Source: an uncultured Bdellovibrio sp. (GTDB lineage: Bacteria > Bdellovibrionota > Bacteriovoracia > Bacteriovoracales > Bacteriovoracaceae). Taken from it: a stretch of DNA of 56,721 nucleotides. Below are positions 1 to 56,721 of the stretch, in pieces (positions within the stretch are counted from its first letter, which is position 1; the number at the start of each line of letters is the position of its first letter). The translations under genes were made by a program, and so were the position numbers. The DNA lies in NCBI GenBank assembly GCA_964359085.1, contig CAYHRT010000001.1, positions 1-56,721 on the forward strand, in the 5' to 3' direction. The notes beneath the pieces were generated by a model. It made no database searches. It was not told where the DNA came from and saw only the letters and a program-made list of their open reading frames with translations.

Positions 1-507
1 AACACTTGCCCCAGATTTAAGTCGGGTAGTGAGTTCAATCACCAGTTCGGTCAAGGCGCAATCAATGGCAATGGGAGAGGTCCCAGGAGTTGTCGCGGCC
101 TGAAAAAGAGAATCGAGTGCATTTCGTTGGTTCGGATTGGGACGAACGAGTACGTCATCAAAGACAAGTTCATCAGTATTAATAGATACGTCGGCCAGAA
201 GGCCGTTGATGAAACTTGGATGAATAATGACCGATCTGAGGTCGCGGAGATCGGGATTAAATGAACACTCTTCGATATGCCTCTCACGTGCATTGAACAC
301 CATCAGCATATCATTGGCGACTGACCATTGTTGACCGCGGAAGCGCCGTTGGTGTCTAGTACTGCCGGTGGTAAAACAAAGTTCAATGCCCGAATGTTCA
401 GCTTCCGTGTGCTCGAAGAATCCAGCGGTATTGACCTGAAGAGTGGTGCATAGGCCGAAATGATCGCGCCGATTTGTGGCACAAAATGGTGTCTTTTCCT
501 CGTTCAC
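1..507 (-). CDS. AraC-family regulator, N-terminal (cupin-like ligand-binding) part; the 3' end runs off the left window edge
   Basis: The minus-strand frame is open from 519 to position 1 (no tta/cta/tca triplets in plus frame 1). GTG start at 507. Translation VNEEKTPFCATNRRDHFGLCTT..FFEHTEAEHSGIELCF..MLMVFNARERHIEEC..LTELVIELTTRL resembles AraC N-domains. It is absent from the ORF track because it is open-ended. No clear RBS. Confidence 0.5.
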   Translation of the reverse strand, partial: MNEEKTPFCATNRRDHFGLCTTLQVNTAGFFEHTEAEHSGIELCFTTGSTRHQRRFRGQQWSVANDMLMVFNARERHIEECSFNPDLRDLRSVIIHPSFINGLLADVSINTDELVFDDVLVRPNPNQRNALDSLFQAATTPGTSPIAIDCALTELVIELTTRLKSGASV

Positions 508-580
508 GGGATTTATTTAGCACTTTGTTAACTTTTTGTCACACTGCCAAATGAATTGTGGCAAGATCGCAATATACTTA

Positions 581-769
581 GGGCCCGTCCAAGAATAACA
601 TGGACAAAATCGCGCCCAGATTTAGGTCAGATTTGAGCGCAACGATTGAGAAAAAACCGAGGCATAGCACAGCTATGTCGAGGTTTTTTCGATTGAGGCG
701 CGTTCAAAGATGGCCTGAAGATGGGATGCGAGATGTCCATGTTATTCTTGGACGGGCCCTTACACTTTC
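581..769 (+). repeat. Family-A long-hairpin intergenic element, copy 1 (189 nt)
   Basis: 581-606 is the exact reverse complement of 744-769 (26 bp). The interior folds on itself around an apical hairpin at about 657-683. It is homologous to 12318-12495. Confidence 0.9.
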
Positions 770-829
770 GCACAAAATATCAAAACGGCGATTTGCTTTC
801 ACTGTAGTGTCTTTAGACAAGAGGAGTGA

Positions 830-1717
830 ATGGATCATTTATCCCGCATCCAAAGAGCGATTGATTATATCGAGAATCATCTCAAAGATGATCTCACGAC
901 GGAGGCCATCGCCAAGGAGGCCTACTTTTCAATGTGGCACTTTCAAAAGGTCTTTAGCTCTATGGTGGGAGATACATTGAAGGAGTATGTTCGAAAGCGC
1001 AGGTTAACGTCGGCCCTGATCGAATTGGGGAGTACTAACAGGCGGATCATTGAGATTGCTGTAGATTACCAATTTGACTCTCAGGAATCGTTCACAAGAG
1101 CGTTCAAGGCCGTTTTCGGATTGCCTCCTGGAGAATGCAGAAGACAAGGGATTAAATCCGTTCACACTCTCAATAAAGCAAGAATCACGATGGAGTACCT
1201 TGACCATCTTTATGGAGGGATGACGATGCAACCGAAATTTATGACAACCCAAGAAAAAAAGGTCGTTGGTTTGGGCACCAACTTTATTTCAATTCTTTCG
1301 CCGGAAAAAAACAATCATGTTTTGATTCCGCAGCTTTGGGACCAATACATCCCTCGTGCGCGAGAAATCGGCAAGCGCGTTGGTACATGGGATCTTGGTC
1401 TATGTGAAGCCATTGCCGACAAAGCAAAGAAAAAACATCCTGACGAATGTTTCTATATGGCCTGTGCGGAAGTGACAGATTTTAGCCAAGTTCCAAGCGG
1501 TATGCTTAAGAAAGTTATACCTGCGGGACGCTATGCCGTATTCACTCACAAAGGGAAACTCGATAAGCTGGAACATACCATGAATTATATTTTCGGGTCG
1601 TGGCTTCCAAAATCAGGTGAAGAACTCAGAGATGCTCCAGATTTGGAAATCTATGATCAGCGCTTTGTCGTCGACTCGGAAAGCTCAGAACTAGATATTT
1701 ATATTCCCGTGAAGTAA
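830..1717 (+). CDS. AraC-family transcriptional regulator with GyrI-like effector-binding C-domain
   Basis: 295-aa ORF. N-terminal AraC HTH signature (AIAKEAYFSMWHFQKVF..DYQFDSQESFTRAFKAVFGLPPGECR), then a C-domain of about 150 aa of the Rob/GyrI-like type. Confidence 0.85.
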   Translation: MDHLSRIQRAIDYIENHLKDDLTTEAIAKEAYFSMWHFQKVFSSMVGDTLKEYVRKRRLTSALIELGSTNRRIIEIAVDYQFDSQESFTRAFKAVFGLPPGECRRQGIKSVHTLNKARITMEYLDHLYGGMTMQPKFMTTQEKKVVGLGTNFISILSPEKNNHVLIPQLWDQYIPRAREIGKRVGTWDLGLCEAIADKAKKKHPDECFYMACAEVTDFSQVPSGMLKKVIPAGRYAVFTHKGKLDKLEHTMNYIFGSWLPKSGEELRDAPDLEIYDQRFVVDSESSELDIYIPVK

Positions 1718-1723
1718 CAATCC

Positions 1724-1833
1724 CGAACTCAGGTTAAATAAGTAATACTAATCATTACTAAAAAGAATTAATAATTTGTTCTTATGGCCCTCCCATCCTA
1801 TAGAGTGCTCCACACTAAAAACCTGAGTTTGGA
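1724..1833. repeat. Inverted pair of short sequences matching family-B element termini (possible relic or minimal copy)
   Basis: cgaactcaggtt at 1724-1735 and aacctgagtttgga at 1820-1833. The latter equals the first 14 nt of the 52741 copy. An internal small hairpin gtaat..attac lies between them. Confidence 0.4.
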
Positions 1834-1841
1834 GAAATACT

Positions 1842-2237
1842 ATGAAAACCCTATTTGCGCTTATGACTCTCACTCTCTTGGCATCGGCCAACGCCAGCCA
1901 ATTGCCGGACACCGCCTTTGAACCTGCTGTTATTATTAAGGACGTCACCCAACGCGGAAATCTGATGCCAGGGCCAGGCGTTCGCCGTCCCGTGATGACC
2001 ACCGTCGAAGTGGATGTGAAATTCTGCCGTAACGTAGACGAAAGTGAATTTGATGTGGTTGTTAAAAAAAGCGATCTGCACAATGTTGTTCTTACCATCA
2101 AGGCCAAAAGCTACATGGTTGATTGCTTCGGGCCTGCCCGTTTGCAAACTTTGGTGTTTGAGACAACTCAAGTTCCTGCCTACGTAAGCGTTCGCTTAGG
2201 CAATCCGCTCTTGATTGAAACAAACTTTGTTCACTAG
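1842..2237 (+). CDS. secreted hypothetical protein
   Basis: 131-aa ORF. Signal peptide MKTLFALMTLTLLASANA. ggag lies 7 nt upstream of the ATG. Confidence 0.6.
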   Translation: MKTLFALMTLTLLASANASQLPDTAFEPAVIIKDVTQRGNLMPGPGVRRPVMTTVEVDVKFCRNVDESEFDVVVKKSDLHNVVLTIKAKSYMVDCFGPARLQTLVFETTQVPAYVSVRLGNPLLIETNFVH

Positions 2238-2242
2238 AAATT

Positions 2243-2274
2243 CTAATAGTTTCAATAGTCAATAGAGTCAATAG
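2243..2274 (+). repeat. cluster of four YAATAG(T) heptamer direct repeats
   Basis: ctaatag-tt-tcaatag-tcaatag-ag-tcaatag, read directly from the sequence. It is followed by an 8-bp inverted repeat, gtgccagg (2274-2281) and cctggcac (2304-2311). Confidence 0.6.
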
Positions 2275-2401
2275 TGCCAGGTTCATCTTGATCTAAGGAT
2301 GGGCCTGGCACCTCATATATGAATCTTTTTCAAATTCTCTCTACAAAGTGTACAAACTAGTCTACTAGGGACACGTTACAGTTTAGTAAAAAAGGAATCT
2401 T

Positions 2402-3340
2402 ATGACTCATTCCGCGAAATATTGGTGCAGCGTTCTTGTCTCTGTGTTTGTACTTTCGGCCGCCGGTTTTTCAGCACCTGCGCACGCCTGGGATGATCGA
2501 ACGGAATCCCTATTGGCAGGATACCGACAAGGTGGACTGGAGCAGCTCAGCCGTTTCGAAGCAGGAGGTGTAGAGGTTCACTTGGCGATCACGGCCCAGG
2601 CGCGAAACCTAATCTCATCACGCACCTTCGACAGGCCAGACCCATCCTTCAATGAACCTAACTTCCTCAACTTCGTGAAAGAAACGTGGCAGACAGGACT
2701 CGACTATTTTCACGTACTCGTACCGACACTCCCGTTTGCTGACGTCCATATCATTCTTCACGACCTCAAGGAAGAACGCAGATCTACCATCAATCTTACA
2801 GGCGTCAATAGCCGTGTTGTTACGATGGATCTCAGACGTTGGCATAAGATCTATCTTGGCTACTCCAATTTTCTAGGCGCCATCACCAGTATCCATGAAT
2901 TCACTCACGTCAACAATTATTGGCTCGACGAAGGGGAGGATAAGCTCCACCGCGAGCAGACCGCCGTAGTTTTTGAAATTCTGCATCTGATAAAGCTCAA
3001 GGGCATGGATTGGGTTCTCTCCAACTACCTTGGAAGCGTGGCAGGCACGGTTGCAAATCCGCAAGATCTACTGGCAACAGAGTACAAGGGCATGTCACCG
3101 ATTCGAACGCTGGTGCACGGTCTGATCAAAAGAGTCTGGGACGGAAGCTACATTGTCTCCGGGGATAAGATGGAGGCCATCGAATCCTGGGCCGCCGCCT
3201 ATCTGGCCGATGGTGCCAAGGGAGATGCTGGATTGAACCGGGCGTTTCTTGCGGCCGGTTGGAAGACTGCCGCCGGAAATGGCCTCACTGCTCTTCGCTG
3301 GCGTACAGACATACTTCAGGGTTTAACCCAAGTCCCTTAG
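2402..3340 (+). CDS. secreted protein with HExxH zinc-metallopeptidase-like motif
   Basis: 312-aa ORF. Signal peptide ending SAPAHA. SIHEFTHV motif. Confidence 0.65.
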   Translation: MTHSAKYWCSVLVSVFVLSAAGFSAPAHAWDDRTESLLAGYRQGGLEQLSRFEAGGVEVHLAITAQARNLISSRTFDRPDPSFNEPNFLNFVKETWQTGLDYFHVLVPTLPFADVHIILHDLKEERRSTINLTGVNSRVVTMDLRRWHKIYLGYSNFLGAITSIHEFTHVNNYWLDEGEDKLHREQTAVVFEILHLIKLKGMDWVLSNYLGSVAGTVANPQDLLATEYKGMSPIRTLVHGLIKRVWDGSYIVSGDKMEAIESWAAAYLADGAKGDAGLNRAFLAAGWKTAAGNGLTALRWRTDILQGLTQVP

Positions 3341-4567
3341 TAGGCCGGTAAAAAGAACAGCTACTTTTTCATCCTTTGAAATTTCACCATTTTCCAAGAG
3401 ATTTAGAAGGCCGGCATATCCAGCGCTTCCGGTATGATCCACAGGTATGTGATATTTTTCTTTTGCAATCTTATTGGCTTCGTTTAATTCATCTTCGGAA
3501 ACAGTAATCGCATCACCATGGGTAGAAAAAATGCCCTCAACTATTTTGTACCAATCATAAGTAATATCATCCAAAATACCATGGGCGACACTTTTAGGTT
3601 CTGTTTCCCACGGCCACATATATTTAGTCATGTTCTGATTCAAAGTTTTGAGATCTAGCTTATTTCTAATCTTTTCTACCGCGCGAACGAGCGGATAGGC
3701 ACCCTGCGTTTGAACGGCATAAATTCGGGGCATCTTTGAAATTAATTTGGCCTTATAAAATTCCTGAAAGGCCTGAACGCTAGAACTTGCCAGTGCTCCA
3801 CCACCGACCTGAATGACAAGAGCATCCAGTTCTAAATTATTTTGCATCAACTCTGTCATAAGCTCAAAACATAGAGTTTCCCCACCTTCAATATTGCTCC
3901 AGTTATCAATTCCGGAACAGGAAAATGCCAGCGCACCATTTTCGAGTGCTTCTTGGAATCTATTGTAGCAAGGATCTCCAACTTCTCCAGCTATCCGCGG
4001 ACACGTATTGATCTGGGCACCATTATCGAGCAGTATTTCATAAACGGTTTCACTTAAGTCAGGAGGAACAAAGACGCTAAGTGGTTTTTTGGCAGCTTTG
4101 GCGACAAAAGAAGCGCCGATCGCGGCATTGCCACAACTGTAAATAGCAAGGTTAGATTTTTTCCCCCCAATAATTTCCAAGTAAATTGCGGTTCCCATGA
4201 GGTGCCTGGCTTTATGGGAGCCACCGATATTACAGGTTTCATTTTTAATAAATAAATTTTGGTCGCGAATTAGAGGAGTTTTACTAAAACCGGGATCGAT
4301 TTTTCTTACCAGCTCGTTGTAATTTAAATTCAACTTCTTTGCCAGAGCGTGGGAGTAAAAAAAGTCTTTAAACTTGATAAAGGGGTTCAATTCGCGGTTC
4401 GAGATTAACTCACTCTTTGAAATGACCACATCAATTTTTTTTTCAAGGATATGATTGATATCCTTGTTGTCTCCCCTGTTCTCACAAGAGAGCACCAGCT
4501 CTTTTTGAAGCTCATAAACCCTGCCACAACCTCGACAAAGAAGACTAGCAAGCATTATTAAACTCAT
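3323..4567 (-). CDS. threonine-synthase-like fold-type-II PLP enzyme with N-terminal zinc ribbon
   Basis: 414 aa. CRGCGRVY..C ribbon, PLP-lysine context GGSHKARH, YSCGNAAIGASFVAKAA, the phosphate-binding loop VQVGGGALASS, and C-terminal DHTGSAGYAGLL..VLFTG. Confidence 0.8.
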   Translation of the reverse strand: MSLIMLASLLCRGCGRVYELQKELVLSCENRGDNKDINHILEKKIDVVISKSELISNRELNPFIKFKDFFYSHALAKKLNLNYNELVRKIDPGFSKTPLIRDQNLFIKNETCNIGGSHKARHLMGTAIYLEIIGGKKSNLAIYSCGNAAIGASFVAKAAKKPLSVFVPPDLSETVYEILLDNGAQINTCPRIAGEVGDPCYNRFQEALENGALAFSCSGIDNWSNIEGGETLCFELMTELMQNNLELDALVIQVGGGALASSSVQAFQEFYKAKLISKMPRIYAVQTQGAYPLVRAVEKIRNKLDLKTLNQNMTKYMWPWETEPKSVAHGILDDITYDWYKIVEGIFSTHGDAITVSEDELNEANKIAKEKYHIPVDHTGSAGYAGLLNLLENGEISKDEKVAVLFTGLLRDLG

Positions 4568-6032
4568 TAATCAGTTTATCCCATTTCGGGATATATGATC
4601 GGAGTGAATTCCAAAATTCAGGGTCTTTCCTTACGTTGAAATCCTCGATTGAAACACCTTGCTGTTCAACCCAAGTATAATATCCAAGATTAAAAATTCT
4701 CTCTTTTCCAAAGAAGGTTAGCTCTTCCATATGATCGGTGGAAATGGCCATCATGTATTGGCCGAATGACTCTGCGGCCTTGCTTGCCGAATAATTATTT
4801 TTATAATATTTTCCAAGCGCCTTTTTTATCTCAGAAGAATACATCGTCGCAGGATCAGTGGCCACGGTGAGAAGAGCATCATCTTTTCCAAGCTTATAAT
4901 ATTTCGCAAGTTTGATGGCCGCGATGATATTTGCGATAGAAGAAATACCAAGATAGGAAAGTGAATCGACCGTCTCTTTTGAGAGTCCACGTTCCTTTAT
5001 CAAATAATTTTTTCCGATTTCATGGTTAAAGAGTGTCACCATGTTGTCAGTATTAGCATCAGAAACTGCAATAATAAAGTCAGTGTTCATTACATTGTGT
5101 ATAAAAGGAACGTGCTTATCACCGATTCCTTGAATGTTATGAGCACCAAAACCATTATTGAGAAGTGTTGGACATTCAACCGCTTCAACTGCTGCAATTT
5201 TTAATCCATTGTGTTTCTCTTTTAAATAATCACCGGCAGAGATTGTCCCGGCAGAACCGGTGGCAGAGATGAAAGCACGGGCCTTCAAACTAGGGTTAGC
5301 TTTTCTCACATGTTCAAAAACGTCATTCATGGCCTTGCCGGTGCAAGTATAGTGGCCCAAAGCATTGCTGAATTCGCAGAATTGATTAAAAATAATATTT
5401 TCAGGATCTTTTTCAAGTTGGTTGCAAGCATCATAAATTTCTTTTACGTTACTTTCACAACCATAAGTTTTGATGATGTCTTTTTTTGGATCAATCGTCC
5501 ATTTGTTGAGCCAGTCAAATCGCTCTTGGCTCATCTCTTCTGGAAGGATGGCGACGCCATGACAATCCATTATCCTGGAAACGGCAACTCCACCCCTGCA
5601 ATAGTTTCCAGTTGAAGGCCAGATCGCTCTGTGTTTTACAGGATTAAACTGGCCCGTAACAATCCGTGGAGCGAGACATGAATATGCTGCCAAAACTTTA
5701 TGGGCACTAATCATGGGAAAATTCGCTCCGATCATGACCACGATAGGAGCATCAATACCTGTAATCTCTTTACCTAAAACGATATGATGAGGAACGCTGG
5801 TGAAATTCTTTGATTTATTGTCATTATACCAATGAATACGAAATAAATTGAGAGGATGGGGAGCGTTTATATCAATATCTTTAAGCCCCTCTCGAACGTT
5901 TGCAGGAATTGTCGTGGGATTGGTAAGTTCAGAAAAGGTGGGAAGTTTAATTTTTCTCTCTTTAAAACGTTTTAAAGTATCGGCATAGATGTTTTTATCG
6001 ACAATATGTGTTTCTAGTCCGAGCTTTGCCAT
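4545..6032 (-). CDS. fold-type-II PLP-dependent enzyme (Trp-synthase-beta/Cys-synthase superfamily) with long N-terminal extension
   Basis: The track ORF begins at TTG 6074. ATG 6032 (MAKLGLETH..) has aaggga 7 nt upstream. Motifs include FPMISAHKVLAAY (candidate PLP lysine) and SATGSAGTISAG. It overlaps the downstream PLP gene by 23 nt. Confidence 0.75.
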   Translation of the reverse strand: MAKLGLETHIVDKNIYADTLKRFKERKIKLPTFSELTNPTTIPANVREGLKDIDINAPHPLNLFRIHWYNDNKSKNFTSVPHHIVLGKEITGIDAPIVVMIGANFPMISAHKVLAAYSCLAPRIVTGQFNPVKHRAIWPSTGNYCRGGVAVSRIMDCHGVAILPEEMSQERFDWLNKWTIDPKKDIIKTYGCESNVKEIYDACNQLEKDPENIIFNQFCEFSNALGHYTCTGKAMNDVFEHVRKANPSLKARAFISATGSAGTISAGDYLKEKHNGLKIAAVEAVECPTLLNNGFGAHNIQGIGDKHVPFIHNVMNTDFIIAVSDANTDNMVTLFNHEIGKNYLIKERGLSKETVDSLSYLGISSIANIIAAIKLAKYYKLGKDDALLTVATDPATMYSSEIKKALGKYYKNNYSASKAAESFGQYMMAISTDHMEELTFFGKERIFNLGYYTWVEQQGVSIEDFNVRKDPEFWNSLRSYIPKWDKLINEFNNAC

Positions 6033-6225
6033 GAGAGTCTCCCTTAACAAAATTGTAATACTATTTTTTTGCAATGTTATACCATGCCCTGCGTATATTG
6101 TCCCTAAATCATCTGAAAAGTTAAGCAGAGTTCTTCTTTAATTCAGATTACATGGTTTAGTCTAAGAAAGTCCGACTTTAGTGCTGGATTTTATGTGAGA
6201 ATCGCCCTCTCGCTATGGAGTTTCC

Positions 6226-8913
6226 GTGACAGATTTTTTGTCCCACATTTCTCCACAATATTTAGATTTTATGTATAGTAAATTCCTGCATAAATCTAAT
6301 GGTGAAATTTCTCCAGCATGGGCAGCTTTTTTTGAGGGACGTGACATTGGACAATCTGAGGCCGACGGTCGAATTTTACAAGAATTGTACTTAAAAGAAT
6401 TAATCGATGAATTTCGGATCAACGGACATAAGTGTGCCAATATAAAAATCTTTGAAGAAAATCATGAAAAATGTCGATTACATGAAAAGCTCAACGCATT
6501 TGACAGTAATACAAAATATTTAGCACCAGAATTTGCCGGATTGGGCAATCTGTCTTTCAAAGAAATAAAAAATTATTTGAAAAATGTTTTTACAGGTAAT
6601 ATCGGAATTGAATTTGCACATATCATCAATCCTGAAGTTCGACGATGGTTAGAGAAAAAGTTAAACCCACAAAATCTACCGCAGGTGAGACCTGAAAAAC
6701 AAAAAAAATGGTTAGAGCTTCTAATGCAATCCACAAAGCTAGAAGAATATTTGCAAAATAAATATCCCGGCAAAAAGCGTTTTTCACTCGAAGGAGCGGA
6801 GGGTTTAATTTGTGCATTACATGAGCTTGCTGAAATTGCCGTAAACTCCGGAGTCGAAGAAATCGGATTGGCCATGGCCCATCGTGGAAGGGTCAATATA
6901 TTAGCAAATTTTTTATCCTGGCCCTTAGAAAATTTGCTTGCTGAATTTGAAGAAGTGAAAAAAGAAAACGAGGAAATGGTTTTGGGAGATGTCAAATATC
7001 ACTTGGGACATACCAGTAAAATAAATATCAATGGGAAAGATTTGTATATCTCCTTGGCATTCAATCCTTCACATTTGGAATTTGTTTATCCGGTAATGTT
7101 AGGCAAAGTACGGGCCAAGATTATGCATAAATATAATAATAATGGGGGTGCGATTCTTCCTGTCATCATTCATGGCGATGCTGCTTTTGTTGGTCAGGGA
7201 ATTGTGATGGAAACTTTAAATTTTTCCGAGTTGAGGCCTTACACTGTAGGAGGAAGCGTCCATTTTATTCTGAACAATCAACTAGGGTTTACTGCCGATG
7301 CATCTGAAACGAGGTCCTCTATCTATTGCACCGATTTTGCCAAGGCGTTGGAAGCTCCAATTTTTCACGTGAATGGTGATGATGTCGAAGCCCTTTGCAC
7401 AATTACAAGATTGGCTTTTGAATTTAGACAAAAGTTTGCGAGAGATATTTTTATAGACATCTGTTGTTATCGCAAATATGGACACAATGAGATGGATGAG
7501 CCACGATATACCAACCCAAAACTATATCATAAAATAGACACTTTTAGACCCGTCAGTCAAATTTACCAAGATAAATTAGTTAAGCAGGAAATAATCGGTA
7601 CACAAGAAGTAGAAAAACTCACAAGTGCTTATGCAAACTACCTAGAAGAAAAAAGAAATGAGGCCATTGGGAAATTACAATCTTCTGCAGATGACTCTTT
7701 CCAAGGGGCTTGGGCGCAATATAAGCCACCAACTTTCAAGAAGATTTTAGAATTAGTAGAAACACCGATTTCCATAGCTTTATTTAATGATATTGTCGAA
7801 ACACTCCATACAAATCTACCTTCGGATTTTCAAATTCTTACAAAACTTTCTCGCGCCATAGCGCGGAGAAATGAAAAATACAAGGCCAGCAAAGAGGTCA
7901 TCTGGTCACTGGCCGAGTTAATTAGTTTTGGTTCTCTGCTCTCAGAGGGGTACAGCATTCGCTTGGTCGGACAAGATAGTGTAAGGGGGACTTTTAGCCA
8001 GCGACACATTACTCTTTTGGATCAAGCCACAGAAAGGAAGCATACTCCTTTAAAAAAATTTGAAAATAATTCTCAGCTAGAAGTATATAACTCGCCTGTA
8101 TCAGAAAATGCTCCCTTGGCCTTCGAGTTTGGGCATTCATTGTCTTCGCCTAAATGTTTAACCATTTGGGAAGCACAATATGGAGACTTTATTAACTGTG
8201 CTCAAGTCATTGTCGATCAATTTATATCGACTTCTGAGCGAAAATGGAAAAGGGCCAGCGGACTTGTCTTACTCTTGCCGCATGGGCATGAAGGGCAAGG
8301 CCCTGATCATTCAAGCGGAAGAATTGAAAGGTTCTTACAATTGGCAGGACAGTTAAATCTCCAAATTGTGCAACCTTCAACTGCGGCCCAGTATTTCCAT
8401 CTCTTGCGTCGACAGATGCATCAAGAATTCAGGAAACCACTTGTTATCTTTACACCAAAAAGCCTGTTGCGAAGTGAGTTAAATGCCTCTCATGTTGATT
8501 CTTTCTTAAGTGGTGGTTTTTTAAATATCATTTCGTCACTGTCATCTGGCACTGAAAAAGTTGGTGTCGTTTGTTCCGGCAAGATCTTTTGGGATCTCTA
8601 TACCGAAGCGAAAAAAGGAGACCTTCTGCCGCACATTATGTTTATTCGCATTGAGCAACTATACCCTCTTGATATTAATAAATTAAAAGAACTCATAGAA
8701 GTCGAGCAACACATTCATGATTGGTTCTGGGTTCAAGAGGAAGCGCAAAATGCTGGCGCATGGTTTTTTATCAAACTAAGCACATTATCAATAAAATGGA
8801 ATTTAAAATATATTGGAAGACCTATTAGCTCTGTCACAGCAGAAGGCAATTCAGTCCTGCACGAAGTTAATCAGCAGAAAATTATTGAAGAAGCTTTGAG
8901 GAAAGTGAGGTGA
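6226..8913 (+). CDS. sucA: 2-oxoglutarate dehydrogenase E1 component
   Basis: 895 aa. GTG start with ggag upstream. Family hallmarks include KRFSLEGAE, MAHRGRLN-like MAHRGRVNILAN, IHGDAAF.GQG, YGHNEMDEP and LLPHGHEGQGPDHSS. Confidence 0.95.
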   Translation: MTDFLSHISPQYLDFMYSKFLHKSNGEISPAWAAFFEGRDIGQSEADGRILQELYLKELIDEFRINGHKCANIKIFEENHEKCRLHEKLNAFDSNTKYLAPEFAGLGNLSFKEIKNYLKNVFTGNIGIEFAHIINPEVRRWLEKKLNPQNLPQVRPEKQKKWLELLMQSTKLEEYLQNKYPGKKRFSLEGAEGLICALHELAEIAVNSGVEEIGLAMAHRGRVNILANFLSWPLENLLAEFEEVKKENEEMVLGDVKYHLGHTSKININGKDLYISLAFNPSHLEFVYPVMLGKVRAKIMHKYNNNGGAILPVIIHGDAAFVGQGIVMETLNFSELRPYTVGGSVHFILNNQLGFTADASETRSSIYCTDFAKALEAPIFHVNGDDVEALCTITRLAFEFRQKFARDIFIDICCYRKYGHNEMDEPRYTNPKLYHKIDTFRPVSQIYQDKLVKQEIIGTQEVEKLTSAYANYLEEKRNEAIGKLQSSADDSFQGAWAQYKPPTFKKILELVETPISIALFNDIVETLHTNLPSDFQILTKLSRAIARRNEKYKASKEVIWSLAELISFGSLLSEGYSIRLVGQDSVRGTFSQRHITLLDQATERKHTPLKKFENNSQLEVYNSPVSENAPLAFEFGHSLSSPKCLTIWEAQYGDFINCAQVIVDQFISTSERKWKRASGLVLLLPHGHEGQGPDHSSGRIERFLQLAGQLNLQIVQPSTAAQYFHLLRRQMHQEFRKPLVIFTPKSLLRSELNASHVDSFLSGGFLNIISSLSSGTEKVGVVCSGKIFWDLYTEAKKGDLLPHIMFIRIEQLYPLDINKLKELIEVEQHIHDWFWVQEEAQNAGAWFFIKLSTLSIKWNLKYIGRPISSVTAEGNSVLHEVNQQKIIEEALRKVR

Positions 8914-8916
8914 AAA

Positions 8917-10017
8917 ATGTCCGCTGGGAGTATTAGTATTGAAGTGCCAAATTTAGGTGAATCAATCGATGAAGCAGTTATTGTCCAGTGGTTAACCAAG
9001 GAAGGTGATCCAGTTAAAAAAGGTGATGTCATTCTTGAATTGGAATCTGATAAGGCCAATGTTGAAATTCATTCCCCCGAATCTGGAATATTACACGTCA
9101 AAGCGGAAGTTGGGCGTACTGTGAAAATAGGACAGCAAGTTGGAGAAATTGGGCCCGTTTCTGAATCTTCAAATGTAAAGCCAAAGTTAGATACTAATAT
9201 TATTTCAGATAATAAATTGGCCACTCCAGAACCTAAAGCAGAAATACAAGCGAAAAAACAGTTTCTCAATGATTCCCAATGGAGCGAAGAAATTAGTCCC
9301 TTTGTTAAAACCATGGCAAAAAGATTGCTAAAAGCGCAGCAGGAGTCTGTTGCCGCGACAACTTATAATGATGTGGACATGTCAAAGATAATTTCTCTGC
9401 GAGAAAAGCTCAAGACCGAATTTCATGAGAAATATGGCGTAAAATTAGGGTTTATGCCTTTTTTCTGCGACGCTGTTGTTATGACTCTAAAAGAATTTCC
9501 AATTCTAAATGCACAAATGAATGAGCATGAAATTATCTTTAATAAAAAGGTTCATTTAGGCATTGCCATTAGTCGGGAAAAAGGTCTGGTGGTTCCCGTC
9601 ATCAATAATTCAGATGAAATGAGTTATTCCGAGTTCGAAAAAGTAATTGCACAACAAGCTGACAAGGCATCCAAAGGGAATTTGGATTTAGCAGAACTAT
9701 CTGGAGGCACATTTACAATTACTAACGGGGGAATGTTCGGGTCGTTGTTTTCAACTCCTCTCTTAAATCCTCCTCAGGTCGGCATTTTAGGCATGCATCG
9801 TATTGATTATCGTCCTGTGGCGATAAAAAATGAGAAGGAGGTATATCAACTACAAATCAGGCCAATGATGTATTTGGCGCTAACCTATGATCATCGTTTG
9901 GTTGAAGGTAAATTAGCAGTCCAATTCTTGTCACGTCTTAAAGAAAACTTAGAAAATATAGACGAAAAAAAGATTTTTCGGGAAGAAACAAAGGATCAAG
10001 CACAGGAAAAAAGTTAG
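8917..10017 (+). CDS. sucB: dihydrolipoyllysine-residue succinyltransferase (E2o), apparently lacking a peripheral-subunit-binding domain
   Basis: 366 aa, starting 4 nt after the sucA stop. Lipoyl site [10 protein letters not shown]. The catalytic domain carries [10 protein letters not shown] and YDHRLVEG (canonical motif DHRxxDG). The linker at about residues 80-125 has no GxGxxGRI-type PSBD motif. Confidence 0.9.
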
Positions 10018-10034
10018 CGCGAAAGTTCCGGGTG

Positions 10035-10072
10035 CCTGACGCTCTACCCCTGGTACCTCGCACCACAATTGC
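10035..10072 (+). repeat. imperfect direct repeat, copy 1 (cctgacgctctacccc..caccacaatt)
   Basis: Matches 11012-11050 at most positions. Cores of 16 nt and 10 nt are identical. TATAAT lies about 35 nt downstream of both copies. Confidence 0.75.
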
Positions 10073-10201
10073 GTCATAAAATACCATATTCACTTTGCAA
10101 TAGTGATTATAATCTAGATTTGGGTTAAAATGTTTAGAAATTGATGGAGTTATTATTTTATATCCTTGCTTTCTTAAAACAATATATGACAGGTAGGAAA
10201 T

Positions 10202-10591
10202 ATGAGAATTTTCGTATTTATTTTTTGGATAGTTTCAACATCAAATTACGCCTCTGAAATATTTAACTGTTATCAAGCAGGGAGCAACTCGATTACATAT
10301 GACCCATATTACAAACACATGTTTATCACTTCTGCCGAAATTAAAAGTGTCACCGAAAGTAAAGTTACCTTTGTTGTAAATGAAAAAAATGCCCTGCTTA
10401 AGGGAAATAATGGCAATGGTATAAAACTAACTCGTTTTGGTGAGTCATTCATAGAGGACACAGGCACTAATCTCATTTTGTGGAAGCTACTCAAAAACTC
10501 AGTAAATAAAAAGGAAACTTATCTTTTTTCAATGAAAGCATATGATTCAGCTGGCCCCTCAAGCTATACAACACTTTATAGATGTAATTAA
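10202..10591 (+). CDS. small secreted hypothetical protein
   Basis: 129 aa. Signal peptide MRIFVFIFWIVSTSNYA. aggaaa lies upstream of the ATG. Confidence 0.55.
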   Translation: MRIFVFIFWIVSTSNYASEIFNCYQAGSNSITYDPYYKHMFITSAEIKSVTESKVTFVVNEKNALLKGNNGNGIKLTRFGESFIEDTGTNLILWKLLKNSVNKKETYLFSMKAYDSAGPSSYTTLYRCN

Positions 10592-10605
10592 TCAAAGGAA
10601 ATTGA

Positions 10606-10959
10606 ATGGCTACGAAGTTAAGACTTGTTACACTCATCTTGTTTTGGTGCTTGCCATGTGTTTGTTTTGCATCGTTAATTGATAAAATTGAGAAGAAGTG
10701 TGAAGCATCATCAATAGATAAAAATCAGATCGATTGCATCTACAAAGTTGGACATAACCTTGAGATAGAAGTGGTTGGTATCGGTGACTCTCAGGCATCA
10801 ATTGTTTTTAACAAGGTTAATGACAAGGACTACGTCGTTAAGTACCAGACATCACCAAAGTGCATGCTGGTCGGTTCAAGAAAATACCCTGACAACATTT
10901 TCATCTCGCCAAGAAGTGGAAAACTATTCTCAGATGTGACAGCTTGTCAGCTAAATTAA
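10606..10959 (+). CDS. small secreted hypothetical protein
   Basis: 117 aa. Signal peptide ..LPCVCFASL. aaggaaattgaATG context. Sits 14 nt after the previous gene. Confidence 0.55.
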   Translation: MATKLRLVTLILFWCLPCVCFASLIDKIEKKCEASSIDKNQIDCIYKVGHNLEIEVVGIGDSQASIVFNKVNDKDYVVKYQTSPKCMLVGSRKYPDNIFISPRSGKLFSDVTACQLN

Positions 10960-11011
10960 TTGATGGCCATTAATTTGGATAACACAATAATTGGCACGTA
11001 AGTGCAAGATA

Positions 11012-11050
11012 CCTGACGCTCTACCCCGAGTAGCAGTCACCACAATTAGC
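11012..11050 (+). repeat. imperfect direct repeat, copy 2
   Basis: See 10035-10072. Together the two copies bracket the two small secreted-protein genes. Confidence 0.75.
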
Positions 11051-11166
11051 TACGTTTCATTTGTGAAAGTTTAGACCAGTTTATAATCACTTTTCCTTCA
11101 TTTTAATCTTTTTTAGAGGAAAATGTGTCAAGTTTTGACAATACCTCACTCCCCAGAATTACTGCA

Positions 11167-11195
11167 TTGACTATTTACCGTATTTACGGTATTGT
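11167..11195 (+). promoter_or_regulatory. candidate sigma-70 promoter (TTGACT-17-TATTGT) with a palindromic operator in the spacer
   Basis: ttgact at 11167-11172, a 17-nt spacer, then tattgt at 11190-11195. The palindrome TACCGT-ATTT-ACGGTA at 11176-11191 overlaps the -10. It lies about 45 nt upstream of ATG 11242. Confidence 0.45.
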
Positions 11196-11241
11196 GCGAT
11201 ATGGACCGGTGCGTGTTCATATCGAGGGAAGGAGACCTCAA

Positions 11242-11625
11242 ATGAACGCTCAGACACTAGCTGATGAAGAATTTAGTCAGGAATTGTACAAAAAGCAAAA
11301 GATACTGGATCGGCTTAAATTTTGTATTGAGTCCGAACGATACAAGATTTGGAGGAGAAGTAAGGATGGGAAGACCAATCTCCCCCCGTTGGCGCTGAAA
11401 CCGATTTTGGGATTACCAGATGAACATACGGTTCAGAAGGTTAGAAGACAAAGTGGTGGCAATGGCTCCTACGAATGTTACGAAATGGTTTATAACGCCG
11501 TATTGTATGGCAAGGAAATGGAAATTTACTTTAAGGGATACTTTAACAAAAAAGAAACTGGTAATGGAAAACTACTGACAGTCAGTATCGAAGTTCAATC
11601 GGTGCGCGATAACAAAATTAAATAG
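11242..11625 (+). CDS. small cytoplasmic protein, possible MqsR-like toxin (tentative)
   Basis: The track ORF starts at GTG 11125 and would cover the promoter. ATG 11242 has aggag 7 nt upstream and gives 127 aa. The C-terminal pattern YECYEMVYNAVLYGKEMEIYFKGYF..LLTVSIEVQS loosely resembles the MqsR core. The gene order, toxin first and then a zinc-ribbon partner, matches mqsRA. Confidence 0.45.
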   Translation: MNAQTLADEEFSQELYKKQKILDRLKFCIESERYKIWRRSKDGKTNLPPLALKPILGLPDEHTVQKVRRQSGGNGSYECYEMVYNAVLYGKEMEIYFKGYFNKKETGNGKLLTVSIEVQSVRDNKIK

Positions 11626-11643
11626 GGTGAAGGAATTTTGGCA

Positions 11644-12318
11644 ATGAAAGCTAAAAATGTTACAGCGTCCTGTCATACTTGCCCAGAATGTGAAGGCCGC
11701 AATGTCAAAAGTGGCCCAATCGAACTTAAATTTGATCGCCATATCTTCAAGGCCAGAACCGAAGTCTGTAGAGATTGTGGCAACTACTTGACCTCGCCTC
11801 AATTTGAAAAAAAATTGGAGGAATGGACGAAAAATCTTGGAGCCAACTTCCACCAATATCAGCCAGCCGTTTCAAAAGAAATTTATGAAGACCTTGAAAA
11901 ACTATCTCATCAGCACGGAGTCAAGCCCGCAGTTATGGCCAAAATTATCACCACTGTCTACCTGGAACGTTCAAGAACGACTGAGGGATATGCGGCCTTG
12001 AAGAAATTTATTTTTGATTCAAACACTTTTGCCAAACTAGATAGCGGTAAAAAAGAACGAATATCGATTCCTGTTAAATACGAAATCTACAAGGAGATTC
12101 AGAACTTTGCCCAGATTTGGAATCTCAAAAGCGACACTGAGGTCTTAGCTGAGGCAATCAATTTTTGTGTTGTTCTCCTTTGCCATAGCACTGCTCTCGG
12201 CGAGGAATTCAAACTTGAAATTCGCAAAATTAAAGAATTAGCTACCGTTCGAAATAGTGCCCCTCATATCAAGAAAGTCATTGAATCTGACGTACGCTAT
12301 ATTGCAAAAGCCGCTTAG
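11644..12318 (+). CDS. YgiT/MqsA-type zinc-ribbon protein with unrelated C-terminal domain (possible antitoxin)
   Basis: ATG 11644, with gaagga upstream. N-terminus CHTCPECEG..(26 aa)..CRDCGNYL matches the CxxC..CxxC YgiT-type finger. I cannot recognise an HTH in the C-terminal part of about 160 aa. Confidence 0.6.
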   Translation: MKAKNVTASCHTCPECEGRNVKSGPIELKFDRHIFKARTEVCRDCGNYLTSPQFEKKLEEWTKNLGANFHQYQPAVSKEIYEDLEKLSHQHGVKPAVMAKIITTVYLERSRTTEGYAALKKFIFDSNTFAKLDSGKKERISIPVKYEIYKEIQNFAQIWNLKSDTEVLAEAINFCVVLLCHSTALGEEFKLEIRKIKELATVRNSAPHIKKVIESDVRYIAKAA

Positions 12319-12495
12319 GAGTCGCGCATAAATAAATGTTACAGGTCGCGCCCAGATTTTAGTTAGATTTGAACGCGAAGATTGAGAAAAATGCGAGGAA
12401 TGGCAGGGCCATTTCGCGTATTTTTCGATTGAGAAGCGTTCAAAGATGACTGAAAGATGGGATGCGAGATGTAACATTTATTTATGCGCGACTCC
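12318..12495 (+). repeat. Family-A long-hairpin intergenic element, copy 2 (178 nt)
   Basis: 12318-12343 (ggagtcgcgcataaataaatgttaca) is the exact reverse complement of 12470-12495. The interior is homologous to 607-743. The element exactly fills the gap between two convergent stop codons. Confidence 0.9.
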
Positions 12496-15400
12496 TTAGC
12501 GCGCAGTCAGACTCAAAATATTTTCATACACCACATCATCGCCATAAAAAACTTGCAGGTTGAGCTTAAACGGCTTCTTTTTGGCCTTTGCCTTAAATTG
12601 GTAAGCAAGTTTCAATGCTACTTTTTCACCTCGGCCGATGGAATCGGTATTCAATTCTGCGCGCACGATCTTGAGCAGGCTGCCTGTCTCTTCATCATGC
12701 GAGGTCAGTTTCACGCGATAACCAGATGGCACGTTATCGCGCAAACCTGTTAACACCGTTTCAACTTCATGAATGCGATACTTCCACTTAAATGGCCAAA
12801 ATCCCCAATCGCGCCACTTCGGCTTGGCCTCAAAATTGACCGCAGCACTGATACCTGGGTTTACCTTCACTACGCCTTCGTATGCAATGGGAAGGCGCAG
12901 CTCTCGGGTCACACCATCACCGGGAACAAGCACATGACCTTTTAACCAGAATTTTTCGCCTGGAACAGCATCCTCGCCGATCTGGGCGGCCAAGACATCG
13001 TGCAGTTCAATTACGTGCTGGGAAGGAAGTTCGCGCAATTCGCTGGACTGGGCCTTCATTTCTATATTGCGACTTTTTTCTGAAATTGCTAGGCGACCTA
13101 GAGTAGGAGACAGTGCCACACCACCAGCATTGTATAAATTTATCCCAAGTGCCAGCTGTGCTCCTTGAATTGGGCCTCTGGAATCGTTGGAGATGATCAA
13201 GGCACTGTTGGCGGCCATTAGACGAACAAGGGCGTGGGTGTTAGCAAAATTTTGCGCTTGCTCGCGGCCCTTGGCAAAAGCGCGCGCCTCAGCACCGGGA
13301 AGTGTTTCTGCGAAGCCAATACGCTGCCCATCCTCCTCACCTTTAGCGCGAATTTCGCGCACACCACGTGCACGCGCTTCTGCGTATACCACCACTCGCG
13401 ATTCTTCTTTGGAGACAACAAAGAGATTGTTTTTGTTTTTGATAAAGTTTTTATCAAAATTATGGCGCCATTGCCCGGGATAGTTCAGGGTGAAATTCTG
13501 CCAATGGGCCTCGGTCGCCCCTTGGTTAAAACCGCCATTGTAGGATTCTTCGCAGGCACGCAGATAATCAGCAACTTTTTTATAGACACTGCTGCAATCA
13601 CGCCCACTAACATCGATCGGAATGACACCTGCGCCTTGGTAGGCAACTCTTGTGTCAGAAAAATTCTGACGTGGATCGCGATAGCGCTCAATGTCCTGTT
13701 CTATTTTGAGAATAACCTGATTGACTGCCGAAATAATTTCTTTGGCGGCGGCGATTTCTTCCGGTGACAACTCTGTTTCATCAGTGCTCTCAAGTAATTC
13801 TTTTGTAATAATATTTTTCTCATCATTCTTATTCATTGCTAATGCTTTCAACGTACCATTGCTTAGAACTACACGTGATCTCGGAACTGCCGCCAAAATT
13901 TCTTGCATCCGTTCGGCATAACCCATCGGAACATGGGTGCGCTCCGCCTGTTCTTCGGCCTGGCGACGTCCGAGTTCAAAACCTACCGCATAAGCTTCAT
14001 CGTAATCTACCTTGGAATTTAATCCATCGGCATAACCGGTTTCATCACCGACTAATTTTCCACGCAAGAGTCCGCGCCAACGTCCATCCAACTCGGCCGC
14101 AATCAAACCATACTTGAGACCATTGAGTTCGCCTAAGCGGCGGGCCTCGGCTTCACCCAGCGGTTTGCCTTTGCCACTGCCGACCGGCCGACCTTGCTTG
14201 AATCCAAGATCGCGAGCAGCGGCGAGATATTGTTGGTAACGATTATAGCGCTCTTGATAGGCAGCAAATTTCTCCGCAGTGATGCGCTCTACCGTTTTCG
14301 CCACTTGATCAGCGTCATTAAAAATCTTTTGCAACTGCTGCAGTTCCCCTTGGAATTGCGTCAATTCGCGCTGACGGACGGCGATTAAATTTTGAAATTG
14401 AGAAATATTCGAGCGCGACTCCCGAATCAGCGTTTCAAATTCTACGATGGCCGACTCTCTTGCGGCACGCTCCTGAATCAACTCGGCCCGTAGTGTTTCC
14501 ACTTCACGGCGAACACGTTCATTTTGCTCCAGCAGCGCCAACAGGCGCGAACGTTCATTTTCCAAGGTGCGAACAGCTTGCTGAAGTTGCGCCACTTTCT
14601 GTTCGGCGCGAACGACTTGCTCACGCGCACTTTGAACTGCTGAGGCATATTGGGAGACCTGGCGCTGTAACTCACGCACCTGATTTTGCAGTTGAACTAA
14701 AAACTCGCGCAATTGACCGAGACGTACTTCCATCTGGCGGGTGCGCGCTTCCGATTGAGCGAGTGTGCGCGCCATTTCTCGTACCCGTTCCTCCGTTTGA
14801 AGAACAGCTTGGGTGGCATGCTGTGATTCCACTTCTCGCTGTTGTAAGCGTCTGCCGCTCTCCTGCACTTCCTGCGCCACGCTGTTTCTTCGTACTTCTC
14901 CTTCTCGTATATTTTGTTCTGCGCGAGTCACTTCTGCTTGCCCTCGCGCCACACTCTGCTGGGCCCGCGCGATTGCACTATTGGCCTCTGTGAGACTGCG
15001 CTCAACTTGTTGCAACTCTGCAAGCAAGGTCGGACGACGCGTCTCAAGCTCGCGCTTTTGCCCTTCAAGTTTAGCACGCTCTTGCGCCAAAGAATTCAAT
15101 TCTTGCTGAACTCCACCAAGCTGCTTATTGGCCTCTCCGTGCGCCTGCCTTTTAAGCGCCAGTGCTTCTCTTAAGCCACGTACTTCGGCCTGCAAGCGTT
15201 CATTGTCTGCCCGCAAGGCGCGAATTTTGGCCTGGACCTCGGGAGTTTGTTCTCCCTGAGATAACTCTTTAAGCAGTTCGGCGTTTCTTTTCATGGTGGC
15301 CATCAAAGGTTCCATGACATTTTGACCTAAACGAATTTCTTCCGCCAAACTTGCAATCTGTGCTTGCAGTTCTCTTTCACGCCCTTTTAACTGGCGTTCA

Positions 15401-16347
15401 TGCTCTGGCAGGCGCGCCAGGGTTTCGGCGATTTGTCGTATTTGCCCATCGAGACCCGACAGTTGTGTGTTAATATTTTGCTTTTGCCGCTCGAGTTCAC
15501 GCACCTGATTCTGGCTGGCCAGTAATTCTTGCTTCGATGTTTCCCACTGAGCGCGAGCGCGCTCTAGCGCCTCTCTTGCTGGCGCAATTTCTTGCTCAAT
15601 TTGCCTCAGGCGCGCCTCATTTTGGGCGTGCAACTGGCGCTGTTGCTGAAGCATGGCCTTAAGTTGTCGATCTTGCTCGCGCAACCCGATCAAAGTATTT
15701 TCCAGGGCACTTCGCTCACGTGCCAGTTGCTCAAGCTCGCGCAGGAGCTGCTGGCGCTCGGCAATTAGATTGGCCTCATCGCTGCGAGTTTGGCGCAACT
15801 GCCCTTCCTTTGCATGCAGCTCGCCTTGGGCCAGGGCCTCTGCCCGCTCCACCTGGCGCAGCTCTTCGCGCTCCCGTTCTAACCGCTCAATTTCCCGTTG
15901 TAGATTGAGGCCCTCTGCCTCAAGACGGGTACGGATGTCTCTTTCACTATTTTGCAAACGCCCCTGCTCCACTATTAAATTGCTTAAACGGCCCTCGGCG
16001 CGTGGGATTTCCTCTCTAAGTCGCTGAATCTGGCCGCGATGATTGGCAATTTCGTTCTCGGAGTGGGTGATGGTTTGTTGGTTTGCCTGAATCGCCTCAT
16101 GATGGGAGCGAAGTTCCCCTTGGTGATGACTGATCTGACCTTCTTTGGAGCGAACATTCGCCAGCGCCTCATTGGCATCTTCACGTTTGTCGTCCGAAAT
16201 CGCTTTGGCCGCCAAATAGCGCTGATAATAAGTATCTTTATCAATCTCATCGGGAAGGGCACCAAAGGCCTTGCCTAAGAATAGGATTGTGAGGCCCAGC
16301 ATGGCCAAAATAAAGAAATGAAAGCGCAAATTATTTATCGCCGACAT
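12496..16347 (-). CDS. very large (1283 aa) exported or membrane-anchored coiled-coil protein
   Basis: N-terminal hydrophobic anchor FHFFILAMLGLTILFLGKAFG. About 650 aa of Q/E/R/L/A-rich heptad-like sequence, then a globular C-terminal part of about 550 aa. GC-rich relative to its neighbours. Confidence 0.85.
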   Translation of the reverse strand: MSAINNLRFHFFILAMLGLTILFLGKAFGALPDEIDKDTYYQRYLAAKAISDDKREDANEALANVRSKEGQISHHQGELRSHHEAIQANQQTITHSENEIANHRGQIQRLREEIPRAEGRLSNLIVEQGRLQNSERDIRTRLEAEGLNLQREIERLEREREELRQVERAEALAQGELHAKEGQLRQTRSDEANLIAERQQLLRELEQLARERSALENTLIGLREQDRQLKAMLQQQRQLHAQNEARLRQIEQEIAPAREALERARAQWETSKQELLASQNQVRELERQKQNINTQLSGLDGQIRQIAETLARLPEHERQLKGRERELQAQIASLAEEIRLGQNVMEPLMATMKRNAELLKELSQGEQTPEVQAKIRALRADNERLQAEVRGLREALALKRQAHGEANKQLGGVQQELNSLAQERAKLEGQKRELETRRPTLLAELQQVERSLTEANSAIARAQQSVARGQAEVTRAEQNIREGEVRRNSVAQEVQESGRRLQQREVESQHATQAVLQTEERVREMARTLAQSEARTRQMEVRLGQLREFLVQLQNQVRELQRQVSQYASAVQSAREQVVRAEQKVAQLQQAVRTLENERSRLLALLEQNERVRREVETLRAELIQERAARESAIVEFETLIRESRSNISQFQNLIAVRQRELTQFQGELQQLQKIFNDADQVAKTVERITAEKFAAYQERYNRYQQYLAAARDLGFKQGRPVGSGKGKPLGEAEARRLGELNGLKYGLIAAELDGRWRGLLRGKLVGDETGYADGLNSKVDYDEAYAVGFELGRRQAEEQAERTHVPMGYAERMQEILAAVPRSRVVLSNGTLKALAMNKNDEKNIITKELLESTDETELSPEEIAAAKEIISAVNQVILKIEQDIERYRDPRQNFSDTRVAYQGAGVIPIDVSGRDCSSVYKKVADYLRACEESYNGGFNQGATEAHWQNFTLNYPGQWRHNFDKNFIKNKNNLFVVSKEESRVVVYAEARARGVREIRAKGEEDGQRIGFAETLPGAEARAFAKGREQAQNFANTHALVRLMAANSALIISNDSRGPIQGAQLALGINLYNAGGVALSPTLGRLAISEKSRNIEMKAQSSELRELPSQHVIELHDVLAAQIGEDAVPGEKFWLKGHVLVPGDGVTRELRLPIAYEGVVKVNPGISAAVNFEAKPKWRDWGFWPFKWKYRIHEVETVLTGLRDNVPSGYRVKLTSHDEETGSLLKIVRAELNTDSIGRGEKVALKLAYQFKAKAKKKPFKLNLQVFYGDDVVYENILSLTAR

Positions 16348-16371
16348 AGATCACTCCCTTCATCGTTCAGT

Positions 16372-16386
16372 CGGCACCCAAATTGC
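16372..16386 (+). promoter_or_regulatory. candidate sigma-54 (-24/-12) promoter
   Basis: cGGCACccaaaTTGC has the consensus GG-N10-GC spacing. It lies about 200 nt upstream of ATG 16590. Confidence 0.35.
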
Positions 16387-16589
16387 CTACATCGGCACAA
16401 TTCGTAAAGCCCTTTGCTTACACCACAGTAAGAAACTGCGCCACATGGAGCAGTCCCGAACCTGGATTTAATCTTGATTTAATCCGGGCCTCACTGTTAT
16501 GAACTGTAAAAAATTCATCGTTGGTCCTTTTGGATACTGCTTATCCTTTGTTTTTAGTAGGATTCGGTGCTTTTTACAAAGGGGTGTGC

Positions 16590-17453
16590 ATGTCTAAATT
16601 TTTTTTGAATACCATTGGTATTTTCATTGCCATGTCTTTACTTCTTTTTGGCCTTTCATTTAATGAAGCAAAGGCAGAGAAGATCGATACGCGAAAGTTA
16701 TTTACAAAAGAAATTGCAAATAATTTTGATGCTTCTGAAGACTCGTTATGTTTTTCCAATCATGGCTTTAAAGGACACACCGGTTATAATCCTTATCTCA
16801 TGATTTTGGGCCAAATCGCCGATTCAAGAGGGGCCTGTCAAGGCATGGTGGGGGTGGCTTCGGCCTTTAAATCCCATGTCATCTTTCGCCCTGGAAAAAA
16901 GAAAATGAGTAAAACAAAATTGCGTCGCAGAATCATGCGAGCGGTTCGGCTTCATCACAATGATTGTCAGGGAACCATATATATTGATGGATATAGCTCT
17001 TTAAAAAATTTATGCCAAGAAGAGTCAGATCTTTTGAGACAGCGTTCGCTTAGCTACAACGTAACTTTGGCCGTCACAGAAATTCTGCCAAAGTCAGGAA
17101 CCTTTTTTTGGGATGGGCCTTTATCTCATCCGGAGAAATTAAATCGACACCTCCTGCGACAACTTACCTCAATTTATCAGGACCTAAACAAAGGTCAATA
17201 TCCGCTCATGCTGGTGCATGACCATGTAACCATGGTCACAGGTATGAGTGTCGAACGAGACCCTCAAGGTTATATTAGAAAGCTCACATTAAAACACTAC
17301 GATCCCAATGTTGTGATGAGTTCTGTGCAAGATTTATTTGATCGCACCTATTCGTTTTCTCGTGATGGTATGGAAATTTCGGGAACTTTGATTTGGAATA
17401 TCACTCCCCGATCACTCACCCATCTTGGATGCCTTTTGGTGCCTCGAAATTAA
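16590..17453 (+). CDS. secreted hypothetical protein, possible Cys-His-Asp (papain/transglutaminase-like) fold
   Basis: Start trimmed to ATG 16590 (MSKFFLNTIGIFIAMSLLLFG, aaagggg upstream). Ordered motifs GACQGMVGV .. VHDHVTMVTG .. HYDPNV. Confidence 0.55.
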   Translation: MSKFFLNTIGIFIAMSLLLFGLSFNEAKAEKIDTRKLFTKEIANNFDASEDSLCFSNHGFKGHTGYNPYLMILGQIADSRGACQGMVGVASAFKSHVIFRPGKKKMSKTKLRRRIMRAVRLHHNDCQGTIYIDGYSSLKNLCQEESDLLRQRSLSYNVTLAVTEILPKSGTFFWDGPLSHPEKLNRHLLRQLTSIYQDLNKGQYPLMLVHDHVTMVTGMSVERDPQGYIRKLTLKHYDPNVVMSSVQDLFDRTYSFSRDGMEISGTLIWNITPRSLTHLGCLLVPRN

Positions 17454-17491
17454 TTGCTGTGCTTTTTCTATTTTTTAGTGGGAGTTGCTCT

Positions 17492-18970
17492 ATGTGTAGA
17501 AAAACGTTTTTTGTCAGCATTCTGTTGAGTTTCTTTGGACTGATGCAGACCGCGTCTTACGCCTATGAAACTGATCAATATTCTTTTCTTGATCTTGATT
17601 TAAAAGATGCCAGCATTGAACTCAATAACATTATCAATCAGGGACTCAAGGCCGCAACTTCCCGTTTTGTTGGAAAACGCGATCCTGAAAGTTTGGGCCA
17701 GCAAATAGCTTATCTTTTTTCCACGCGCCAACTTGAACGCTGGGTAAATTCATCTGGTCTCATTGAAACGGCCAGCGATAAAAAGATCAGCATCTTTAAT
17801 ACGACAACCTTTATGGCATCTCCCATTATCCGGGTGAAAGGACTTTCTCATACAATTAATCTATGTGGTGTTCATGTGGGTAGCGACAAAATGAGTCATT
17901 TCTTTGGAGTGGGTGGAATTCTAAGTTATATCTACAATAAAAACCTAAAAAAGGGCCTAAATTCTCAAGAAGCAGAAAAGCGTGCCTTTAATTTTTCTAT
18001 CAGGAGCGAGAAAACTATCTGGGGAGAATTGACCACAAATATTTTTTCCAATGCTGACTTAGTTGCCAATTACGAAGGATATTTATTTTTGCGTGGTCTT
18101 TTTGAAGATAACATTGGCCCCTATAAAAAGGCCTTGATCAAATGGGAAGGTGATCGTCCTGTTCTTACCAGGGAATTTAATTTTTGTGACTACGTCAATA
18201 ATTATTGGAGTGAAGCGGTTAATCCATCCTATATTCAAAAACGTTTGGCGCATAAGGTAAAGGGCCAACTTGCCTATCTTTGCCTCAAGGGTTACGTGGC
18301 CAGACATAAGCAAAAACTTTTTCCCTCTGATCGCACCGATTTGGAAAATCATTATCAAAATTTAGGTCTTAAGCGTAAAGGCAATATTAATTTAGAACAA
18401 ATTTGTCAGACCGTTTCCGCTTGGTCTCCGGAAGTTAAAGCAACATTTTTATCAAAACAACAGGAACTCAATGAAAGGTATGCCATTAGAAATAGCGTTG
18501 CCTCCATGGAGAATAATGATTCACATCAAAGCGTCGAGAAGCTTGCTGAAGGGGCTTCCATGTTTTGCAAGCGTAAATTTGCAAAGGCCATGGCCGAACA
18601 TGATGCAATTTCTAATTTTTATCAGACAGAAATTGCTCCAAAATTGCAGGAAATAGGTATAGAAAGCATGATTGAAGGGACCAAAGAACGACTGGACACC
18701 ATGGCCATCCGCTTTAATGGACGTGTCTACACTGATCAGTTGGCAAGAATGTGCATCGAATTTCCCATCAATTTAAATGGGATTCAAGGAAGTCATGTTG
18801 AAGATGCCTTCACCATTTGTTTCGACCATGCTTTAGAAAAGGTTGAAGATGCTTTTTATCATTTCAAACGTAAAAAAATGGAGCGTTTTTCGCTTGAGAG
18901 TTTACATGGGATTTTTGATAAGAAGAGTTATGTCTTTCGAACTATTCCGATGCTCTGTCGTTGGTATTGA
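17492..18970 (+). CDS. secreted hypothetical protein
   Basis: Start trimmed to ATG 17492 (MCRKTFFVSILLSFFGLMQTASYA). 492 aa. The GSDKMSHFFG motif is shared with the 38657..39802 protein. Confidence 0.6.
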   Translation: MCRKTFFVSILLSFFGLMQTASYAYETDQYSFLDLDLKDASIELNNIINQGLKAATSRFVGKRDPESLGQQIAYLFSTRQLERWVNSSGLIETASDKKISIFNTTTFMASPIIRVKGLSHTINLCGVHVGSDKMSHFFGVGGILSYIYNKNLKKGLNSQEAEKRAFNFSIRSEKTIWGELTTNIFSNADLVANYEGYLFLRGLFEDNIGPYKKALIKWEGDRPVLTREFNFCDYVNNYWSEAVNPSYIQKRLAHKVKGQLAYLCLKGYVARHKQKLFPSDRTDLENHYQNLGLKRKGNINLEQICQTVSAWSPEVKATFLSKQQELNERYAIRNSVASMENNDSHQSVEKLAEGASMFCKRKFAKAMAEHDAISNFYQTEIAPKLQEIGIESMIEGTKERLDTMAIRFNGRVYTDQLARMCIEFPINLNGIQGSHVEDAFTICFDHALEKVEDAFYHFKRKKMERFSLESLHGIFDKKSYVFRTIPMLCRWY

Positions 18971-18984
18971 TATACCTGGCACCC

Positions 18985-20205
18985 CTAGGGCATGCCACCA
19001 AACATAAAATCCAGAACTGTCTTTTTCTTTCGGATAGTATCAAAGTAGCCAAGCTCTATGAGTTGATTTGTATACGTTTTTTCGAAAGCAAGGTAGGAAA
19101 GGAGGTCCCATCCCTTATTTTCTTTAGCACCCAGCCCCTTCAACAAATAACGGATGATGCCGGGAAATTCATGAAGAGTACCCATGGCAAGTTCTCCCAA
19201 ATCCTGACTTGGCCTTAGCGCCAACAGCGGAATATGCCTTAGTTTACTGGACATCTTCGAACGGTGCTCCTGAGGTATGACGGAAACGGTGCTGTTAATA
19301 CGCTCCATTCTTTCAATATCAGTTTCCAGTGAATCTAAGAAAACAGAATTTAGAAGCATCCCACTAATTTCGGCAATCGTCAGATCACTGCCAGCAAGGT
19401 TTTGGTTAAGCTCAACCGTTTCTTGATGACTGCGGGGATGACGAATACCAATAGCGATGATCCGATCTGCCCCCAAATGAATGGCCGGTCCCAAAGGCGA
19501 AGTCAGTCTTATGCAGCCATCACCGTAAAATATGCCATTGATTTTGACGGGTGGAAAAAAAACCGGGATGGCACAAGATGCCATGACGTGCTCTAGCGTC
19601 AAATGAGTATGAATGCCTAGCCGATTGGCCCTCCCCCATGGGTCTAATTCCTCAGCTCCATCATAAAAACAGATGGCAGTTCCCGTTAGATAATTTGTGA
19701 CCGAGACACCTACACCATGCAAAAGTCCATCTTTAAAAAATTGTGGCAACCGCTCAAGATGTAGTTCCTTCCTTAACAATTCTTCCAATGGGCCTGTGTC
19801 CAATAAATAATTCGACTTCTTTTTTTTGCTAAAGGCCCCTGTCAATCCCAACATCCCAAGCCACTTTATTGCCAAAGAGACCATACGTTTTGAATCAGTC
19901 CTGTATACTTTTTCGGTATGAAGGTTTAACCATAAATCCCAAAGGCCCTGCGCTCCAGCTTGAAAATCATCGGCACGCGACATGAGATAACTTCCATTAA
20001 TGGCGCCGGTTGATGCCCCTGTGATAACATCAAAAGGAATTTTCTTACGCGAGGGCGCGAGATCTGCGATCGCTTGAATGACTCCCACTTGATATGCGGC
20101 ACGCGCCCCACCGCCTGTGAGTACAAGACCAAGATTCATGATTAACAGTACAGCATCCCTCGCAAAAGCGGTGTGATGTTTCTCATCGCCTCTGACAACC
20201 TTCAT
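18985..20205 (-). CDS. patatin-like phospholipase
   Basis: GGGARAAYQVGV oxyanion motif, GASTGA (GxSxG), and YGDGC (the DG of the catalytic dyad). The start could instead be ATG 20139 (MNLGLVLTGGG). Confidence 0.85.
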   Translation of the reverse strand: MKVVRGDEKHHTAFARDAVLLIMNLGLVLTGGGARAAYQVGVIQAIADLAPSRKKIPFDVITGASTGAINGSYLMSRADDFQAGAQGLWDLWLNLHTEKVYRTDSKRMVSLAIKWLGMLGLTGAFSKKKKSNYLLDTGPLEELLRKELHLERLPQFFKDGLLHGVGVSVTNYLTGTAICFYDGAEELDPWGRANRLGIHTHLTLEHVMASCAIPVFFPPVKINGIFYGDGCIRLTSPLGPAIHLGADRIIAIGIRHPRSHQETVELNQNLAGSDLTIAEISGMLLNSVFLDSLETDIERMERINSTVSVIPQEHRSKMSSKLRHIPLLALRPSQDLGELAMGTLHEFPGIIRYLLKGLGAKENKGWDLLSYLAFEKTYTNQLIELGYFDTIRKKKTVLDFMFGGMP

Positions 20206-20240
20206 TACTTTAAAAGACGTATGCCCATGCTAGGGTTGTT

Positions 20241-20657
20241 ATGTTGGAACCAAAGAGAAAGGCGATGACAGGAAATTCCGGACATAAGAGTTGTGCACGC
20301 ATTTTAATAGTTGAGGACGATGAATCTATCCGAGAGGTACTGAAATATGCACTGGTGCTGGAGGGATATGAAGTATCCACCGCTATCAATGGCAAAGAAG
20401 GGCTAGAACAACTTGCAAAAATGCCCTCCACCTGCTTGATTCTGCTAGACCTCATGATGCCTGTCATGAACGGTTGGCAGTTTATCGAGGCCATCGGAAA
20501 AGACATGATGCTGGCGACTATTCCGGTGGTGCTTGTCACCGCCTTCAGTGAACAGGCCAAAGACTTAAACCCAAAAGATATCATCAAAAAACCTATTGAT
20601 CTGGGAATGCTTCTTAACTCGGTAAAGAAATGGTGTGTTCCCCCACCAAAAAAGTGA
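20241..20657 (+). CDS. single-domain response regulator (CheY-like receiver)
   Basis: ILIVEDDESIREVL .. LLDLMMPVMNGW .. VTAF..K receiver pattern. Confidence 0.85.
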   Translation: MLEPKRKAMTGNSGHKSCARILIVEDDESIREVLKYALVLEGYEVSTAINGKEGLEQLAKMPSTCLILLDLMMPVMNGWQFIEAIGKDMMLATIPVVLVTAFSEQAKDLNPKDIIKKPIDLGMLLNSVKKWCVPPPKK

Positions 20658-20675
20658 AGTTGGCGGGAGGTTTAT

Positions 20676-22277
20676 GTGGACCGGCATGAAGAATTTTACC
20701 AGTTGATTTTGGAGCACTGTCTTGATGCAGGAATAGGCATGGATGATAAGGGCATCATTACCGACTGGAACCTTCAAGCAGAAAAAATTTTTGGATGGAA
20801 AAAAGAGGAAGCGATAGGACGTGGCCTATCAGAAACCATTATTCCAACCCGCTTCCGTGAGGCACACGAGCAAGACCTGAAAAAAGGCCTGATCACTGGA
20901 GAAGGTGCTGTTTTCAACAAACACCTTGAAAAAAGTGCTTTGCGCAAGGACGGTTCAGAATTTCCGGTGGAATTAACCGTAATTCCCATTAGAGTTAAGA
21001 GGGGGGTTTCTTTTTATGCTTTTTTAAGGGATCTCACTGTACAAAAAAAGCTTGAACAAGAGTCTGTCAAAGGGCACGAGGAACTTGAAATACGGGTTAA
21101 TAAGCGCACCCAGGAAATCCAAAATGCCTATGGATTTGTGAACGCCGTAATTGAGAATATTCCTGACATGATTTTTGTCAAAGAGGCCAAAGAACTGCGT
21201 TTCGTGCGTTTTAATAAGGCAGGAGAAGAACTCCTCGGTTATACACGCAACGAACTGATCGGAAAAAATGATTATGATTTTTTTCCAAAAGCGGAGGCCG
21301 ATTTTTTCACTTCTAAGGATAGGGAAGTACTGTCCAACGGAGCGCTCTTGGATATTTTAGAAGAACCCATCCAAACGCGCCTAAAGGGTAGGCGCATTCT
21401 GCACACAAAGAAAATTCCCATCTATAATGAGCAGGGCAGGCCTGAGTACCTGCTGGGAATCTCTGAAGACATCACTGAAAAACAACAGGCAACGGAAAAT
21501 TACCTGAAACTAAAAGAAGAGGAACTGGCACTGGCCGAAACCAAAAGAGAGCTGCAAGAACGGGATGAATTTCTTTCTATCATCGCCCACGAATTAAGAA
21601 ATCCTTTAAGCGCACTCCTCATGATCACTCAGCTTTTGGAAAGACAATTTCAGGAAGGTAAATTCGCCGACGGCATAGAATTTAAATCTATGGCGAATAT
21701 CCTTCAAAAGGCAAAGGAGCAAATCGAACAATTTTCCGTCTTAGTGGAAGATCTTCTGGATGTCTCACGGATCAGTGCAGGAAGACTGTCCATTAAAAGG
21801 ACCAGTGTGAATCTGGCGGAGACCATACAAAGTTGTCTAAGGCATTATGAAGTCATGATCAGGAAGGCCAAGTGCCCCCTCCAACTTGACCTCCAGACAC
21901 AGATCATCGGCCAATGGGACCCCATTCGTCTTGAGCAGATTTTATGGAACCTGCTCAGTAATGCCTTGAAGTTTGGTGCCGGAAAACCAATTGAAATTTC
22001 GAGCAAACTAGAAGCGAACAAGGCAATCATAAAAGTCATAGATCATGGCATAGGCATCTCAAAAGAAGATCAAGAGAAAATTTTCACCCGTTTTACGCGG
22101 GCCGTTTCGATTAGAGATTATGCAGGCTTTGGACTTGGGCTGTATATCGCCAAACAACTCGCGAATGCGCAAGGCGGGTCAGTCCGTGTTCAAAGCGAGA
22201 TAGGTCAAGGTTCGACGTTTACGGTGGAACTCCCTCTTAGTTCACCAATAAAAAGCGCGGGGCAAGAGAGTGCCTAA
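20676..22277 (+). CDS. PAS-domain sensor histidine kinase
   Basis: Two PAS-like segments, an H-box SIIAHELRNPLSAL, an N-box NLLSNALKF, and G-boxes DHGIGI and GFGLGL. Confidence 0.9.
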   Translation: MDRHEEFYQLILEHCLDAGIGMDDKGIITDWNLQAEKIFGWKKEEAIGRGLSETIIPTRFREAHEQDLKKGLITGEGAVFNKHLEKSALRKDGSEFPVELTVIPIRVKRGVSFYAFLRDLTVQKKLEQESVKGHEELEIRVNKRTQEIQNAYGFVNAVIENIPDMIFVKEAKELRFVRFNKAGEELLGYTRNELIGKNDYDFFPKAEADFFTSKDREVLSNGALLDILEEPIQTRLKGRRILHTKKIPIYNEQGRPEYLLGISEDITEKQQATENYLKLKEEELALAETKRELQERDEFLSIIAHELRNPLSALLMITQLLERQFQEGKFADGIEFKSMANILQKAKEQIEQFSVLVEDLLDVSRISAGRLSIKRTSVNLAETIQSCLRHYEVMIRKAKCPLQLDLQTQIIGQWDPIRLEQILWNLLSNALKFGAGKPIEISSKLEANKAIIKVIDHGIGISKEDQEKIFTRFTRAVSIRDYAGFGLGLYIAKQLANAQGGSVRVQSEIGQGSTFTVELPLSSPIKSAGQESA

Positions 22278-22337
22278 TAGTTCGAATTTTTGCATTATGT
22301 TCCAATTATTGATAAGATTTGGTGATGGAGTTTTGAG

Positions 22338-22578
22338 ATGCCCACTATATCAATGTTTTATGGAATTTTAATCAAGATGTTTTTTAAAGATACAGAGCGA
22401 CACAAGTTGCCGCACGTTCACGCAGAATACCAAGGAAGTATTGGCGTGTATTCAATCGAAGATGGAACACTGCTTGCCGGTTCACTGGATTGAAATTCAC
22501 AATGATGATCTTCTTGCAGATTGGGAACTCGCGGTCAACGGAAAGAAGCCTTTTCCAATTAAGGGACTTGATCAATGA
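22338..22578 (+). pseudogene. DUF4160-family gene disrupted by a frameshift or internal deletion
   Basis: MPTISMFYGILIKMFFKDTERHKLPHVHAEYQG..GSLD then a stop at 22491-22493. The family C-terminus WIEIHNDDLLADWELAVNGKKPFPIKGLDQ continues in another frame, 22486-22578. Confidence 0.65.
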
Positions 22579-22805
22579 AAATACTCAAAGTTACTCCGCA
22601 AACAGGTTTTACTCTTCTGTTTGAATTTGATGATGGGAGTAAGGGAGTTTTTGATGTTGCTCCCTATTTAAAATATGAAGCCTTTGAACCACTCAACTCT
22701 GAGGAAGAGTTTTTTTAAATTACAAATGGGGCATACTACATCGAATGGGATTGCGGAGCAGACCTCTCCATCGACACGATAGAAGCAAAACTTAAAATCG
22801 CTTAA
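22575..22805 (+). pseudogene. DUF2442-family gene with an in-frame TAA
   Basis: MKILKVTPQTGFTLLFEFDDGSKGVFDV..EEEFF, then TAA at 22716-22718. The same frame continues ITNGAYYIEWDCGADLSIDTIEAKLKIA to TAA at 22803-22805. Confidence 0.6.
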
Positions 22806-22837
22806 GTCCTGTCCAAACTGCCTTTTTCAACACTCTG

Positions 22838-23500
22838 TTAGTTCACCAAAAAAAAGCGCGGATCAAGAGAATGCTGAACATCCTTGATCACCCCATCGTT
22901 TTCATGCAAATCTCTTTTTGTGAATCCAACCGTGATATGGGGAAAAAAATGTTCAGGATCAAATGATTTAGGGTCACCGCCCTTGTCGACAAAACGCTTA
23001 TATATCAAGCGTCGAAGCTGCAAGAGATCCTCAGATTGAACAATCAAGAAAAATGTTTCTTGCGTTCTCCCATCCAAAAAAATCTTGCCACTGCCAACTC
23101 CCAAAACATCAAAACGTGATTTTTGAATTTCCAACTCTCGGGCAATTTGATTAATCTCCCTCATGCTAAGTTTGTTTTTAAGCGCCTGCACATATTCAGG
23201 TGGAGTTATCACTGTAATGTGGGCCTCACCCCGATTGATCAGATTTGGGTAGAGGGCCTGACGAATTTTGGCCAAAATTTCAGCGATGGGTTCAAAACGC
23301 ACATTCATCACCAGATAGCTGTCAAAGGCCCCTGGCCCTTCGTAGGTATTAAAAGGCAGTTTTTCGTTCTGATAGATCTCCTGCAATAAAGTAATCGGAA
23401 TTTTTTGCTCTGCACTTTCAGCAAAAGCGGATGGCCCGACAACAATTGCTGGCAATAACCAAGCAAGTAAAAAAAGGATGGAACGAGTTCTTACTACCAT
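22838..23500 (-). CDS. secreted 2H-phosphoesterase-superfamily protein
   Basis: 220 aa. Signal peptide ..VVGPSAFAES. Two HxTx motifs (GEAHITVITPPE and FFPHITVGFT) at the spacing typical of LigT/CPDase-like enzymes. Confidence 0.65.
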   Translation of the reverse strand: MVVRTRSILFLLAWLLPAIVVGPSAFAESAEQKIPITLLQEIYQNEKLPFNTYEGPGAFDSYLVMNVRFEPIAEILAKIRQALYPNLINRGEAHITVITPPEYVQALKNKLSMREINQIARELEIQKSRFDVLGVGSGKIFLDGRTQETFFLIVQSEDLLQLRRLIYKRFVDKGGDPKSFDPEHFFPHITVGFTKRDLHENDGVIKDVQHSLDPRFFLVN

Positions 23501-23773
23501 TGTCGAAAAGTACCCTTACTAACTCGCTATGATAGGCCGGTGTATAAAAAAAACAGAGTTCGACATGAATTCAATATTTTCTAATAGTTAGCGTATGCTC
23601 TTCAGCCATTTTTCTTCCCTATTTTGGCGCCCAAGCGCAAGCTAGAATGAATTAACCCTACAAGAAAAACAGATTGGAGCGGAACCCAAGACCTTTCCAA
23701 AACAAGACCCCAAAAACAACTCCCTTTTGCAGTGGTCCCGCTCCAAGCTGTTTCCCCCACTCCCAATACTTGT

Positions 23774-25270
23774 TCAAAATGAGAATAATCGCTCGAATCG
23801 TATGAAGATAATTTCAAAAAAACCACTATCGTGCTTCTCTGGAATACCGGTCGCGACATGAAGCCCGAGAGAAGATGCGACAAACCAATCATGAGAAAGG
23901 CGAAAGCGTCGATCTAAAAGTAGAGAGAGATCGAATCCTTGAACTGTTCCAGCATCCCGGGACCAATTTTGATCAGCAGAAGTGGTATCAGTATTATGGT
24001 CCATCCTTGTACCACCACTATGGCGATAGGAAATACCTGCTCCCAGCTCAAGGTCTGCGGGTAGTTCCCAAAGTTTCAGAAAAGACAATTGATATTCACT
24101 CCATGATTGAAATGATTTACTTCCTTTCTCGATATAGCGCCGCTCTAGATGGCGCATTTTAAAAGCATAAAAATGTTGCCGATTGTATTTATACGCGAAC
24201 GACAAAGTGGGAGAAAAAGATTGAAATTTCTGCACTATCACGTGGGTGTACGAATCTTGCGAAAGAAAGAAATGACCAAAAGACAGGCCAACAACCAAAG
24301 ACCGATCTTTTAGGTGCCCCGGATTGTACCAGGGTGGGGTCGGTTTCCAAGCGGCAAACTGCAATTTTCTGGTTTTTTGAAAAACTTGTCCGCTCGGTTC
24401 AAGAAGTTCAAACTGCAAGGTCTGTTCGTCCTGTACCCATTCTAAAGAATACTGAAAGGCCCCCTCATCATCACTTTTCACAAATTGATTATTGATTTTT
24501 AGTGTCCATCCTGGCGTGATCGATCCCTCAATCTGACCGATCTCTTGCTCCAAAATAACCATTTCATTGGACCAATCGATACCATTCTTTTTGAGACTTA
24601 AAATCGGACGTTCTGATGAAAAACGCTCACGCACTAAGTTTAATTTGTAGCTTATAATTTCCTCGACACCCTCTCGTCTTTTTGAAACTCCCGCAAAATG
24701 GTTCTCTCCCTCATTAAGCATCGTCTCAAAAGTTGCGCGCCCTCCTCCACTGCGCGTAAGTTTTCCATTACTCATTTCTACTTTTTCACTTTCATCAAGT
24801 GGCCCAATCAAGACAAAAGGATAGGGACTTTTATACTCTCCATCTTCAATCTCATATTTCTCATCTACTCTTTGCTGAAAAATATTATTCGAAAGCGTCA
24901 TGGAGGTGCGATAACATTTTGTGCGACCGATCAGCTCAATATTTAAATGACTAATCCCTCGGTTTGTCAGTTCGGCAAAGAAGCGAAGATGGTTGCCTTC
25001 TAATAAATAGCGTTGTTGATTCACGTAGAGTCCAAGTTCTTTTCCCTGGCATGGTAAAATTTCTAATGACGCCGTTTTATTTTCAGCATTCATGAAAAAG
25101 TTAAGCGGCAACAAAGCACCGGTTAATTGCACACGACTCACGACCGGACTGGCCTGAATGTGCACAAAGGACAGATTCTTAGTAGGACCATAAAAATGGA
25201 AAAACTCTCCACTCCAAGCGGTGGTGAGTGAGAGTACAAAAAGCCAAAATGCTAACGTGTGAATTTTCAT
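23774..25270 (-). CDS. outer-membrane or secreted hypothetical protein
   Basis: 498 aa. Signal peptide MKIHTLAFWLFVLSLTTAWS. The C-terminal alternating pattern ends in ..FERLFSF, a terminal Phe as in many OMPs. Confidence 0.55.
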   Translation of the reverse strand: MKIHTLAFWLFVLSLTTAWSGEFFHFYGPTKNLSFVHIQASPVVSRVQLTGALLPLNFFMNAENKTASLEILPCQGKELGLYVNQQRYLLEGNHLRFFAELTNRGISHLNIELIGRTKCYRTSMTLSNNIFQQRVDEKYEIEDGEYKSPYPFVLIGPLDESEKVEMSNGKLTRSGGGRATFETMLNEGENHFAGVSKRREGVEEIISYKLNLVRERFSSERPILSLKKNGIDWSNEMVILEQEIGQIEGSITPGWTLKINNQFVKSDDEGAFQYSLEWVQDEQTLQFELLEPSGQVFQKTRKLQFAAWKPTPPWYNPGHLKDRSLVVGLSFGHFFLSQDSYTHVIVQKFQSFSPTLSFAYKYNRQHFYAFKMRHLERRYIEKGSKSFQSWSEYQLSFLKLWELPADLELGAGISYRHSGGTRMDHNTDTTSADQNWSRDAGTVQGFDLSLLLDRRFRLSHDWFVASSLGLHVATGIPEKHDSGFFEIIFIRFERLFSF

Positions 25271-25378
25271 AGGGGGGCACGCCTAATTTTAAGCAAGGCC
25301 CAAAGTTAAGCACCTCACTCATACTAAATTATCATTTAAATCCAAAGAGTTGTCGAGAGCATGGAGGTCGTTTCGAGC

Positions 25379-25393
25379 TGGCACTCGACTTGC
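25379..25393 (+). promoter_or_regulatory. sigma-54 (-24/-12) promoter candidate
   Basis: TGGCACtcgacTTGC is an exact match to the TGGCAC-N5-TTGC consensus and spacing. It lies 32 nt upstream of ATG 25425. Confidence 0.6.
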
Positions 25394-25424
25394 TCATACA
25401 GAAAGCAACAAACAAGGGGGAAAT

Positions 25425-25562
25425 ATGAAAACAATTTTGAAAAGTCTTTTGCTCATTGCTTTACTTGCTTCTTTTATGGCCTGCAATAGCGATTCATCGG
25501 GATCAGCAGCGCCAGCAGCTCCGGAAAAAGTCGTTTTAGAACTTGAAGGCGCTGGACAGTAA
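25425..25562 (+). CDS. small lipoprotein
   Basis: Start trimmed to ATG 25425 (aagggggaaat upstream). MKTILKSLLLIALLASFMAC carries a lipobox. 45 aa. Confidence 0.5.
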   Translation: MKTILKSLLLIALLASFMACNSDSSGSAAPAAPEKVVLELEGAGQ

Positions 25563-25597
25563 TTGAAAAAATAATTTAAAACAAAAAGGAGATTTTT

Positions 25598-26248
25598 ATG
25601 AAAACAAAATTTTTAGCGCTCATACTTTTCGCAATGACAACAAGGAGTTTGGCTGCCGATCTTGCCCTTGATCCTAGCTATCTCGATCTGAAAGTGTATA
25701 AATTCGCTATTTCAAAAAGCGAATTTTGCACAGACTTGATTACCGTTTTCGAGAGCGACAATCCAGTTTATGAAAACGTTTTGAGCAACCCCTCGCTCGG
25801 TACTGGAAGTATTGAGGCCGGAACTTACAACTGTGTGGTAATCGAATTTTTAGATATTATCCGTTTTGCTTCGAGCACCAACAGCGATTCTGGACTTTGT
25901 GTTGCGGGAGAACAGCACAGCCTTCAAATTTGTCGTGCTGATTACCCAGAAAGTGGGCGATTGGTTGATGGAACGGAATTTGCCTGTAATGATAGCGAGC
26001 AACGAGTGGCCGTCTATCTCTCGACTGGTTCGACTGGTGGTGATAATGACGAGCCGGCCTTTCTTCCTCCCACCGCCCAAAATCGTGATCGCGGTCTACC
26101 ACTCCTTGCTCCCTTGATTGTGAGCAATGATACGATAGCTAAATTTATCGTCGATGGCCGCGGCCAAATCGAGGACACTACGCCACTCGGATGGCAAAAT
26201 CCGATCTGCGAAATGAATGCCCCAACTTTTAGCTTTGGTAAAAAATAA
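25598..26248 (+). CDS. secreted hypothetical protein
   Basis: 216 aa. Signal peptide MKTKFLALILFAMTTRSLAA. aaaggag upstream. Confidence 0.6.
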   Translation: MKTKFLALILFAMTTRSLAADLALDPSYLDLKVYKFAISKSEFCTDLITVFESDNPVYENVLSNPSLGTGSIEAGTYNCVVIEFLDIIRFASSTNSDSGLCVAGEQHSLQICRADYPESGRLVDGTEFACNDSEQRVAVYLSTGSTGGDNDEPAFLPPTAQNRDRGLPLLAPLIVSNDTIAKFIVDGRGQIEDTTPLGWQNPICEMNAPTFSFGKK

Positions 26249-26294
26249 AAGCTGAAGAAAATTGAAGAGAGTAAAAATAAACTCACTCTCAAAT

Positions 26295-26322
26295 AGAAGT
26301 GGCCCCAAGATGGGCCACTTCT
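26295..26322. terminator. bidirectional hairpin between convergent genes
   Basis: agaagtggccc-caagat-gggccacttct, a perfect 11-bp stem. Confidence 0.6.
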
Positions 26323-26323
26323 G

Positions 26324-27760
26324 TTATTTGGGAAGATGAGGAATTTTGAGGATGAATTTTGCCCCTTCGCCTGGCGAGGATTCTACAGAAAGGAACCCAT
26401 CATGCATGGCCACAATAGAATAGGCGGTGGCCAAGCCAAGTCCCGTGCCTTTTTTCCCGCTCTTGGTTGTGAAAAAAGGATCAAAGATTTTACGTCGAAT
26501 TTCTTCAGGAATACCTGGCCCATTATCCTTCACCAAAATATTGAGCATGCCCTTTTCGATACTGGCAGCAATGACAATTTGCATCTCCGCTTTTGGATGA
26601 TCCAGCAGGGCATCCCTTGCATTATCAAGCAGGTTGCCCAAAACCTGGGTGACCAGTCTTGGGTCAAAACTGGCAATCATATTTGTATTAGAAATATCCA
26701 AGGAGAGCGTAATATTCTGTGCCTCCAATCTAACTTTCTGAGTGTCATAAAAGGTCTGCAGAAATTTATCTAACCCAACTTTTTCGATAGATGGCCGGTC
26801 TTGGCGTGCAAAAGTGAGAATATCGGCCAAAATTTGGTTGGCACGATAAACCTCGTTAATTGCTGTTTTAAGCGTTGTCGCCCCATCCTGACCTTTTTCA
26901 ATCTTTCTTTCCGCCAATTGAATATTGGCCAAAATATTACCTAGGGGATTTTTGATTTCATGTGCCACTCCGGCAGAAAACTGGCCTAGGGTTGCAAGTT
27001 TTTCTGAGAGGGCCAAATCTTGGGCCATATTTTTTATGCGACTTTCGCGCTCTTTGAGTTTCTTCCCCATAAGGGCAAACGAACGAGAGAGACGACCGAC
27101 CTCGTCTTGGGAATCCCTAGCGATCTCAATCTCAAATTCACCCTCCGACATTTTTTCGGTTATCCGCGTAAGATTTTCTAATGGCCGAGAAATTCGTTTG
27201 GTGAATAAGGCCGCGATGAGAATGGTCAGAAACGCAAGACTCAGTCCTAACCACAAGAGTTTAGAAAAGATTGGTCTCATCACCAACCAAAGTGTGGATT
27301 TGGGAAAAAAAACTGCCACATAGAGATTGGCATCTCCCGGGATTGGGGCCATGCCTACAAAATTTGTCTGCCCTTGAATGGAAATTTCTTTGGTCATGGC
27401 GATTTGCAATTTACTCAAACTTGCCAAGTCTAAAGACTTAAGAGGGCCCAAGTAATCTTGAGCAGAGGTTGACTCTCCGAGTGGATTGGCCATCAAGGCT
27501 TCGCCTTCTGCATTAAAAACAAAAATGCGATATGGTCCCATGGGCAAAACATCTTTCAAAGAAACTAGTGAAGACTGCGCTCGCAATCCGACACTGAGGG
27601 CCCTGGCCGTAGAAGATGACAATGTCGAGGCATCAAGAAGAAAATCATTGCGTTCTTTTTTTACAAAGTTGCGAAGACCTATATAGGATGTTCCAAGAAA
27701 TGTGATGCCGACGACGAGAACAACCAACAGAATAAATTGATTTCTAAGCTTGGCCTTCAT
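26324..27760 (-). CDS. HAMP-domain sensor histidine kinase (NtrB/AtoS-like)
   Basis: 478 aa. Two TM segments, a HAMP domain, H-box [15 protein letters not shown]-box [16 protein letters not shown] and GTGLGLA. Confidence 0.9.
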
Positions 27761-28680
27761 TGTTTGCGCCAGACCTTAAGCATGCGATGTTCAAGATTCT
27801 TGCCACTTTCGATTTGCAATCCCAAAATATTTTTGCCAATTTCGAGATCGTAATAAAATTTAAATGATCCATCATCTGTTGCGATAATTTTTTTTCCATT
27901 TAAGAAAACTTTGATATCTCCTCGCATAGATCCCTTGAACAATAATTTAGTATCGGTTGTCGTCAGCTCTTCGCCAGAAGGCGACTCCAGCACAAACTCT
28001 GGCTTCACCAAAATAGGCGGCTTCTCTTCTTGCACATCGCCTGCCGGAAGCTCCTCTTCAAATTTAACTTCTTCGGGTGCAATAAAGGTTTTAGTTTCCC
28101 CCGAATTCATTTCCATCGTCTTACCTTTGGTGGCCACTTCGGCGGTACCCGATAACAACGTCACCACCAATAATTTCTTCTGTCCTCGTATCTTTAGCCT
28201 AGAGGGTCCGCCCCCACCATGCTTGGACCTTACCCAACCTGCTGGCGTTCGGACCTCAAAATTCATAGAACGTTCATCGCCACGAGATTCCACATGAATC
28301 TGTCCGTTCGGCAGTGAAAGAATTTGATCGGGAGCACCCCGCTCGCGACTTTTTCGATCTAAAATCACAACCAGGGTATCTTCTGCCATATTTAATTTAC
28401 TTGAATCGTCAAAAGTAACCAAGGCAGTGGAATCCTTCCCGGTTCTGAGGGAATCATAGTTGGATAGGGTCAACCCTATAATGGCATCTGGCCATTCAAA
28501 CGAATTATTTCTCTTATATTGAACTTCATTATTTTTCTCACTTAAAACCGCAACATTTGGCGACAAGTCTTGCTTCTGCGCAATTTCATTTTGGGGACTT
28601 TTTTGGGATTGGGTGAAAAAATAAATTCCTGATAAAATTCCCACAGCAATCAAAAAAAGAAACAAGAGAGTTTTTCTCAT
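27757..28680 (-). CDS. FecR-domain membrane-anchored protein
   Basis: Start trimmed to ATG 28680 (MRKTLLFLFLIAVGILSGIYFF); the longer track ORF would overlap the divergent regulator. FecR-like LRTGKDSTALVTFDDSSKLNMAEDTLVVI. A 4-nt ATGA overlap links it to the kinase gene. Confidence 0.65.
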   Translation of the reverse strand: MRKTLLFLFLIAVGILSGIYFFTQSQKSPQNEIAQKQDLSPNVAVLSEKNNEVQYKRNNSFEWPDAIIGLTLSNYDSLRTGKDSTALVTFDDSSKLNMAEDTLVVILDRKSRERGAPDQILSLPNGQIHVESRGDERSMNFEVRTPAGWVRSKHGGGGPSRLKIRGQKKLLVVTLLSGTAEVATKGKTMEMNSGETKTFIAPEEVKFEEELPAGDVQEEKPPILVKPEFVLESPSGEELTTTDTKLLFKGSMRGDIKVFLNGKKIIATDDGSFKFYYDLEIGKNILGLQIESGKNLEHRMLKVWRKQ

Positions 28681-28732
28681 ACAAAGTAGTGTAAAATAGA
28701 TCGGAGAAATATCCAACCTAAGCGAGAGTAAA

Positions 28733-30112
28733 ATGCGATTAGTCATTATTGATGACGACCCGACCATGGGACCAACCCTCAAATCTGCTGTCGAAGATGC
28801 ACATGAAGTAACCGTATTTAGTGATCCCATTGCCGGCCTTGCTTTTTTAGAAAAGCACGCTGTCGATCTGGTAATCACCGATCAGCAAATGCCGGGCATG
28901 CAAGGAATCGATTTAATCAAAAAGGCCAAAGCCTTCTCTCCTGAAACATCGTTTATTCTCATGACTGCCTATGCCTCGGTTCAAGATGCCGTAACCGCGC
29001 TCCAAAATGGAGCTTCTGACTATATTCTCAAGCCGCTTAACCTGACTGAATTTGATCATCGTTTAAAACGCATTGAAGAACTTAGGGCCCAAGGCCGACA
29101 GATTTCTTTACGCCAGCAAAAATCCAAAGGCCTATCACGTTTGCTTGGTCATAGTGAAAATATGAGGGCGGCGAAAGAATTCGCTGCAAAAGTGGCAGAC
29201 GTACCATCCTCCATTCTCATTTTGGGCCAAACCGGAACAGGAAAAGAAGTCCTGGCGAAATCTATTCATGAATCTTCAAAGAATGCTTTCGGGCCTTTTG
29301 TGGCGATTAACTGCGCCACTCTTAGTAAAGAACTCATGGACTCTGAGTTGTTTGGCCACGAAAAAGGGTCTTTCACCGGTGCCATAGATTCTAGGCAGGG
29401 TAAATTCGAACTGGCGGAAGGCGGTACGATCTTCCTAGATGAAATTGGAGAACTCTCCTATGAGTTACAGGCAAAACTGCTGCGCGTTTTGCAGGAAAAA
29501 GAATTTTATAGAGTCGGTGGGCAAAAGAGCATTCATACTACGGCCAGAGTTATTGCGGCCACTCATCGTGACCTCCTCTCGTTGTCGAAAGAAGGCGCGT
29601 TCCGCGAAGATTTGTTTTTCCGCCTCAATGTTTTATCTTTCACTCTTCTTCCTCTATCAGCAAGGCCAGAAGATTTGAAAGCACTCATCGATTTTTTTTG
29701 GAAAGATTTGTGTATGGAACTCAAACGCTATCCAAAAATGAATGCGCAAGTTGAAAGCAAACTCATGGCCTATGATTATCCGGGCAACATTCGTGAACTC
29801 AAAAATATTTTGGAGCGACTGATCGTGCTGGGCGAAGCTAATAAAGAAGTCAGCGCTACTCTTTTGCCATTAGAAGTATCAAAAAATAACCCAACCCCCG
29901 CTCTTACCTCTTCGACAACTCAATCTCAAACCCTGACCGAAGGCAAAGGACTGAATCAATTTCTAGAAGAAATCGAGTTTCGCATCATTAAGGACATTAT
30001 GGAGCAAGAATCACACAATCAAATCAAAGCGGCCAAGCGATTGCAGCTTACGCGAGGGAGCTTACAGTACAAATTAAAAAAGATGGAAGACTTAGGACTC
30101 ATGACAAAATAA
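28733..30112 (+). CDS. sigma-54-dependent response regulator (NtrC/AtoC family)
   Basis: Receiver (DLVITDQQMPGMQG), AAA+ Walker A GQTGTGKE, GSFTGA (GAFTGA-type loop), Walker B FLDEIGEL, and a C-terminal Fis-type HTH AAKRLQLTRGSLQYKLKK. Confidence 0.92.
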   Translation: MRLVIIDDDPTMGPTLKSAVEDAHEVTVFSDPIAGLAFLEKHAVDLVITDQQMPGMQGIDLIKKAKAFSPETSFILMTAYASVQDAVTALQNGASDYILKPLNLTEFDHRLKRIEELRAQGRQISLRQQKSKGLSRLLGHSENMRAAKEFAAKVADVPSSILILGQTGTGKEVLAKSIHESSKNAFGPFVAINCATLSKELMDSELFGHEKGSFTGAIDSRQGKFELAEGGTIFLDEIGELSYELQAKLLRVLQEKEFYRVGGQKSIHTTARVIAATHRDLLSLSKEGAFREDLFFRLNVLSFTLLPLSARPEDLKALIDFFWKDLCMELKRYPKMNAQVESKLMAYDYPGNIRELKNILERLIVLGEANKEVSATLLPLEVSKNNPTPALTSSTTQSQTLTEGKGLNQFLEEIEFRIIKDIMEQESHNQIKAAKRLQLTRGSLQYKLKKMEDLGLMTK

Positions 30113-30276
30113 GGTGTGCAGATCGCGCCCAGACAAAATAAAAACAATAAGTTGCTAATCCAGAGTTTCTCACTCGGCCATCCTAAAAAAATCTTACTCT
30201 CGCCGGCCAAAACAAATGTCTATTGCATTTCGTTGGAAGTGCTTAAGGGAGCAACATATAATCGCTTGGAATTCAT

Positions 30277-30450
30277 AACCTGAGTTTGGGATTAGGGTCG
30301 TAGCGAGAAGTCGTCTGACAAAGGAGTTCAAGGACGCACAAGTGAAAAACCGGAGGCGTAGCAGAGCTACGTCGAGGATTTTGAACGCGGAGGACGCTGA
30401 AATCCTTTGTTAGGCGGCTTCGCAGTAGACCCTAATCCCAAACTCAGGTT
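30277..30450 (+). repeat. Family-B long-hairpin intergenic element, copy 1 (174 nt)
   Basis: A 23-bp perfect terminal inverted repeat, aacctgagtttgggattagggtc / gaccctaatcccaaactcaggtt. 170 of 174 nt are identical to 52741-52914. Confidence 0.92.
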
Positions 30451-30489
30451 CATAAGTTCTTTAACATCCATTTGCCTAAGGAGATTGCT

Positions 30490-31089
30490 ATGCAATTTAT
30501 TAAGTGTTTGCTCGTCGCTATGCCTTTTTTATTTACCAGCGCCTTCGCCAGTGTCGAAGGCCTGTTCCATGTTGAAAGCTCTTTTTCCTATCTCAAAGGG
30601 AGCAAGACCCTGACTGTACCTGCGGGAGATTATAAAGCAGATTTGAAGGTAAGCAATTCTTCCATGACTTTAAAATTCAGAGATCAGACCGATGAAAAGC
30701 ATAAAATAAAAATGGAAGTCCCACGCGATTCTGTGCCCTCACGCAACGGCAGCTTCCATTATGAAAGCACTCAAGTTGAGCAACCCTTTGATCTATCAGG
30801 TCAGGTGGCGACGCAAGAAGAGAGAACTCCAACCCAATCACGCTATGAGAGCTGCACTTACCAGCGCCCTGTGCAAGTTTGCACCATTGATCCCTACGGT
30901 CGTCGTATTTGTCGCGTAGAATATCAAACAGTACAGGGTAACCACCAAGTGCTGTTTCACTATCTGATTGCACTCCGATCAACACTGGTGAATCTCGAAG
31001 GTGCCACTGATCGCAATCTCTTGGGAAATTTCTCCGGTACCGAAAATATCGAACAAATTATCACCGAACATGTGGGAGCTTGCTATTAA
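30490..31089 (+). CDS. secreted hypothetical protein
   Basis: Start trimmed to ATG 30490 (aaggag 6 nt upstream). Signal peptide MQFIKCLLVAMPFLFTSAFA. Confidence 0.55.
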   Translation: MQFIKCLLVAMPFLFTSAFASVEGLFHVESSFSYLKGSKTLTVPAGDYKADLKVSNSSMTLKFRDQTDEKHKIKMEVPRDSVPSRNGSFHYESTQVEQPFDLSGQVATQEERTPTQSRYESCTYQRPVQVCTIDPYGRRICRVEYQTVQGNHQVLFHYLIALRSTLVNLEGATDRNLLGNFSGTENIEQIITEHVGACY

Positions 31090-31100
31090 GCATAATAAGT

Positions 31101-31188
31101 GAGGTACCATGACCCCTTTGGGACTCATCGCGCCACTTAGCGGCTGCGGTGAGTCCCAAAGGGGTCATGGTACCTCTCATTTTTTTTT
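31101..31188 (+). terminator. intrinsic terminator with an unusually long perfect stem
   Basis: gaggtaccatgacccctttgggactca (31101-31127) pairs perfectly with 31150-31176. A 22-nt loop, then T9 after 4 nt. Confidence 0.75.
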
Positions 31189-31275
31189 CTAAGTCAGTTG
31201 TAGTCGCTCATCGAACTTTCAGATATTATGACGGCAACGGCATTCCAAACTGCGCTTTGCCCCTGGAGGACACAC

Positions 31276-32481
31276 ATGACAAATAAACTCGATCGTATTT
31301 CCTTCGGTAAAATTGTTCAAATTCGTGAGCGACTTCTCAAAACACAGGCCACGGGAAAAAAAGTTTTCCGTTTTGAATCGGGTGATCCAAGCTTTAGTGT
31401 TTCTGAACCGGTCATCAGTGCCATCCGGCAAGCAGCAGAAACAGGCAGGACCCACTACATCCCCAATGATGGAATTCCTGAGTTAAAAAAAGAACTCCAG
31501 ATCAAACTGGAAAATAAAAATAAAATCAAACTTCCCCATGCAGATTATATCTATGTCACCAACGGCGCCATGCATGCGCTCTACGTGATTTGGCAATGCC
31601 TGCTAGAACCAGGCGATGAAGTCATTGTTCCCGATCCCATGTGGACTGAGGCGGTAGAGAATATTCGTCTGGCCGACGCTACCCCCGTGCAAGTCATCCT
31701 CTCACATGAGGATGGTTATCGTTACGATCCCAAAAAAATCGCGGCCCAAATTAATTCCAAGACCAAAGCCATTTTTGTTAATTCTCCTCATAATCCTACC
31801 GGTTCAGTTGCCAGTCGCGAGACTCTCCTGGAAATTTTGGATCTCGCGAAACAACACAATCTTTTTATCGTTACGGATGAGGCCTATGAAGACGTGGTCT
31901 ATGATGCCAAACATTTTTCTATAGCAGCTTTGGCCCAAGAAAAATATAAGGGTGCTGAAGGTGAGGCCTTGCAACGTAAAATTATTAGTATTTACTCGTT
32001 TTCTAAATCCTATGCCATGAGTGGATTGCGAGTCGGTTACATTGTTACCCTGGACGACTCAATTCGTGAGCGAATTTCCAAACTACTTCGCTGCACGATC
32101 AATGGTGTGAACAGTATTACCCAGTGGGCAGCCATTGCTGCTATCCGCACTCCAATGGATCACCTTGAAGGAATGAAGAGAGAGTATCGTGAGCGCCGCA
32201 GATTAATGCTCGATGCCTTAACGGGTATTCCCGGCCTTCATCCTTTTGCTCCAGATGGAGCGTTCTACCTTTGGTGTAAGCTCGATCCAAAACTGTATCA
32301 AAAATTGGGAATTAAAAATGCCGATGAGGTTTCTAATGCCCTGGCGGAAAAGGGAATAGGGAGCGCTCCCGGCGATAGTTTTGGTCTCCATTGCCACGAT
32401 GCCATTCGTTTTGCCTATAGCTGTGCGACTTCAATGGTGATCGAGGGAACGGCTGAGCTTGCGCGCTTTTTTGGAAAATAA
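31276..32481 (+). CDS. class I/II PLP-dependent aminotransferase (aspartate aminotransferase-like)
   Basis: Start trimmed to ATG 31276 (ggagga 5 nt upstream). Motifs NSPHNPTG, DEAYEDVVY and SFSKSYAMSGLRVGY (PLP lysine). Confidence 0.9.
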   Translation: MTNKLDRISFGKIVQIRERLLKTQATGKKVFRFESGDPSFSVSEPVISAIRQAAETGRTHYIPNDGIPELKKELQIKLENKNKIKLPHADYIYVTNGAMHALYVIWQCLLEPGDEVIVPDPMWTEAVENIRLADATPVQVILSHEDGYRYDPKKIAAQINSKTKAIFVNSPHNPTGSVASRETLLEILDLAKQHNLFIVTDEAYEDVVYDAKHFSIAALAQEKYKGAEGEALQRKIISIYSFSKSYAMSGLRVGYIVTLDDSIRERISKLLRCTINGVNSITQWAAIAAIRTPMDHLEGMKREYRERRRLMLDALTGIPGLHPFAPDGAFYLWCKLDPKLYQKLGIKNADEVSNALAEKGIGSAPGDSFGLHCHDAIRFAYSCATSMVIEGTAELARFFGK

Positions 32482-32518
32482 AAAAATCAAACCCAGAAAT
32501 TGCTGGGTTTGATTTTTT
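32481..32518. terminator. bidirectional intrinsic terminator
   Basis: aaaaaatcaaacccag-aaattg-ctgggtttgatttttt: a 16-bp stem whose outer A/T base pairs supply the U-tract for either strand. It lies between convergent genes. Confidence 0.8.
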
Positions 32519-32548
32519 ATCTTTGACAACAGACGGCAACAGACCTAA

Positions 32549-33013
32549 TCAAATCTTTTCAGAATCTCTGTCTTTTTTGCCTTTATGCTTCCCCTTAAAT
32601 TGTTCCCTTATGGCCGCTCGGTTGGATTTCAGCATGGCCATGTATCTTTGACGGATTTGCTTTATTTCCTCATGATGGGCCTGTCTTCGCTTTTTCATGT
32701 TTTCCTTGAAGGCCGCCTGCTTTTGTTTCAAGGTATCACGAACTGATTTATTTTTTTCTTTGTCTCCTGGGGTCAGATTATCAGTCATGGACTTGGCTTC
32801 CATGATTTGGCCCTTTCCCAAATCATACATTTCATTTTCAAAGACAATCCTTTTATTATGGATCTCATCGAGCATCTGCAGACGTATTTCTAGATTCTTA
32901 CTGGCCAATTCCTTAAATTTATTTTGCATATCCTGAGGAATTTCACGGGGAACTTCCTTGGAAATGGCAGCGAATGCCCATAGAATGGAAAAGATGCTTA
33001 ATAATTTTAACAT
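32549..33013 (-). CDS. periplasmic helical protein (Spy/CpxP-like stress protein guess)
   Basis: Start trimmed to ATG 33013 (aggagg upstream). Signal peptide MLKLLSIFSILWAFAA. K/E/Q-rich helical sequence. Divergent from the ECF sigma gene. Confidence 0.5.
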   Translation of the reverse strand: MLKLLSIFSILWAFAAISKEVPREIPQDMQNKFKELASKNLEIRLQMLDEIHNKRIVFENEMYDLGKGQIMEAKSMTDNLTPGDKEKNKSVRDTLKQKQAAFKENMKKRRQAHHEEIKQIRQRYMAMLKSNRAAIREQFKGKHKGKKDRDSEKI

Positions 33014-33118
33014 GTTGTCCTCCTTATTAAGGAAACTCGGTTCCTTTGCTCTATGTACGAGTGGGGGCCACAAAAGTGTCATGACACTTTTCTCAACAAT
33101 ATCCGTATATTTATTAAT

Positions 33119-33721
33119 ATGTCGATTATAAACAAGATCTTCCATATCAGCGACGAGTCTTTAATAGAAGAGATAAAACGGCAAAGTTCGGGTGCATATT
33201 TCGAACTCTTTCATCGATACCAAAAGGGAGTTTACAACTTTGCATTATCCTATTCCCACCGCCCAGAAATTGCCGCAGAGATCACGCAAGAGTGCTTTCT
33301 GAAACTCATGACAAAGTCTGGCAGTTTTGAAAAAGGCAAGGTTTTCAGACCTTGGTTTTGGAGCTTGGTGCGCAACCAGTGCCATGATTGGTACCGCAAA
33401 GAAAAAGGGGAACGCCTTGAACCCGATACTCTGGTCTCCAATTTTCCTGCCGATAAGATCTCTGATGAAATCGCGACGGATGAAATGTTTATGAAGTTAC
33501 TACAGGAGATCCAGCGACAACAAATCTTGGAAACACTGGCGCTCTTGCACACCTCTGAAAGGGAGATTTTGCTCTTATGGTTAGAAGATCTTAGCTACCT
33601 TGAGATAGCAGAGGCGATGAGTAAGACTCAAGATGGAGTAAAAGGATTACTCAAGCGGGCCAAGCAGAAATTTGCAAATCTTTGGAAAGAGAAAAATGGG
33701 AGAGAGAAAAATGAAAAATAA
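33119..33721 (+). CDS. ECF-type RNA polymerase sigma factor
   Basis: Start trimmed to ATG 33119. Region 2 (FELFHRYQKGVYNFALSY..AEITQECFLKL) and region 4 (REILLLWLEDLSYLEIAEAMSKTQDGVKGLLKRAKQKF). Confidence 0.85.
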   Translation: MSIINKIFHISDESLIEEIKRQSSGAYFELFHRYQKGVYNFALSYSHRPEIAAEITQECFLKLMTKSGSFEKGKVFRPWFWSLVRNQCHDWYRKEKGERLEPDTLVSNFPADKISDEIATDEMFMKLLQEIQRQQILETLALLHTSEREILLLWLEDLSYLEIAEAMSKTQDGVKGLLKRAKQKFANLWKEKNGREKNEK

Positions 33722-34034
33722 AATAAAAAATAAAATATATTTTGAACCACCTAAATCGATTCAGGAAAACCTACAGAGAAAACTTTTTCCAAAGCCAACT
33801 GCCTTTCATTGGAAACGGCTCATTCCGGCCATGACAATATGCTTGTTTATCGGAGTTGTTACTTACAAATATCTCAATCGCCCTGCCCCCGAGGCATACT
33901 ATGATGAAGCCTACGTCGAATTATTTTTTGAGGCCGATGAAATGCAAGATCAGGGTATTGAGGAATTTGCCACAAATACCACGCAAGAGGATGAAGCTGC
34001 GCAAGACGAGGAATCGGCAGAGACTCTGATCTAA
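33711..34034 (+). CDS. single-pass membrane protein, candidate anti-sigma factor
   Basis: ATG 33711 overlaps the sigma-factor stop. One TM segment (LIPAMTICLFIGVVTY) and an acidic C-terminus. The call rests on position only. Confidence 0.45.
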   Translation: MKNKIKNKIYFEPPKSIQENLQRKLFPKPTAFHWKRLIPAMTICLFIGVVTYKYLNRPAPEAYYDEAYVELFFEADEMQDQGIEEFATNTTQEDEAAQDEESAETLI

Positions 34035-34049
34035 GGGCCCGTCCAAATG

Positions 34050-35405
34050 CTACAAAAATACCAAAAAGGCAGCCGACACTAAGACCATATAGGCCGCACA
34101 GGCAATAAGAAGGTATCCAAGAATATCCTTGAAATCCAGCTTGGCCACGGCCAACAGGGGAAGGGCCCAGAAGGGCTGAATCAGATCGGTGGCCATATCG
34201 CCCCAGGCGTAGGCGAGAACAATTTTGGCGTTATCCACTCCCATGGTTTTGGCCGCCGCCAAAATATAGGGGGCTTCGATGGTCCACTTCGCTCCACCAC
34301 TCGGAACAAAATAGTTAATAATGCCCGAGTACCAGTAGATGACGGCCGGAAAAGTCGAAGCCGAAGCGTGTCTAACAAAAAAATCGCCTACGATATCAGT
34401 CAAGCCAGTACCCTGAAAAATACCATAAATCCCAGCATAGAGGGGAAATTGAAATACAATTCCGGAAAGAACGCTGGCGGCCTCCTCGGCGGCAGCCAAC
34501 ACGCTCGCGGGTGTGCGATGAAAAAGAACCGCAAGAGAGAAAAAAATGAAATTCACCAGATCAATGTCAATTTTGCGCCAGCCATTTTCGTGTAAACGCA
34601 AGGCCACATAGAGGAGTCCTGCGCATCCCACGATAAGATTCAGCATCGGAGTATGATCGAGCCATGCCGCCGGAGTCATTGTTCGAGGGCGCTGGGGTGG
34701 TGTGAAGCTCTTTAAAAGATCGACGCGCGAGGAGTCCACCGCAAAGGTCTCCTCTTCTCTGGGATGGAGAAACCAGGCCAAGACACCTAAGAGAATCAGA
34801 GTCGCCACGACTAGGGCAATGTTGAAGACAGAAAAGATTGTCTGGTCAATGGTTACAAGTCCGAATTTCTGGGTGATGGGTTCGGCGGCCGTGGCGGCAA
34901 TGAGGGGCGCGCTGGCCGAGAGACCGGCGTGCCAGGTGGCACCCAAACCGAAGTAGGCACTGGCGACCAACAGCCGATAGTCGGCCTGGATTTCGGTCGG
35001 CCCAAATTTTCTTTTGGCGAGAAAGCGTACCATCACAGCACTTCCCACAATGGAAAGCCCCCAGTTTAGGAGCGCCAGTCCCATGGAGACCAAGGCCATA
35101 AAGACCACGGCACTGCGAGGCGAGCGGGGCAATGCCGCAAGCCGCTCAAGAGCGCGGGAGATCAGAGGGGAAACGGCCAGCATATAACCAGTAAACATCA
35201 CCAGGGCCATGCGCATCCCGAAGGCCAGCAGCGACCAGAATCCGTCGCCCCACGAGCGCAGTACCGTTTCGAGTAAAGCCCCCGCGGCCACCAGTGCAAG
35301 GCCGGCCGTAGCGAGAGTAAGAAGGACGGCGATGGAAAAGGCCGAGGGAACGAAACGTTCTGAAAAACGGCCCAGGCGAATAGCGATCCTGGCAATGAGA
35401 TTCAT
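34050..35405 (-). CDS. atoE: short-chain fatty acid transporter (AtoE family)
   Basis: 451 aa, polytopic. Strong resemblance to E. coli AtoE along its length (WGDGFWSLLAFGMRMAL, VPSGGAKW, QPFWALPLLAVA). Confidence 0.88.
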   Translation of the reverse strand: MNLIARIAIRLGRFSERFVPSAFSIAVLLTLATAGLALVAAGALLETVLRSWGDGFWSLLAFGMRMALVMFTGYMLAVSPLISRALERLAALPRSPRSAVVFMALVSMGLALLNWGLSIVGSAVMVRFLAKRKFGPTEIQADYRLLVASAYFGLGATWHAGLSASAPLIAATAAEPITQKFGLVTIDQTIFSVFNIALVVATLILLGVLAWFLHPREEETFAVDSSRVDLLKSFTPPQRPRTMTPAAWLDHTPMLNLIVGCAGLLYVALRLHENGWRKIDIDLVNFIFFSLAVLFHRTPASVLAAAEEAASVLSGIVFQFPLYAGIYGIFQGTGLTDIVGDFFVRHASASTFPAVIYWYSGIINYFVPSGGAKWTIEAPYILAAAKTMGVDNAKIVLAYAWGDMATDLIQPFWALPLLAVAKLDFKDILGYLLIACAAYMVLVSAAFLVFL

Positions 35406-35415
35406 GCTGAGTTCC

Positions 35416-36369
35416 TCATGTTATAGATCTTCTGATCCAAGTTGCTTCGTGCTTGTTATGATAGAGATGAATAATCTGGGAGTCGGAAATGGCGAGAAAT
35501 TTTTCCACCGTTTCGTAATCCGTTTCTTTTTGAAACTTAATGGTGCAGACAAAATTTTGCACCCCCGCTGCTCGCCATTTTTCCACCAAATCAAAGAGAC
35601 GGTCGGGATAGCAGATGATATCGGAGAAAATCGCAAAGGGCCGGGAGACGCTGGATGGAATCAGTCCGAAAGCACTCTCCTGGTGATAATGCACCTTGGG
35701 ATGTTGGGCGATTCTTTCTTCCAAGGGGGCCTTATCGAAGGCATGGACCTCGGCCCCCAGCTGACTTAAAACATAGCTCCAGCCGCCAGGACAGGCACCT
35801 AGGTCAAAGATTATTTTCCCCTCCATCTCACGGGCAAAGTCAGGATGGTAGATGGTAAATACTTCCCATAATTTTAGATAGGCTCGTGAGGGCGGCGTTT
35901 TTTTGTCTTCGATAAATTCATGATATCCAAAGGGCACTTGGGCCTGGGGATTGAGACAATAAAAAAGCTCTTTCTCACTTATCAAGCCAAACACTCCAAA
36001 AGGTCCATCCGACAGAGGTGTGAACGATTCAAGCCGCTTTTTTTTAATGCTGGGCAATCCTTCACAAATTAGCTCCCCACGCCGGTGACAGTGAAAGGAG
36101 GCATGAACCCAACGCTTGGCCAGGCCTTTTAACTGCTGCTGGGCCTTGGCGATGGAAGTAAACTGAACGACGCCACAGTCGGGCCAAAAATCCTGTACCC
36201 AGATAGGCCGTCGTTTAGCATAGCTCAAAGCATCTCGGGGCACAAAAAAAAGAAGGTCTGATTTTACTATGACGGGAATACCAATGAGCGCAAGTTCACG
36301 ACTTAGCTCATCAGCAAAATCTTTTTTGGCCAGGAACACACTAAATGATTTGGGAAGAGTTGCGGCCAT
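35416..36369 (-). CDS. rlmM: RlmM-like 23S rRNA (cytidine-2'-O)-methyltransferase
   Basis: 317 aa. The SAM motif FDLGACPGGWSYVL and the downstream ..SDIICYPDRLFDLVEKW..FVCTIKF parallel E. coli RlmM (YgdE). Starts 9 nt after the U32 gene. Confidence 0.78.
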   Translation of the reverse strand: MAATLPKSFSVFLAKKDFADELSRELALIGIPVIVKSDLLFFVPRDALSYAKRRPIWVQDFWPDCGVVQFTSIAKAQQQLKGLAKRWVHASFHCHRRGELICEGLPSIKKKRLESFTPLSDGPFGVFGLISEKELFYCLNPQAQVPFGYHEFIEDKKTPPSRAYLKLWEVFTIYHPDFAREMEGKIIFDLGACPGGWSYVLSQLGAEVHAFDKAPLEERIAQHPKVHYHQESAFGLIPSSVSRPFAIFSDIICYPDRLFDLVEKWRAAGVQNFVCTIKFQKETDYETVEKFLAISDSQIIHLYHNKHEATWIRRSIT

Positions 36370-36378
36370 AAAGTGAGA

Positions 36379-38595
36379 TCACTCCTGCTTATCCAGAAAA
36401 AAATAAGTCATGCACTCCTCGATTACCGCCTGTCCCTTCTGACGTCCCGACAATATGGGTAGACGTAAATTTTTTGGGCAATTGGCAGGACATTCACCCA
36501 AGGTGTGGCGATGCACGCATACACGAGAAACAAAGAGTGGCGGTCTAAAACCGGCACCTACAGAGAATATTCTTCCGACAAGCGGCGCTTGATTTTGAGT
36601 ATCTCCTTCGATCCATGAATAGGCAAAGAGCAAACGTGGTACCGACGTGAAATAAAAGTGTGCCGCAGCACTATTGGCCACGTAACAAAAGAAATCTAGA
36701 AAGAAAAAAGTATTAGAACAACGTTTCGCCAAATCACGACTGAACGCCACCTGACCTAAATTATTGAGACCAACCAGAAATTTTTTTTCCGGATGAGCGG
36801 CAAGCAATTTCTCTAGCGTCTGATAATACAGCTCCTCATCAAGGACTACAGGTCTAAGAGGCATCACATAAAAATCACCTAGGCGTGCCAGGGAATCTAG
36901 GGCCATAGGAATAGTGGTTAAAAAAGGCAGCGCGCCGCTGGGAGAAAGGCTTTGGCGCGCAATTGGCATTGATATTGATGAAGATAAATTCTGTGGCCAC
37001 GGGGTGAGTCCTCCCAAATCTTCTAAAGCGAGAGCATTGGAAGAGACAGCTTGACGCTGAACCAGAAGATGCTTGGCAAGTTCACTATAGAAATCATTCT
37101 TGATACTCTTCAATTTAGAGGGAGGAATAAAGATCGTATCACTCGCCTGAGCGCTCTCGGTACAAAAAGTCACGGTGCCGATTTGAAAGGGATGTTCACC
37201 TGATTGCAAAAAAAGATCGGAAAGGATGGCACTGAAATCCCTTGGGACCCGGGCGGTATCAACCTGAACAGGATATGTTTTAGAATAGGTCTCACCACCT
37301 AGAACCGTCGTGAGGGTAAGCTCGGTGGCCTTGAGTTTGGCCTCCATCACCAGTTTCATGACATGTGAAGAAAAACTAGTGGCCTTCACTGCCTTTAAAT
37401 CCAGGTCGCGAGAAGAAATCAAAAACAGCTCTGAGCCAACAGGCGGTGGCGTGGAACATTCGACTTCGATCATCTGGCCGGCACGAGCGAAAAAACCGGG
37501 TGTGCGATTTCCACCCGCCACGACCACCAAACCTTTCAAGGCAAAACGCACTGGTTCAGGCAATGCAGATTTCTGGAAATACATCAGTCCGTCGTGGGCC
37601 GCAACGGCATGTTCGAGCGTTAACGAAAAGCCATCTCTCCAGGATTCGCGCACTTTGCCCAAAGGAACTCCACGATGGGAGGCATATTCGTTACTGAGCA
37701 GCTTTTCTCCTACGGAATTTGAAAAAAACGCCTTGGTGGTACCGCGTGAAAAGGTCAGAGAGACATTTTTTTCCAGTTGCTCCATTTCTTTTACCGGCAG
37801 AGGCGCACCATGATCGAGCACACGCCGATAAAGAGAGACTACGGCTTGAACGTACTCAGGCGGCTTCATACGCCCTTCTATTTTAAGAGAATCAACTCCC
37901 AGCGCCGCAAGCTGGAGGACCTCATTGGTCAGCGCCAAATCATTGCAGGAAAAATAGTGCCCGGCCTTACCTGCCCGCTGATAAGTGCTCCGACAAAGTT
38001 GGGCACATTCACCACGATTGGCCGAACGACCAAGCTGTGTGCCCGAGATCAAACACATGCCTGAGACGCTGTAGCAAAGAGCCCCGTGAATAAAAACCTC
38101 AAGTTCTATGTTAGGATTTTCTTTTCTTAGATGCGTGATCTCACTTAACGTCAACTCCCTCGGCAGAACCACACGCTTGACCCCGAGATTGGCAAGATGC
38201 TGGAGTCAGAGAGTATCATGCACGGCCATCTGAGTGGAGGCATGGATTGGCAGAGCGGGAAAATGACGTCTCAACATTTCAAGCACACCGAGGTCTTGGA
38301 TAATAACGCCATCGACGCCGATGGTGTCGAGGTCGAACAAGAGTTCGGCCACTCCCTGACGTTCATTCTCTTTAATCACGGTATTCATGGTCACTAAAAT
38401 GCGCTTGCCTTTTTCTGTGGCCAAACTGCGCAGGACTCTCAATTCCTGCAACGAGAAATTACGGGCGGCCTTGCGGGCCGAGAAATCAGACAGGCCAAGA
38501 TAAACGGCATCGGCACCCGCCAGGAAGGCATAATAGGCGGCTTCAAAGCTGCCAGCAGGTGCTAGCAGTTCCGGTTTTTTAATGGTGGTGGACAT
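36379..38595 (-). pseudogene. U32-family protein (RlhA/TrhP/UbiU-type) interrupted by one in-frame TGA
   Basis: Track ORFs 38206..38595 and 36379..38172 are in the same frame: ..IHASTQMAVHDTL-TGA(38208-38206)-LQHLANLGVKRVVLPRELTLSEI... The split falls inside the conserved U32 core. Downstream motif EVFIHGALCYSVSGMCL..RSANRGECAQLCR. Confidence 0.8.
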
Positions 38596-38656
38596 ACTTA
38601 TGGCGTATATACTCTCGGATGAGCCAACGCGTCAAGCTCCCTCATCTGTCCCTAGT

Positions 38657-39802
38657 CTAGAGTTCTTCACGTATGGCAGCGTGAGTGACATTGGGTGGAA
38701 TCCAATATTTAGTAATCGACCCAGCAGTACGCACGGCGCTTGAGTCAGGCGCGGAATCAAAAATAAGAGTGCCTAAATTAATGCCAATACCCGCAGAAAA
38801 ATAGCGCCGACGGATATTGTCCGTTTTATCGTCAGGTGTAAAATCTGGTTCATACCCTCGAGTAAAAAAACCAAAATCCAAAGTCAGATAGCGGGTAAAA
38901 ATGTTGTCTTTTAAGGTTGGCACACCTGCGGCCTTCAAACTTAGGAAAACTTTTTGCCCGCTATAGTCACTGGTCACATCCACAGTAGAAGGATTTCTCG
39001 GATTGCGATACTCATGACTCGGCCACCACTCCCAACGGATTCCCACAAACTCATCCAGTGCGGGATAACGATCCAGCATCCAAGCAAAAAAAACTCCCAT
39101 GTAATCCATAAACAGATCTTCTGTCGAAAAACGAAATTTGCTGAAACCATCGCCCACTTCTAAAGCAATCCCTACAAACGCTCCGGTATAAAGTCCAATT
39201 AGTCGGGCGGTCTTTATGTCATGCCCCGCCTGCAATGCTAACCAGGTACCCAGACGAGTTTCGAGGTAAAGACTGGTCATGTGTCCGACTTTGTCTGCAC
39301 CACCAGAATAAGAATTTTTATCAAACCAGTCCTCATTTCCAAATCCCATATGCACTCCGCCCTTCCCCCAATCCCAGGCGGAAGAACCAAAGACAACGAG
39401 AATGGTGGGAACCGCGATGGCCCAGCCTGTGGTCCAATGATCTCGTTGTTTTGGTGTCCACCCAAAAGCAGAATAATAATGGTTGGGAAAAAGTGACGTA
39501 TCATCGTGAGATACCTGGGCAACGTAGATATCTTGTTTAAGCTTCTCTGCCAGCTCTGTAGTTAAGGTCTGGGCCACATGGGCGCGAAAAGGATTTGATT
39601 GAATTTCTTGCGCCACCAAACGGTGGCGATTTAAAGTCGCTTGAACCTCTCCTATTGAAACTTCCGCTTTATAATGAATCCAAAAATCGTTGGGAGTTGG
39701 GGCCATATCTGAGGCATAAATTGTCGATGAGAAGAGCAAGATTAAAATCATCATAAGGATTCCGTTAAAAATTAAGAGACGTCTGGAGGCCGGGTATTTC
39801 AT
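38657..39802 (-). CDS. exported hypothetical protein
   Basis: 381 aa. Signal/anchor LLIFNGILMMILILLFSSTIYA. GGADKVGHMTS motif. The start may instead be at 39754, which would avoid the 38-nt overlap with the upstream gene. Confidence 0.55.
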   Translation of the reverse strand: MKYPASRRLLIFNGILMMILILLFSSTIYASDMAPTPNDFWIHYKAEVSIGEVQATLNRHRLVAQEIQSNPFRAHVAQTLTTELAEKLKQDIYVAQVSHDDTSLFPNHYYSAFGWTPKQRDHWTTGWAIAVPTILVVFGSSAWDWGKGGVHMGFGNEDWFDKNSYSGGADKVGHMTSLYLETRLGTWLALQAGHDIKTARLIGLYTGAFVGIALEVGDGFSKFRFSTEDLFMDYMGVFFAWMLDRYPALDEFVGIRWEWWPSHEYRNPRNPSTVDVTSDYSGQKVFLSLKAAGVPTLKDNIFTRYLTLDFGFFTRGYEPDFTPDDKTDNIRRRYFSAGIGINLGTLIFDSAPDSSAVRTAGSITKYWIPPNVTHAAIREEL

Positions 39803-40631
39803 CTTTTCTTATATAACTTATTTTGAAATCGTGTTTAAAAATCCATTCGTAGATGGGGTGGTTCTTATCATAATTGGAAGCATATCTTACACCTTCTGAA
39901 GCCAGCAATGAAATAAAAGCGGAAGCGATGACATCTGAGGCATAGTGTTTCTCGGAATGGACTCTTTCAAAGGCGGTTGCTACCGCGAGCGTCATGGGCA
40001 CCAGCGCGTACTGGGGCCCGTAAAACTGGAGGCTTTTAAAACCCAGAACCGTGTACCCAATCACATGGCCTGAAGGGAAGGAGGACTGTCCTCGAAAAGC
40101 GGTCTCCCAAAAAGACAAATCTTTTTTATCCGGCCGTTGATGCACTGGAATGATCGAAATGGCGAGAGATTCAACCATGGCCAAAGTTAAGGCACTCAAA
40201 TATTCCTGGGAAAATCTGACCGTTTTTACATCTTGGTGAGTTCTTCCCCAGTAATAAAAGGTCATGGGTAAAATAGGAGTGTTAAAAAAAATACTACTGT
40301 CACTCACGAAGCGAAAAAATCTTTCATTTTTATGTTTTCTAACCGCTTTTTGTGAAACTCGTTCATCGTTGTGAATAAAGTATCCCGTGGCAGCAACTGC
40401 AATGGCTGCAAAGATTAAGTTCTGGGTACCAGAAAATTGTTTATAGCTGGCCTGGTAGGCCCACTTCATGGATTGCAGAAAATCGTCTTTGGCATCAAAT
40501 TTAAGCTTGCTCAAGTCCTCGCTTTTTTCTACTGGTTCAACAGCTGTTTCGACACCGAATGCTGAAATCCCAAACAAGATTAAGGCCAACGATAAAATGA
40601 CTTTTATAGCTAAATTGTTAGGCAGGGACAC
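39765..40631 (-). CDS. PAP2-family phosphatase
   Basis: Signal peptide. PAP2 motifs PVHQRPD, SFPSGH and HSEKHYASDV. Confidence 0.8.
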   Translation of the reverse strand: MSLPNNLAIKVILSLALILFGISAFGVETAVEPVEKSEDLSKLKFDAKDDFLQSMKWAYQASYKQFSGTQNLIFAAIAVAATGYFIHNDERVSQKAVRKHKNERFFRFVSDSSIFFNTPILPMTFYYWGRTHQDVKTVRFSQEYLSALTLAMVESLAISIIPVHQRPDKKDLSFWETAFRGQSSFPSGHVIGYTVLGFKSLQFYGPQYALVPMTLAVATAFERVHSEKHYASDVIASAFISLLASEGVRYASNYDKNHPIYEWIFKHDFKISYIRKDEIPGLQTSLNF

Positions 40632-40692
40632 ACAAGACCCAATATTTGAAAGTAAAGCTTAGCAGGGTAGAAAAGGGAAGGACAAGGAGTAT

Positions 40693-42198
40693 TTAGAAGG
40701 AACAATTCATGAAGATTGGCAAATGGTCCGAAATTAATTCCTGATACACAGTCAAGGTACCTTTTTGATAGGAGTCTAAAACCTTTGTTTGAAAACCGAT
40801 GCTCAAGAAATCTACCTTCCCACTACTGTAGCGTGGAAGAGGTTTGCCTTTTTCCAGCTTCATTTCTGTCCTGAGGGAGTCCTTGAATTTCTCAAGATCC
40901 AATTGTTTTATAAGTTCATCTCCAGCCGGAAAAGATTCTCGATCAGTAAAATTGAACACATCACCACTCTCAGTATCGCAATTCGCCAAGCTTCCGCTTT
41001 TTGCAAAGACAAAGTGATCAAAAGCATTACTCAAATCTTCTTTTCCAACCGTTGAGAGTTTATTGATGTAAGGGACTGTTCCAAGAAAATTTTCCAACAC
41101 TCCCTTGTTATCATGCCATGCCTTGCTAAAGGCCGCGATGAGTTTGTCATTTTTCGCATTAGTCAGCAGGGGCTCTTCCTCTCTTTTCATACTCGTGGTC
41201 ATACTAGGGGCCATCAAGTTGAAATCACCATAGAGGAGTACGCTTTTTTGTTTAGAGGTCGAGACCAAACGCCCCAGGAAATTGCTGACGCTTTTAACTT
41301 CAGAAAAACGTGAGCTGGTTTCATATTTCTCTTCCACTTGGCTTTTTACCTTAGGATCATAAACATAACCGGTGTGAGTCTCAAAATCATAGACCTTCAG
41401 CATGGGGGCATATAACGCCTCATTAAGCCTACTTTTCTTCCCATTTCCGATAGTGGGATAACGATAACGAAAATGCACAGCCGCCATGGTAAAAGTCGAT
41501 TTACCAGCAGTAGCAGTAAAGGAGGCCAAAAAGGGCTTCCTTGCAACTTCGGCCTTAAATTCCTTGCTGGGAACAGCGCAAGCCAGGGCCTTACAATATT
41601 CTGTCTGGACCGGATTAATCACACTACCTCTATAAAAATAACCGGCCAACTCATTGTTTAGGGTATCTTCAGGATTAATGCCGAAGAGATCTGGAGATAA
41701 AATCAATGACCATGACGGATCTTTTATTTGCAAGAGATGCAGCACTTGTAAATACGAAGGAACGCGAAAGGGTAGACCGGTGCTTGGATTTTTGGCCAGC
41801 GCTTCGTTATAGACAATATCCTCTTTGGCCAAATGTTTCACTTCAATGGCGGCAACCAAATCAAATTGTCCAAGCACTTCGGCCAAAATTCGGTGATCCT
41901 TCAGCGCGGTCAACTTGTTTCCCTTGATATCTTGTTCCATCCCAAGATTATAAACATTGAAGCCCGCAATTTTAATCTGTGAGCGCTGTTCTGAACCGTC
42001 GCGCGCACCACACCCTTTTTTCTGTGTCAACGTGCTATCCACACAATAGTGCAAGTAACTTCCATTGCACTCAACCCTTAATTGCAATTGCTTCGCAAGA
42101 TGCAGCTTCGTAAATTCGCACACCGGCATTTCAGAAGAGGCCTGAAGCCCCAATGCGGGGGCCATGATAATCATCATTACACCAAAGATTTTTTTCAT
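40693..42198 (-). CDS. secreted endonuclease/exonuclease/phosphatase (EEP) family protein
   Basis: Start trimmed to ATG 42198 (MKKIFGVMMIIMAPALGLQA). N-terminal IAGFNVYNLG and C-terminal LISDHLPIFMN are typical EEP/DNase-I-like ends. Confidence 0.72.
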   Translation of the reverse strand: MKKIFGVMMIIMAPALGLQASSEMPVCEFTKLHLAKQLQLRVECNGSYLHYCVDSTLTQKKGCGARDGSEQRSQIKIAGFNVYNLGMEQDIKGNKLTALKDHRILAEVLGQFDLVAAIEVKHLAKEDIVYNEALAKNPSTGLPFRVPSYLQVLHLLQIKDPSWSLILSPDLFGINPEDTLNNELAGYFYRGSVINPVQTEYCKALACAVPSKEFKAEVARKPFLASFTATAGKSTFTMAAVHFRYRYPTIGNGKKSRLNEALYAPMLKVYDFETHTGYVYDPKVKSQVEEKYETSSRFSEVKSVSNFLGRLVSTSKQKSVLLYGDFNLMAPSMTTSMKREEEPLLTNAKNDKLIAAFSKAWHDNKGVLENFLGTVPYINKLSTVGKEDLSNAFDHFVFAKSGSLANCDTESGDVFNFTDRESFPAGDELIKQLDLEKFKDSLRTEMKLEKGKPLPRYSSGKVDFLSIGFQTKVLDSYQKGTLTVYQELISDHLPIFMNCSF

Positions 42199-42331
42199 AA
42201 TGCCACAAGCTATCTCAAACCTGAAAAACGACCTACTTTTATCTCCCACTCTGCACTTTTTACATATTGCCGATTGCCGACTTGTTCGTGGCCACGTTAT
42301 AAGCACGCCATCTCTATATCAGGAGCATTGT

Positions 42332-43000
42332 ATGAATCAGGTTCTCACAACAACCCTTGTGGCATTTTCTATTTTAATCACCTCCCTTGGAAGCATTTCA
42401 CTGGCGAGTGAAACTGTCCGAGACGTAAGAAGAGAAATGAAAGAGGGAACGATCAATCCAGAAAACACCTGCCTTGATGAATACATCGAGGAATCCAATA
42501 AACAGATATGGAAAACGGGACTAACTCCCCCAATCGGTGGGGCCGGAACCTTCGCTCTTGGTTTTGGAGGTGCTATGGCCGGTGGCTTTTTGGCACAACT
42601 TGTCGGGACAGTCGGCTGGGAGGCCCTGGGATTCATGGGAGTTGGTGCCTTTGTCGGACTGTGCGCAGGTACGAGTGTCCTCGCCACGCTCGAAGCCGTT
42701 GCTATCACCAAATTGGTACAAAACAACTTTTTGATAAAAGTTATTGCCGAAGCCAAGGGAGACCCTCAAATCCCGCGCAAAAATTTTACAAAATTTCTCG
42801 TCAAATATGATCATAAATATCCCGCTGATAAAATCTTCACTAAAACAGAAAGAGTCGCCGAGATTTTAAATACGGCCGATTTTGAATCCACACTCTGCGA
42901 TGGATCATTGGTAGGAAAAAAAGGTGGTTTGTTTAAAAAGAAAAACCGCACACTTGCCAGGAAAAATGAGATCTTTAAGTACATCAAGACCAAGATCTAA
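42332..43000 (+). CDS. membrane protein with glycine-zipper segment
   Basis: Start trimmed to ATG 42332 (caggag upstream). Signal peptide, then GGAGTFALGFGGAMAGGFLAQLVGTVGWEALGFMGVGAFVG. Confidence 0.5.
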   Translation: MNQVLTTTLVAFSILITSLGSISLASETVRDVRREMKEGTINPENTCLDEYIEESNKQIWKTGLTPPIGGAGTFALGFGGAMAGGFLAQLVGTVGWEALGFMGVGAFVGLCAGTSVLATLEAVAITKLVQNNFLIKVIAEAKGDPQIPRKNFTKFLVKYDHKYPADKIFTKTERVAEILNTADFESTLCDGSLVGKKGGLFKKKNRTLARKNEIFKYIKTKI

Positions 43001-43084
43001 TAAGCCCTTATGTCCACTTTTTGTCTATCGTTGGCCGCTTGACTGTTCTCACTGAAAATCGACAATGATGTAAGGAGGACAACA

Positions 43085-43528
43085 ATGTATAGCACCCTAA
43101 ATGAAGTGTTAGCAGAAAAGGGCGGGATAGTTTATCAGATTGAAGCTGATGCTACTGTTCAAGAAGCAGTCAAGAGCATGAAATCAAATAACATTGGCGC
43201 TGTCCTCGTCATGCATGGAAGTACTCCAGTTGGTGTCTTTACTGAACGCGATCTCTTAACTCGCGTGGTGGCGGAAGGCCTCGATCCAAATACTCTTTCG
43301 GTTTCTGATGCTATGACTCGAAATTTCTTTACGGTCAGACCCTCTTTAAGCGTGCATGACGCCATGACCATTGTCACAGAAATGCGCTGCCGCCATCTTC
43401 CCGTTTTGGAGAATGGCATCTTGCTCGGGATGATTTCGAGTGGTGACCTAACCAAATGGGTGGCCAACGATAGCCAGATTGAAATCCAACACTTGATAAA
43501 CTACATCACGGGAAAGTATCCCTTATAA
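43085..43528 (+). CDS. CBS-domain pair protein
   Basis: 147 aa. Two CBS repeats (VFTERDLLTRV.. and ..LGMISSGDLTKW). aaggagg upstream. Confidence 0.85.
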   Translation: MYSTLNEVLAEKGGIVYQIEADATVQEAVKSMKSNNIGAVLVMHGSTPVGVFTERDLLTRVVAEGLDPNTLSVSDAMTRNFFTVRPSLSVHDAMTIVTEMRCRHLPVLENGILLGMISSGDLTKWVANDSQIEIQHLINYITGKYPL

Positions 43529-43617
43529 CCTGAGTAAAAATTCCATACTCGTAGTTCCGAGATAGTCCCTTGTGATATGGGTTGCAGTGCTCGTTACAAG
43601 AACCCAAGGACTTAATT

Positions 43618-43980
43618 ATGAAGACAATTCTTCTTACACTTTCTATGCTCATAACCTTTTCTGCCTACGCTGATATCAGTGCCAAAGATGCCCTTAATAT
43701 TACAACCCAGGATGCTTTCGTCCGATTAAAGGATCATTTCCAATTAGAATCTCCCGACCAACTAAGGGACAGTATTTCGATAGCAAAAGCCAAAGATCTC
43801 CGCCAGATTGATGACCAAGAATTTAGAAATATTCTGAAAAAATATCCACGACAATCGGCCTTCTATATCAACGTTCAAATGAATGACTGTGTCGTTCAAT
43901 CGATGCTTTACATAATTGAAAAGAAATCGGGAAAAATTCGGGCAACTATTTTCATAGGTGACGAAATTTCTATTCAATGA
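43618..43980 (+). CDS. small secreted hypothetical protein
   Basis: Start trimmed to ATG 43618. Signal peptide MKTILLTLSMLITFSAYA. Confidence 0.5.
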   Translation: MKTILLTLSMLITFSAYADISAKDALNITTQDAFVRLKDHFQLESPDQLRDSISIAKAKDLRQIDDQEFRNILKKYPRQSAFYINVQMNDCVVQSMLYIIEKKSGKIRATIFIGDEISIQ

Positions 43981-43983
43981 CAA

Positions 43984-46134
43984 TCACCTTCCAAACAATT
44001 GACAGCGTGTTTGCGCCTCGCCCACTGTAGCGGCACTAGAATGCTCACGGCCTAAAACTGGTGGAATCAAATCAACACCCGCAGCTGTGCGCGAGGCCGA
44101 GAAGCGGAATTTGTCGGCCCTGGTTTCCCATTTGGTTTTAAGCGTTTGGTACGCGGTATCGGCATTGCTGGTTGGCAGCGCTCTCAATTCAGAACAAAAG
44201 GCCGCTACGGCCGTGTCTCGTATGATGTCATCACCCCCTTCCAACATAACTTCGATTCGATCAGTGATTTCTAAATTTCCAGCGGCATTTCTTTTCACTT
44301 TAAAGGTACCACCTTGATCCTCATCACCTGTACCAGTTATAGCGGTTGCAATTTCATCCATACTATCGGCCTTCGCACTGGCCTCGAAAAGCAAAGTGCC
44401 AATATGCGATTCCAGCTTGGCAATACAACTTTTATTCCAAGCTGTCAGTTTGGTCGTATAAACATCAAAAGCAGCGTTGAACGCCATTTCTGCCAAAGTA
44501 TCTGGAGGCGGATTAGGTTTATTGGCCATATTACAGGTATTTTTATATCGCTCTAACAAATTCAAGTTGCTTAAAATTCTGGCACAAAAATGCTGATCAG
44601 ACTTTTGGCCCAGACAATCCCTGATAATAGTCTCATGCAGCTCTCGGGCCCTACGAAGAGAAGACAGCACATCATCTTTGGAAAATTGGTTACAGAAATT
44701 GGCGTTAGTTCCTGTTGCGTTTTGTGGATTTTGGGTTACGTTCAGACACTGTTGGCATCCTTCACGAGTAATCTGCCCCCTCTTGCCACTACAAAGAGCA
44801 GTGCATCCATAGACATCGTCATTGTAGTGAGGATGGTTGTGCCCGGGCCCACCATCATGGCCACAGGTGTGGAGAATCTCATGAAAGATCACATCCACCA
44901 GTTTTGATTTTTCGTAATAACCCATGGGTGAAGAAAGGGGTTTGCGTGACATCCGAGTCAACATCGGATCAAGACCAGTTAAGAAAAAATCTCCCGGTTT
45001 CGCCTCCCAGGCAAATCCATTAGTAGTATTGTAAAAGGTAATGGCCGTGGTTTTGCACTCCTGTTTCTTCGCTGCGGTAGATGCATCCTTGCAAAATTGT
45101 TCTGCATAGCGATCGGCCTGTCCACTTTCACGCACATCATGCATACACAACATTTTTTTGTCACCCTGCTCAGTCTGACAAGCGTTATCAACGTCTTGCT
45201 GCTCTTGAGGTGTCATCTGCCCCATGCCATGGCCGCAGCGAATGCGTGGACGTTCGGGAATCAGCGAACGGGTCAGGCAATCGTCCACAAAACGGGGATT
45301 GATTTGTGCCAAGCAAGTAAAACGTTTTTCCGTCACTTCCCTTAGTGCCTTTTGGATATTTTCAATCTCTTGAGGGTCTGAGCAGGAGGCGGTATCAATT
45401 CTGAAGCCTGAAGGAGTGTAAATTGTCTCTCCTGTTTTACAGGTGAGCAGAGTGTAGTTTCGAGCAAAAAGCTCAGCATTACGAATCATATCAGTCTGCA
45501 AGAGGTCCTGGCAGTTGGTTAAAACCCGACCATCACCGCTGGGACGATTGGCCAGGCACTCGGCATACTCGGTCCTGACCGAGGTTCTTACGGCCGCTCG
45601 CTCTTGGGAGAGCTCCCCAACCGACTTGTAGGAATCGAGCGATAAGTGTTGCTCGCGTTTTATTTCAAGCCACTGGTCTTGGCGCAACTCAGATGTAATT
45701 ACAGTTTTGAGAAAATCCACATACCTTATATCGACCTTTCTTTTCGCTTGCGCATATTCATGATTTTCCGAAGTAATGCGATCATATCCGTCGTAGATGA
45801 TGGAGTGTTTCTCCAGCAGTTTACCGCTTTCCAACTCAGGTTGGCCGCTGGAGTAGAGCCGCATCTCCCCGCTAAAAACTTTTGGAAGATAACTGTAATG
45901 CCATTTTGACATAATAAAAGGTTGGTGCGAGTGAATCAGGGAAATGGTCTTAATGTTGAAACCATCAGAATCAAATGAGCGAATGACGTCTATTTTGCCA
46001 TCACCATCAAGGTCCACATGGGTAAGCTTGGTGGTGTTTAAAACCGCCATGCCTTCGGGAGTCAAACTCACCGCCTTCACCAACGTCGGTATTATGGCGT
46101 TTAGGATCATGAAAAAGAAAATTATTCGCCCCAC
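43984..46134 (-). CDS. large Cys-rich secreted protein with HExxH motif
   Basis: 716 aa. Signal peptide. DLDGDGKIDV calcium-loop-like segment. VIFHEILHTCGHDGGPGHNHPHY. Many Cys residues throughout. Confidence 0.65.
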   Translation of the reverse strand: MGRIIFFFMILNAIIPTLVKAVSLTPEGMAVLNTTKLTHVDLDGDGKIDVIRSFDSDGFNIKTISLIHSHQPFIMSKWHYSYLPKVFSGEMRLYSSGQPELESGKLLEKHSIIYDGYDRITSENHEYAQAKRKVDIRYVDFLKTVITSELRQDQWLEIKREQHLSLDSYKSVGELSQERAAVRTSVRTEYAECLANRPSGDGRVLTNCQDLLQTDMIRNAELFARNYTLLTCKTGETIYTPSGFRIDTASCSDPQEIENIQKALREVTEKRFTCLAQINPRFVDDCLTRSLIPERPRIRCGHGMGQMTPQEQQDVDNACQTEQGDKKMLCMHDVRESGQADRYAEQFCKDASTAAKKQECKTTAITFYNTTNGFAWEAKPGDFFLTGLDPMLTRMSRKPLSSPMGYYEKSKLVDVIFHEILHTCGHDGGPGHNHPHYNDDVYGCTALCSGKRGQITREGCQQCLNVTQNPQNATGTNANFCNQFSKDDVLSSLRRARELHETIIRDCLGQKSDQHFCARILSNLNLLERYKNTCNMANKPNPPPDTLAEMAFNAAFDVYTTKLTAWNKSCIAKLESHIGTLLFEASAKADSMDEIATAITGTGDEDQGGTFKVKRNAAGNLEITDRIEVMLEGGDDIIRDTAVAAFCSELRALPTSNADTAYQTLKTKWETRADKFRFSASRTAAGVDLIPPVLGREHSSAATVGEAQTRCQLFGR

Positions 46135-46516
46135 AGGATCTCTCCCAATAGAACTTATCGGAAAAAGGGCACCTGGTCTTTACCGCTGTAATTTCAATGG
46201 AATATGCCATAATTTATGCCTCAAGAGGGAGCAGGACAGTTGACAGGGAGAAAGGCCGGAGCACATTGGTAGGAATCAAGTTAGCATAGTTCTTATCCAT
46301 CTCTTTTTAAATCTAAAGTCGGCATGATGGCTGCTAAAAAAAGTCTCCACAGGATTAATATTTTCCAAACCGTTAATATTTATTTCTATACATATTCTTT
46401 AAGAGACATTTCTAAGTGACTCCCATCTGTTCGGCATTGTCACAACGGTTAAAGGACCTTGCATGAAAGAAGGTACCTTCCATTTTGTCCATTCCTACTT
46501 AAAAGCAGCCATGTCA

Positions 46517-46984
46517 TTAAAAACCAGGAAATTTTCTGATGCCCACAATTCTTTCGTAATAATAGCGGTTATTGACGTTATCGATGTGAATGCCGTTAGA
46601 AAAGGAGGCATGAACGAAATAGCCTTTACCAACATAAATTCCCACATGATCAACCCGCCTACTACTGGGGTTTTTCATGGAAAAGAAAATTAAATCGGCT
46701 TCGCGCACACTAGTGGGGCCAAGATAAGCCGTTAATCTAAATTGATCACCGGAAACGCGTGGCACTCCGAACCCGGCCCTGTGATAGACGAGTTGGACAA
46801 AACCCGAACAGTCAAGGCCGGTCTGAGGATTGGTGCCGCCCCAGAGATAGGGAATACTTAAATAATCCATGGTACTGCGAACAATGGCCTGTCTGGCTTC
46901 TTGGATCGTCCTTGCCGGAACGGAATCAATCCCAAAAGAAAAAATAGTTAGGACCAAGATTGTGTGAACTTTCCATTTCAACAT
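46517..46984 (-). CDS. NlpC/P60-family peptidoglycan hydrolase
   Basis: YLWGGTNPQTGLDCSGFVQLVY .. DHVGIYVGKGYFVHAS (Cys-His catalytic pattern). Signal peptide. Confidence 0.85.
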   Translation of the reverse strand: MLKWKVHTILVLTIFSFGIDSVPARTIQEARQAIVRSTMDYLSIPYLWGGTNPQTGLDCSGFVQLVYHRAGFGVPRVSGDQFRLTAYLGPTSVREADLIFFSMKNPSSRRVDHVGIYVGKGYFVHASFSNGIHIDNVNNRYYYERIVGIRKFPGF

Positions 46985-47046
46985 GCAAAGAGACCATCAA
47001 TTTATACTTTCAAAACATAATATATTGCAATATAGTAATTCCCACA

Positions 47047-47811
47047 ATGCAAAATTCATATATAAAACTTCTTGTTGTACTAAGTTACACTTATATTACT
47101 CTAAGTGGCGCGCCATTACTTGCGGCCGAGTTGCCCAATTTAAAAAATCAAGGTGCCTGGACTAGCGGCGATAAAAAAAGTTTTATTTATTATTTAGAGT
47201 CGGGCAAACAGGCCCCGGTTTCGGGAAATGTGAAGACCGAAGAATCTCAGGTATCAATTGAACCACAATCTGAGGATAAGCTGAACTTTGACTTCGGTAA
47301 GGCCAAATATGTCAATTTTAGTCTTCTGACAAATTCCATGTACACTGTTGGATCTGACAATGTCAGGCATTCCGTCTCAAACAATTTGGGCGCAAAAATC
47401 TTAGTCGGCGGACATATTTTTTCTTGGGTCAGAACATATTTTGGCCTGCAATACTCAGGCATGGACCAGAAGATGAAAAATGGCCAAAAGGCGCGGCTTA
47501 ATCATTATGAATTTCCGGCCGGTTTTGAACTCGCACTTATTCCCCTCGGCACTCCCCACACTCGCTATGTCCTTTTACGAGGCGGAGTGGCCGTCCATTA
47601 CATTCAGGGAAATCGTCGTGATGCAGATTTCGACACAACTTTGCTGGGTGTGCGTGGCACCTGGAATGGCGGGCTAGGCTATGAGTGGCAAATTGCGGAA
47701 ACCAGTTTGCGTGTAAATCTGCTAATCGAAGGCTTTAAATCCATGAGCCGAGAAAATGGTTCCAAATTTATTGGCGCTGGTTTAACTACTGGCGTGGCGT
47801 ATACCTTTTAG
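47047..47811 (+). CDS. outer-membrane beta-barrel protein
   Basis: Start trimmed to ATG 47047. Signal peptide ..GAPLLAAE. Alternating beta-strand pattern. C-terminal ..TTGVAYTF. Confidence 0.6.
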   Translation: MQNSYIKLLVVLSYTYITLSGAPLLAAELPNLKNQGAWTSGDKKSFIYYLESGKQAPVSGNVKTEESQVSIEPQSEDKLNFDFGKAKYVNFSLLTNSMYTVGSDNVRHSVSNNLGAKILVGGHIFSWVRTYFGLQYSGMDQKMKNGQKARLNHYEFPAGFELALIPLGTPHTRYVLLRGGVAVHYIQGNRRDADFDTTLLGVRGTWNGGLGYEWQIAETSLRVNLLIEGFKSMSRENGSKFIGAGLTTGVAYTF

Positions 47812-47819
47812 AGGTTTTC

Positions 47820-49025
47820 ATGCCAGACAAAAAAGTTGTTATTGTGGGGGGAGGAATCTCGGGTTTAAGCTTCGTCTCACAAGCGATTCAAGCAGATTAC
47901 CAAACGACTCTCATTGAAAGCACCGATCGTATCGGCGGTTGCTTTGATTCTCACCGATTTGGAGATTTCAGCTTGGAGTTGGGTGCCCACACCTGCTACA
48001 ACTCTTATCGCGGCTTGATTTCCATTATAGAAAAATACGCGCTGGCCGATGCCCTTTTAAAAAGAAATAAAGTTTCTTTTATGGTCTATAATAAGGGAAA
48101 AGTGGAGAAGATTGTAAAGCATCTTTCTTTTCTAGAAATCTTAGTCTCACTGCCAAAAATTTTTAATATAAAGAAAGGTAACCTTTCCGTCAAAGATTAC
48201 TACCAGGCCATTCTCGGTAGCAATAATTATAAAAATATTTTAGGCCCATCATTCAATGCCGTTTTGTCTCAAGATGCAGGCCCATTTCCGGCAGATTCTC
48301 TCTTTAAAAAAAGAGAACGACGTAAAGATATTTTTCGTAGTTACACCCTAAGAGGTGGTCTACAAACGATTGCGGATAAGATCTCTCAGGACAAGAAACT
48401 TACCATTCATACGACCTGTACTCTCACAAAAATCATGAAAACTGATTCGGGTTTTCAACTCACGCTCAGCAGTGGTGAACTGTTGCAGACAGATTTTCTC
48501 GTGTTGGCCACTCCCGTCTCCAGCGCCACCGCCTACCTGAAAGATTTGTACCCAAACATCGCGAGCGAGCTTTCCAAAATTGAGACAGCTCAAGTCGAGT
48601 CTGTGGGTGTCGTTGTGGATAAAATGAAAGTAAAACATCCTCCCTTCGCAGGTCTGATTCCAACCAATGACGACTTCTTTTCAGTCGTCTCTCGTGATGT
48701 CATCACCCATGAGAAATTTCGTGGTTTCACTTTTCATTTTCGCCCTGGCTTACTGGATGAAAAGCAAAAATTGGCGAAAATCACGCAAGTCTTAGGCATT
48801 ACCCAAGATGATCTCATCGACACTGAGGAGAGAACCCGCTCACTTCCTAAATTAAGTATGCAACATAAAAACATTTTAGCAAAAATTGATCAGGCGCTGA
48901 TCGGTACTAATATTTATCTGACAGGAAATTATTTTCAAGGACTGGCGGTTGAAGATTGTATCAATCGCTCATTTTTAGAATTTAATAGACTAATCCAGGA
49001 ATTCGTCCATCAAAAGTCTAGTTGA
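47820..49025 (+). CDS. FAD-dependent oxidoreductase, protoporphyrinogen-oxidase-like
   Basis: VVIVGGGISGLS dinucleotide-binding motif. Length and C-terminal YLTGNYFQGLAVEDCI are typical of the PPOX/amine-oxidase fold. Confidence 0.72.
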   Translation: MPDKKVVIVGGGISGLSFVSQAIQADYQTTLIESTDRIGGCFDSHRFGDFSLELGAHTCYNSYRGLISIIEKYALADALLKRNKVSFMVYNKGKVEKIVKHLSFLEILVSLPKIFNIKKGNLSVKDYYQAILGSNNYKNILGPSFNAVLSQDAGPFPADSLFKKRERRKDIFRSYTLRGGLQTIADKISQDKKLTIHTTCTLTKIMKTDSGFQLTLSSGELLQTDFLVLATPVSSATAYLKDLYPNIASELSKIETAQVESVGVVVDKMKVKHPPFAGLIPTNDDFFSVVSRDVITHEKFRGFTFHFRPGLLDEKQKLAKITQVLGITQDDLIDTEERTRSLPKLSMQHKNILAKIDQALIGTNIYLTGNYFQGLAVEDCINRSFLEFNRLIQEFVHQKSS

Positions 49026-49084
49026 ATTACCAGATGAATTTCATTACCCTTACTTTGAATTATTAAACTGAAAGAGGTAATAAT

Positions 49085-49309
49085 ATGGAATGCTGTTCAA
49101 CTGAATCTACCTGTGGCTGTCCTTGTCACAAAATGAACGGAATTTTACTGACGCTCATTGGTGTCGCTTTTTTGCTTGGCAATCTCGATGTCATTAGTAT
49201 GAAAGTGCTAAATATCACCTGGCCGATTCTTGTCATTCTGCTTGGTCTGAAGAACACCTGCCCCGGTATGTGCAAATGTTGTACGAAAGCTTTGCCACCA
49301 GCAAAATAA
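49085..49309 (+). CDS. small Cys-rich two-TM membrane protein
   Basis: 74 aa. N-terminus MECCSTESTCGCPCH, two hydrophobic segments, C-terminus CPGMCKCC. gaggtaataatATG context. Confidence 0.45.
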   Translation: MECCSTESTCGCPCHKMNGILLTLIGVAFLLGNLDVISMKVLNITWPILVILLGLKNTCPGMCKCCTKALPPAK

Positions 49310-49338
49310 TACCAAACGCATAAGAGATAGGAGCTTCG

Positions 49339-49824
49339 TTAAACTCCGCAACACTTCTTGTATTTTTTCCCAGAACCGCAGGTGCAAGGCTCATTGCGCC
49401 CTACCTTGGGAGTTGCCTGAACGAGAGGTGTTTTGAAAACTTTGCCATCGACAAAGTACCAAACCCCGTCTTGTTTTTGAAAGGTCGAACGTTCATGGTG
49501 AGTGTGCTCAATATTTTTGTGGCGGTATGTGGCCTTAAATTCTACCACGCCATTTTGATCTTGAAGGCCACCATTTTTGGTATCGAGAATTTGCAGCCCA
49601 AGCCAGGTTGAATCCTGTGCCCACTCACGCGTACCCTTTTCATCAAAATCCTCACTTCCCTTGGGATGTTGGGTTTTTTTAATGTACTCCACATTGCACG
49701 AGCAATAAGCACTGTAGCGTGCACGCATAGTGGCCTCAGCGGTGGGCGGCTGTTTTGTACCCGCGATATAAGGTTCACAGCATTCTTTAAACTCTTTTTT
49801 AATTCCACAAAAACATTCCGACAT
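49339..49824 (-). CDS. ychJ: YchJ-family (UPF0225) protein with SEC-C motifs
   Basis: CFCG..ECCEPY at the N-terminus and [17 protein letters not shown] at the C-terminus. Confidence 0.85.
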
Positions 49825-49845
49825 ACAACCGACCTCGTATTTTTT

Positions 49846-51501
49846 CTACTGTCTATGCCCCAATTCACCTAAAACGTCACGCCCAAAAAGTTCAACCTTG
49901 GCCGGGCCGAAGCCGTAAACATCATAAAGCTCGCTCAAGTTGGTGGGATTTTTTATCGCAAGTTCGTGTAGAGTGCGATCACTGAAAACGATGAAAGCAG
50001 GAATATCTTTTTCCCGGGCATATTGCCGGCGCCAATCTTTGAGCAGCAACCGACGCACTTCGCTCTGAGAATCGAGCGGCTTGTCTTCTGTCGATGATTT
50101 CTTTTTGCTTTTTTTAGTTTGAACTTTAACTTCCTTAACCTTCGGCGCATTGGCCAGCACCGTCACCACCATGGGAGAATCAGGTGTGCAAGAATCGCAG
50201 TGGCCACAATTTTCAATGCGCTCACTGTCCTTGAAGTAGGTTAAAATTCCGGCATGCCGACACTCACCACCCTCGGCAAACTGAATCATGGCATTCAACG
50301 AATCCCAGCGGCGCCGGATGACAAAGTCGCTGGCGGTGGATTGCTGGATAAAGTACGATTGAAGGCCTTTGTCTTTTTTCGAGTAGAGAAGCAAGCAGCG
50401 CGAAGGTTGTCCATCGCGTCCGGCGCGGCCCATTTCCTGATAAAACGATTCGATATTGGCGGGCATTTGATAATGCACAACCAGTCTGACGTTGGGATAA
50501 TCAATCCCCATTCCAAAGGCGTTGGTGGCGGCCAAAATACGCAGCCTGCCGGCATCCAATTTTTCTTGGATCTCTTGGCGTTTTTCAGTGTCGAGACCAG
50601 CGTGATAATAGGCCACGCCTTTAAATTCTTTTTTCAGTGTTTGGGTCAAGTCTTGGCACAATTGCCGGGTACCACAATAAATGAGCACGCGTCCTTCGGG
50701 AACATCACGCAGGGCCTGGCACAAAATCTTGAACTTCATTTCATCACTGGAACAAATTTCAACTTGGTAGAATAAATTGGGACGATAAAATCCATGAACA
50801 TGATGATCGGGTTTTTTTAACAAAAGCTGGGCCACCATATCTTTTAAAACTGGTGGTGTGGCAGTCGCAGTCAAGGCCAGAATGGGAACGTCAGGGCACA
50901 GCTCGCGCAGGATTTGTAATTTATGATAATCCTCGCGAAAATCCGGCCCCCACTGAGAAACACAATGGGCCTCATCTATGGCAAATAACACCACATTTTG
51001 CTTTTTGACCCACTCTTGGAAGCCAGGGTTTTGCACTCGCTCAGGCGAAAGATAGAGAACAAAGGGCCCACCCTTTTTCATCTCGTCGAAAATGAGACGT
51101 TTTTCATCCAGCGTTTGGCCAGAGTAAAAGGCCCCAGCGCGCATCTTCAAATTCTGTAGGCCGCGCACCTGATCTTTCATCAGGGCAATCAGGGGAGAAA
51201 CCACGACCACTAGGCCCTCTAAAAAAAGCGATGGCAGTTGATAGCACAACGACTTCCCGCCGCCCGTAGGCATAACTGCCAAAGCATCGCGCCGGTGTAA
51301 AATAGATTCTAAAATCGCCAACTGGCCCTTGCGAAATTGTTTTAGTCCAAAATTTTTCTGCAAAAAATTGGTCAGCCTAAATTCCAAGGCCTGGTCGAGG
51401 GATGTGCGAGCATTTTGAAGCATGGTTGATGCTACTTCACCCCCGATTACAAAGAAACAATTGAGATGATCGGGTACTGTCTTTTTCACTTTGCTTGACA
51501 T
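49846..51501 (-). CDS. recQ: RecQ-family ATP-dependent DNA helicase with HRDC domain
   Basis: MPTGGGKSLCYQLP, DEAHCVSQWG.DFR, LTATAT, a zinc-binding CRH..CGHCDSC, and a C-terminal HRDC-like segment. The start may be at 51423. Confidence 0.9.
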   Translation of the reverse strand: MSSKVKKTVPDHLNCFFVIGGEVASTMLQNARTSLDQALEFRLTNFLQKNFGLKQFRKGQLAILESILHRRDALAVMPTGGGKSLCYQLPSLFLEGLVVVVSPLIALMKDQVRGLQNLKMRAGAFYSGQTLDEKRLIFDEMKKGGPFVLYLSPERVQNPGFQEWVKKQNVVLFAIDEAHCVSQWGPDFREDYHKLQILRELCPDVPILALTATATPPVLKDMVAQLLLKKPDHHVHGFYRPNLFYQVEICSSDEMKFKILCQALRDVPEGRVLIYCGTRQLCQDLTQTLKKEFKGVAYYHAGLDTEKRQEIQEKLDAGRLRILAATNAFGMGIDYPNVRLVVHYQMPANIESFYQEMGRAGRDGQPSRCLLLYSKKDKGLQSYFIQQSTASDFVIRRRWDSLNAMIQFAEGGECRHAGILTYFKDSERIENCGHCDSCTPDSPMVVTVLANAPKVKEVKVQTKKSKKKSSTEDKPLDSQSEVRRLLLKDWRRQYAREKDIPAFIVFSDRTLHELAIKNPTNLSELYDVYGFGPAKVELFGRDVLGELGHRQ

Positions 51502-51545
51502 TCCGTGGCAAAAAGTCGAGTGTGCGATAAGTACAGGGAGTCAAT

Positions 51546-52679
51546 GTGTTAAATTTCGACAATTTAGGTTTATCAGAAGGCATTCTTTTAGCGATTAAGA
51601 CAAAAGGGTATAGCACCCCAACTCCTATTCAGGTCCAGGCCATCCCCCATCTCATCCAAGGACGAGACTTGCTGGGGATCGCTCAAACAGGGACGGGAAA
51701 AACCGCTGCCTTTGCGCTGCCGCTGATTGACCGTTTGACCAAAAACCGAGTGAAGGCCCGACCGGCCCGTGTGCGCGCTTTGATTCTGACGCCGACCCGC
51801 GAGTTAGCGGCCCAGATCTTGGCCAGCATCAATATCTATGCAAAAAATGCAAAGCTGAGTAACGCTGTTGTGTTCGGTGGTGTGAGTGAGCGCCCCCAAA
51901 TTATGGCCATGTCCCGGGGAGTTGATATTTTGGTCGCCACTCCCGGACGCCTGCTCGACTTAATGGAGCAAGGACACGTCCGCTTTGAACAGCTGGAAGT
52001 TTTCATTCTGGACGAAGCCGACCGCATGCTGGATATGGGCTTCATTACCGACGTCAAAAGAGTTATTCGTCAATTGCCGGCAAAAAGACAAACTCTGCTC
52101 TTCTCAGCCACTATGCCTCAAGATATTGCGTCTCTCGCCAGCACCATGCTCTACCAACCTGTGCGGGTTGAGGTGACACCTCAGTCAACCACGGTAGAAA
52201 AAGTCGAACAGAAAGTCGCCATGGTGGAAAAGGGAAATCGCCTGATGCTTCTGCGAAATATTGTGCGCCAGAATTCAAAGGGAAGTGTGTTGGTTTTTAC
52301 TCGCACTAAGCATGGCGCCGATCGGGTAGTTCGACACCTGGAGCGGGAAAAAGTGGTGGCCATGGCCATTCACGGAAATAAATCCCAAAACGCCCGCGAG
52401 CGCGCTCTGCAAAGTTTTCGCTCTGGAAAAATTCAAGTGCTGGTTGCCACTGATATCGCCGCACGCGGTATTGATGTGCCAGGAGTTGGCCACGTCATCA
52501 ATTATGACCTGCCCGAAGATCCTGAAAGTTATGTCCATCGTATAGGGCGAACGGCCCGGGCCGGACTCGGAGGTGTAGCCATTTCCTTCTGTGACAATAG
52601 CGAATTACATCTTCTGCGCGCGGTAGAACGTTTAATCAAACGCAAGGTTCCTGTGGATACTAGTCTTCAGCACCGTTAA
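51546..52679 (+). CDS. rhlE: DEAD-box ATP-dependent RNA helicase (RhlE-like)
   Basis: GTG start. Q-motif GYSTPTPIQ, AQTGTGKT, PTRELA, DEAD, SAT and HRIGRTARAG. Confidence 0.92.
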   Translation: MLNFDNLGLSEGILLAIKTKGYSTPTPIQVQAIPHLIQGRDLLGIAQTGTGKTAAFALPLIDRLTKNRVKARPARVRALILTPTRELAAQILASINIYAKNAKLSNAVVFGGVSERPQIMAMSRGVDILVATPGRLLDLMEQGHVRFEQLEVFILDEADRMLDMGFITDVKRVIRQLPAKRQTLLFSATMPQDIASLASTMLYQPVRVEVTPQSTTVEKVEQKVAMVEKGNRLMLLRNIVRQNSKGSVLVFTRTKHGADRVVRHLEREKVVAMAIHGNKSQNARERALQSFRSGKIQVLVATDIAARGIDVPGVGHVINYDLPEDPESYVHRIGRTARAGLGGVAISFCDNSELHLLRAVERLIKRKVPVDTSLQHR

Positions 52680-52740
52680 AAGTCATTCCATCCGATTTCC
52701 TTTACTACTTTACAAGATAAGTCAGATAACTTAGCGTTTT

Positions 52741-52914
52741 AACCTGAGTTTGGAATTAGGGTCGTAGCGAGAAGTCGTCTGACAAAGGAGTTCAAGGACG
52801 CACAAGTGAAAAACCGGAGGCGTAGCAGAGCTACGTCGAGGATTTTGAACGCGGAGGACGCTGAAATCCTTTGTCAGGCGGCTTCGCAGTAGACCCTAAT
52901 TTCAAACTCAGGTT
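52741..52914 (+). repeat. Family-B long-hairpin intergenic element, copy 2 (174 nt)
   Basis: Differs from 30277-30450 at only 4 positions (52754, 52875, 52901, 52902), all of them in paired positions. Confidence 0.92.
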
Positions 52915-52935
52915 TTCAGGGCGCTACACATCTCA

Positions 52936-53715
52936 ATGGAGGTTCTTGTGTCAAAATCTGTCTTAGGAATGGGAATGGCCAGTTGGCTCCTCATGCTACT
53001 CATGTCGGTGATCATTTTTTCGGCATGCGCTCAAACAGATACGACAGACAGGACAAATGCGAATGATAGCAATTTGATTGCTGAAGAGGATATGCGAAAG
53101 ATACCAGACCTCTTACCCACCACCTATTATTTGGCCTATGAAACTCGCACCTCCTGCAAAGGGATGTACCGAGGCGTGGATTATAAGGGTGATGAGTTGA
53201 GTGAGGTGCTGACTCCTGCCAACGAGGTTTTGGCCCAAGTGTGCACTCGTTTTTTACAGGTTCTCAAGATGGAAGGTAGTGGTGTTCTGAAAGATCGAGG
53301 CCAGGGGCCCGTCACCATCAATTGGGCGGGGAATGGTCGTTTTCGCGTGCTTGACCGCTGTACATATGGCGAAGGCACCAAAGATTATTGCCTCCTTCCC
53401 TTCTATACCATCGCCGCAGATTTGAAGGTGCATAAACCAGGTGAAATACTTTACGTTCCTACCGCAAAAGGCCTCAAACTACCCGATGGAACCACTCACC
53501 TAGGTTTTTTTGAAGTGCGTGATACGGGCAGTGCCTTCGTGGGTATCGGTGCCCAACGAGTAGATTTATTTGTGGCCGAACAAGATGATAGCGATAACGT
53601 CTTTCGTGAGGCCGGGATGAACCACAAAACACCCCTGCCGGCCTTTAAAGTCACCGGGGAGTCTGCGATGCGCGCTCAGGTCTTATTAAAAGAAAAATTT
53701 AAAAATTTGTACTGA
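52936..53715 (+). CDS. 3D-domain (MltA-like) lipoprotein
   Basis: Lipobox IIFSAC. TIAADLKVHKPGEILYVP .. VRDTGSAFVGIGAQRVDLFV matches the three-Asp 3D-domain pattern. Confidence 0.65.
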   Translation: MEVLVSKSVLGMGMASWLLMLLMSVIIFSACAQTDTTDRTNANDSNLIAEEDMRKIPDLLPTTYYLAYETRTSCKGMYRGVDYKGDELSEVLTPANEVLAQVCTRFLQVLKMEGSGVLKDRGQGPVTINWAGNGRFRVLDRCTYGEGTKDYCLLPFYTIAADLKVHKPGEILYVPTAKGLKLPDGTTHLGFFEVRDTGSAFVGIGAQRVDLFVAEQDDSDNVFREAGMNHKTPLPAFKVTGESAMRAQVLLKEKFKNLY

Positions 53716-53745
53716 ATTTTCCCACTAGGCCTACAATAAGAGAAT

Positions 53746-54747
53746 ATGGGCCGAAAGAAACTTCTTACCATTGTGAATCCTGACCATTCTCCTCCGGCCT
53801 CTTCAGGAGCATGGCAAAGGGCCTACGAATTTGAATTCGAATTTTTCAGAAACTTTCCCTCGGCCCATACTCGCATTTCCTATAAAAACGATATCCGCCA
53901 ATTTATTGATTGGCTCAAAGACAATATGCCCGATTTGGAGGGCCTCAATCAGGCCTCTCGCGCTCATTTAGTGGCGTATAGGAATTGGCTGCATGAGGCC
54001 GATTTCGCTCCCAAGACTATCAATCGAAAATTTTCGGCCCTCTCCAGCTTTTTTGATTTTTTGGTGGAGAAAGGTATTAAGGACTTTAACCCCATCAACA
54101 GTATTCGCAGACCGCGCCAAGAAGTAATCCATCACACCAACGATTTGAGTGACGATCAGGTCAAAGAACTCTTCCTGGCCTTGGAACAAGAGGGCCCTTC
54201 CATGCCTCTCCACAAGGCCATCGTCTACCTACTCTTCTCTACCGGCATTCGTAAGTCTGAGTTAATTTATTTAAAACGCAAGGACTATAAAATTTTTGAA
54301 GGTGTTCCTATCATCGAAGTGCGCGCCAAGGGAGGAAAATTCTTAACCAAGGCCCTCCACCCTAAATGTGCGGGCATTATGGATGAGTATCTCGAATGGA
54401 TGAAAGATTCTGATCGCGCAATCCATCCCGAAGATTATTTTTTTCAACCCACCAAAAATCCACTCCAACCGGGAGAACTGTGCCGTCCACTCAACGCTAA
54501 ATCGGTAGACTACATCATCAAAAAGTTCGCCAAAATTGCCGGACTCACCCATCGCATTTCGGCCCATTCAGCGCGCGCCAGTTACATTGGCTCGGCCCTG
54601 GAGGCCGGCGTCGACCTGCTCAAAGTCTCCAGCGATGTGGGCCACGCCTCGGTCAGAACCACCCAGGAATACAACAAGCGACGACTCAAGATTAAGGAAA
54701 GCCCCGCCTACGATTTGGGTTATTTTGATAAGAAGAAATCTTCGTAA
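53746..54747 (+). CDS. tyrosine recombinase/integrase (XerC/D-like fold)
   Basis: N-terminal SAM-like core-binding domain. Catalytic pattern ..TGIRKSEL.. HSARASYIG .. GHASVRTTQEY (R..HxxR..H..Y). Confidence 0.85.
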   Translation: MGRKKLLTIVNPDHSPPASSGAWQRAYEFEFEFFRNFPSAHTRISYKNDIRQFIDWLKDNMPDLEGLNQASRAHLVAYRNWLHEADFAPKTINRKFSALSSFFDFLVEKGIKDFNPINSIRRPRQEVIHHTNDLSDDQVKELFLALEQEGPSMPLHKAIVYLLFSTGIRKSELIYLKRKDYKIFEGVPIIEVRAKGGKFLTKALHPKCAGIMDEYLEWMKDSDRAIHPEDYFFQPTKNPLQPGELCRPLNAKSVDYIIKKFAKIAGLTHRISAHSARASYIGSALEAGVDLLKVSSDVGHASVRTTQEYNKRRLKIKESPAYDLGYFDKKKSS

Positions 54748-54763
54748 ATCTCTCTTAGATTAT

Positions 54764-55999
54764 TTACGGTATTGGAATCTTGTCGCCTTTGGGTGAAACA
54801 AAAACACAGCAATGGTATGTCACATTACCAGCAGGAATTTCGGCCATGCTATATTCATTACCGGAACAACCTTGAGGCTTGGCCACTGCTTCAGTAATGT
54901 TTGCACATTGCTGCTGGGCCTTCTCTAGGTCGGTTTTTTCTAATTGTCCCCCAGATGGTGGAGCAGGCGGAGGTGGAGTTGTCGGCGTAGGCGTCGGCAA
55001 CTGTATGCTATAATTATCATCTTGCTCTTGTATTTGAGTAGAGACAGGAGCAACGGGGGTGGGTATTGGAGTCGCAGCAGGAGTTTCGGCCATAGGGACA
55101 GTATCCATTTCAGGAGTGGAAATATTAGCATTGCTGGAACCATCTGCTGATTGTATTCCCGCCTCATTCAACTGATACTCACCCTCGGATGTTCGAAAGC
55201 CATTTTCCGTGCTCGCTTCCTGGGCCTTTTTCTGTTTCAAGAATGTCTTCTTGGGCCGGGTGCGCAGTTTCTGATAAAGGGATTGCAATTCTTTTAAACG
55301 CTCTTCAGTGGAATTCACCCGATTGGTATCTAACGACGCATCACTTTCGGCAAATGACCAACGTAAACGTTCGGCCCACTTATATTTATGTGGCCGTGTT
55401 ATCACCTCACCTTCAACTACCGCCATCGACATGCCTGAATCGATCGTCTCACTGTCATCATGCATATAATCCATGGCCTCGACACTACCTTTGTAAACCG
55501 TTCCCCACACATCACTACTTGCTTGATCATGGAAAATATAAAACGTAGTCCCACGTACACCAAAAGCGATCCGATTGGTTGTTTCAATTTCAAGAGATGG
55601 CGGCCCGGAAAATTTTTGGACGACATCCACCATGATGCCACCGATGGTCAGGATGAGATAGGACGATCCCTTGTATGTATTCCCCCCCTTTGCTTGAATG
55701 AGGCCTTCGACCTTCAAATTTGAATCGGGATCAAGTTTGAGAGCGCTGCCGTCTGGGAGTTTAAGAATGGCAAAAGACTGAGGGCCGGTCGAAAGCTCAC
55801 TTCCATCATAGAATTTCTCCATTCGCTGGACTTGTTTTCGCGCCTTTTCCCCTTTGGCGAGCATAAATAGTTCACCCTTCACATAACGAACAATTCCGTA
55901 ATTGACCTCATCTGTGGCAAAAGACTCAGAATGGAACAAAAAATGGGCAAAAACAATTAGGCTTAAGGACACTGTCAGTATTCGAAACATGGCCACCAT
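54764..55999 (-). CDS. FecR-domain secreted protein with Pro/Thr-rich linker and Cys-containing C-terminal domain
   Basis: Signal peptide. LSTGPQSFAILKLPDGSALKLDPDSNLKV. Linker PTPTPTTPPPPAPP. Confidence 0.6.
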   Translation of the reverse strand: MVAMFRILTVSLSLIVFAHFLFHSESFATDEVNYGIVRYVKGELFMLAKGEKARKQVQRMEKFYDGSELSTGPQSFAILKLPDGSALKLDPDSNLKVEGLIQAKGGNTYKGSSYLILTIGGIMVDVVQKFSGPPSLEIETTNRIAFGVRGTTFYIFHDQASSDVWGTVYKGSVEAMDYMHDDSETIDSGMSMAVVEGEVITRPHKYKWAERLRWSFAESDASLDTNRVNSTEERLKELQSLYQKLRTRPKKTFLKQKKAQEASTENGFRTSEGEYQLNEAGIQSADGSSNANISTPEMDTVPMAETPAATPIPTPVAPVSTQIQEQDDNYSIQLPTPTPTTPPPPAPPSGGQLEKTDLEKAQQQCANITEAVAKPQGCSGNEYSMAEIPAGNVTYHCCVFVSPKGDKIPIP

Positions 56000-56101
56000 C
56001 TTTGAAATTTTGAATTGTTACGAACCCAATTATAACAAAAAAAATTCTGCCATACCGATAAATTTTTGATTGTGTAATAATGGAAGGATGTGAGGATAAT
56101 T

Positions 56102-56721
56102 ATGATGATACTGAAGTATTTTACCCTTGTATTTTTTTGCCTTGGTAGCTACGCCGTTTACCCAAGAACCAAGAGAAACGAAGTTAAAGATGTAAAGGCC
56201 GGTGATGAGAAGACTCCTGCCCAGCTTAAAAAGACTTGCTCCCATGGAAATCCAACTCTAAAGCGACAAGATTTCTCATCAAGGAAATCATACCGAGATT
56301 ACGTAGATCTTTGTACTCAAGACAAACCATCTCCAGCGCAATCACAGCACCCACAAATAAAGAAAACGCAGCAAAGTACGATGGTTCTCTCTCCTCAACA
56401 AGCCCCTGCAAATGCTTCATCAGGGAGGCCCACAACGATCTCGACACAGCTACCATCTCGACCGACTTCGTTTACAACTTCTCCAGCAACCCAAAGGTCA
56501 ACGACAACAATCCCGGCCAACACCAACCCCGCACTTGCGATTCGTTCAACCCGAGTCAGTATTTCAAATGGGAATGAGAAAGAAAAACCCAAGCTGAACA
56601 TGCACGTCTTGAACAATAATAATCTTATCAGACAAGGTCAGCCTGCCAATAGCATACCGGATGATATGGCAAGAGCAGGGACCCGAAGCGAAATCGTGAG
56701 CGCATGTCCTGAACAATTTGC
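56102..56721 (+). CDS. secreted hypothetical protein, 5' part; runs off the right window edge
   Basis: ATG 56102 (gaggat upstream). The frame stays open to the window end (620 nt). MMILKYFTLVFFCLGSYA signal peptide, then a P/S/T/Q-rich linker. It is not in the ORF track because it is open-ended. Track ORF 56236..56577 is in a different frame. Confidence 0.5.
   Translation, partial: MMILKYFTLVFFCLGSYAVYPRTKRNEVKDVKAGDEKTPAQLKKTCSHGNPTLKRQDFSSRKSYRDYVDLCTQDKPSPAQSQHPQIKKTQQSTMVLSPQQAPANASSGRPTTISTQLPSRPTSFTTSPATQRSTTTIPANTNPALAIRSTRVSISNGNEKEKPKLNMHVLNNNNLIRQGQPANSIPDDMARAGTRSEIVSACPEQF

Follow-up and report, generated by a model that had tools for sequence, protein, structure and literature searches.

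The window, by which we mean the whole 56,721-nucleotide stretch analyzed here, holds just two copies of a long-hairpin element, named family A, according to a profile search. Copy 1 (A1) occupies positions 581-759 (179 nt) and copy 2 (A2) positions 12318-12495 (178 nt); they are set 12 kb apart among ordinary genes, and a conserved 19-mer occurs twice, against 0.03 expected occurrences. The initial annotation placed A1 between two divergent AraC-family genes. This is right for the gene at 830-1717, which is of the AraC type with HTH_18 and GyrI-like domains, whereas the truncated minus-strand ORF upstream gives no Pfam match. The sole ORF running through A1 (600-980) is missing from A2, and a sigma-70 promoter scan found no promoter-like site in or beside either copy. 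The parts of the two copies are as follows.

578..580, plus strand: left target-site duplication of copy 1, TTA, with a matching TTA on the other side
581..606, plus strand: left terminal inverted repeat of copy 1, that is, its outer stem P1; exact reverse complement of 734-759, fitting GGGCYNGYNNAANAATAA, the skeleton common to the terminal repeats of the family across subfamilies
607..733, plus strand: conserved interior of copy 1 (helices P2-P6), as delimited by folds, family covariation, and loop conservation
661..679, plus strand: apical hairpin of copy 1 (8 bp, 3-nt loop); terminator-like match, with the apex module common to family B (see below)
734..759, plus strand: right terminal inverted repeat of copy 1, the other side of the outer stem; exact reverse complement of 581-606
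760..762, plus strand: right target-site duplication of copy 1, TTA, a direct repeat
12315..12317, plus strand: left target-site duplication of copy 2, TTA, which, joined to the element's first G, makes the TAG stop of ORF 11638-12318
12318..12495, plus strand: copy 2, with terminal inverted repeats at 12318-12343 and 12470-12495 and interior at 12344-12469 (nhmmer E 1e-36)
12496..12498, plus strand: right target-site duplication of copy 2, TTA, which reads TAA on the minus strand and there provides the stop codon of ORF 12496-16347

The palindrome first described at A1 is real: the sequence at 581-606 (GGGCCCGTCCAAGAATAACATGGACA) has an exact reverse complement downstream, although this right arm lies at 734-759 and not at 744-769, a slip of 10 bases. 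The second copy stands where it was placed, and its 26-bp stem, formed by 12318-12343 with 12470-12495, is perfect as well. The outer stems of the two copies are unlike at 12 of 26 positions, each remaining a perfect 26-bp helix made of Watson-Crick pairs only, with no wobble. The interiors had been judged by eye to be roughly four-fifths identical, and alignment gives 103 identical columns out of 128 (80%). The apical hairpin of A1 was located at 661-679, preceded by an A run and followed by GAGG and a T run, and CGATTGAG is indeed a direct repeat that faces itself. A direct TTA repeat on both sides of A1 and of A2 was absent from the initial annotation.

Folded as RNA, A1 reaches -120.4 kcal/mol on the plus strand and -92.2 kcal/mol on the minus strand, and A2 reaches -107.8 and -82.4 kcal/mol, respectively, so that the plus strand has an advantage of about 25 to 28 kcal/mol in both copies. 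The z-scores relative to shuffled sequences are about -18 for A1 and -15 for A2, with none of 200 shuffles being as stable. The strand-biased wobble noticed at the outset is evident, each copy forming five G-U pairs when its plus strand is folded and none when the minus strand is. The patterned mispairs are present too: AGATTT lies opposite AAGAT twice in both A1 and A2, where they form 2x2 GA/GA loops. In A1, the non-canonical positions of the fold are as follows.

614/727, 623/717, 627/713, 637/703, and 662/678, plus strand: G-U pairs
619-620/720-721, 630-631/709-710, and 659-660/680-681, plus strand: GA/GA loops
644-649/691-696, plus strand: GAUUGA opposite GAUUGA, holding further GA/GA pairs

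From the base to the apex, the plus-strand rod comprises P1, three inner helices parted by 2x2 GA/GA loops, a 6x6 GAUUGA/GAUUGA loop, an A/U-rich helix, and the 8-bp apical hairpin, with five tandem G·A/A·G loops along its length. The first two GA/GA loops of copy 1 are 11 nt apart, and the GA/GA motif recurs at about one helical turn. With its A and T runs, the apical hairpin resembles a bidirectional intrinsic terminator.

Two further elements of the window form a separate family, B.

30277..30450, plus strand: family-B element B1, with its own arms and terminal inverted repeats, tied to family A via the apical module alone
52741..52914, plus strand: family-B element B2, unlike B1 at 4 positions, all 4 of which keep plus-strand pairing

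Between B1 and B2, one G-C pair has become A-T through a double change, another G-C has become G-T, and one G-T has become G-C. Family B has a 23-bp terminal inverted repeat (AACCTGAGTTTGG...) and folds to -98.7 kcal/mol on the plus strand versus -77.6 kcal/mol on the minus strand. Its overlap with family A is limited to an apex module of about 42 nt, found by nhmmer at the apices of B1 and B2 (E 3e-7), with a common 25-mer. A 25-base apex pattern drawn from A1, A2, and B matched nothing in viral or genome collections, the pattern being too strict. Elsewhere in the window, a hairpin at 31094-31183, with 38-nt arms and a 14-nt loop followed by nine T, lies directly after the ORF at 30472-31089; it is terminator-like and could belong to another repeat family.

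Family A extends well beyond the window. A pattern for the left conserved block retrieved 68 loci from JGI metagenomes, and a slightly relaxed version retrieved at least 119 loci from GTDB representative genomes, about 8 of the genome matches being chance hits inside coding regions. In all, 111 complete relatives were gathered from metagenomes and from metagenome-assembled genomes (MAGs) assigned to about eight phyla. The copies span 177-183 bp and are non-coding. The carrier MAGs, which come from groundwater and sediment, are labeled Desulfobacterota, Chromatiaceae, Terriglobia, Solibacteraceae, Nitrospinota, Nitrospirae, Elusimicrobia/Elusimicrobiota, Cloacimonadota, Oligoflexia, Actinomycetota, and Chloroflexota, as well as Bdellovibrionota, and phylum labels that stem from a single MAG may include binning errors. 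The window belongs to a Bdellovibrionota bacterium, as shown by a flanking protein that is 99% identical to one from an NCBI MAG of that name; the MAG contig is near-identical to the window and also carries the element. The copy of a Chloroflexota MAG (L166) has a subfamily sequence near-identical to that of Desulfobacterota-type copies (L008, L015, and L060), a likeness that could be due to horizontal transfer or to binning contamination.

Against Rfam, the window gave no match at the gathering threshold, the region 540-800 gave none at E values up to 10, and no Rfam overlap was found with the elements of 16 diverse loci. Literature matches by sequence strings returned unrelated primers only. 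The family is apparently undescribed.

More than 30 of the 68 JGI loci lie on contigs that end inside the element or swap to the arm of another copy, which indicates that this repeat breaks short-read assemblies or renders them chimeric. Broken contigs are exemplified by L001 (1-110) and L193 (1540-1644); the former shows a third variant of the left arm, GGACCCGTGTCATAATAAATTAGCCA. Several atypical forms were also encountered. A variant of about 330 nt in L005 and L013 (motif at 252 and 3568 on the minus-oriented locus) has an extra stretch of about 110 nt after the left conserved block, and the copies in L087, L138, L140, and L170 are interrupted or truncated near the apex. In L113 (1470-1640), and also in L067, L033, and L042, the left block (GGTYATAAAC..TCGCGCCCAGATTTAGGTTAGATTTGACCGA) is intergenic and is not accompanied by a recognizable right arm; such blocks may represent solo halves or a diverged subfamily, among other options.

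The collection of relatives allowed the structural claim to be examined across the family. The plus strand folds better in all 94 of 94 distinct copies of typical length, with a mean difference of -24.8 kcal/mol and a mean of 7.3 G-U pairs per copy on the plus strand versus 2.0 on the minus strand. Among alignment cells, G·T outnumbers A·C 624 to 166, or, with each subfamily cluster counted a single time, 287 to 98. By helix, the cells are distributed as follows.

P1: G·T 103, A·C 35
P2-4: G·T 399, A·C 43
P5: G·T 24, A·C 20
P6: G·T 74, A·C 25

Covariation was assessed on a MAFFT alignment of 93 copies with a consensus structure of 71 pairs and 500 shuffles. The observed values, none of which was reached by any of the 500 shuffles, are set below beside those of the shuffles and of pairs whose partners were slid by 1-3 columns.

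Cells in a standard pair: observed 92.2%, shuffled 79.6%, slid 32-53%
Pairs changed on both sides (of 71): observed 52, shuffled 36.2, slid 26-38
Covariation score: observed 0.379, shuffled 0.158, slid 0.04-0.09

Conservation of the left block is partly a matter of construction, since the search patterns demanded that block. Outside the search pattern, the GA dinucleotides of the right arm are kept in 85-91 of 91 sequences, and GATTGA is kept likewise. Across the MAGs of the approximately eight phyla, conservation is higher in the interior than in the terminal repeats. Neither the needs of double-stranded DNA nor copying from arm to arm predicts a wobble excess on one strand or conserved purine-purine loops. 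The proposal of the initial annotation that structure is constrained on the plus strand stands for the family as a whole, given the uniform strand preference, the G·T excess, the covariation, and the near-invariant GA/GA loops: the interior hairpin of family A is under strand-specific constraint.

The same annotation set this structure against an origin as a MITE, and that part of its view has to be given up. The family-A element is a non-autonomous DNA transposon (MITE) of about 180 bp, with a 3-bp TWA target-site duplication, terminal inverted repeats, and one outer stem per genome. TWA is found on both sides of 76 of the 111 complete copies, and 66 of these 76 pairs are identical (41 TAA and 25 TTA), 10 being discordant; about half would be expected to be identical if the sides were independent. 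The other complete copies are mostly one base off TWA. The target is often C-TWA-G, the triplet commonly being preceded by C and followed by G, and the element ends in terminal inverted repeats of 25-26 bp (GGG.../...CCC). Outer stems vary between subfamilies, while each metagenome or MAG shares a single one, a pattern of amplification from a master copy.

At the site of A2 in a relative (flanking protein 73% identical; site sequence diverged), the convergent genes are 5 nt apart and no element is present. Among long flanking ORFs, the stop codon coincides exactly with the duplication in 17 of the 59 that lie upstream and 13 of the 48 that lie downstream, so that 30 of 107 gene-proximal ends (loci L004-L188) sit exactly on a stop, as A2 does on both sides. 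The stop is formed either by the duplicated TAA or by TTA plus the first G of the element (TAG). With the duplicated triplet acting as the stop codon of the neighboring ORF, a stop is restored by insertion on one side or on both.

A separate plasmid case bears on the relation between ends and interior. Plasmid NZ_CP087953.1 of Desulfosarcina sp. BuS5 carries, at about 100.0-100.2 kb (L194, 3001-3163), a MITE of about 160 bp with a TAA duplication, which has the family-A terminal inverted repeat (GGGCTCGCGCAAAAATAAC...) but an unrelated hairpin interior. The same ends with an unrelated interior indicate that the two are separable modules. Because the outer stems are terminal inverted repeats and can carry another interior, their concerted change is explicable without selection on RNA: pairing may account for it, but so may the fit to a transposase or correction by template switching.

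These features raise the question of whether family A might be a plain selfish MITE, with an incidental structure, a palindrome kept at the DNA level because both ends must suit one transposase and template switching corrects quasi-palindromes, and a G·T excess due to mutation bias. Such an element would typically show the target-site duplication, terminal inverted repeats, and amplification seen here, and the wobble-free outer stems of A1 and A2 are what copying from arm to arm would give. We nevertheless regard this explanation as unlikely. G·T exceeds A·C about 3- to 4-fold overall and 9-fold in P2-4, at positions that vary between subfamilies; interior helices, which are not transposase ends, covary through GC, AU, UA, and CG; and the tandem GA/GA loops and fixed G·U pairs have been retained and not "corrected."

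Of the two marks of an ordinary MITE named beforehand, target-site duplications and a cognate transposase, the first is clear and the second was not found. No transposase or autonomous element with family-A ends was detected in about 1.1 Mb of loci, in the window, or in the plasmid collection, and no transposase emerged when the element and its terminal repeat were compared with plasmids by blastn. The recurrent neighboring proteins of the copies belong to housekeeping families only, with no transposase among them, and genes for HUH or Y1 enzymes or for integrases do not recur in their vicinity. Long-range right blocks, sought as the far end of an autonomous parent, revealed no long element with these ends. 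Distant pairs of terminal inverted repeats turned out to enclose ordinary genes, and one candidate for a long autonomous parent, a 1276-bp span (L094), resolved into a variant element plus a solo end. The ends of family A presumably resemble the inverted repeat of IS903. A 3-bp duplication marks IS5 and PIF/Harbinger elements (PMC4122938), and mPing duplicates TAA (PMC6042816). From the duplication, we infer that a DDE transposase of the IS5/PIF-Harbinger type would move the family-A element.

Which molecule carries the constraint can be approached through the orientation of the copies. Random orientation without a plus-strand wobble bias had been named as evidence against a selected structure; the orientation proves to be neither random nor strict, and the bias is present. 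The left neighbor is co-oriented with the element in 60 cases versus 23, while the right neighbor is on the opposite strand, reading into the element, in 44 versus 42 (Fisher p = 0.007). Convergent contexts outnumber divergent ones 23 to 11, and copies in tandem-gene contexts are sense in 27 cases and antisense in 16; the bias in orientation is modest. The orientation of the element is unrelated to local GC skew (43 against 40). With DNA energy parameters, the plus strand still folds better (-62.5 versus -53.9 kcal/mol), the gap between strands being smaller than with RNA parameters. Since orientation tracks the upstream gene and not GC skew, and since the gap shrinks with DNA parameters, a plus-strand RNA made by read-through is weakly favored over single-stranded DNA as the constrained molecule. 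The terminator-like apical hairpin fits poorly with a full-length RNA hairpin, as it would cut transcripts before the right arm.

The level at which selection acts is also informative. Hairpin stability is equal in sense and antisense contexts. Private changes in the youngest subfamily include 5 G·T and 6 A·C, whereas the older, more diverse clusters have 96 G·T versus 53 A·C. A stability independent of context, together with the lack of bias in the youngest subfamily, suggests that the constraint is seen over the long life of lineages and not in recent single insertions. Both observations, the independence from transcriptional context and the youngest subfamily without a G·T bias (5 versus 6), are also what a plain selfish MITE would show, although under that explanation the strand asymmetry would call for a mutation bias, and a replication-linked, strand-specific one is not apparent in the absence of a link to GC skew.

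A constraint that looks intrinsic to the lineage of the element, and not to its genomic context, would also fit plus-strand single-stranded DNA, serving as the substrate for mobilization or another DNA transaction in the manner of IS200/IS605 ends, integron attC sites, or REP/RAYT. The DNA-parameter fold still favors the plus strand, and DNA, too, stably accommodates tandem sheared G·A pairs. On balance, we would hold such a role to be highly improbable. Single-strand elements typically have subterminal hairpins or R''/R' core sites and a linked Y1/HUH transposase or integrase. Single-strand transposons such as IS200/IS605 and IS91 are not known to have a target-site duplication or terminal inverted repeats, both of which are clear in family A; orientation is not biased relative to local GC skew, and neither HUH, Y1, nor integrase genes recur near the copies. 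An identity as an IS200/IS605-derived PATE, a REP/REPIN, or an integron attC was rejected given the duplication, the terminal inverted repeats, and the lack of a recurrent neighboring gene. The attC option, considered in view of the Cass2/GyrI-like neighbor, was also dismissed because there is no cassette array and there are no core sites.

We propose that family A is a MITE with a strand-constrained interior, moved in trans and acting in read-through RNA as a 3' structure, a reading to which we assign a probability of roughly 60%. In this scheme, a DDE transposase of the IS5/PIF-Harbinger type would move the element in trans by cut-and-paste. The element inserts at T-W-A, very often at the TAA/TAG stop of a gene, duplicating three bases and restoring the stop. 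The constrained molecule would most likely be plus-strand RNA produced by read-through of the upstream gene, in which the hairpin may act as a 3'-end structure that stabilizes, terminates, or is processed, or else as a protein-binding rod. Lineages that keep the structure would persist and then seed further copies.

A more specific purpose for the interior has also to be weighed. It might be a structured-RNA gene or a protein-binding RNA module carried as cargo between MITE ends, with the host or the element itself as the user, beyond the role of a generic 3' hairpin. An interior that outlasts its terminal repeats in comparisons across phyla is what cargo would look like, as are near-invariant GA/GA loops spaced by about one helical turn, an apex module common to the otherwise different family B, and terminal repeats that elsewhere hold a different interior. 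We find this very unlikely all the same: A1 and A2 have no promoter-like site in or by them, the searches against Rfam gave no match, no partner protein recurs nearby, and the 16 copies in tandem contexts that are antisense to both neighbors fit poorly with such an RNA. Retron msd, 6S RNA, and type I toxin-antitoxin identities were set aside for want of a reverse transcriptase, an Rfam match, or a conserved small ORF. In a broader form, the idea is that the interior, as a truly functional RNA or as a module acting in single-stranded form, lies between transposon ends and has spread across phyla; in our estimation, this is quite unlikely. Such a module could be a protein-binding rod with tandem G·A sites about one helical turn apart, or a one-strand structure used for the element's own mobilization, and in both cases family A would exceed a MITE whose hairpin is incidental.

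The choice between structured RNA and MITE is a false one here: a clearly mobile element has retained a strand-specific, covarying hairpin with near-invariant non-canonical loops. As a kind of element, family A is ordinary; what is unusual is how well its structure has been kept. It is widespread, lands on stop codons yet spares them, and disrupts short-read assemblies. Should the proposed role in RNA be true, family A would amount to a portable RNA module for 3' ends, carried around by transposition, and would be of use in annotation and in work on the rewiring of transcript ends by mobile elements; otherwise, it is still an ordinary MITE.

Among known systems, the Tourist-like MITEs of the IS5/PIF-Harbinger ("PHIS") group, such as mPing, are alike in their 3-bp TAA/TTA duplication and terminal inverted repeats (PMC4122938; PMC6042816), as well as in small non-coding copies and AT-rich targets. 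Family A is unlike them in an interior that is better conserved than the ends, in its strand-specific covarying hairpin, and in its bacterial hosts of several phyla. Chunjie of Geobacter uraniireducens is alike in size (178-235 bp), in RNA fold (-98 to -130 kcal/mol), and in its Desulfobacterota-type host (PMC3184786), but it has 21-bp terminal inverted repeats and 9-bp direct repeats, e.g., ACGACCGGT (PMC6042816). A 9-bp duplication in the one and a 3-bp duplication in the other make these different families, and the identity of family A as Chunjie is excluded on that ground.

The ERIC/YPAL and Correia (nemis) repeats of enterobacteria and Neisseria are, like family A, palindromic MITE-like repeats at the 3' ends of genes, with other sequences and duplications. 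Correia and ERIC duplicate TA. Their effect on RNA is experimental, whereas for family A it is one that we infer. ERIC/YPAL and Correia repeats are co-transcribed, and the hairpins that they form as RNA influence how mRNA is processed and how stable it is (PMC3184786). The bcr1 element of the Bacillus cereus group is likewise a mobile, non-coding element of about 155-180 bp, with direct-repeat flanks and compensatory changes that keep its structure, and its transcription has been shown (PMC3184786). Its direct repeats measure 5 bp, it folds in a cruciform-like manner with two stem-loops, and its range is limited to one species group. Family A duplicates 3 bp (TWA), folds into one long rod, and occurs across a wide range of taxa; the sequences of the two are dissimilar. 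With these differences, bcr1 and ERIC/Correia are the closest described parallels to family A.

Follow-up and report, generated by a model that had tools for sequence, protein, structure and literature searches.

A probable MITE of a large hairpin family fills the gap between two convergent stop codons in an uncultured Bdellovibrio

The window analysed here is the whole of a 56,721-nucleotide stretch of contig CAYHRT010000001.1 (positions 1 to 56,721, assembly GCA_964359085.1) from an uncultured Bdellovibrio sp. It holds four small hairpin elements, all non-coding and co-oriented and lying 12-22 kb apart among housekeeping genes. One of these, Family-A copy 2 (A2), lies precisely between the stop codons of two converging genes. 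A Pfam scan of 30 open reading frames (ORFs) of the window returned ordinary chromosomal functions, including sucA/sucB-like dehydrogenase subunits, sensor kinases, a sigma-54 activator and helicases, and the DNA of the window is also present in groundwater metagenome runs. The source is thus a Bdellovibrionota population of groundwater, and a protein with 99% identity also carries the label Bdellovibrionota. The features of the A2 locus, followed by the other three copies, are:

11638-12318, + strand: gene for a 226-aa protein with no function assigned; its TAG stop is at 12316-12318
12315-12317: left copy of the target-site duplication, TTA, whose T-A together with the first G of the element makes the TAG stop of the + strand gene
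12318-12495, + strand: A2, a 178-bp non-coding hairpin element and probable MITE with "type i" GG...CC ends; the + strand is the better-folding one
12318-12343, + strand: left terminal inverted repeat and outer stem arm, 26 nt, perfect, GGAGTCGCGCATAAATAAATGTTACA
12354-12470, + strand: conserved inner rod, delimited from the sequence, the + strand fold, the column counts and the 11-nt spacing
12386-12425: most conserved core, common to all four copies of the window and resembling a bidirectional intrinsic terminator
12387-12391: A-run of the core, AAAAA
12397-12415: apical stem-loop of the core, extended by GCG/CGC
12421-12425: T-run of the core, TTTTT
12470-12495, + strand: right terminal inverted repeat and outer stem arm, 26 nt, perfect
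12496-12498: right copy of the target-site duplication, TTA, whose complement is the TAA stop of the - strand gene
12496-16347, - strand: GC-rich gene for a 1283-aa protein, converging on the element; its TAA stop is the complement of 12496-12498
578-762, + strand: Family-A copy 1 (A1), with TTA on either side of 581-759 and 27-bp perfect arms
30277-30450, + strand: Family-B copy 1 (B1), with the same apical core and different arms (23-bp perfect)
52741-52914, + strand: Family-B copy 2 (B2), 98% identical to B1

The 1283-aa protein has no Pfam family above threshold, and a homologue search of the database returned only the protein itself, leaving it an orphan. The first-pass annotation saw in the element the marker of a sharp compositional boundary. 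The step in GC content is real (0.36-0.41 over 6-12 kb against 0.48-0.54 over 13-16 kb), but as the value falls back to ~0.40-0.44 past 16 kb, the step is a property of the 1283-aa gene rather than of the element. The ORFs that overlap elements, at 600-980 and 12484-12753, are mechanical calls, and a short frame of 13 codons within the right arm (ATGGGATGCGAGATG...) was dropped on the ground that the arm sequence is not conserved.

The two 26-bp arms of A2 are exact reverse complements of each other, and the 177 nt that separate the TAG from the TAA consist entirely of element; both the arms and the exact filling of the gap had been claimed earlier, and both claims hold to the nucleotide. What had been described as an imperfect extension of the palindrome by one more step (cttagga../..tccttag) is, however, a direct repeat of (C)TTA(G) on both sides, gccgC-TTA-[GGAGTC...GACTCC]-TTA-Gcgcg, that is, a target-site duplication. 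Deletion of A2 and one TTA in silico leaves GCCGCTTAGCGCGC (...AAA GCC GCT TAG CGC GC...), in which both stops are retained with a 2-nt overlap. On this reconstructed empty site, AAAGCCGCTTAGCGCGCAGTCAG, the + strand gene ends in TAG and the - strand gene in CGC TAA on the other strand, the overlap being the central T-A. The C-terminus of the 226-aa protein, ...YIAKAA followed by the stop, is unchanged in orthologues without the element (73% and 63% identity), and at loci L239 and L240 the orthologous reading frames close with AAA GCx GCx TAA/TAG and no element follows. Since these element-free orthologues stop after the same ...YIAKAA, the position of the stop is ancestral. The comparison of orthologous loci that had been proposed as a check thus yielded element-free counterparts for the left gene; a site empty between both genes was not found, and in the relatives that lack the element the right neighbour is non-syntenic. 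The A2 site itself was assembled in several independent metagenome runs and carries the element in each run where the locus is present, with no contig in seven DNA metagenome runs skipping the element.

The duplication recurs throughout the family. Among 61 relatives with type-i ends, the 3-mers flanking the element are TAA/TAA in 21 cases, TTA/TTA in 18, TTA/TAA in 5 and TAA/TTA in 2. TWA-matched flanks hence occur in 39 of the 61, against 7 mixed pairs (binomial p ~1e-6, calculated on 40 matched against 7 mixed pairs, with one TGA/TGA case counted among the 40). The right TWA copy is followed by G in 30 of the 40 and the left copy preceded by C in 17 of the 40, from which the preferred target reads (C)TWAG. 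The type-i flanks are therefore a genuine 3-bp TWA target-site duplication. Because (C)TWAG reads TAG along one strand and TAA along the other, insertion regenerates an inward-pointing stop at each end, so that an insertion into a stop codon changes no protein and surviving insertions often sit on stop codons. Accordingly, ORFs of 80 codons or more terminate at a stop derived from the duplication: the left stop serves in this way in 9 of the 61 relatives and the right one in 12. As 2 elements (A2 and the one at locus L075) count under both, 19 (~30%) abut a stop on at least one side. The earlier suggestion that the element targets such sites is borne out by these counts, the element being a mobile multi-copy unit that duplicates TWA within (C)TWAG. 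Moreover, in contigs of the same groundwater populations (run X4, record 12, and run X7, record 21) A2-like arms are joined to different flanks, with TTA in one and TAA in the other, which is direct evidence that the A2 arm subfamily has moved.

Within the window, the core of A1 is 77% identical to that of A2, while their arms differ at ~40% of positions, each pair nevertheless remaining perfectly self-complementary. The arm of B2 is distinguished from that of B1 by one compensated change of G-C to A-T and one G.T wobble. The pattern GAAAAA-NNN-GAGG-stem-loop-TCGNG-NN-TTTT occurs in all four copies (4 matches against 0.00 expected). A strict 23-base core pattern gave no matches in GTDB genomes, and a looser core pattern, which fixes 22 columns and thereby makes them invariant by ascertainment, recovered the core motif at at least 230 loci in two public collections. 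Among the matches listed, multi-copy metagenome-assembled genomes (MAGs) belong to Bdellovibrio, Bacteriovoracaceae, Deltaproteobacteria, Gammaproteobacteria, Chromatiaceae, Nitrospinota, Peribacteria and Margulisiibacteriota, and the element is likewise multi-copy in a complete chromosome of Nitrospirales (Nitrospirota; OY820905.2). From the matched loci we extracted 176 distinct hairpin elements, which share one core and carry two types of ends:

Type i: GG(A/G)CCTG.. / ..CAGG(T/C)CC, ends GGACCTGAGAGAAAATAAC..., with TWA flanks; includes A1 and A2
Type ii: TATAC.. / ..GTATA, compatible with TA duplication

Conservation is higher in the inner core than in the terminal repeats, and this core is common to elements with GG-TWA ends, TATAC-TA ends and the ends of family B. 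A2 itself is matched over its full length by the family profile (nhmmer E = 2e-40). Rfam gave no matches at gathering thresholds, and permissive thresholds returned only chance similarities of a miRNA-hairpin-like kind (E >=0.13); a tRNA/tmRNA search found none, blastn against a plasmid collection gave no match to the element, and the published literature that we searched held no description of the family.

Taken together, A2 is very probably a non-autonomous transposable element (MITE) of a large family, and its fit between the stop codons would have arisen by insertion into CTTAG and not by local evolution. It is short and without an ORF of its own (178 bp, where MITEs are non-coding and below ~300 bp), it is bounded by 26-bp perfect arms whose consensus ends, GG(A/G)CCTG... 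/ ...CAGG(T/C)CC, are found in 61 relatives, and it is flanked, as is A1, by a duplication of fixed length, TTA/TTA. Its copies are dispersed, with four in the window, at least 230 loci overall and the same arms next to different flanks. The GG-initiated inverted repeats and the 3-bp TWA duplication (TWA/TNA) are those of the IS5 and PIF/Harbinger groups, and it is from these two features that we infer the kind of transposase involved. An autonomous partner with matching ends was found neither in the window (30 ORFs against Pfam) nor in ~1.5 Mb of family loci, where the longer terminal inverted repeat pairs and solo half-element matches are nested insertions. For instance, the element at locus L133 is interrupted by an IS630-like IS and that at L209 by another MITE; such nesting and IS insertion are typical of the landing pads of mobile DNA.

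The events at this locus can be proposed as follows. An IS5- or PIF/Harbinger-type transposase supplied from another locus would have cut (C)TWAG in a staggered manner, with duplication of TWA. The target here would have been CTTAG, at the point where the TAG of the + strand gene and the TAA of the - strand gene overlapped by two bases. After insertion, the T-A of the left TTA and the first G of the element would again form TAG, and the right TTA would give TAA as its complement, so that neither protein would be altered and the insertion would be tolerated. That the element "exactly fills" the gap would then follow from insertion into overlapped stops with duplication of TTA. Both convergent transcripts would thereafter enter the element, where the conserved centre would most likely stop or stall transcription from either side and the long stem would protect the 3' ends.

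Several known families share parts of this description. The Tourist-type PIF/Harbinger MITEs and the bacterial MITEs of the IS5 family (ISL2 / IS1031 / IS427) are likewise small and non-coding, with inverted repeats that start in GG and a TWA duplication in a CTWAG-like target; the reported target of PIF is CWCTTAGWG. In the present family, by contrast, the whole element is a hairpin, the core exceeds the ends in conservation and the fold is strand-asymmetric. Correia elements affect transcription termination and RNase III processing. These elements of Neisseria (CREE) and a MITE of Ca. Thiomargarita nelsonii are also hairpin MITEs of 100-200 bp that lie at gene ends or in intergenic regions and are co-transcribed with their neighbours. 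The Thiomargarita MITE, a possibly similar element, is a TATA-ended long hairpin (PMC4853749), and it is the type-ii, TATAC-ended relatives that resemble the TA/TATA ends of the Correia and Thiomargarita elements. A2 differs from both in its GG ends and in duplicating TWA rather than TA, and its own family spans several phyla. ERIC/IRU and REP/REPIN sequences are similarly dispersed imperfect palindromes of transcribed intergenic regions and possible 3' stabilisers; however, REP/REPIN sequences are not known to make a target duplication and depend on RAYT, and ERIC is known only from enterobacteria and vibrios, so that neither fits the A2 family. Finally, the predicted succession of A-run, stem-loop and U-run between convergent genes is shared with bidirectional intrinsic (Rho-independent) terminators, whereas in A2 this core is embedded in a 178-bp mobile rod and its U-run is paired with the A-run in the full fold. 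A core that is more conserved than the terminal repeats sets the family apart from ordinary MITEs.

The hairpin is predicted to be far more stable on both strands than chance would give. Shuffled sequences fold at -48.3 +/- 3.8 kcal/mol, against -117.4 kcal/mol for the + strand RNA of A2 (z = -18); the - strand RNA reaches -91.9 kcal/mol (z = -14.6), and 12318-12495 forms a single rod of ~90 bp. Across 42 type-i sequences, 43 of the 60 predicted pairs have changed on both sides, and 94.9% of the cells are paired, against 79.4% in shuffled alignments and 36-49% when the partner is slid; none of 500 shuffles reached the observed pairing value on any measure. Covariation of the arms alone does not prove a single-stranded structure, as one transposase recognising both repeats would also produce concerted change.

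Other properties distinguish the strands. The strand that carries the search pattern folds better than its complement in 61 of 61 type-i and 55 of 55 type-ii elements (116 of 116), the mean difference being 24 and 13.5 kcal/mol, respectively. G:U pairs number 539 overall against 31 A.C 1x1 mismatches, and in the fast-evolving arms there are 69 G.T against 16 A.C. Furthermore, the AGAT and CGATTGAG-type motifs on opposing arms are direct and not inverted repeats: in the rod of A2, AGAT occurs at 12354, 12365 and 12379 on one arm and at 12444, 12455 and 12467 on the other, and the CGATTGAG-type motifs at 12379-12386 (here AGATTGAG) and 12426-12433. In the + strand fold these motifs lie opposite one another and make symmetric 5'-AGAU/3'-UAGA and CGAUUGAG/GAGUUAGC blocks with tandem G.A and U.U; the tandem G.A loops recur every 11 nt, equivalent to a 9-bp helix plus GA/AG, and the complement strand would carry C.U mismatches at the same positions. 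For the columns fixed by the search pattern, RNAalifold gives a second register, an 11-bp CGAUUGAGAAA/UUUUCGAUUG helix with three G.U pairs. The preference for one strand, the excess of G:U and the direct AGAT/CGATTGAG repeats point to one strand being favoured, presumably as RNA or as single-stranded DNA. The strand-biased fold and the G.T excess are not explained by purely double-stranded cut-and-paste transposition.

The first-pass annotation had raised the alternative that the element acts as a bidirectional terminator or 3'-end stabiliser. In its strongest form, A2 would be retained here mainly in that role, with host selection explaining its position and its mobile origin being incidental; we consider this possible, though short of probable. 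A terminator scan flagged the core, with its A-run, stem-loop and T-run, as terminator-like on the + strand, and by our own reading the symmetry of the core may also offer a stem and U-run on the - strand. No block other than the core is conserved in all four copies of the window, each of which has a + strand gene upstream, and before the insertion the two genes would have overlapped without any terminator. It is hence plausible that the element would serve as a bidirectional terminator where the genes previously overlapped. A stem-loop followed by a U-run is, however, confined to the core (12397-12415 with GCG/CGC, then TTTTT at 12421-12425), the outer 26-bp arms being followed by TTAGCGCGCAG and no U-run. 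In some divergent copies CACAA/UUGUG-type pairs replace A5/U5, keeping the helix and losing the U-run. Nor does the family prefer an orientation: relative to neighbouring genes, type-i elements are ++ in 12 cases and -- in 15, and stops are abutted on the left in 9 and on the right in 12. Contigs from cDNA libraries of relatives span whole elements, which, if they derive from RNA, means read-through; these contigs are strandless and may include carried-over DNA. The single metatranscriptome that matches this genome contributes one contig, at 12683-12862, off the element. The loss of the U-run in divergent copies, the absence of orientation bias and the spanning cDNA contigs argue against termination being the selected property.

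A second alternative holds that the conserved rod is the functional unit: a protein would recognise it, either as structured RNA of one specific strand or as an intermediate of single-stranded DNA, and the terminal repeats would be interchangeable vehicles. This we regard as a doubtful reading. It would account for the better folding of the favoured strand in every one of the 116 copies, for the excess of G:U over A.C overall and in the arms, for direct repeats that yield tandem G.A loops with an 11-nt period in the + strand alone and for a core that is better conserved than its ends and is common to three sets of them. The target flanks are also asymmetric with respect to the orientation of the element (G at +1 in 30 of 40, C at -1 in 17 of 40), and the family is present in several metatranscriptome assemblies. 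Against it stand the lack of an internal promoter-like site (a scan of the element found no sigma-70 promoter), of an Rfam match and of an associated protein gene. The invariance of the most conserved columns is partly ascertainment, since the search pattern fixed them, and one transposase recognising both repeats would likewise lead them to change in concert. A more specific version, which we rate as unlikely, is that the inner rod of ~120 nt would function as a strand-specific module (structured RNA or folded single-stranded DNA bound by protein), defined by G:U on one strand only and by six symmetric tandem G.A motifs at intervals of one helical turn, and spread across phyla by at least two transposition systems. 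If this were true, those systems would be the TWA-duplicating GG ends and the TA-flanked TATAC ends, and the module would be either a portable bidirectional terminator or RNA-stability cassette, or a hairpin substrate for excision from single-stranded DNA by a transposase.

It is highly improbable that A2 was moved by a hairpin-recognising Y1/HUH transposase and is a single-strand transposon relic of REP/REPIN-RAYT or IS200/IS605 (PATE) type. The long hairpin, its strand asymmetry and the multi-copy intergenic distribution would suit such an origin, as would the orientation of the type-ii (TATAC) relatives, which are co-oriented with both neighbouring genes in 18 cases against 2. REP/REPIN-RAYT and IS200/IS605 elements are not known to duplicate their target, and they insert beside a fixed motif of four or five nucleotides. 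In the present family the 3-mers on the two sides instead vary together (TAA/TAA, TTA/TTA), as expected of a true duplication, which led us to reject membership of these groups; in addition, the ends are classical inverted repeats and there is no Y1 transposase among the scanned ORFs of the window. Integron attC sites are structure-conserved hairpins directly after stop codons, with the core-site consensus (R''/R') RYYYAAC ... GTTRRRY in a tandem cassette array, but A2 ends in GGAGTC...GACTCC and has no cassette array, and this reading, together with those of a locally evolved palindrome (homologous copies lie elsewhere, at least 230 loci having the core motif) and of an assembly artefact (several independent runs assembled the same site), is already refuted by copy number and target duplications.

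For annotation, the reading of A2 as a MITE means that a perfect fit between stops is the signature of a TWA-duplicating insertion into a stop-containing target, and not of a purpose-built regulatory hairpin. The same insertion logic applies to hundreds of copies in MAGs from groundwater, soil and sediment, in which the repeats of the family also break assemblies. Apart from the conservation of the core, its sharing across ends and phyla and the strand-specific rod, this is ordinary MITE biology. The family draws attention through a centre that is better conserved than its ends and common to different ends, and through a strand-specific fold with periodic G.A. If that centre is a mobile bidirectional terminator, it would provide ready-made insulation of convergent genes in compact genomes; if the fold reflects a single-strand intermediate, the family would bear on how MITEs are mobilised.

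The two family-B hairpin elements of the window share only the apical core of an A-run, stem-loop and U-run with the family-A elements, their 23-bp arms (AACCTGAGTTTGG...) being unrelated to the family-A arms. They accompany a solo arm remnant and several further repeats:

30277-30450, family-B copy B1, 98% identical to B2
52741-52914, family-B copy B2
1719-1738, solo remnant of the family-B right arm, CAATCCCGAACTCAGGTT, directly 3' of a TAA stop codon (1715-1717)
31094-31183, separate large hairpin whose 38-nt arms, 89% complementary, enclose a loop of 14 nt; TTTT comes after it
10009-10070 and 10986-11047, short direct repeat, 62 nt at 74% identity, apparently intergenic
22228-22273 and 22829-22874, short direct repeat, 46 nt at 85% identity, apparently intergenic

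No family-B copy was recovered in any of the loci fetched from other genomes on account of the core motif. The flanks are TTCATAA/TTCATAA at B1 and TTTTAA/TTTTCA at B2, two copies being too few to delimit a family-B target duplication. The remnant adjoins the stop of the gene for an AraC/GyrI-like regulator (830-1717), and is a further case of a repeat end located at a stop codon. The large hairpin, which directly follows an ORF (30472-31089), shows no sequence relationship to family A or B, and the direct repeats may represent additional small repeat families.

The gene converging on family-A copy A2 (12496-16347, minus strand) encodes a GC-rich 1283-aa protein in surroundings of lower GC, for which coiled-coil structure was proposed in the first-pass annotation. 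It matched no Pfam family above threshold and only itself among 5.8 billion protein sequences; by these comparisons the gene is an orphan.

Elements also occur in interrupted or nested form, type-i being the GG-ended class that includes both family-A copies:

L133 3424-4959, type-i element split by an IS630-like insertion sequence with a 367-aa transposase ORF (3624-4727)
L209 2718-3520, element within an element

In Nitrospinota contigs a further repeat, AGAGCTTGCGCGGACTTTTGTGATCCAACTGC, recurs beside elements.

Dozens of type-i element contigs are present in metatranscriptome (cDNA) assemblies of marine-sediment and aquifer origin. Comparison of runs X22, X23 and X25 with locus L034 (3850-4350), and of run X13 with window positions 400-1000, revealed summed word depths up to approximately 50-fold over the single-copy flank, and one cDNA contig covered a whole element. 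This suggests that type-i elements are co-transcribed, although the contigs are strandless and DNA carry-over is possible.

Among the TATAC-ended type-ii elements (loci L121-L221), 18 have their better-folding strand running in the direction of both adjacent genes, versus 2, these elements being non-independent because many stem from a few Gammaproteobacteria MAGs; type-i elements display no orientation bias toward neighbouring genes (12 versus 15). The type-i target flanks are themselves asymmetric relative to element orientation: among 40 loci with matching duplications, 30 have G immediately after the right TWA, but only 17 have C immediately before the left one. A symmetric cut-and-paste mechanism would be expected to yield equal G and C flank frequencies, from which the type-i loci differ.

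Follow-up and report, generated by a model that had tools for sequence, protein, structure and literature searches.

In bacteria, a MITE family is usually restricted to a single genus, and it is by their terminal repeats that such families are defined. The Correia/NEMIS elements of Neisseria are foldback MITEs of ~100–160 bp which have terminal inverted repeats and a short duplication and lie between genes. They are co-transcribed with their neighbors, and their long hairpins affect mRNA processing. Correia elements occur in one genus only, and the terminal repeats are their conserved part. The ERIC/IRU and YPAL elements of enterobacteria are imperfect palindromes of ~127–170 bp, with an orientation-dependent effect on the flanking mRNA and a narrow host range; we know of no description in these elements of an apex with an A-run, a T-run, and a covarying stem. 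Multi-copy intergenic hairpin repeats with strand-specific folding are also represented by REPINs/RAYTs and by the PATEs of IS200/IS605, which make no target duplication and are Y1-dependent.

The DNA analyzed here, referred to as the window, is a stretch of 56,721 nt from an uncultured Bdellovibrio sp., a groundwater MAG of the Bdellovibrionota. It carries four copies of foldback elements, a density of four in 57 kb, which belong to two families (A and B). The element under study is B1.

30277–30450, + strand: B1 (copy 1 of family B), a non-coding foldback element of 174 nt
30344–30382, + strand: apical module of B1, gaaaaaccggagg-cgtagc-aga-gctacg-tcgaggatttt
52741–52914, + strand: B2 (copy 2 of family B), 98% identical to B1, matched by covariance model R1 at 52796–52860
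about 581–759, + strand: A1 (copy 1 of family A), with a perfect inverted repeat of 27/27 nt, matched by R1 at 638–702 (49.7 bits)
about 12318–12495, + strand: A2 (copy 2 of family A), with an inverted repeat of 38 nt (92%), matched by R1 at 12374–12438 (39.2 bits)

The terminal stem of B1, described in an earlier note on this DNA as a perfect 23-bp stem, is indeed formed by arms of 23 nt (30277–30299 and 30428–30450) which are 100% complementary. The + strand of B1 folds as RNA at -98.7 kcal/mol (z = -12.1) and its complement at -77.6 kcal/mol, i.e., 21 kcal/mol worse. From the ends inward, the 23-bp stem gives way to an internal loop (3 nt/4 nt), then to stems of 4 bp and 17 bp, and finally to the apical hairpin. 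The inner stem contains the two U·G pairs and the G·U pair which had been claimed for it, and is 17 bp long in this fold rather than 18 bp. The apical module is composed of an A-run, CCGGAGG, the 6-bp stem cgtagc/gctacg, the loop aga, TCGAGG, and a T-run, and the match of covariance model R1 around it (30332–30396) reaches 51.4 bits. The ends of family B are AACCTGAG...CTCAGGTT, followed by CATAAG or TTCAGG. The lower loop of B (GTAGCGAG / CGCAGTAGA) recurs in a family from soil, and conserved non-Watson–Crick loops (such as GUAGCGAG / CGCAGUAGA) are common to B and this soil family.

B2 has an inverted repeat of 23 nt (96%) and repeats the B1-type apex at 52811–52841. Four differences separate the two B copies, all of them pairing-neutral on the + strand: a double change (30290 G>A with 30437 C>T) converts a G-C pair to A-T, 30438 C>T toggles a G-C pair to G·T, and 30411 T>C toggles a G·T pair to G-C. 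The cores of A1 and A2 are 77–82% identical; their outer stems look unlike, and each is self-complementary. The apex shared by both families, as reported in the earlier note, was recovered: that of B1 matches A1 at 653–683, and the third version of the stem, aatggc-agg-gccatt, is present in A2 at 12399–12413. The shared apex pattern has three matches in the window at ≤3 mismatches, versus 0.48 expected, and no shuffled sequence reached three. A scan of the window with the covariance model returns these four copies and no others, each on the + strand as had been stated, an arrangement which is not significant alone (p ~0.125).

Sequences related to the ends of these elements are also present elsewhere in the window.

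30091–30133, + strand: truncated left end of an A-type element, with 72% identity to the left end of A2, including TCGCGCCCAGA
1719–1836, no strand assigned: B-type terminal repeats in reversed order, right-end-like at 1719–1736 and left-end-like at 1820–1836

The truncated A-type end overlaps the last codons and the stop codon of the sigma-54 regulator gene. It is the exact point at which synteny with L152, a relative, breaks; L152 carries ~1.2 kb of other genes there, and the C-termini of the two regulators diverge after ..EDLG. The reversed B-type repeats enclose 83 AT-rich, promoter-like bases, and the left-end-like copy provides a GGAG before ATG 1842. Elsewhere, direct repeats of 62 nt (10009–10070 and 10986–11047, 74% identical) bracket an AT-rich insert of ~1 kb with two small, secreted-looking ORFs, which may be a small island with att-like ends.

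To look beyond the window, a search pattern was derived from the apices of the window, three in number, in which N replaced every position of the stem-loop. Against bacterial contigs with one genome per species, it matched 22 loci, about 13 of which were genuine, and against metagenome contigs it matched at least 120 loci; viral contigs gave no match. The apex-bearing elements also had no match in plasmids. In every genuine case, the matched sequence caps a long, near-perfect hairpin. Among the matches listed, 131 of 147 were kept on the basis of a palindromic apex and a measurable hairpin, most hairpins being longer than 100 nt, and element lengths of 123–235 nt fell into clusters at ~123–129 nt and ~176–191 nt. 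In total, more than 100 related long hairpins from at least ten subfamilies were recovered, all of which keep the apex. The carriers are MAGs and metagenomes of Gammaproteobacteria (GC 36–40%), Acidobacteriota (62%), Nitrospiraceae, other proteobacteria, and gut Clostridia (28%). The superfamily is distributed across phyla.

The module which these elements share is ~40 nt long and consists of an A-run, C(C)GGAGG, a covarying stem of 6–8 bp, a loop of 3–8 nt, TCGAG(G/T), and a T-run; because the pattern itself specified them, the A-run, GGAGG, TCGAGG, and T-run columns are in part bound to look invariant. It caps a near-perfect hairpin of ~125 or ~180 nt whose outer arms end in terminal inverted repeats. 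The arms are only ~45% identical between subfamilies, and loci with a GC content anywhere between 28% and 73% retain the apex. In one element (L089), a B-type apex sits on an A-type body. Copies found by the covariance model rather than by the pattern carry GCAGG, ACAGG, and TTGAGG variants with the same fold. One contig (L068) holds four diverged copies of a low-GC subfamily within 5.9 kb (687–753, 2250–2315, 2933–2997, and ~4628), with ACAGG or GCAGG in their apices; the GGAGG motif is therefore not obligatory. The proposal that A and B belong to one superfamily of structured elements is borne out by the more than 100 further copies which keep the apex and by the covariation of the stem positions. 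Families A and B are parts of one large superfamily, which is apparently uncatalogued. Rfam 15 gave no match at the gathering threshold for the window and 15 loci, permissive Rfam E-value scans returned only generic miRNA-precursor matches far below threshold, and a literature search by sequence strings and MITE keywords found no description matching the element.

Several known classes of sequence were considered and set aside. For intervening sequences of ribosomal RNA, the recurring ORF "families" (27 and 16 loci) turned out to result from translating the element, and no rRNA was detected by Rfam. Dif/Xer-like sites, retron msr/msd, 6S, and SRP-like RNAs were dropped, their defining ends, neighboring genes, or Rfam matches being absent. 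A small ORF behind GGAGG would have no conserved start codon or frame across the stems, and GGAGG itself varies to GCAGG/ACAGG. CsrA-type GGA sites and a T-loop were both inconsistent across the variants. With regard to a kink-turn, the tandem A·G/G·A is present in the aligned apices, but the bulge is a single G, versus the 3-nt bulge required.

In seven gut-metagenome loci (L036, L051, L096, L103, L113, L116, and L137), an element of the short family lies between rpsQ and rplN, and ~290 nt comprising the element and its flanks are 100% identical; the surrounding ribosomal-protein genes are only 68–99% identical. This identity could reflect a sweep by recombination or horizontal transfer, or assembly collapse.

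Covariation was counted over 58 distinct apices among the matches listed, with 14 nt of flank per side. The apical helix is 95.5% paired in these 58 apices, and double changes occur in six of its eight pairs. The covariation score of the whole structure was 0.419, against a mean of 0.150 for shuffled alignments; not one shuffle among 500 attained the observed score, although such controls are not to be read as probabilities. Registers in which the partner was slid scored 0.08–0.15, and RNAalifold recovered the same apex from a separate alignment of 32 sequences. The stem takes forms such as aatac..gtatt, cgtac..gtacg, tgtat..ataca, catac..gtatg, tgtgc..gcaca, and cgtagc..gctacg, and its first two pairs, which were left unconstrained, occur as AA-TT, CG-CG, TG-CA, and CA-TG. 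Distinct compensated states number 27 in one large family and 26 in another. The apical stem covaries. It had been envisaged that covariation might be lost when more copies were added, or that the likeness between the A and B apices might vanish elsewhere; the helix covaries over the 58 apices, and the apex is retained in more than 100 copies.

All 58 aligned apices share a G·U pair and a tandem A·G/G·A, together with a bulged G, the invariance of the G·U being largely by construction because the search pattern fixed the GAGG and TCG letters. For a similar reason, a within-family conservation profile of apex versus arms was discarded, since an apex selected with that pattern is bound to look conserved. 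The relA loci of gut Clostridia are too alike to measure selection.

The fold is strand-specific. Among the matches listed, 104 of 110 copies fold more stably as the GGAGG (+) strand than as the complement, the mean difference being 17 kcal/mol. Consensus pairs include 11 G·U versus 0 A·C, and the corresponding cell counts are 256 G·U versus 24 A·C. The apex alone has a mean of -10.4 kcal/mol on the + strand versus -4.6 on the complement (68/68 cases among the matches listed), and the closing C-G pairs of the + apex lie one nucleotide (A) from the U-run. A simple terminator scan called the A1 apex terminator-like; the B1 apex, with only four T, was not called.

These features bear on the possibility that the elements are ordinary palindromic MITEs without any single-strand function, in which the arms are kept by intrastrand repair or re-copying and the apex reflects recent ancestry and horizontal spread. 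The outer stems are perfect at the DNA level (23/23 and 27/27), as such an origin predicts, and the invariance of the apex is partly an ascertainment effect of the search pattern. In addition, the identical ~290-nt block in diverged backgrounds implies that part of the conservation could be due to recent horizontal spread or recombination. However, homogenization of the arms would erase mismatches, yet the G·U (largely by construction), the tandem A·G/G·A, and the bulged G are retained in 58/58 apices, and arms which have fallen to ~45% identity between subfamilies still carry an apex kept over the whole GC range. The large excess of G·U over A·C is also opposite to what a C-to-T bias on the G-rich strand should leave in copies with the orientation described below: such a bias would give A·C on the + strand, so that the G·U excess would not be its by-product. 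We regard this explanation as improbable.

The surroundings of the copies carry marks of insertion.

578–580 and 760–762, no strand assigned: target duplication TTA on both sides of A1
12315–12317 and 12496–12498, no strand assigned: target duplication TTA on both sides of A2
30272–30278, no strand assigned: left TTCATAA direct repeat of B1, overlapping the first 2 nt of the inverted repeat
30449–30455, no strand assigned: right TTCATAA direct repeat flanking B1
30233–30262, + strand: sigma-70-type promoter-like site, TTGGAA-18-TATAAT (10/12 consensus), just upstream of B1

Among the matches listed, 18 of 21 A-lineage insertions have an identical triplet on both sides (TTA/TTA in ten, TAA/TAA in eight). 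Since only three of the 21 are discordant, the triplet is a true duplication rather than a part of the palindrome, and A1 and A2 fit this pattern. Each copy of the A2 duplication shares bases with the stop codon (TAG or TAA) of one of the two convergent genes, 11638–12318 and 12496–16347; thus, A2 occupies the whole intergenic space. In a second family, TA/TA is found at 10 of 20 insertions among the matches listed, in the context C-TA..TA-G. In B and its cluster-2 relatives, the flanks allow more than one reading of the duplication, with lengths between 3 and 7 bp, and the flanking repeat of B2 is imperfect (TTTTAA versus TTTTCA).

Comparison with L152 was informative about the B1 site. The gene 3' of B1 is an ORF which runs from TTG 30472 (probable ATG 30491) to 31089. 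In L152, the TTGGAA-18-TATAAT block is conserved and leads straight to the ribosome-binding site, with a single related ..CTCACAA and no element; at the orthologous point, the window reads TTCATAA-B1-TTCATAA. Because the promoter-like block of L152 adjoins the ribosome-binding site without an element, B1 is located inside the 5' leader of the gene ending at 31089. The earlier placement of B1 downstream of the sigma-54 regulator gene is accordingly narrowed to one between the conserved promoter of the next gene and its ribosome-binding site. Directly after this next gene, a hairpin with unusually long stems (31094–31183; arms of 38 nt, 89% complementary, and a 14-nt loop) is followed by nine T, and is probably its intrinsic terminator.

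The B2 site is likewise empty in the relatives L147, L148, and L149, where the DEAD-helicase and 3D-domain genes are 70 nt apart, and no copy of the elements was found in ~145 kb of sequence from relatives. As the closest sequenced relatives lack the elements, the window copies are recent. It had been suspected that absence from related genomes would mean that only very recent copies exist; the closest relatives are empty as supposed, but the superfamily as a whole is widespread.

Many copies among the matches listed lie at the ends of metagenome contigs. The flanks of the loci show no recurrent neighboring protein gene, and the "conserved ORFs" at the loci are translations of the element only. 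Internal-deletion derivatives retain the terminal repeats alone. Two derivatives (L079 8975–9036 and L060 9475–9550) keep the terminal repeats and the outer stem and have lost the conserved core; at least that in L079 is still flanked by TTA. No autonomous IS with matching ends was detected in ~1 Mb of flanks, in plasmids, or among the 18 window ORFs tested, and a search for a full-length parent IS in plasmids, in viral contigs, and as split half-motifs (~1 Mb of loci) yielded nothing.

With respect to the two flanking genes, 19 copies among the matches listed are in the sense orientation, 18 antisense, 13 convergent, and 7 divergent. The rule suggested by the window, i.e., that copies lie on the same strand as, and downstream of, + strand genes, does not hold generally (19 sense versus 18 antisense), and since orientation relative to genes is unbiased overall, the earlier argument from orientation is removed. 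Copies of the short family within operons (rpsQ-rplN, rplW-rplB, cysD-cysN, and relA) are antisense at eight loci versus one among the matches listed. Several sense copies are wedged tightly between genes, and B1 and B2 are in sense orientation in the leaders of intact genes.

These observations weigh against the elements being genes for structured small RNAs, that is, long hairpins with their own promoters which act in trans and became multi-copy by duplication rather than transposition. Such genes would account for the strand-specific fold, for the G·U found in 58/58 apices and the tandem G·A, and for the non-Watson–Crick loops shared by B and the soil family; moreover, the relA locus of gut Clostridia appears to be single-copy and syntenic, with one exact-pattern match per genome. 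On the other hand, they would leave unexplained the target duplications which covary between left and right, the empty orthologous sites, and the insertion of copies over stop codons and inside operons. No conserved promoter was found in or beside the copies, their orientation is unrelated to that of neighboring genes, and there is no Rfam match. We consider this origin very improbable. The elements have terminal inverted repeats and a flanking duplication, are small, non-coding, multi-copy, and dispersed, and show presence/absence polymorphism. They are MITE-like transposons, not free-standing RNA genes.

A bias in orientation does exist relative to base composition. Among the matches listed, the + strand of the element lies on the C-rich strand at 50 of 73 independent loci (p = 0.002; Wilcoxon 2e-4). 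After the coding-strand effect was removed, the replication-type skew was negative in 32 of 42 loci among the matches listed (p = 4e-4), and the coding-strand term was about zero. The window copies have the same sign of GC skew as other loci, weakly. The orientation bias tracks replication-type GC skew. By the usual rule, G exceeds C on the leading strand, which places the more stable hairpin strand on the leading-strand template.

One strand which folds far better than the other, and an orientation biased relative to replication-type skew, are also what might be expected if the elements moved as single-stranded DNA by means of a Y1/HUH transposase recognizing the hairpin, as do IS200/IS605 PATEs or RAYT-mobilized REPINs. 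A weak Y1_Tnp gene is even present in one related genome (L145). However, Y1 transposition (IS200/IS605) makes no target duplication, and the A-lineage has true 3-bp duplications. The ends show no conserved cleavage tetranucleotide and the flanks vary between copies; no Y1 gene was found near ~140 loci among the matches listed, and the gene in L145 has no elements nearby. The reported preference of IS200/IS605 is for the lagging-strand template, and the location of the stable strand on the C-rich strand is opposite to it. Movement of this kind seems to us hardly credible. The gene in L145 (9248–9907) encodes 219 amino acids with a weak match to Y1_Tnp (IS200-like/RAYT); the near-identical L146 contig has a 93-aa gene and a gap.

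Taken as a whole, including the mechanism outlined below, the evidence is probably best explained by B1 being a non-autonomous foldback MITE copy of the structured-apex superfamily. Its insertion into the 5' leader of the gene ending at 31089 would postdate the divergence of this Bdellovibrionota lineage from those relatives which have been sequenced. Mobility was presumably provided by a transposase, probably of the DDE type, which is supplied in trans and recognizes the terminal repeats. The element may be selected as a single strand of GGAGG polarity. As RNA, the apex would fold, in just one of the two orientations, into a stable hairpin placed directly against a U-run, and might behave as an orientation-dependent terminator, attenuator, or stability hairpin. 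We only infer that the apex has a function, and the case for a terminator role of B itself is weak, as B1 has only four U, was not flagged by the scan, and is in sense orientation in a leader. At replication forks, the strand forming the more stable DNA hairpin would preferentially be spared from serving as the lagging-strand template; the orientation bias might, for instance, arise because copies in the favored orientation persist.

With a core that is conserved and terminal repeats that diverge, the superfamily inverts the ordinary MITE pattern, which counts against the account above. A bolder and rather doubtful proposal is that the apex and the strand-specific hairpin are the working part of a cross-phylum mobile class which acts in single-stranded form, i.e., a MITE superfamily defined by structure. 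In one version, the fold would be needed for propagation via an ssDNA or RNA intermediate recognized at the G·A/G·U apex; in another, hosts would keep the fold as a portable one-way barrier to transcription, oriented to replication.

Under either the MITE account preferred above or this bolder proposal, one structured module of 40 nt is common to elements of Bdellovibrionota, Gammaproteobacteria, Acidobacteriota, Nitrospiraceae, and gut Clostridia, whose termini and arms diverge. What is new is a MITE defined by a structured, strand-specific core common to several phyla; foldback MITEs as such were already known. This raises the questions of whether a MITE can depend on a single-stranded fold, whether it carries an orientation-dependent transcription signal, and how the direction of replication affects where long palindromes survive. 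In practice, the apex pattern and the covariance model offer a handle for annotating such repeats, which break metagenome assemblies, rewrite gene ends (two stop codons in the case of A2), occupy leaders and operons, including those for ribosomal proteins, and are a source of false "hypothetical protein" calls.

Among the systems compared, Correia/NEMIS elements are foldback elements as well; they have no sequence similarity to the A/B superfamily, in which, across phyla, conservation lies in the apex and the termini differ. ERIC/IRU and YPAL sequences are unrelated to the superfamily. SPRITE, compared on these features, is an interspersed small repeat with a terminator-like hairpin, as here, and is restricted to a single species. 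REPINs and PATEs differ in that the present elements have target duplications and no associated Y1 gene. Tourist/mPing (PIF-Harbinger) and the IS5 family (IS1031/IS427 groups) are characterized by 3-bp TWA/TNA or TA duplications and GG/GAG ends. The A-lineage ends (GGGCCCGTC, GGGGCTGT, and GGAGCCTGTCC; GG(G/A)GC..GTC) with their TWA/TA duplication are, in our estimation, similar to those of IS5/PIF-Harbinger. This feature fits family A and its relatives but not B, which has AACCTGAG ends and CAT/TTCATAA flanks, and a matching transposase or full-length IS of this type was not found in plasmids, locus flanks, or the window ORFs tested.

Finally, the attC sites of integrons have conserved ends (RYYYAAC / GTTRRRY) and a variable center, and occur in cassette arrays beside an integrase. 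Identity with attC was rejected: in the elements described here, the center is conserved, the ends vary (AACCTGAG...CTCAGGTT in B), and the copies are dispersed among housekeeping genes. In sedentary integrons, the bottom strands of attC are reported to be kept preferentially on the leading-strand template, which limits their folding (PMC5371416). The likeness lies in strand-specific single-stranded hairpins characterized by structure and unpaired bases, and the orientation bias observed in the superfamily is analogous to that of attC (PMC5371416).

Follow-up and report, generated by a model that had tools for sequence, protein, structure and literature searches.

A layered hairpin MITE family from Bdellovibrionota with signs of structural selection on the plus strand

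Two copies of a 174-nt repeat, B1 (30277-30450) and B2 (52741-52914), lie in the 56.7-kb stretch of uncultured Bdellovibrio DNA analyzed here (the window), and over the 174 nt compared they are 98% identical, with four differences and no others by alignment and RNAalifold. All four differences fall in positions that pair when the plus strand is folded, which raises the question of what has kept the two arms complementary: chance, a process acting on the DNA, or selection on a single-stranded molecule made from it. The coordinates of B and of the related elements are collected in Table 1.

Table 1 Features of family B and related elements in the window.
Feature	Coordinates	Strand	Basis	Details
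B2 element proper	52742-52913	+	blastn against L023; hairpin fold	172 bp, ACCTGAG...CTCAGGT
B1 element proper	30278-30449	+	sequence comparison with B2	second copy
B2 outer terminal inverted repeat, left	52742-52755	+		14 nt, ACCTGAGTTTGGAA; holds position 14
B2 outer terminal inverted repeat, right	52900-52913	+		14 nt, TTTCAAACTCAGGT; holds positions 161-162
B2 inner core	52756-52899	+	sequence comparison	TTAGGGTC...GACCCTAA; holds position 135
B2 apex module	52803-52853	+	pattern, RNAalifold, covariance model	51 nt; stem-loop 52819-52837
B1 apex module	30339-30389	+	pattern, covariance model	
Element position 14	52754			G in B1, A in B2
Element position 135	52875			T in B1, C in B2
Element positions 161-162	52901-52902			CC in B1, TT in B2
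B2 target duplication, left	52737-52741		L023 alignment	TTTTA
B2 target duplication, right	52914-52918		L023 alignment	now TTTCA (one change)
B1 target duplication, left	30273-30277		read from sequence	TCATA, same as 30450-30454
B1 target duplication, right	30450-30454		read from sequence	TCATA
Promoter-like block before B2	52709-52737	+	relatives' alignments	TTTACA-17 nt-TAGCGT, ends 4 nt before B2
Promoter-like site before B1	30233-30262	+	consensus scan	TTGGAA-18-TATAAT, ends 15 nt before B1
A1, related hairpin element	581-759	+		TTA flanks 578-580, 760-762
A2, related hairpin element	12318-12495	+		TTA flanks 12315-12317, 12496-12498
Family A tandem G.A loop region	618-733 (A1); 12355-12470 (A2)			

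The MFE fold of the B2 plus strand joins 67 pairs into a single hairpin (-95.6 kcal/mol, z = -11.6), and the minus strand reaches -74.7 kcal/mol. In this fold, pair 14-161 is G-C in B1 and A-U in B2, a compensated double change; pair 13-162 goes from G-C in B1 to G.U in B2, and pair 41-135 is G.U in B1 and G-C in B2. The count is therefore one compensated pair, two wobble changes, and no broken plus-strand pair in either copy. On the minus strand, G13.U162 of B2 and G41.U135 of B1 become A.C mismatches. The original prediction had placed the differences at 14, 135, and 161-162 in paired positions, read 14-161 as compensated, 13-162 as moving to a wobble and 135 as moving from a wobble to G-C, and stated that plus-strand pairing is never disrupted and that two of the states would be unpaired on the minus strand; the alignment, the plus-strand MFE fold, and RNAalifold reproduce this account exactly.

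To estimate what chance would give, substitutions were drawn by Monte Carlo on the B1 fold. As 134 of the 174 positions (77%) are paired there, all four changes fall in pairs in 35% of the draws, and this aspect alone is unremarkable. All four paired with none broken occurred in 3.0% of the draws with transitions only and in 0.6% at a ts:tv of 2:1; none broken with at least one doubly compensated pair occurred in 0.4% and 0.1%, respectively. The pattern thus exceeds chance in these simulations, yet it is small, as it comprises three to four events and the test was picked after the data had been seen; the caution of the original prediction that four substitutions are statistically weak was well placed, with simulated frequencies of 0.1-3%. 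That four neutral differences kept the pairing by accident is hardly credible: the few substitutions (n = 4) and the 35% expectation speak for it, but only 0.1-0.4% of the simulations combine intact pairing with a compensated pair, and a like pattern is found in family A, in the apex, and in metagenome copies, as described below.

B2 is absent from a relative, contig L023 from another groundwater assembly, that is 94% identical to the window on both sides of the element. By blastn, L023 1-697 corresponds to window 52045-52741 and L023 693-2160 to window 52914-54369, and the single TTTTA of L023 (693-697) aligns to both sides of B2. The five bases common to both matches mean that TTTTA was duplicated around a 172-bp insert at 52742-52913, and the interval 52741-52914 is B2 plus one base of the target duplication on each side. 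The site is also short and empty in three further relatives (L004, L005, and L006, 79-82% amino-acid identity). Another candidate relative, L021, picked up through a 55-aa cluster member, was unrelated to the window and was set aside.

Elsewhere, a full B copy in wastewater run X17 is flanked by TAAAA/TAACA (4/5 match), and the flanks in run X19 are ACATA/ACATA (5/5 match). In many runs, contigs end exactly at the B termini and are followed by differing flanks, and collapsed contigs of the B core have a depth of several to roughly ten times single-copy. B words are present in 22 of the 23 listed metagenome runs, the element is multi-copy in more than 20 metagenome runs, and DNA of the window was also found in groundwater metagenomes. 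The names of homologous genes assign the contig to Bdellovibrionota. B1 has 23 perfect terminal pairs. Internal ORFs do not exceed 31 aa, and a search with the translated B frames as protein gave no protein match and no further B copies. Small, non-coding, bounded by terminal inverted repeats and a fixed 5-bp duplication, dispersed in several copies, and present or absent between relatives, B is a MITE; the original prediction had recognized neither its mobile nature nor the duplication. As an annotation matter, assembly breaks of this lineage at element sites are explained by the elements. With its empty site, exact duplication, and layered build, B provides a well-delimited MITE family from Bdellovibrionota, and a literature search on MITEs in Bdellovibrio found nothing related.

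No transposase gene was found within the 56.7-kb window, and B would be moved by a transposase encoded elsewhere that makes 5-bp staggered cuts. A 5-bp target duplication argues for a DDE-type transposase that works on double-stranded DNA, and such an enzyme requires the element ends only. It would leave covariation along the whole stem, purine loops on one strand, and an invariant G.U unexplained.

By sequence comparison, B is a composite of B-specific outer repeats, a core akin to those of families A and C, and a common apex at the tip. The outer 14-nt modules, ACCTGAGTTTGGGA and TCCCAAACTCAGGT, are particular to B, and in solo copies of the B outer repeat (1721-1735 and 1820-1833) the likeness ends exactly at the inner edge of the module. 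The ends of the B core resemble those of A1 (TTAGGGCCCGTC...GACGGGCCCTTA) and A2 (TTAGGAGTC...GACTCCTTA) and also those of C1, on metagenome contig L003. The two solo repeats occur in exchanged order (TCCCGAACTCAGGTT ... AACCTGAGTTTGGA), are separated by an AT-rich spacer of 84 nt, and together form a 15-bp stem, in a region that is single-copy in four runs; the right one supplies a GGAG 8 nt before the ATG at 1842. In run X5, AAACTTGAGTTTGGTATA, which nearly matches the B terminal repeat, stands before a B copy, suggesting that this copy inserted beside or within another such element.

The apex consists, in order, of an A-tract, GAGG, an 8-bp covarying stem with an invariant G.U, a 3-nt loop, UCG, and a U-tract. 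The pattern AAAAA-N3-GAGG-NNTRGC-ASR-GCYANN-TCG has four matches in the window, all on the plus strand, where none is expected, and the apex covariance model R1 gives 66-71 bits on the plus strand vs 17-22 bits on the minus strand. When A1, A2, B, and C1 were folded together with RNAalifold, three of the eight stem pairs (4 of the 14 predicted pairs) covaried and one G.U was invariant. The covariance model run on the window and on the loci of all fetched relatives found the known copies only; scans with the pattern gave two matches in the genome collection, both by chance, none in the viral collection, and one true relative, C1 on L003, in the metagenome collection. Contigs of other runs match the apex alone and then continue into unrelated purine-rich flanks, which indicates that the apex is common to more families and populations. 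GGA (CsrA-type) motifs numbered 7 in B vs 4.5 ± 1.8 in shuffles, which is not significant.

We then compared the two strands across the five elements read as full sequence (two B, two A, and one C). The plus strand, on which the apex reads AAAAA...GAGG, folds better as RNA in all five, by 15-28 kcal/mol (plus/minus MFE of -122.5/-94.8, -117.4/-91.9, -98.7/-77.6, -95.6/-74.7, and -74.4/-59.5 kcal/mol), and the consensus fold of family A gives -105.3 on the plus vs -70.9 on the minus strand. Oppositions within the stems were counted by aligning the 5' arm of each element to the reverse complement of its 3' arm. Purine-purine oppositions numbered 13 in A1, 15 in A2, 14 in B, and 14 in C1, pyrimidine-pyrimidine oppositions 1, 3, 0, and 1, and the non-redundant ratio is 41:2 (binomial p = 2e-10). 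Wobbles that pair on the plus strand outnumber A.C oppositions 4:0 in A1, 4:0 in A2, and 3:2 in C1. In B, however, there are 4 G.T vs 5 A.C overall and 3:0 only inside its two long helices, so wobble counts alone pick no strand in B.

With DNA energy parameters, the plus strand again folds better (B2, -52.0 vs -42.5; A1, -64.1 vs -55.8), in the same direction with smaller gaps, so single-stranded DNA could in principle be the selected form. To our knowledge, transposition by Y1 HUH enzymes (IS200/IS605, REP/RAYT) leaves no target duplication, and this bears on an improbable alternative in which B is a single-stranded DNA hairpin moved by such an enzyme, REPIN/RAYT-like or IS200/IS605-derived, with the plus strand as the active one. 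The persistence of the asymmetry with DNA parameters and the location of all four apex copies of the window on one strand would fit it, and REPINs, extragenic hairpin-forming mobile repeats, frequently show compensatory changes (PMC3116915). A more distant relative, L013, moreover carries a Y1_Tnp gene with its own REP/REPIN. However, an exact 5-bp target duplication surrounds B2, the copies share no conserved tetra- or pentanucleotide target on their 5' side, the 56.7-kb window contains no Y1 HUH (RAYT) gene, and the REP of L013 is unrelated in sequence. REPINs also combine conserved ends with a variable spacer, lack a target duplication, and are linked to a RAYT gene, whereas B has a conserved apex and a 5-bp duplication; B does not match REPIN/REP-RAYT insertions in this last respect. 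On L013 itself (10762-10829 and 11948-12562), the RAYT-like Y1_Tnp gene has a REP copy at its side and a 68-nt REP doublet hairpin 1.1 kb from it; this is an ordinary REPIN/RAYT system, with no sequence relation to A or B.

Family A provides the larger set of compensatory changes. A1 and A2 are 77% identical, and among their 66 consensus pairs, 13 are doubly compensated, 4 changed on one side via G.U, and none is broken, so that the original prediction was right that family A points the same way as B. This covariation includes transversions (CG to GC, AU to UA). Family A also has 2x2 internal loops of AGAU opposite AGAU (tandem G.A) every 11 nt, between 9-bp helices, and these loops are kept in both A1 and A2, whereas the intervening helices covary. 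Among the other A-like copies, no variant is listed at the G.A positions 709-710 and 720-721, while the neighboring positions 713, 716, and 717 vary; the outer stems of the A-like copies on metagenome contigs are highly variable.

AGAT occurs five to six times on the plus strand of family A and never on the minus strand, with an 11-nt spacing in both arms. These counts could be read as a DNA-level protein-binding array of AGAT/CGAT direct repeats 11 bp apart, to which the hairpin would be incidental. We consider this very improbable, as B contains no AGAT, the sequences between the motifs covary as base pairs, and the changes between B1 and B2 would be left unexplained.

A few partial or neighboring A sequences meet gene ends. 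The TTA flanks of A2 share bases with the stop codons of the two convergent genes (TAG of 11638-12318 and TAA of 12496-16347), so both reading frames stayed closed after the insertion. The sigma-54 activator gene takes its final codons and its stop (30110-30112) from a truncated left arm of an A-like element, TTAGGACTCATGACAAAATAAGGTGTGCAGATCGCGCCCAGA, at 30092-30133; a complete A-like copy with the same outer arm as this fragment is present in run X3. A solo 15-nt A1 terminus, TAAGGGCCCGTCCAA, lies at 34032-34046, and its TAA is the stop of ORF 33672-34034.

Copies beyond the five full sequences were known from difference tables, in which positions 1-30 and 145-174 are invisible, a difference is listed only if some contig shows it at least 31 nt from the end of the aligned piece, and the two arms can usually not be linked. 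In the majority sequence of run X19, 45 A>G in the left arm and 131 T>C in the right arm convert pair 45-131 from A-U to G-C, and a second X19 copy carries C36>U and C139>U, two wobbles that pair on the plus strand only. Runs X1/X2 contain a left arm with 35 T>G and 37 G>A and a right arm with 141 G>C and 139 C>T. The two sets complement each other at pairs 35-141 and 37-139, provided that the arms are linked, as we infer. Conversely, unless the unseen opposite arm has changed as well, the variants 40 T>C, 46 A>C, 133 G>A, and 134 T>C would disrupt plus-strand pairing, and pairs are clearly lost in one 94%-identical B copy (92 T>C, 122 T>C, and 124 A>T). Some B copies thus decay, as copies of bcr1 are reported to do (PMC3184786).

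The main rival is a palindromic MITE maintained purely at the DNA level, its arms kept complementary by templated correction between the arms of the quasi-palindrome, by parallel mutation where both arms have an identical sequence context, or by the requirement that the two ends suit a single transposase, and any transcript without selected function. B is indeed a transposon, bounded by inverted repeats and a target duplication, and pair 14-161 sits within those repeats, where the same change could arise in both repeats at the DNA level. In addition, when each arm is read from its own terminus, changes 14, 161, and 162 are all of the G>A type and lie in the GGG run, which makes parallel mutation a real concern for this pair, and the decay of some copies is also in line with this explanation. 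Several observations argue against it. Correction between arms would erase mismatches, yet the A1/A2 loops are conserved amid covarying helices; a strand-symmetric process does not predict 41:2 purine-purine oppositions on one strand; the G.U is invariant in the apex of all families; the outer stems of the A-like copies vary to an extent unlike a transposase binding site; and the transversion covariation between A1 and A2 goes beyond mutation hotspots. We therefore regard maintenance at the DNA level as possible but not favored.

Covariation along the whole stem, purine loops on one strand, and the invariant G.U favor selection on a plus-strand transcript. Beyond the demonstrated mobility, target duplication, layering, covariation, and strand asymmetry, we propose, with a probability of roughly 55%, that B belongs to a new MITE family in which the single-stranded form of the plus strand, probably RNA made from adjacent promoters, is under structural selection. 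Nearly all of B folds as a single hairpin, with covarying stems, tolerance of G.U pairs, and internal loops maintained as purine-purine. For a mobile repeat, the 41:2 ratio of the purine loops, the invariant G.U, and the 11-nt loops form an unusually clear strand-specific signal.

The surroundings of both B copies are compatible with transcription of the plus strand. B1 lies between co-directional plus-strand genes for a sigma-54 activator and a 205-aa protein, and B2 between co-directional plus-strand genes for a DEAD-box helicase and a 3D-domain protein. The promoter-like block upstream of B2 is conserved in relatives without B2 and did not pass the consensus promoter scan. If this block and the site upstream of B1 are promoters, B1 and B2 would be plus-strand leaders, and the selected molecule would most likely be RNA started just upstream of each. 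Not every copy is evidently co-transcribed: A1 is flanked by divergent genes, and C1 adjoins the start of a gene on the opposite strand. The genes around A2 are convergent. The RNA could form a cis-acting, rod-like structure in leaders or intergenic transcripts and might serve in transcript stabilization, as a processing site, or as a partial terminator. The U-tract past the apex might end transcripts ahead of the 3' arm; it begins about 4-7 nt past the stem and pairs with the upstream A-tract. An intrinsic (rho-independent) terminator was rejected as an identity, since the terminator scan of the B1 and B2 regions found no terminator-like site and the U-tract does not directly follow the hairpin. 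If B is transcribed as proposed, these elements would amount to a natural collection of portable RNA hairpins beside promoters, with which the effects of mobile DNA on mRNA stability or termination in predatory bacteria could be studied.

A more far-reaching version of this RNA reading, which we put forward tentatively, is that the apex and the periodic AGAU-loop helices form a dedicated mobile RNA module, spread by different transposon shells and recognized by a protein or acting as an sRNA or scaffold. The traits behind it are the GAGG motifs that flank the apex stem, the paired A- and U-tracts, and the recurrence of the apex in many further families and several groundwater populations. The apex would then be a mobile RNA device and not a by-product of transposon ends.

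Several known systems resemble B. The bcr1 element of the Bacillus cereus group is about 155 bp long, has 5-bp direct repeats, is transcribed, has a non-conserved genomic distribution, and shows compensatory changes that keep the structure at the RNA level (PMC3184786). B shares its size class, the 5-bp duplication, the presence or absence between relatives, and the compensatory changes, but the transcription of B is predicted, and B is a layered composite with an apex common to other families. The resemblance, between different phyla, is one of function and architecture only. Correia/nemis elements of Neisseria and ERIC elements of Enterobacteria are small mobile inverted repeats whose transcripts form long hairpins and affect mRNA via RNase III or RNase E, depending on orientation (PMC10969869). 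Correia, however, duplicates TA instead of 5 bp, and only its terminal repeats pair, whereas pairing extends over nearly the whole of B; neither an IHF site nor a promoter was identified inside B. SPRITE of Streptococcus pneumoniae is a terminator-like mobile repeat, and SPRITE, BOX, and RUP insert into one another (PMC10969869). The A-tract/hairpin/U-tract apex and nested build of B recall these elements, but organisms and sequences are unrelated and the B apex fails a simple terminator scan. B thus joins a known kind of hairpin mobile repeat, among which its shared apex and periodic loops are unusual traits.

Other identities were rejected. No Rfam family reached the gathering threshold in the window, and relaxing the cutoff to E = 10 added only one hit, to a plant miRNA hairpin model at 16 bits; a plasmid BLAST gave no match. 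Integron attC sites do not fit, as the B copies lie 22 kb apart among ordinary genes with no cassette array and the B ends do not match the RYYYAAC / GTTRRRY core sites. The tyrosine recombinase gene at 53746-54747 has conserved counterparts in relatives that lack B2. Retron and ribozyme-like readings were set aside, with no reverse transcriptase at the copies and no Rfam match.

The window holds some further features of note. Right after ORF 30472-31089, a hairpin with a 38-bp stem (31094-31183, 89% complementary) is followed by T10; it is terminator-like and unrelated to A or B. A contig of the same species (L022), 96% identical, lacks a 2.5-kb piece (43984-46519) that holds a 716-aa ORF (43984-46134) with no Pfam match. 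The minus-strand ORF at 12496-16347 (1283 aa) has no Pfam match either, and its G+C of 0.50 is higher than that of its surroundings. Finally, two 62-nt direct repeats, 74% identical and sharing the core ACCTGACGCTCTACCCC, lie 977 nt apart (10009-10070 and 10986-11047) and enclose a segment of low G+C (0.39) with two small ORFs, which might be a small insertion.
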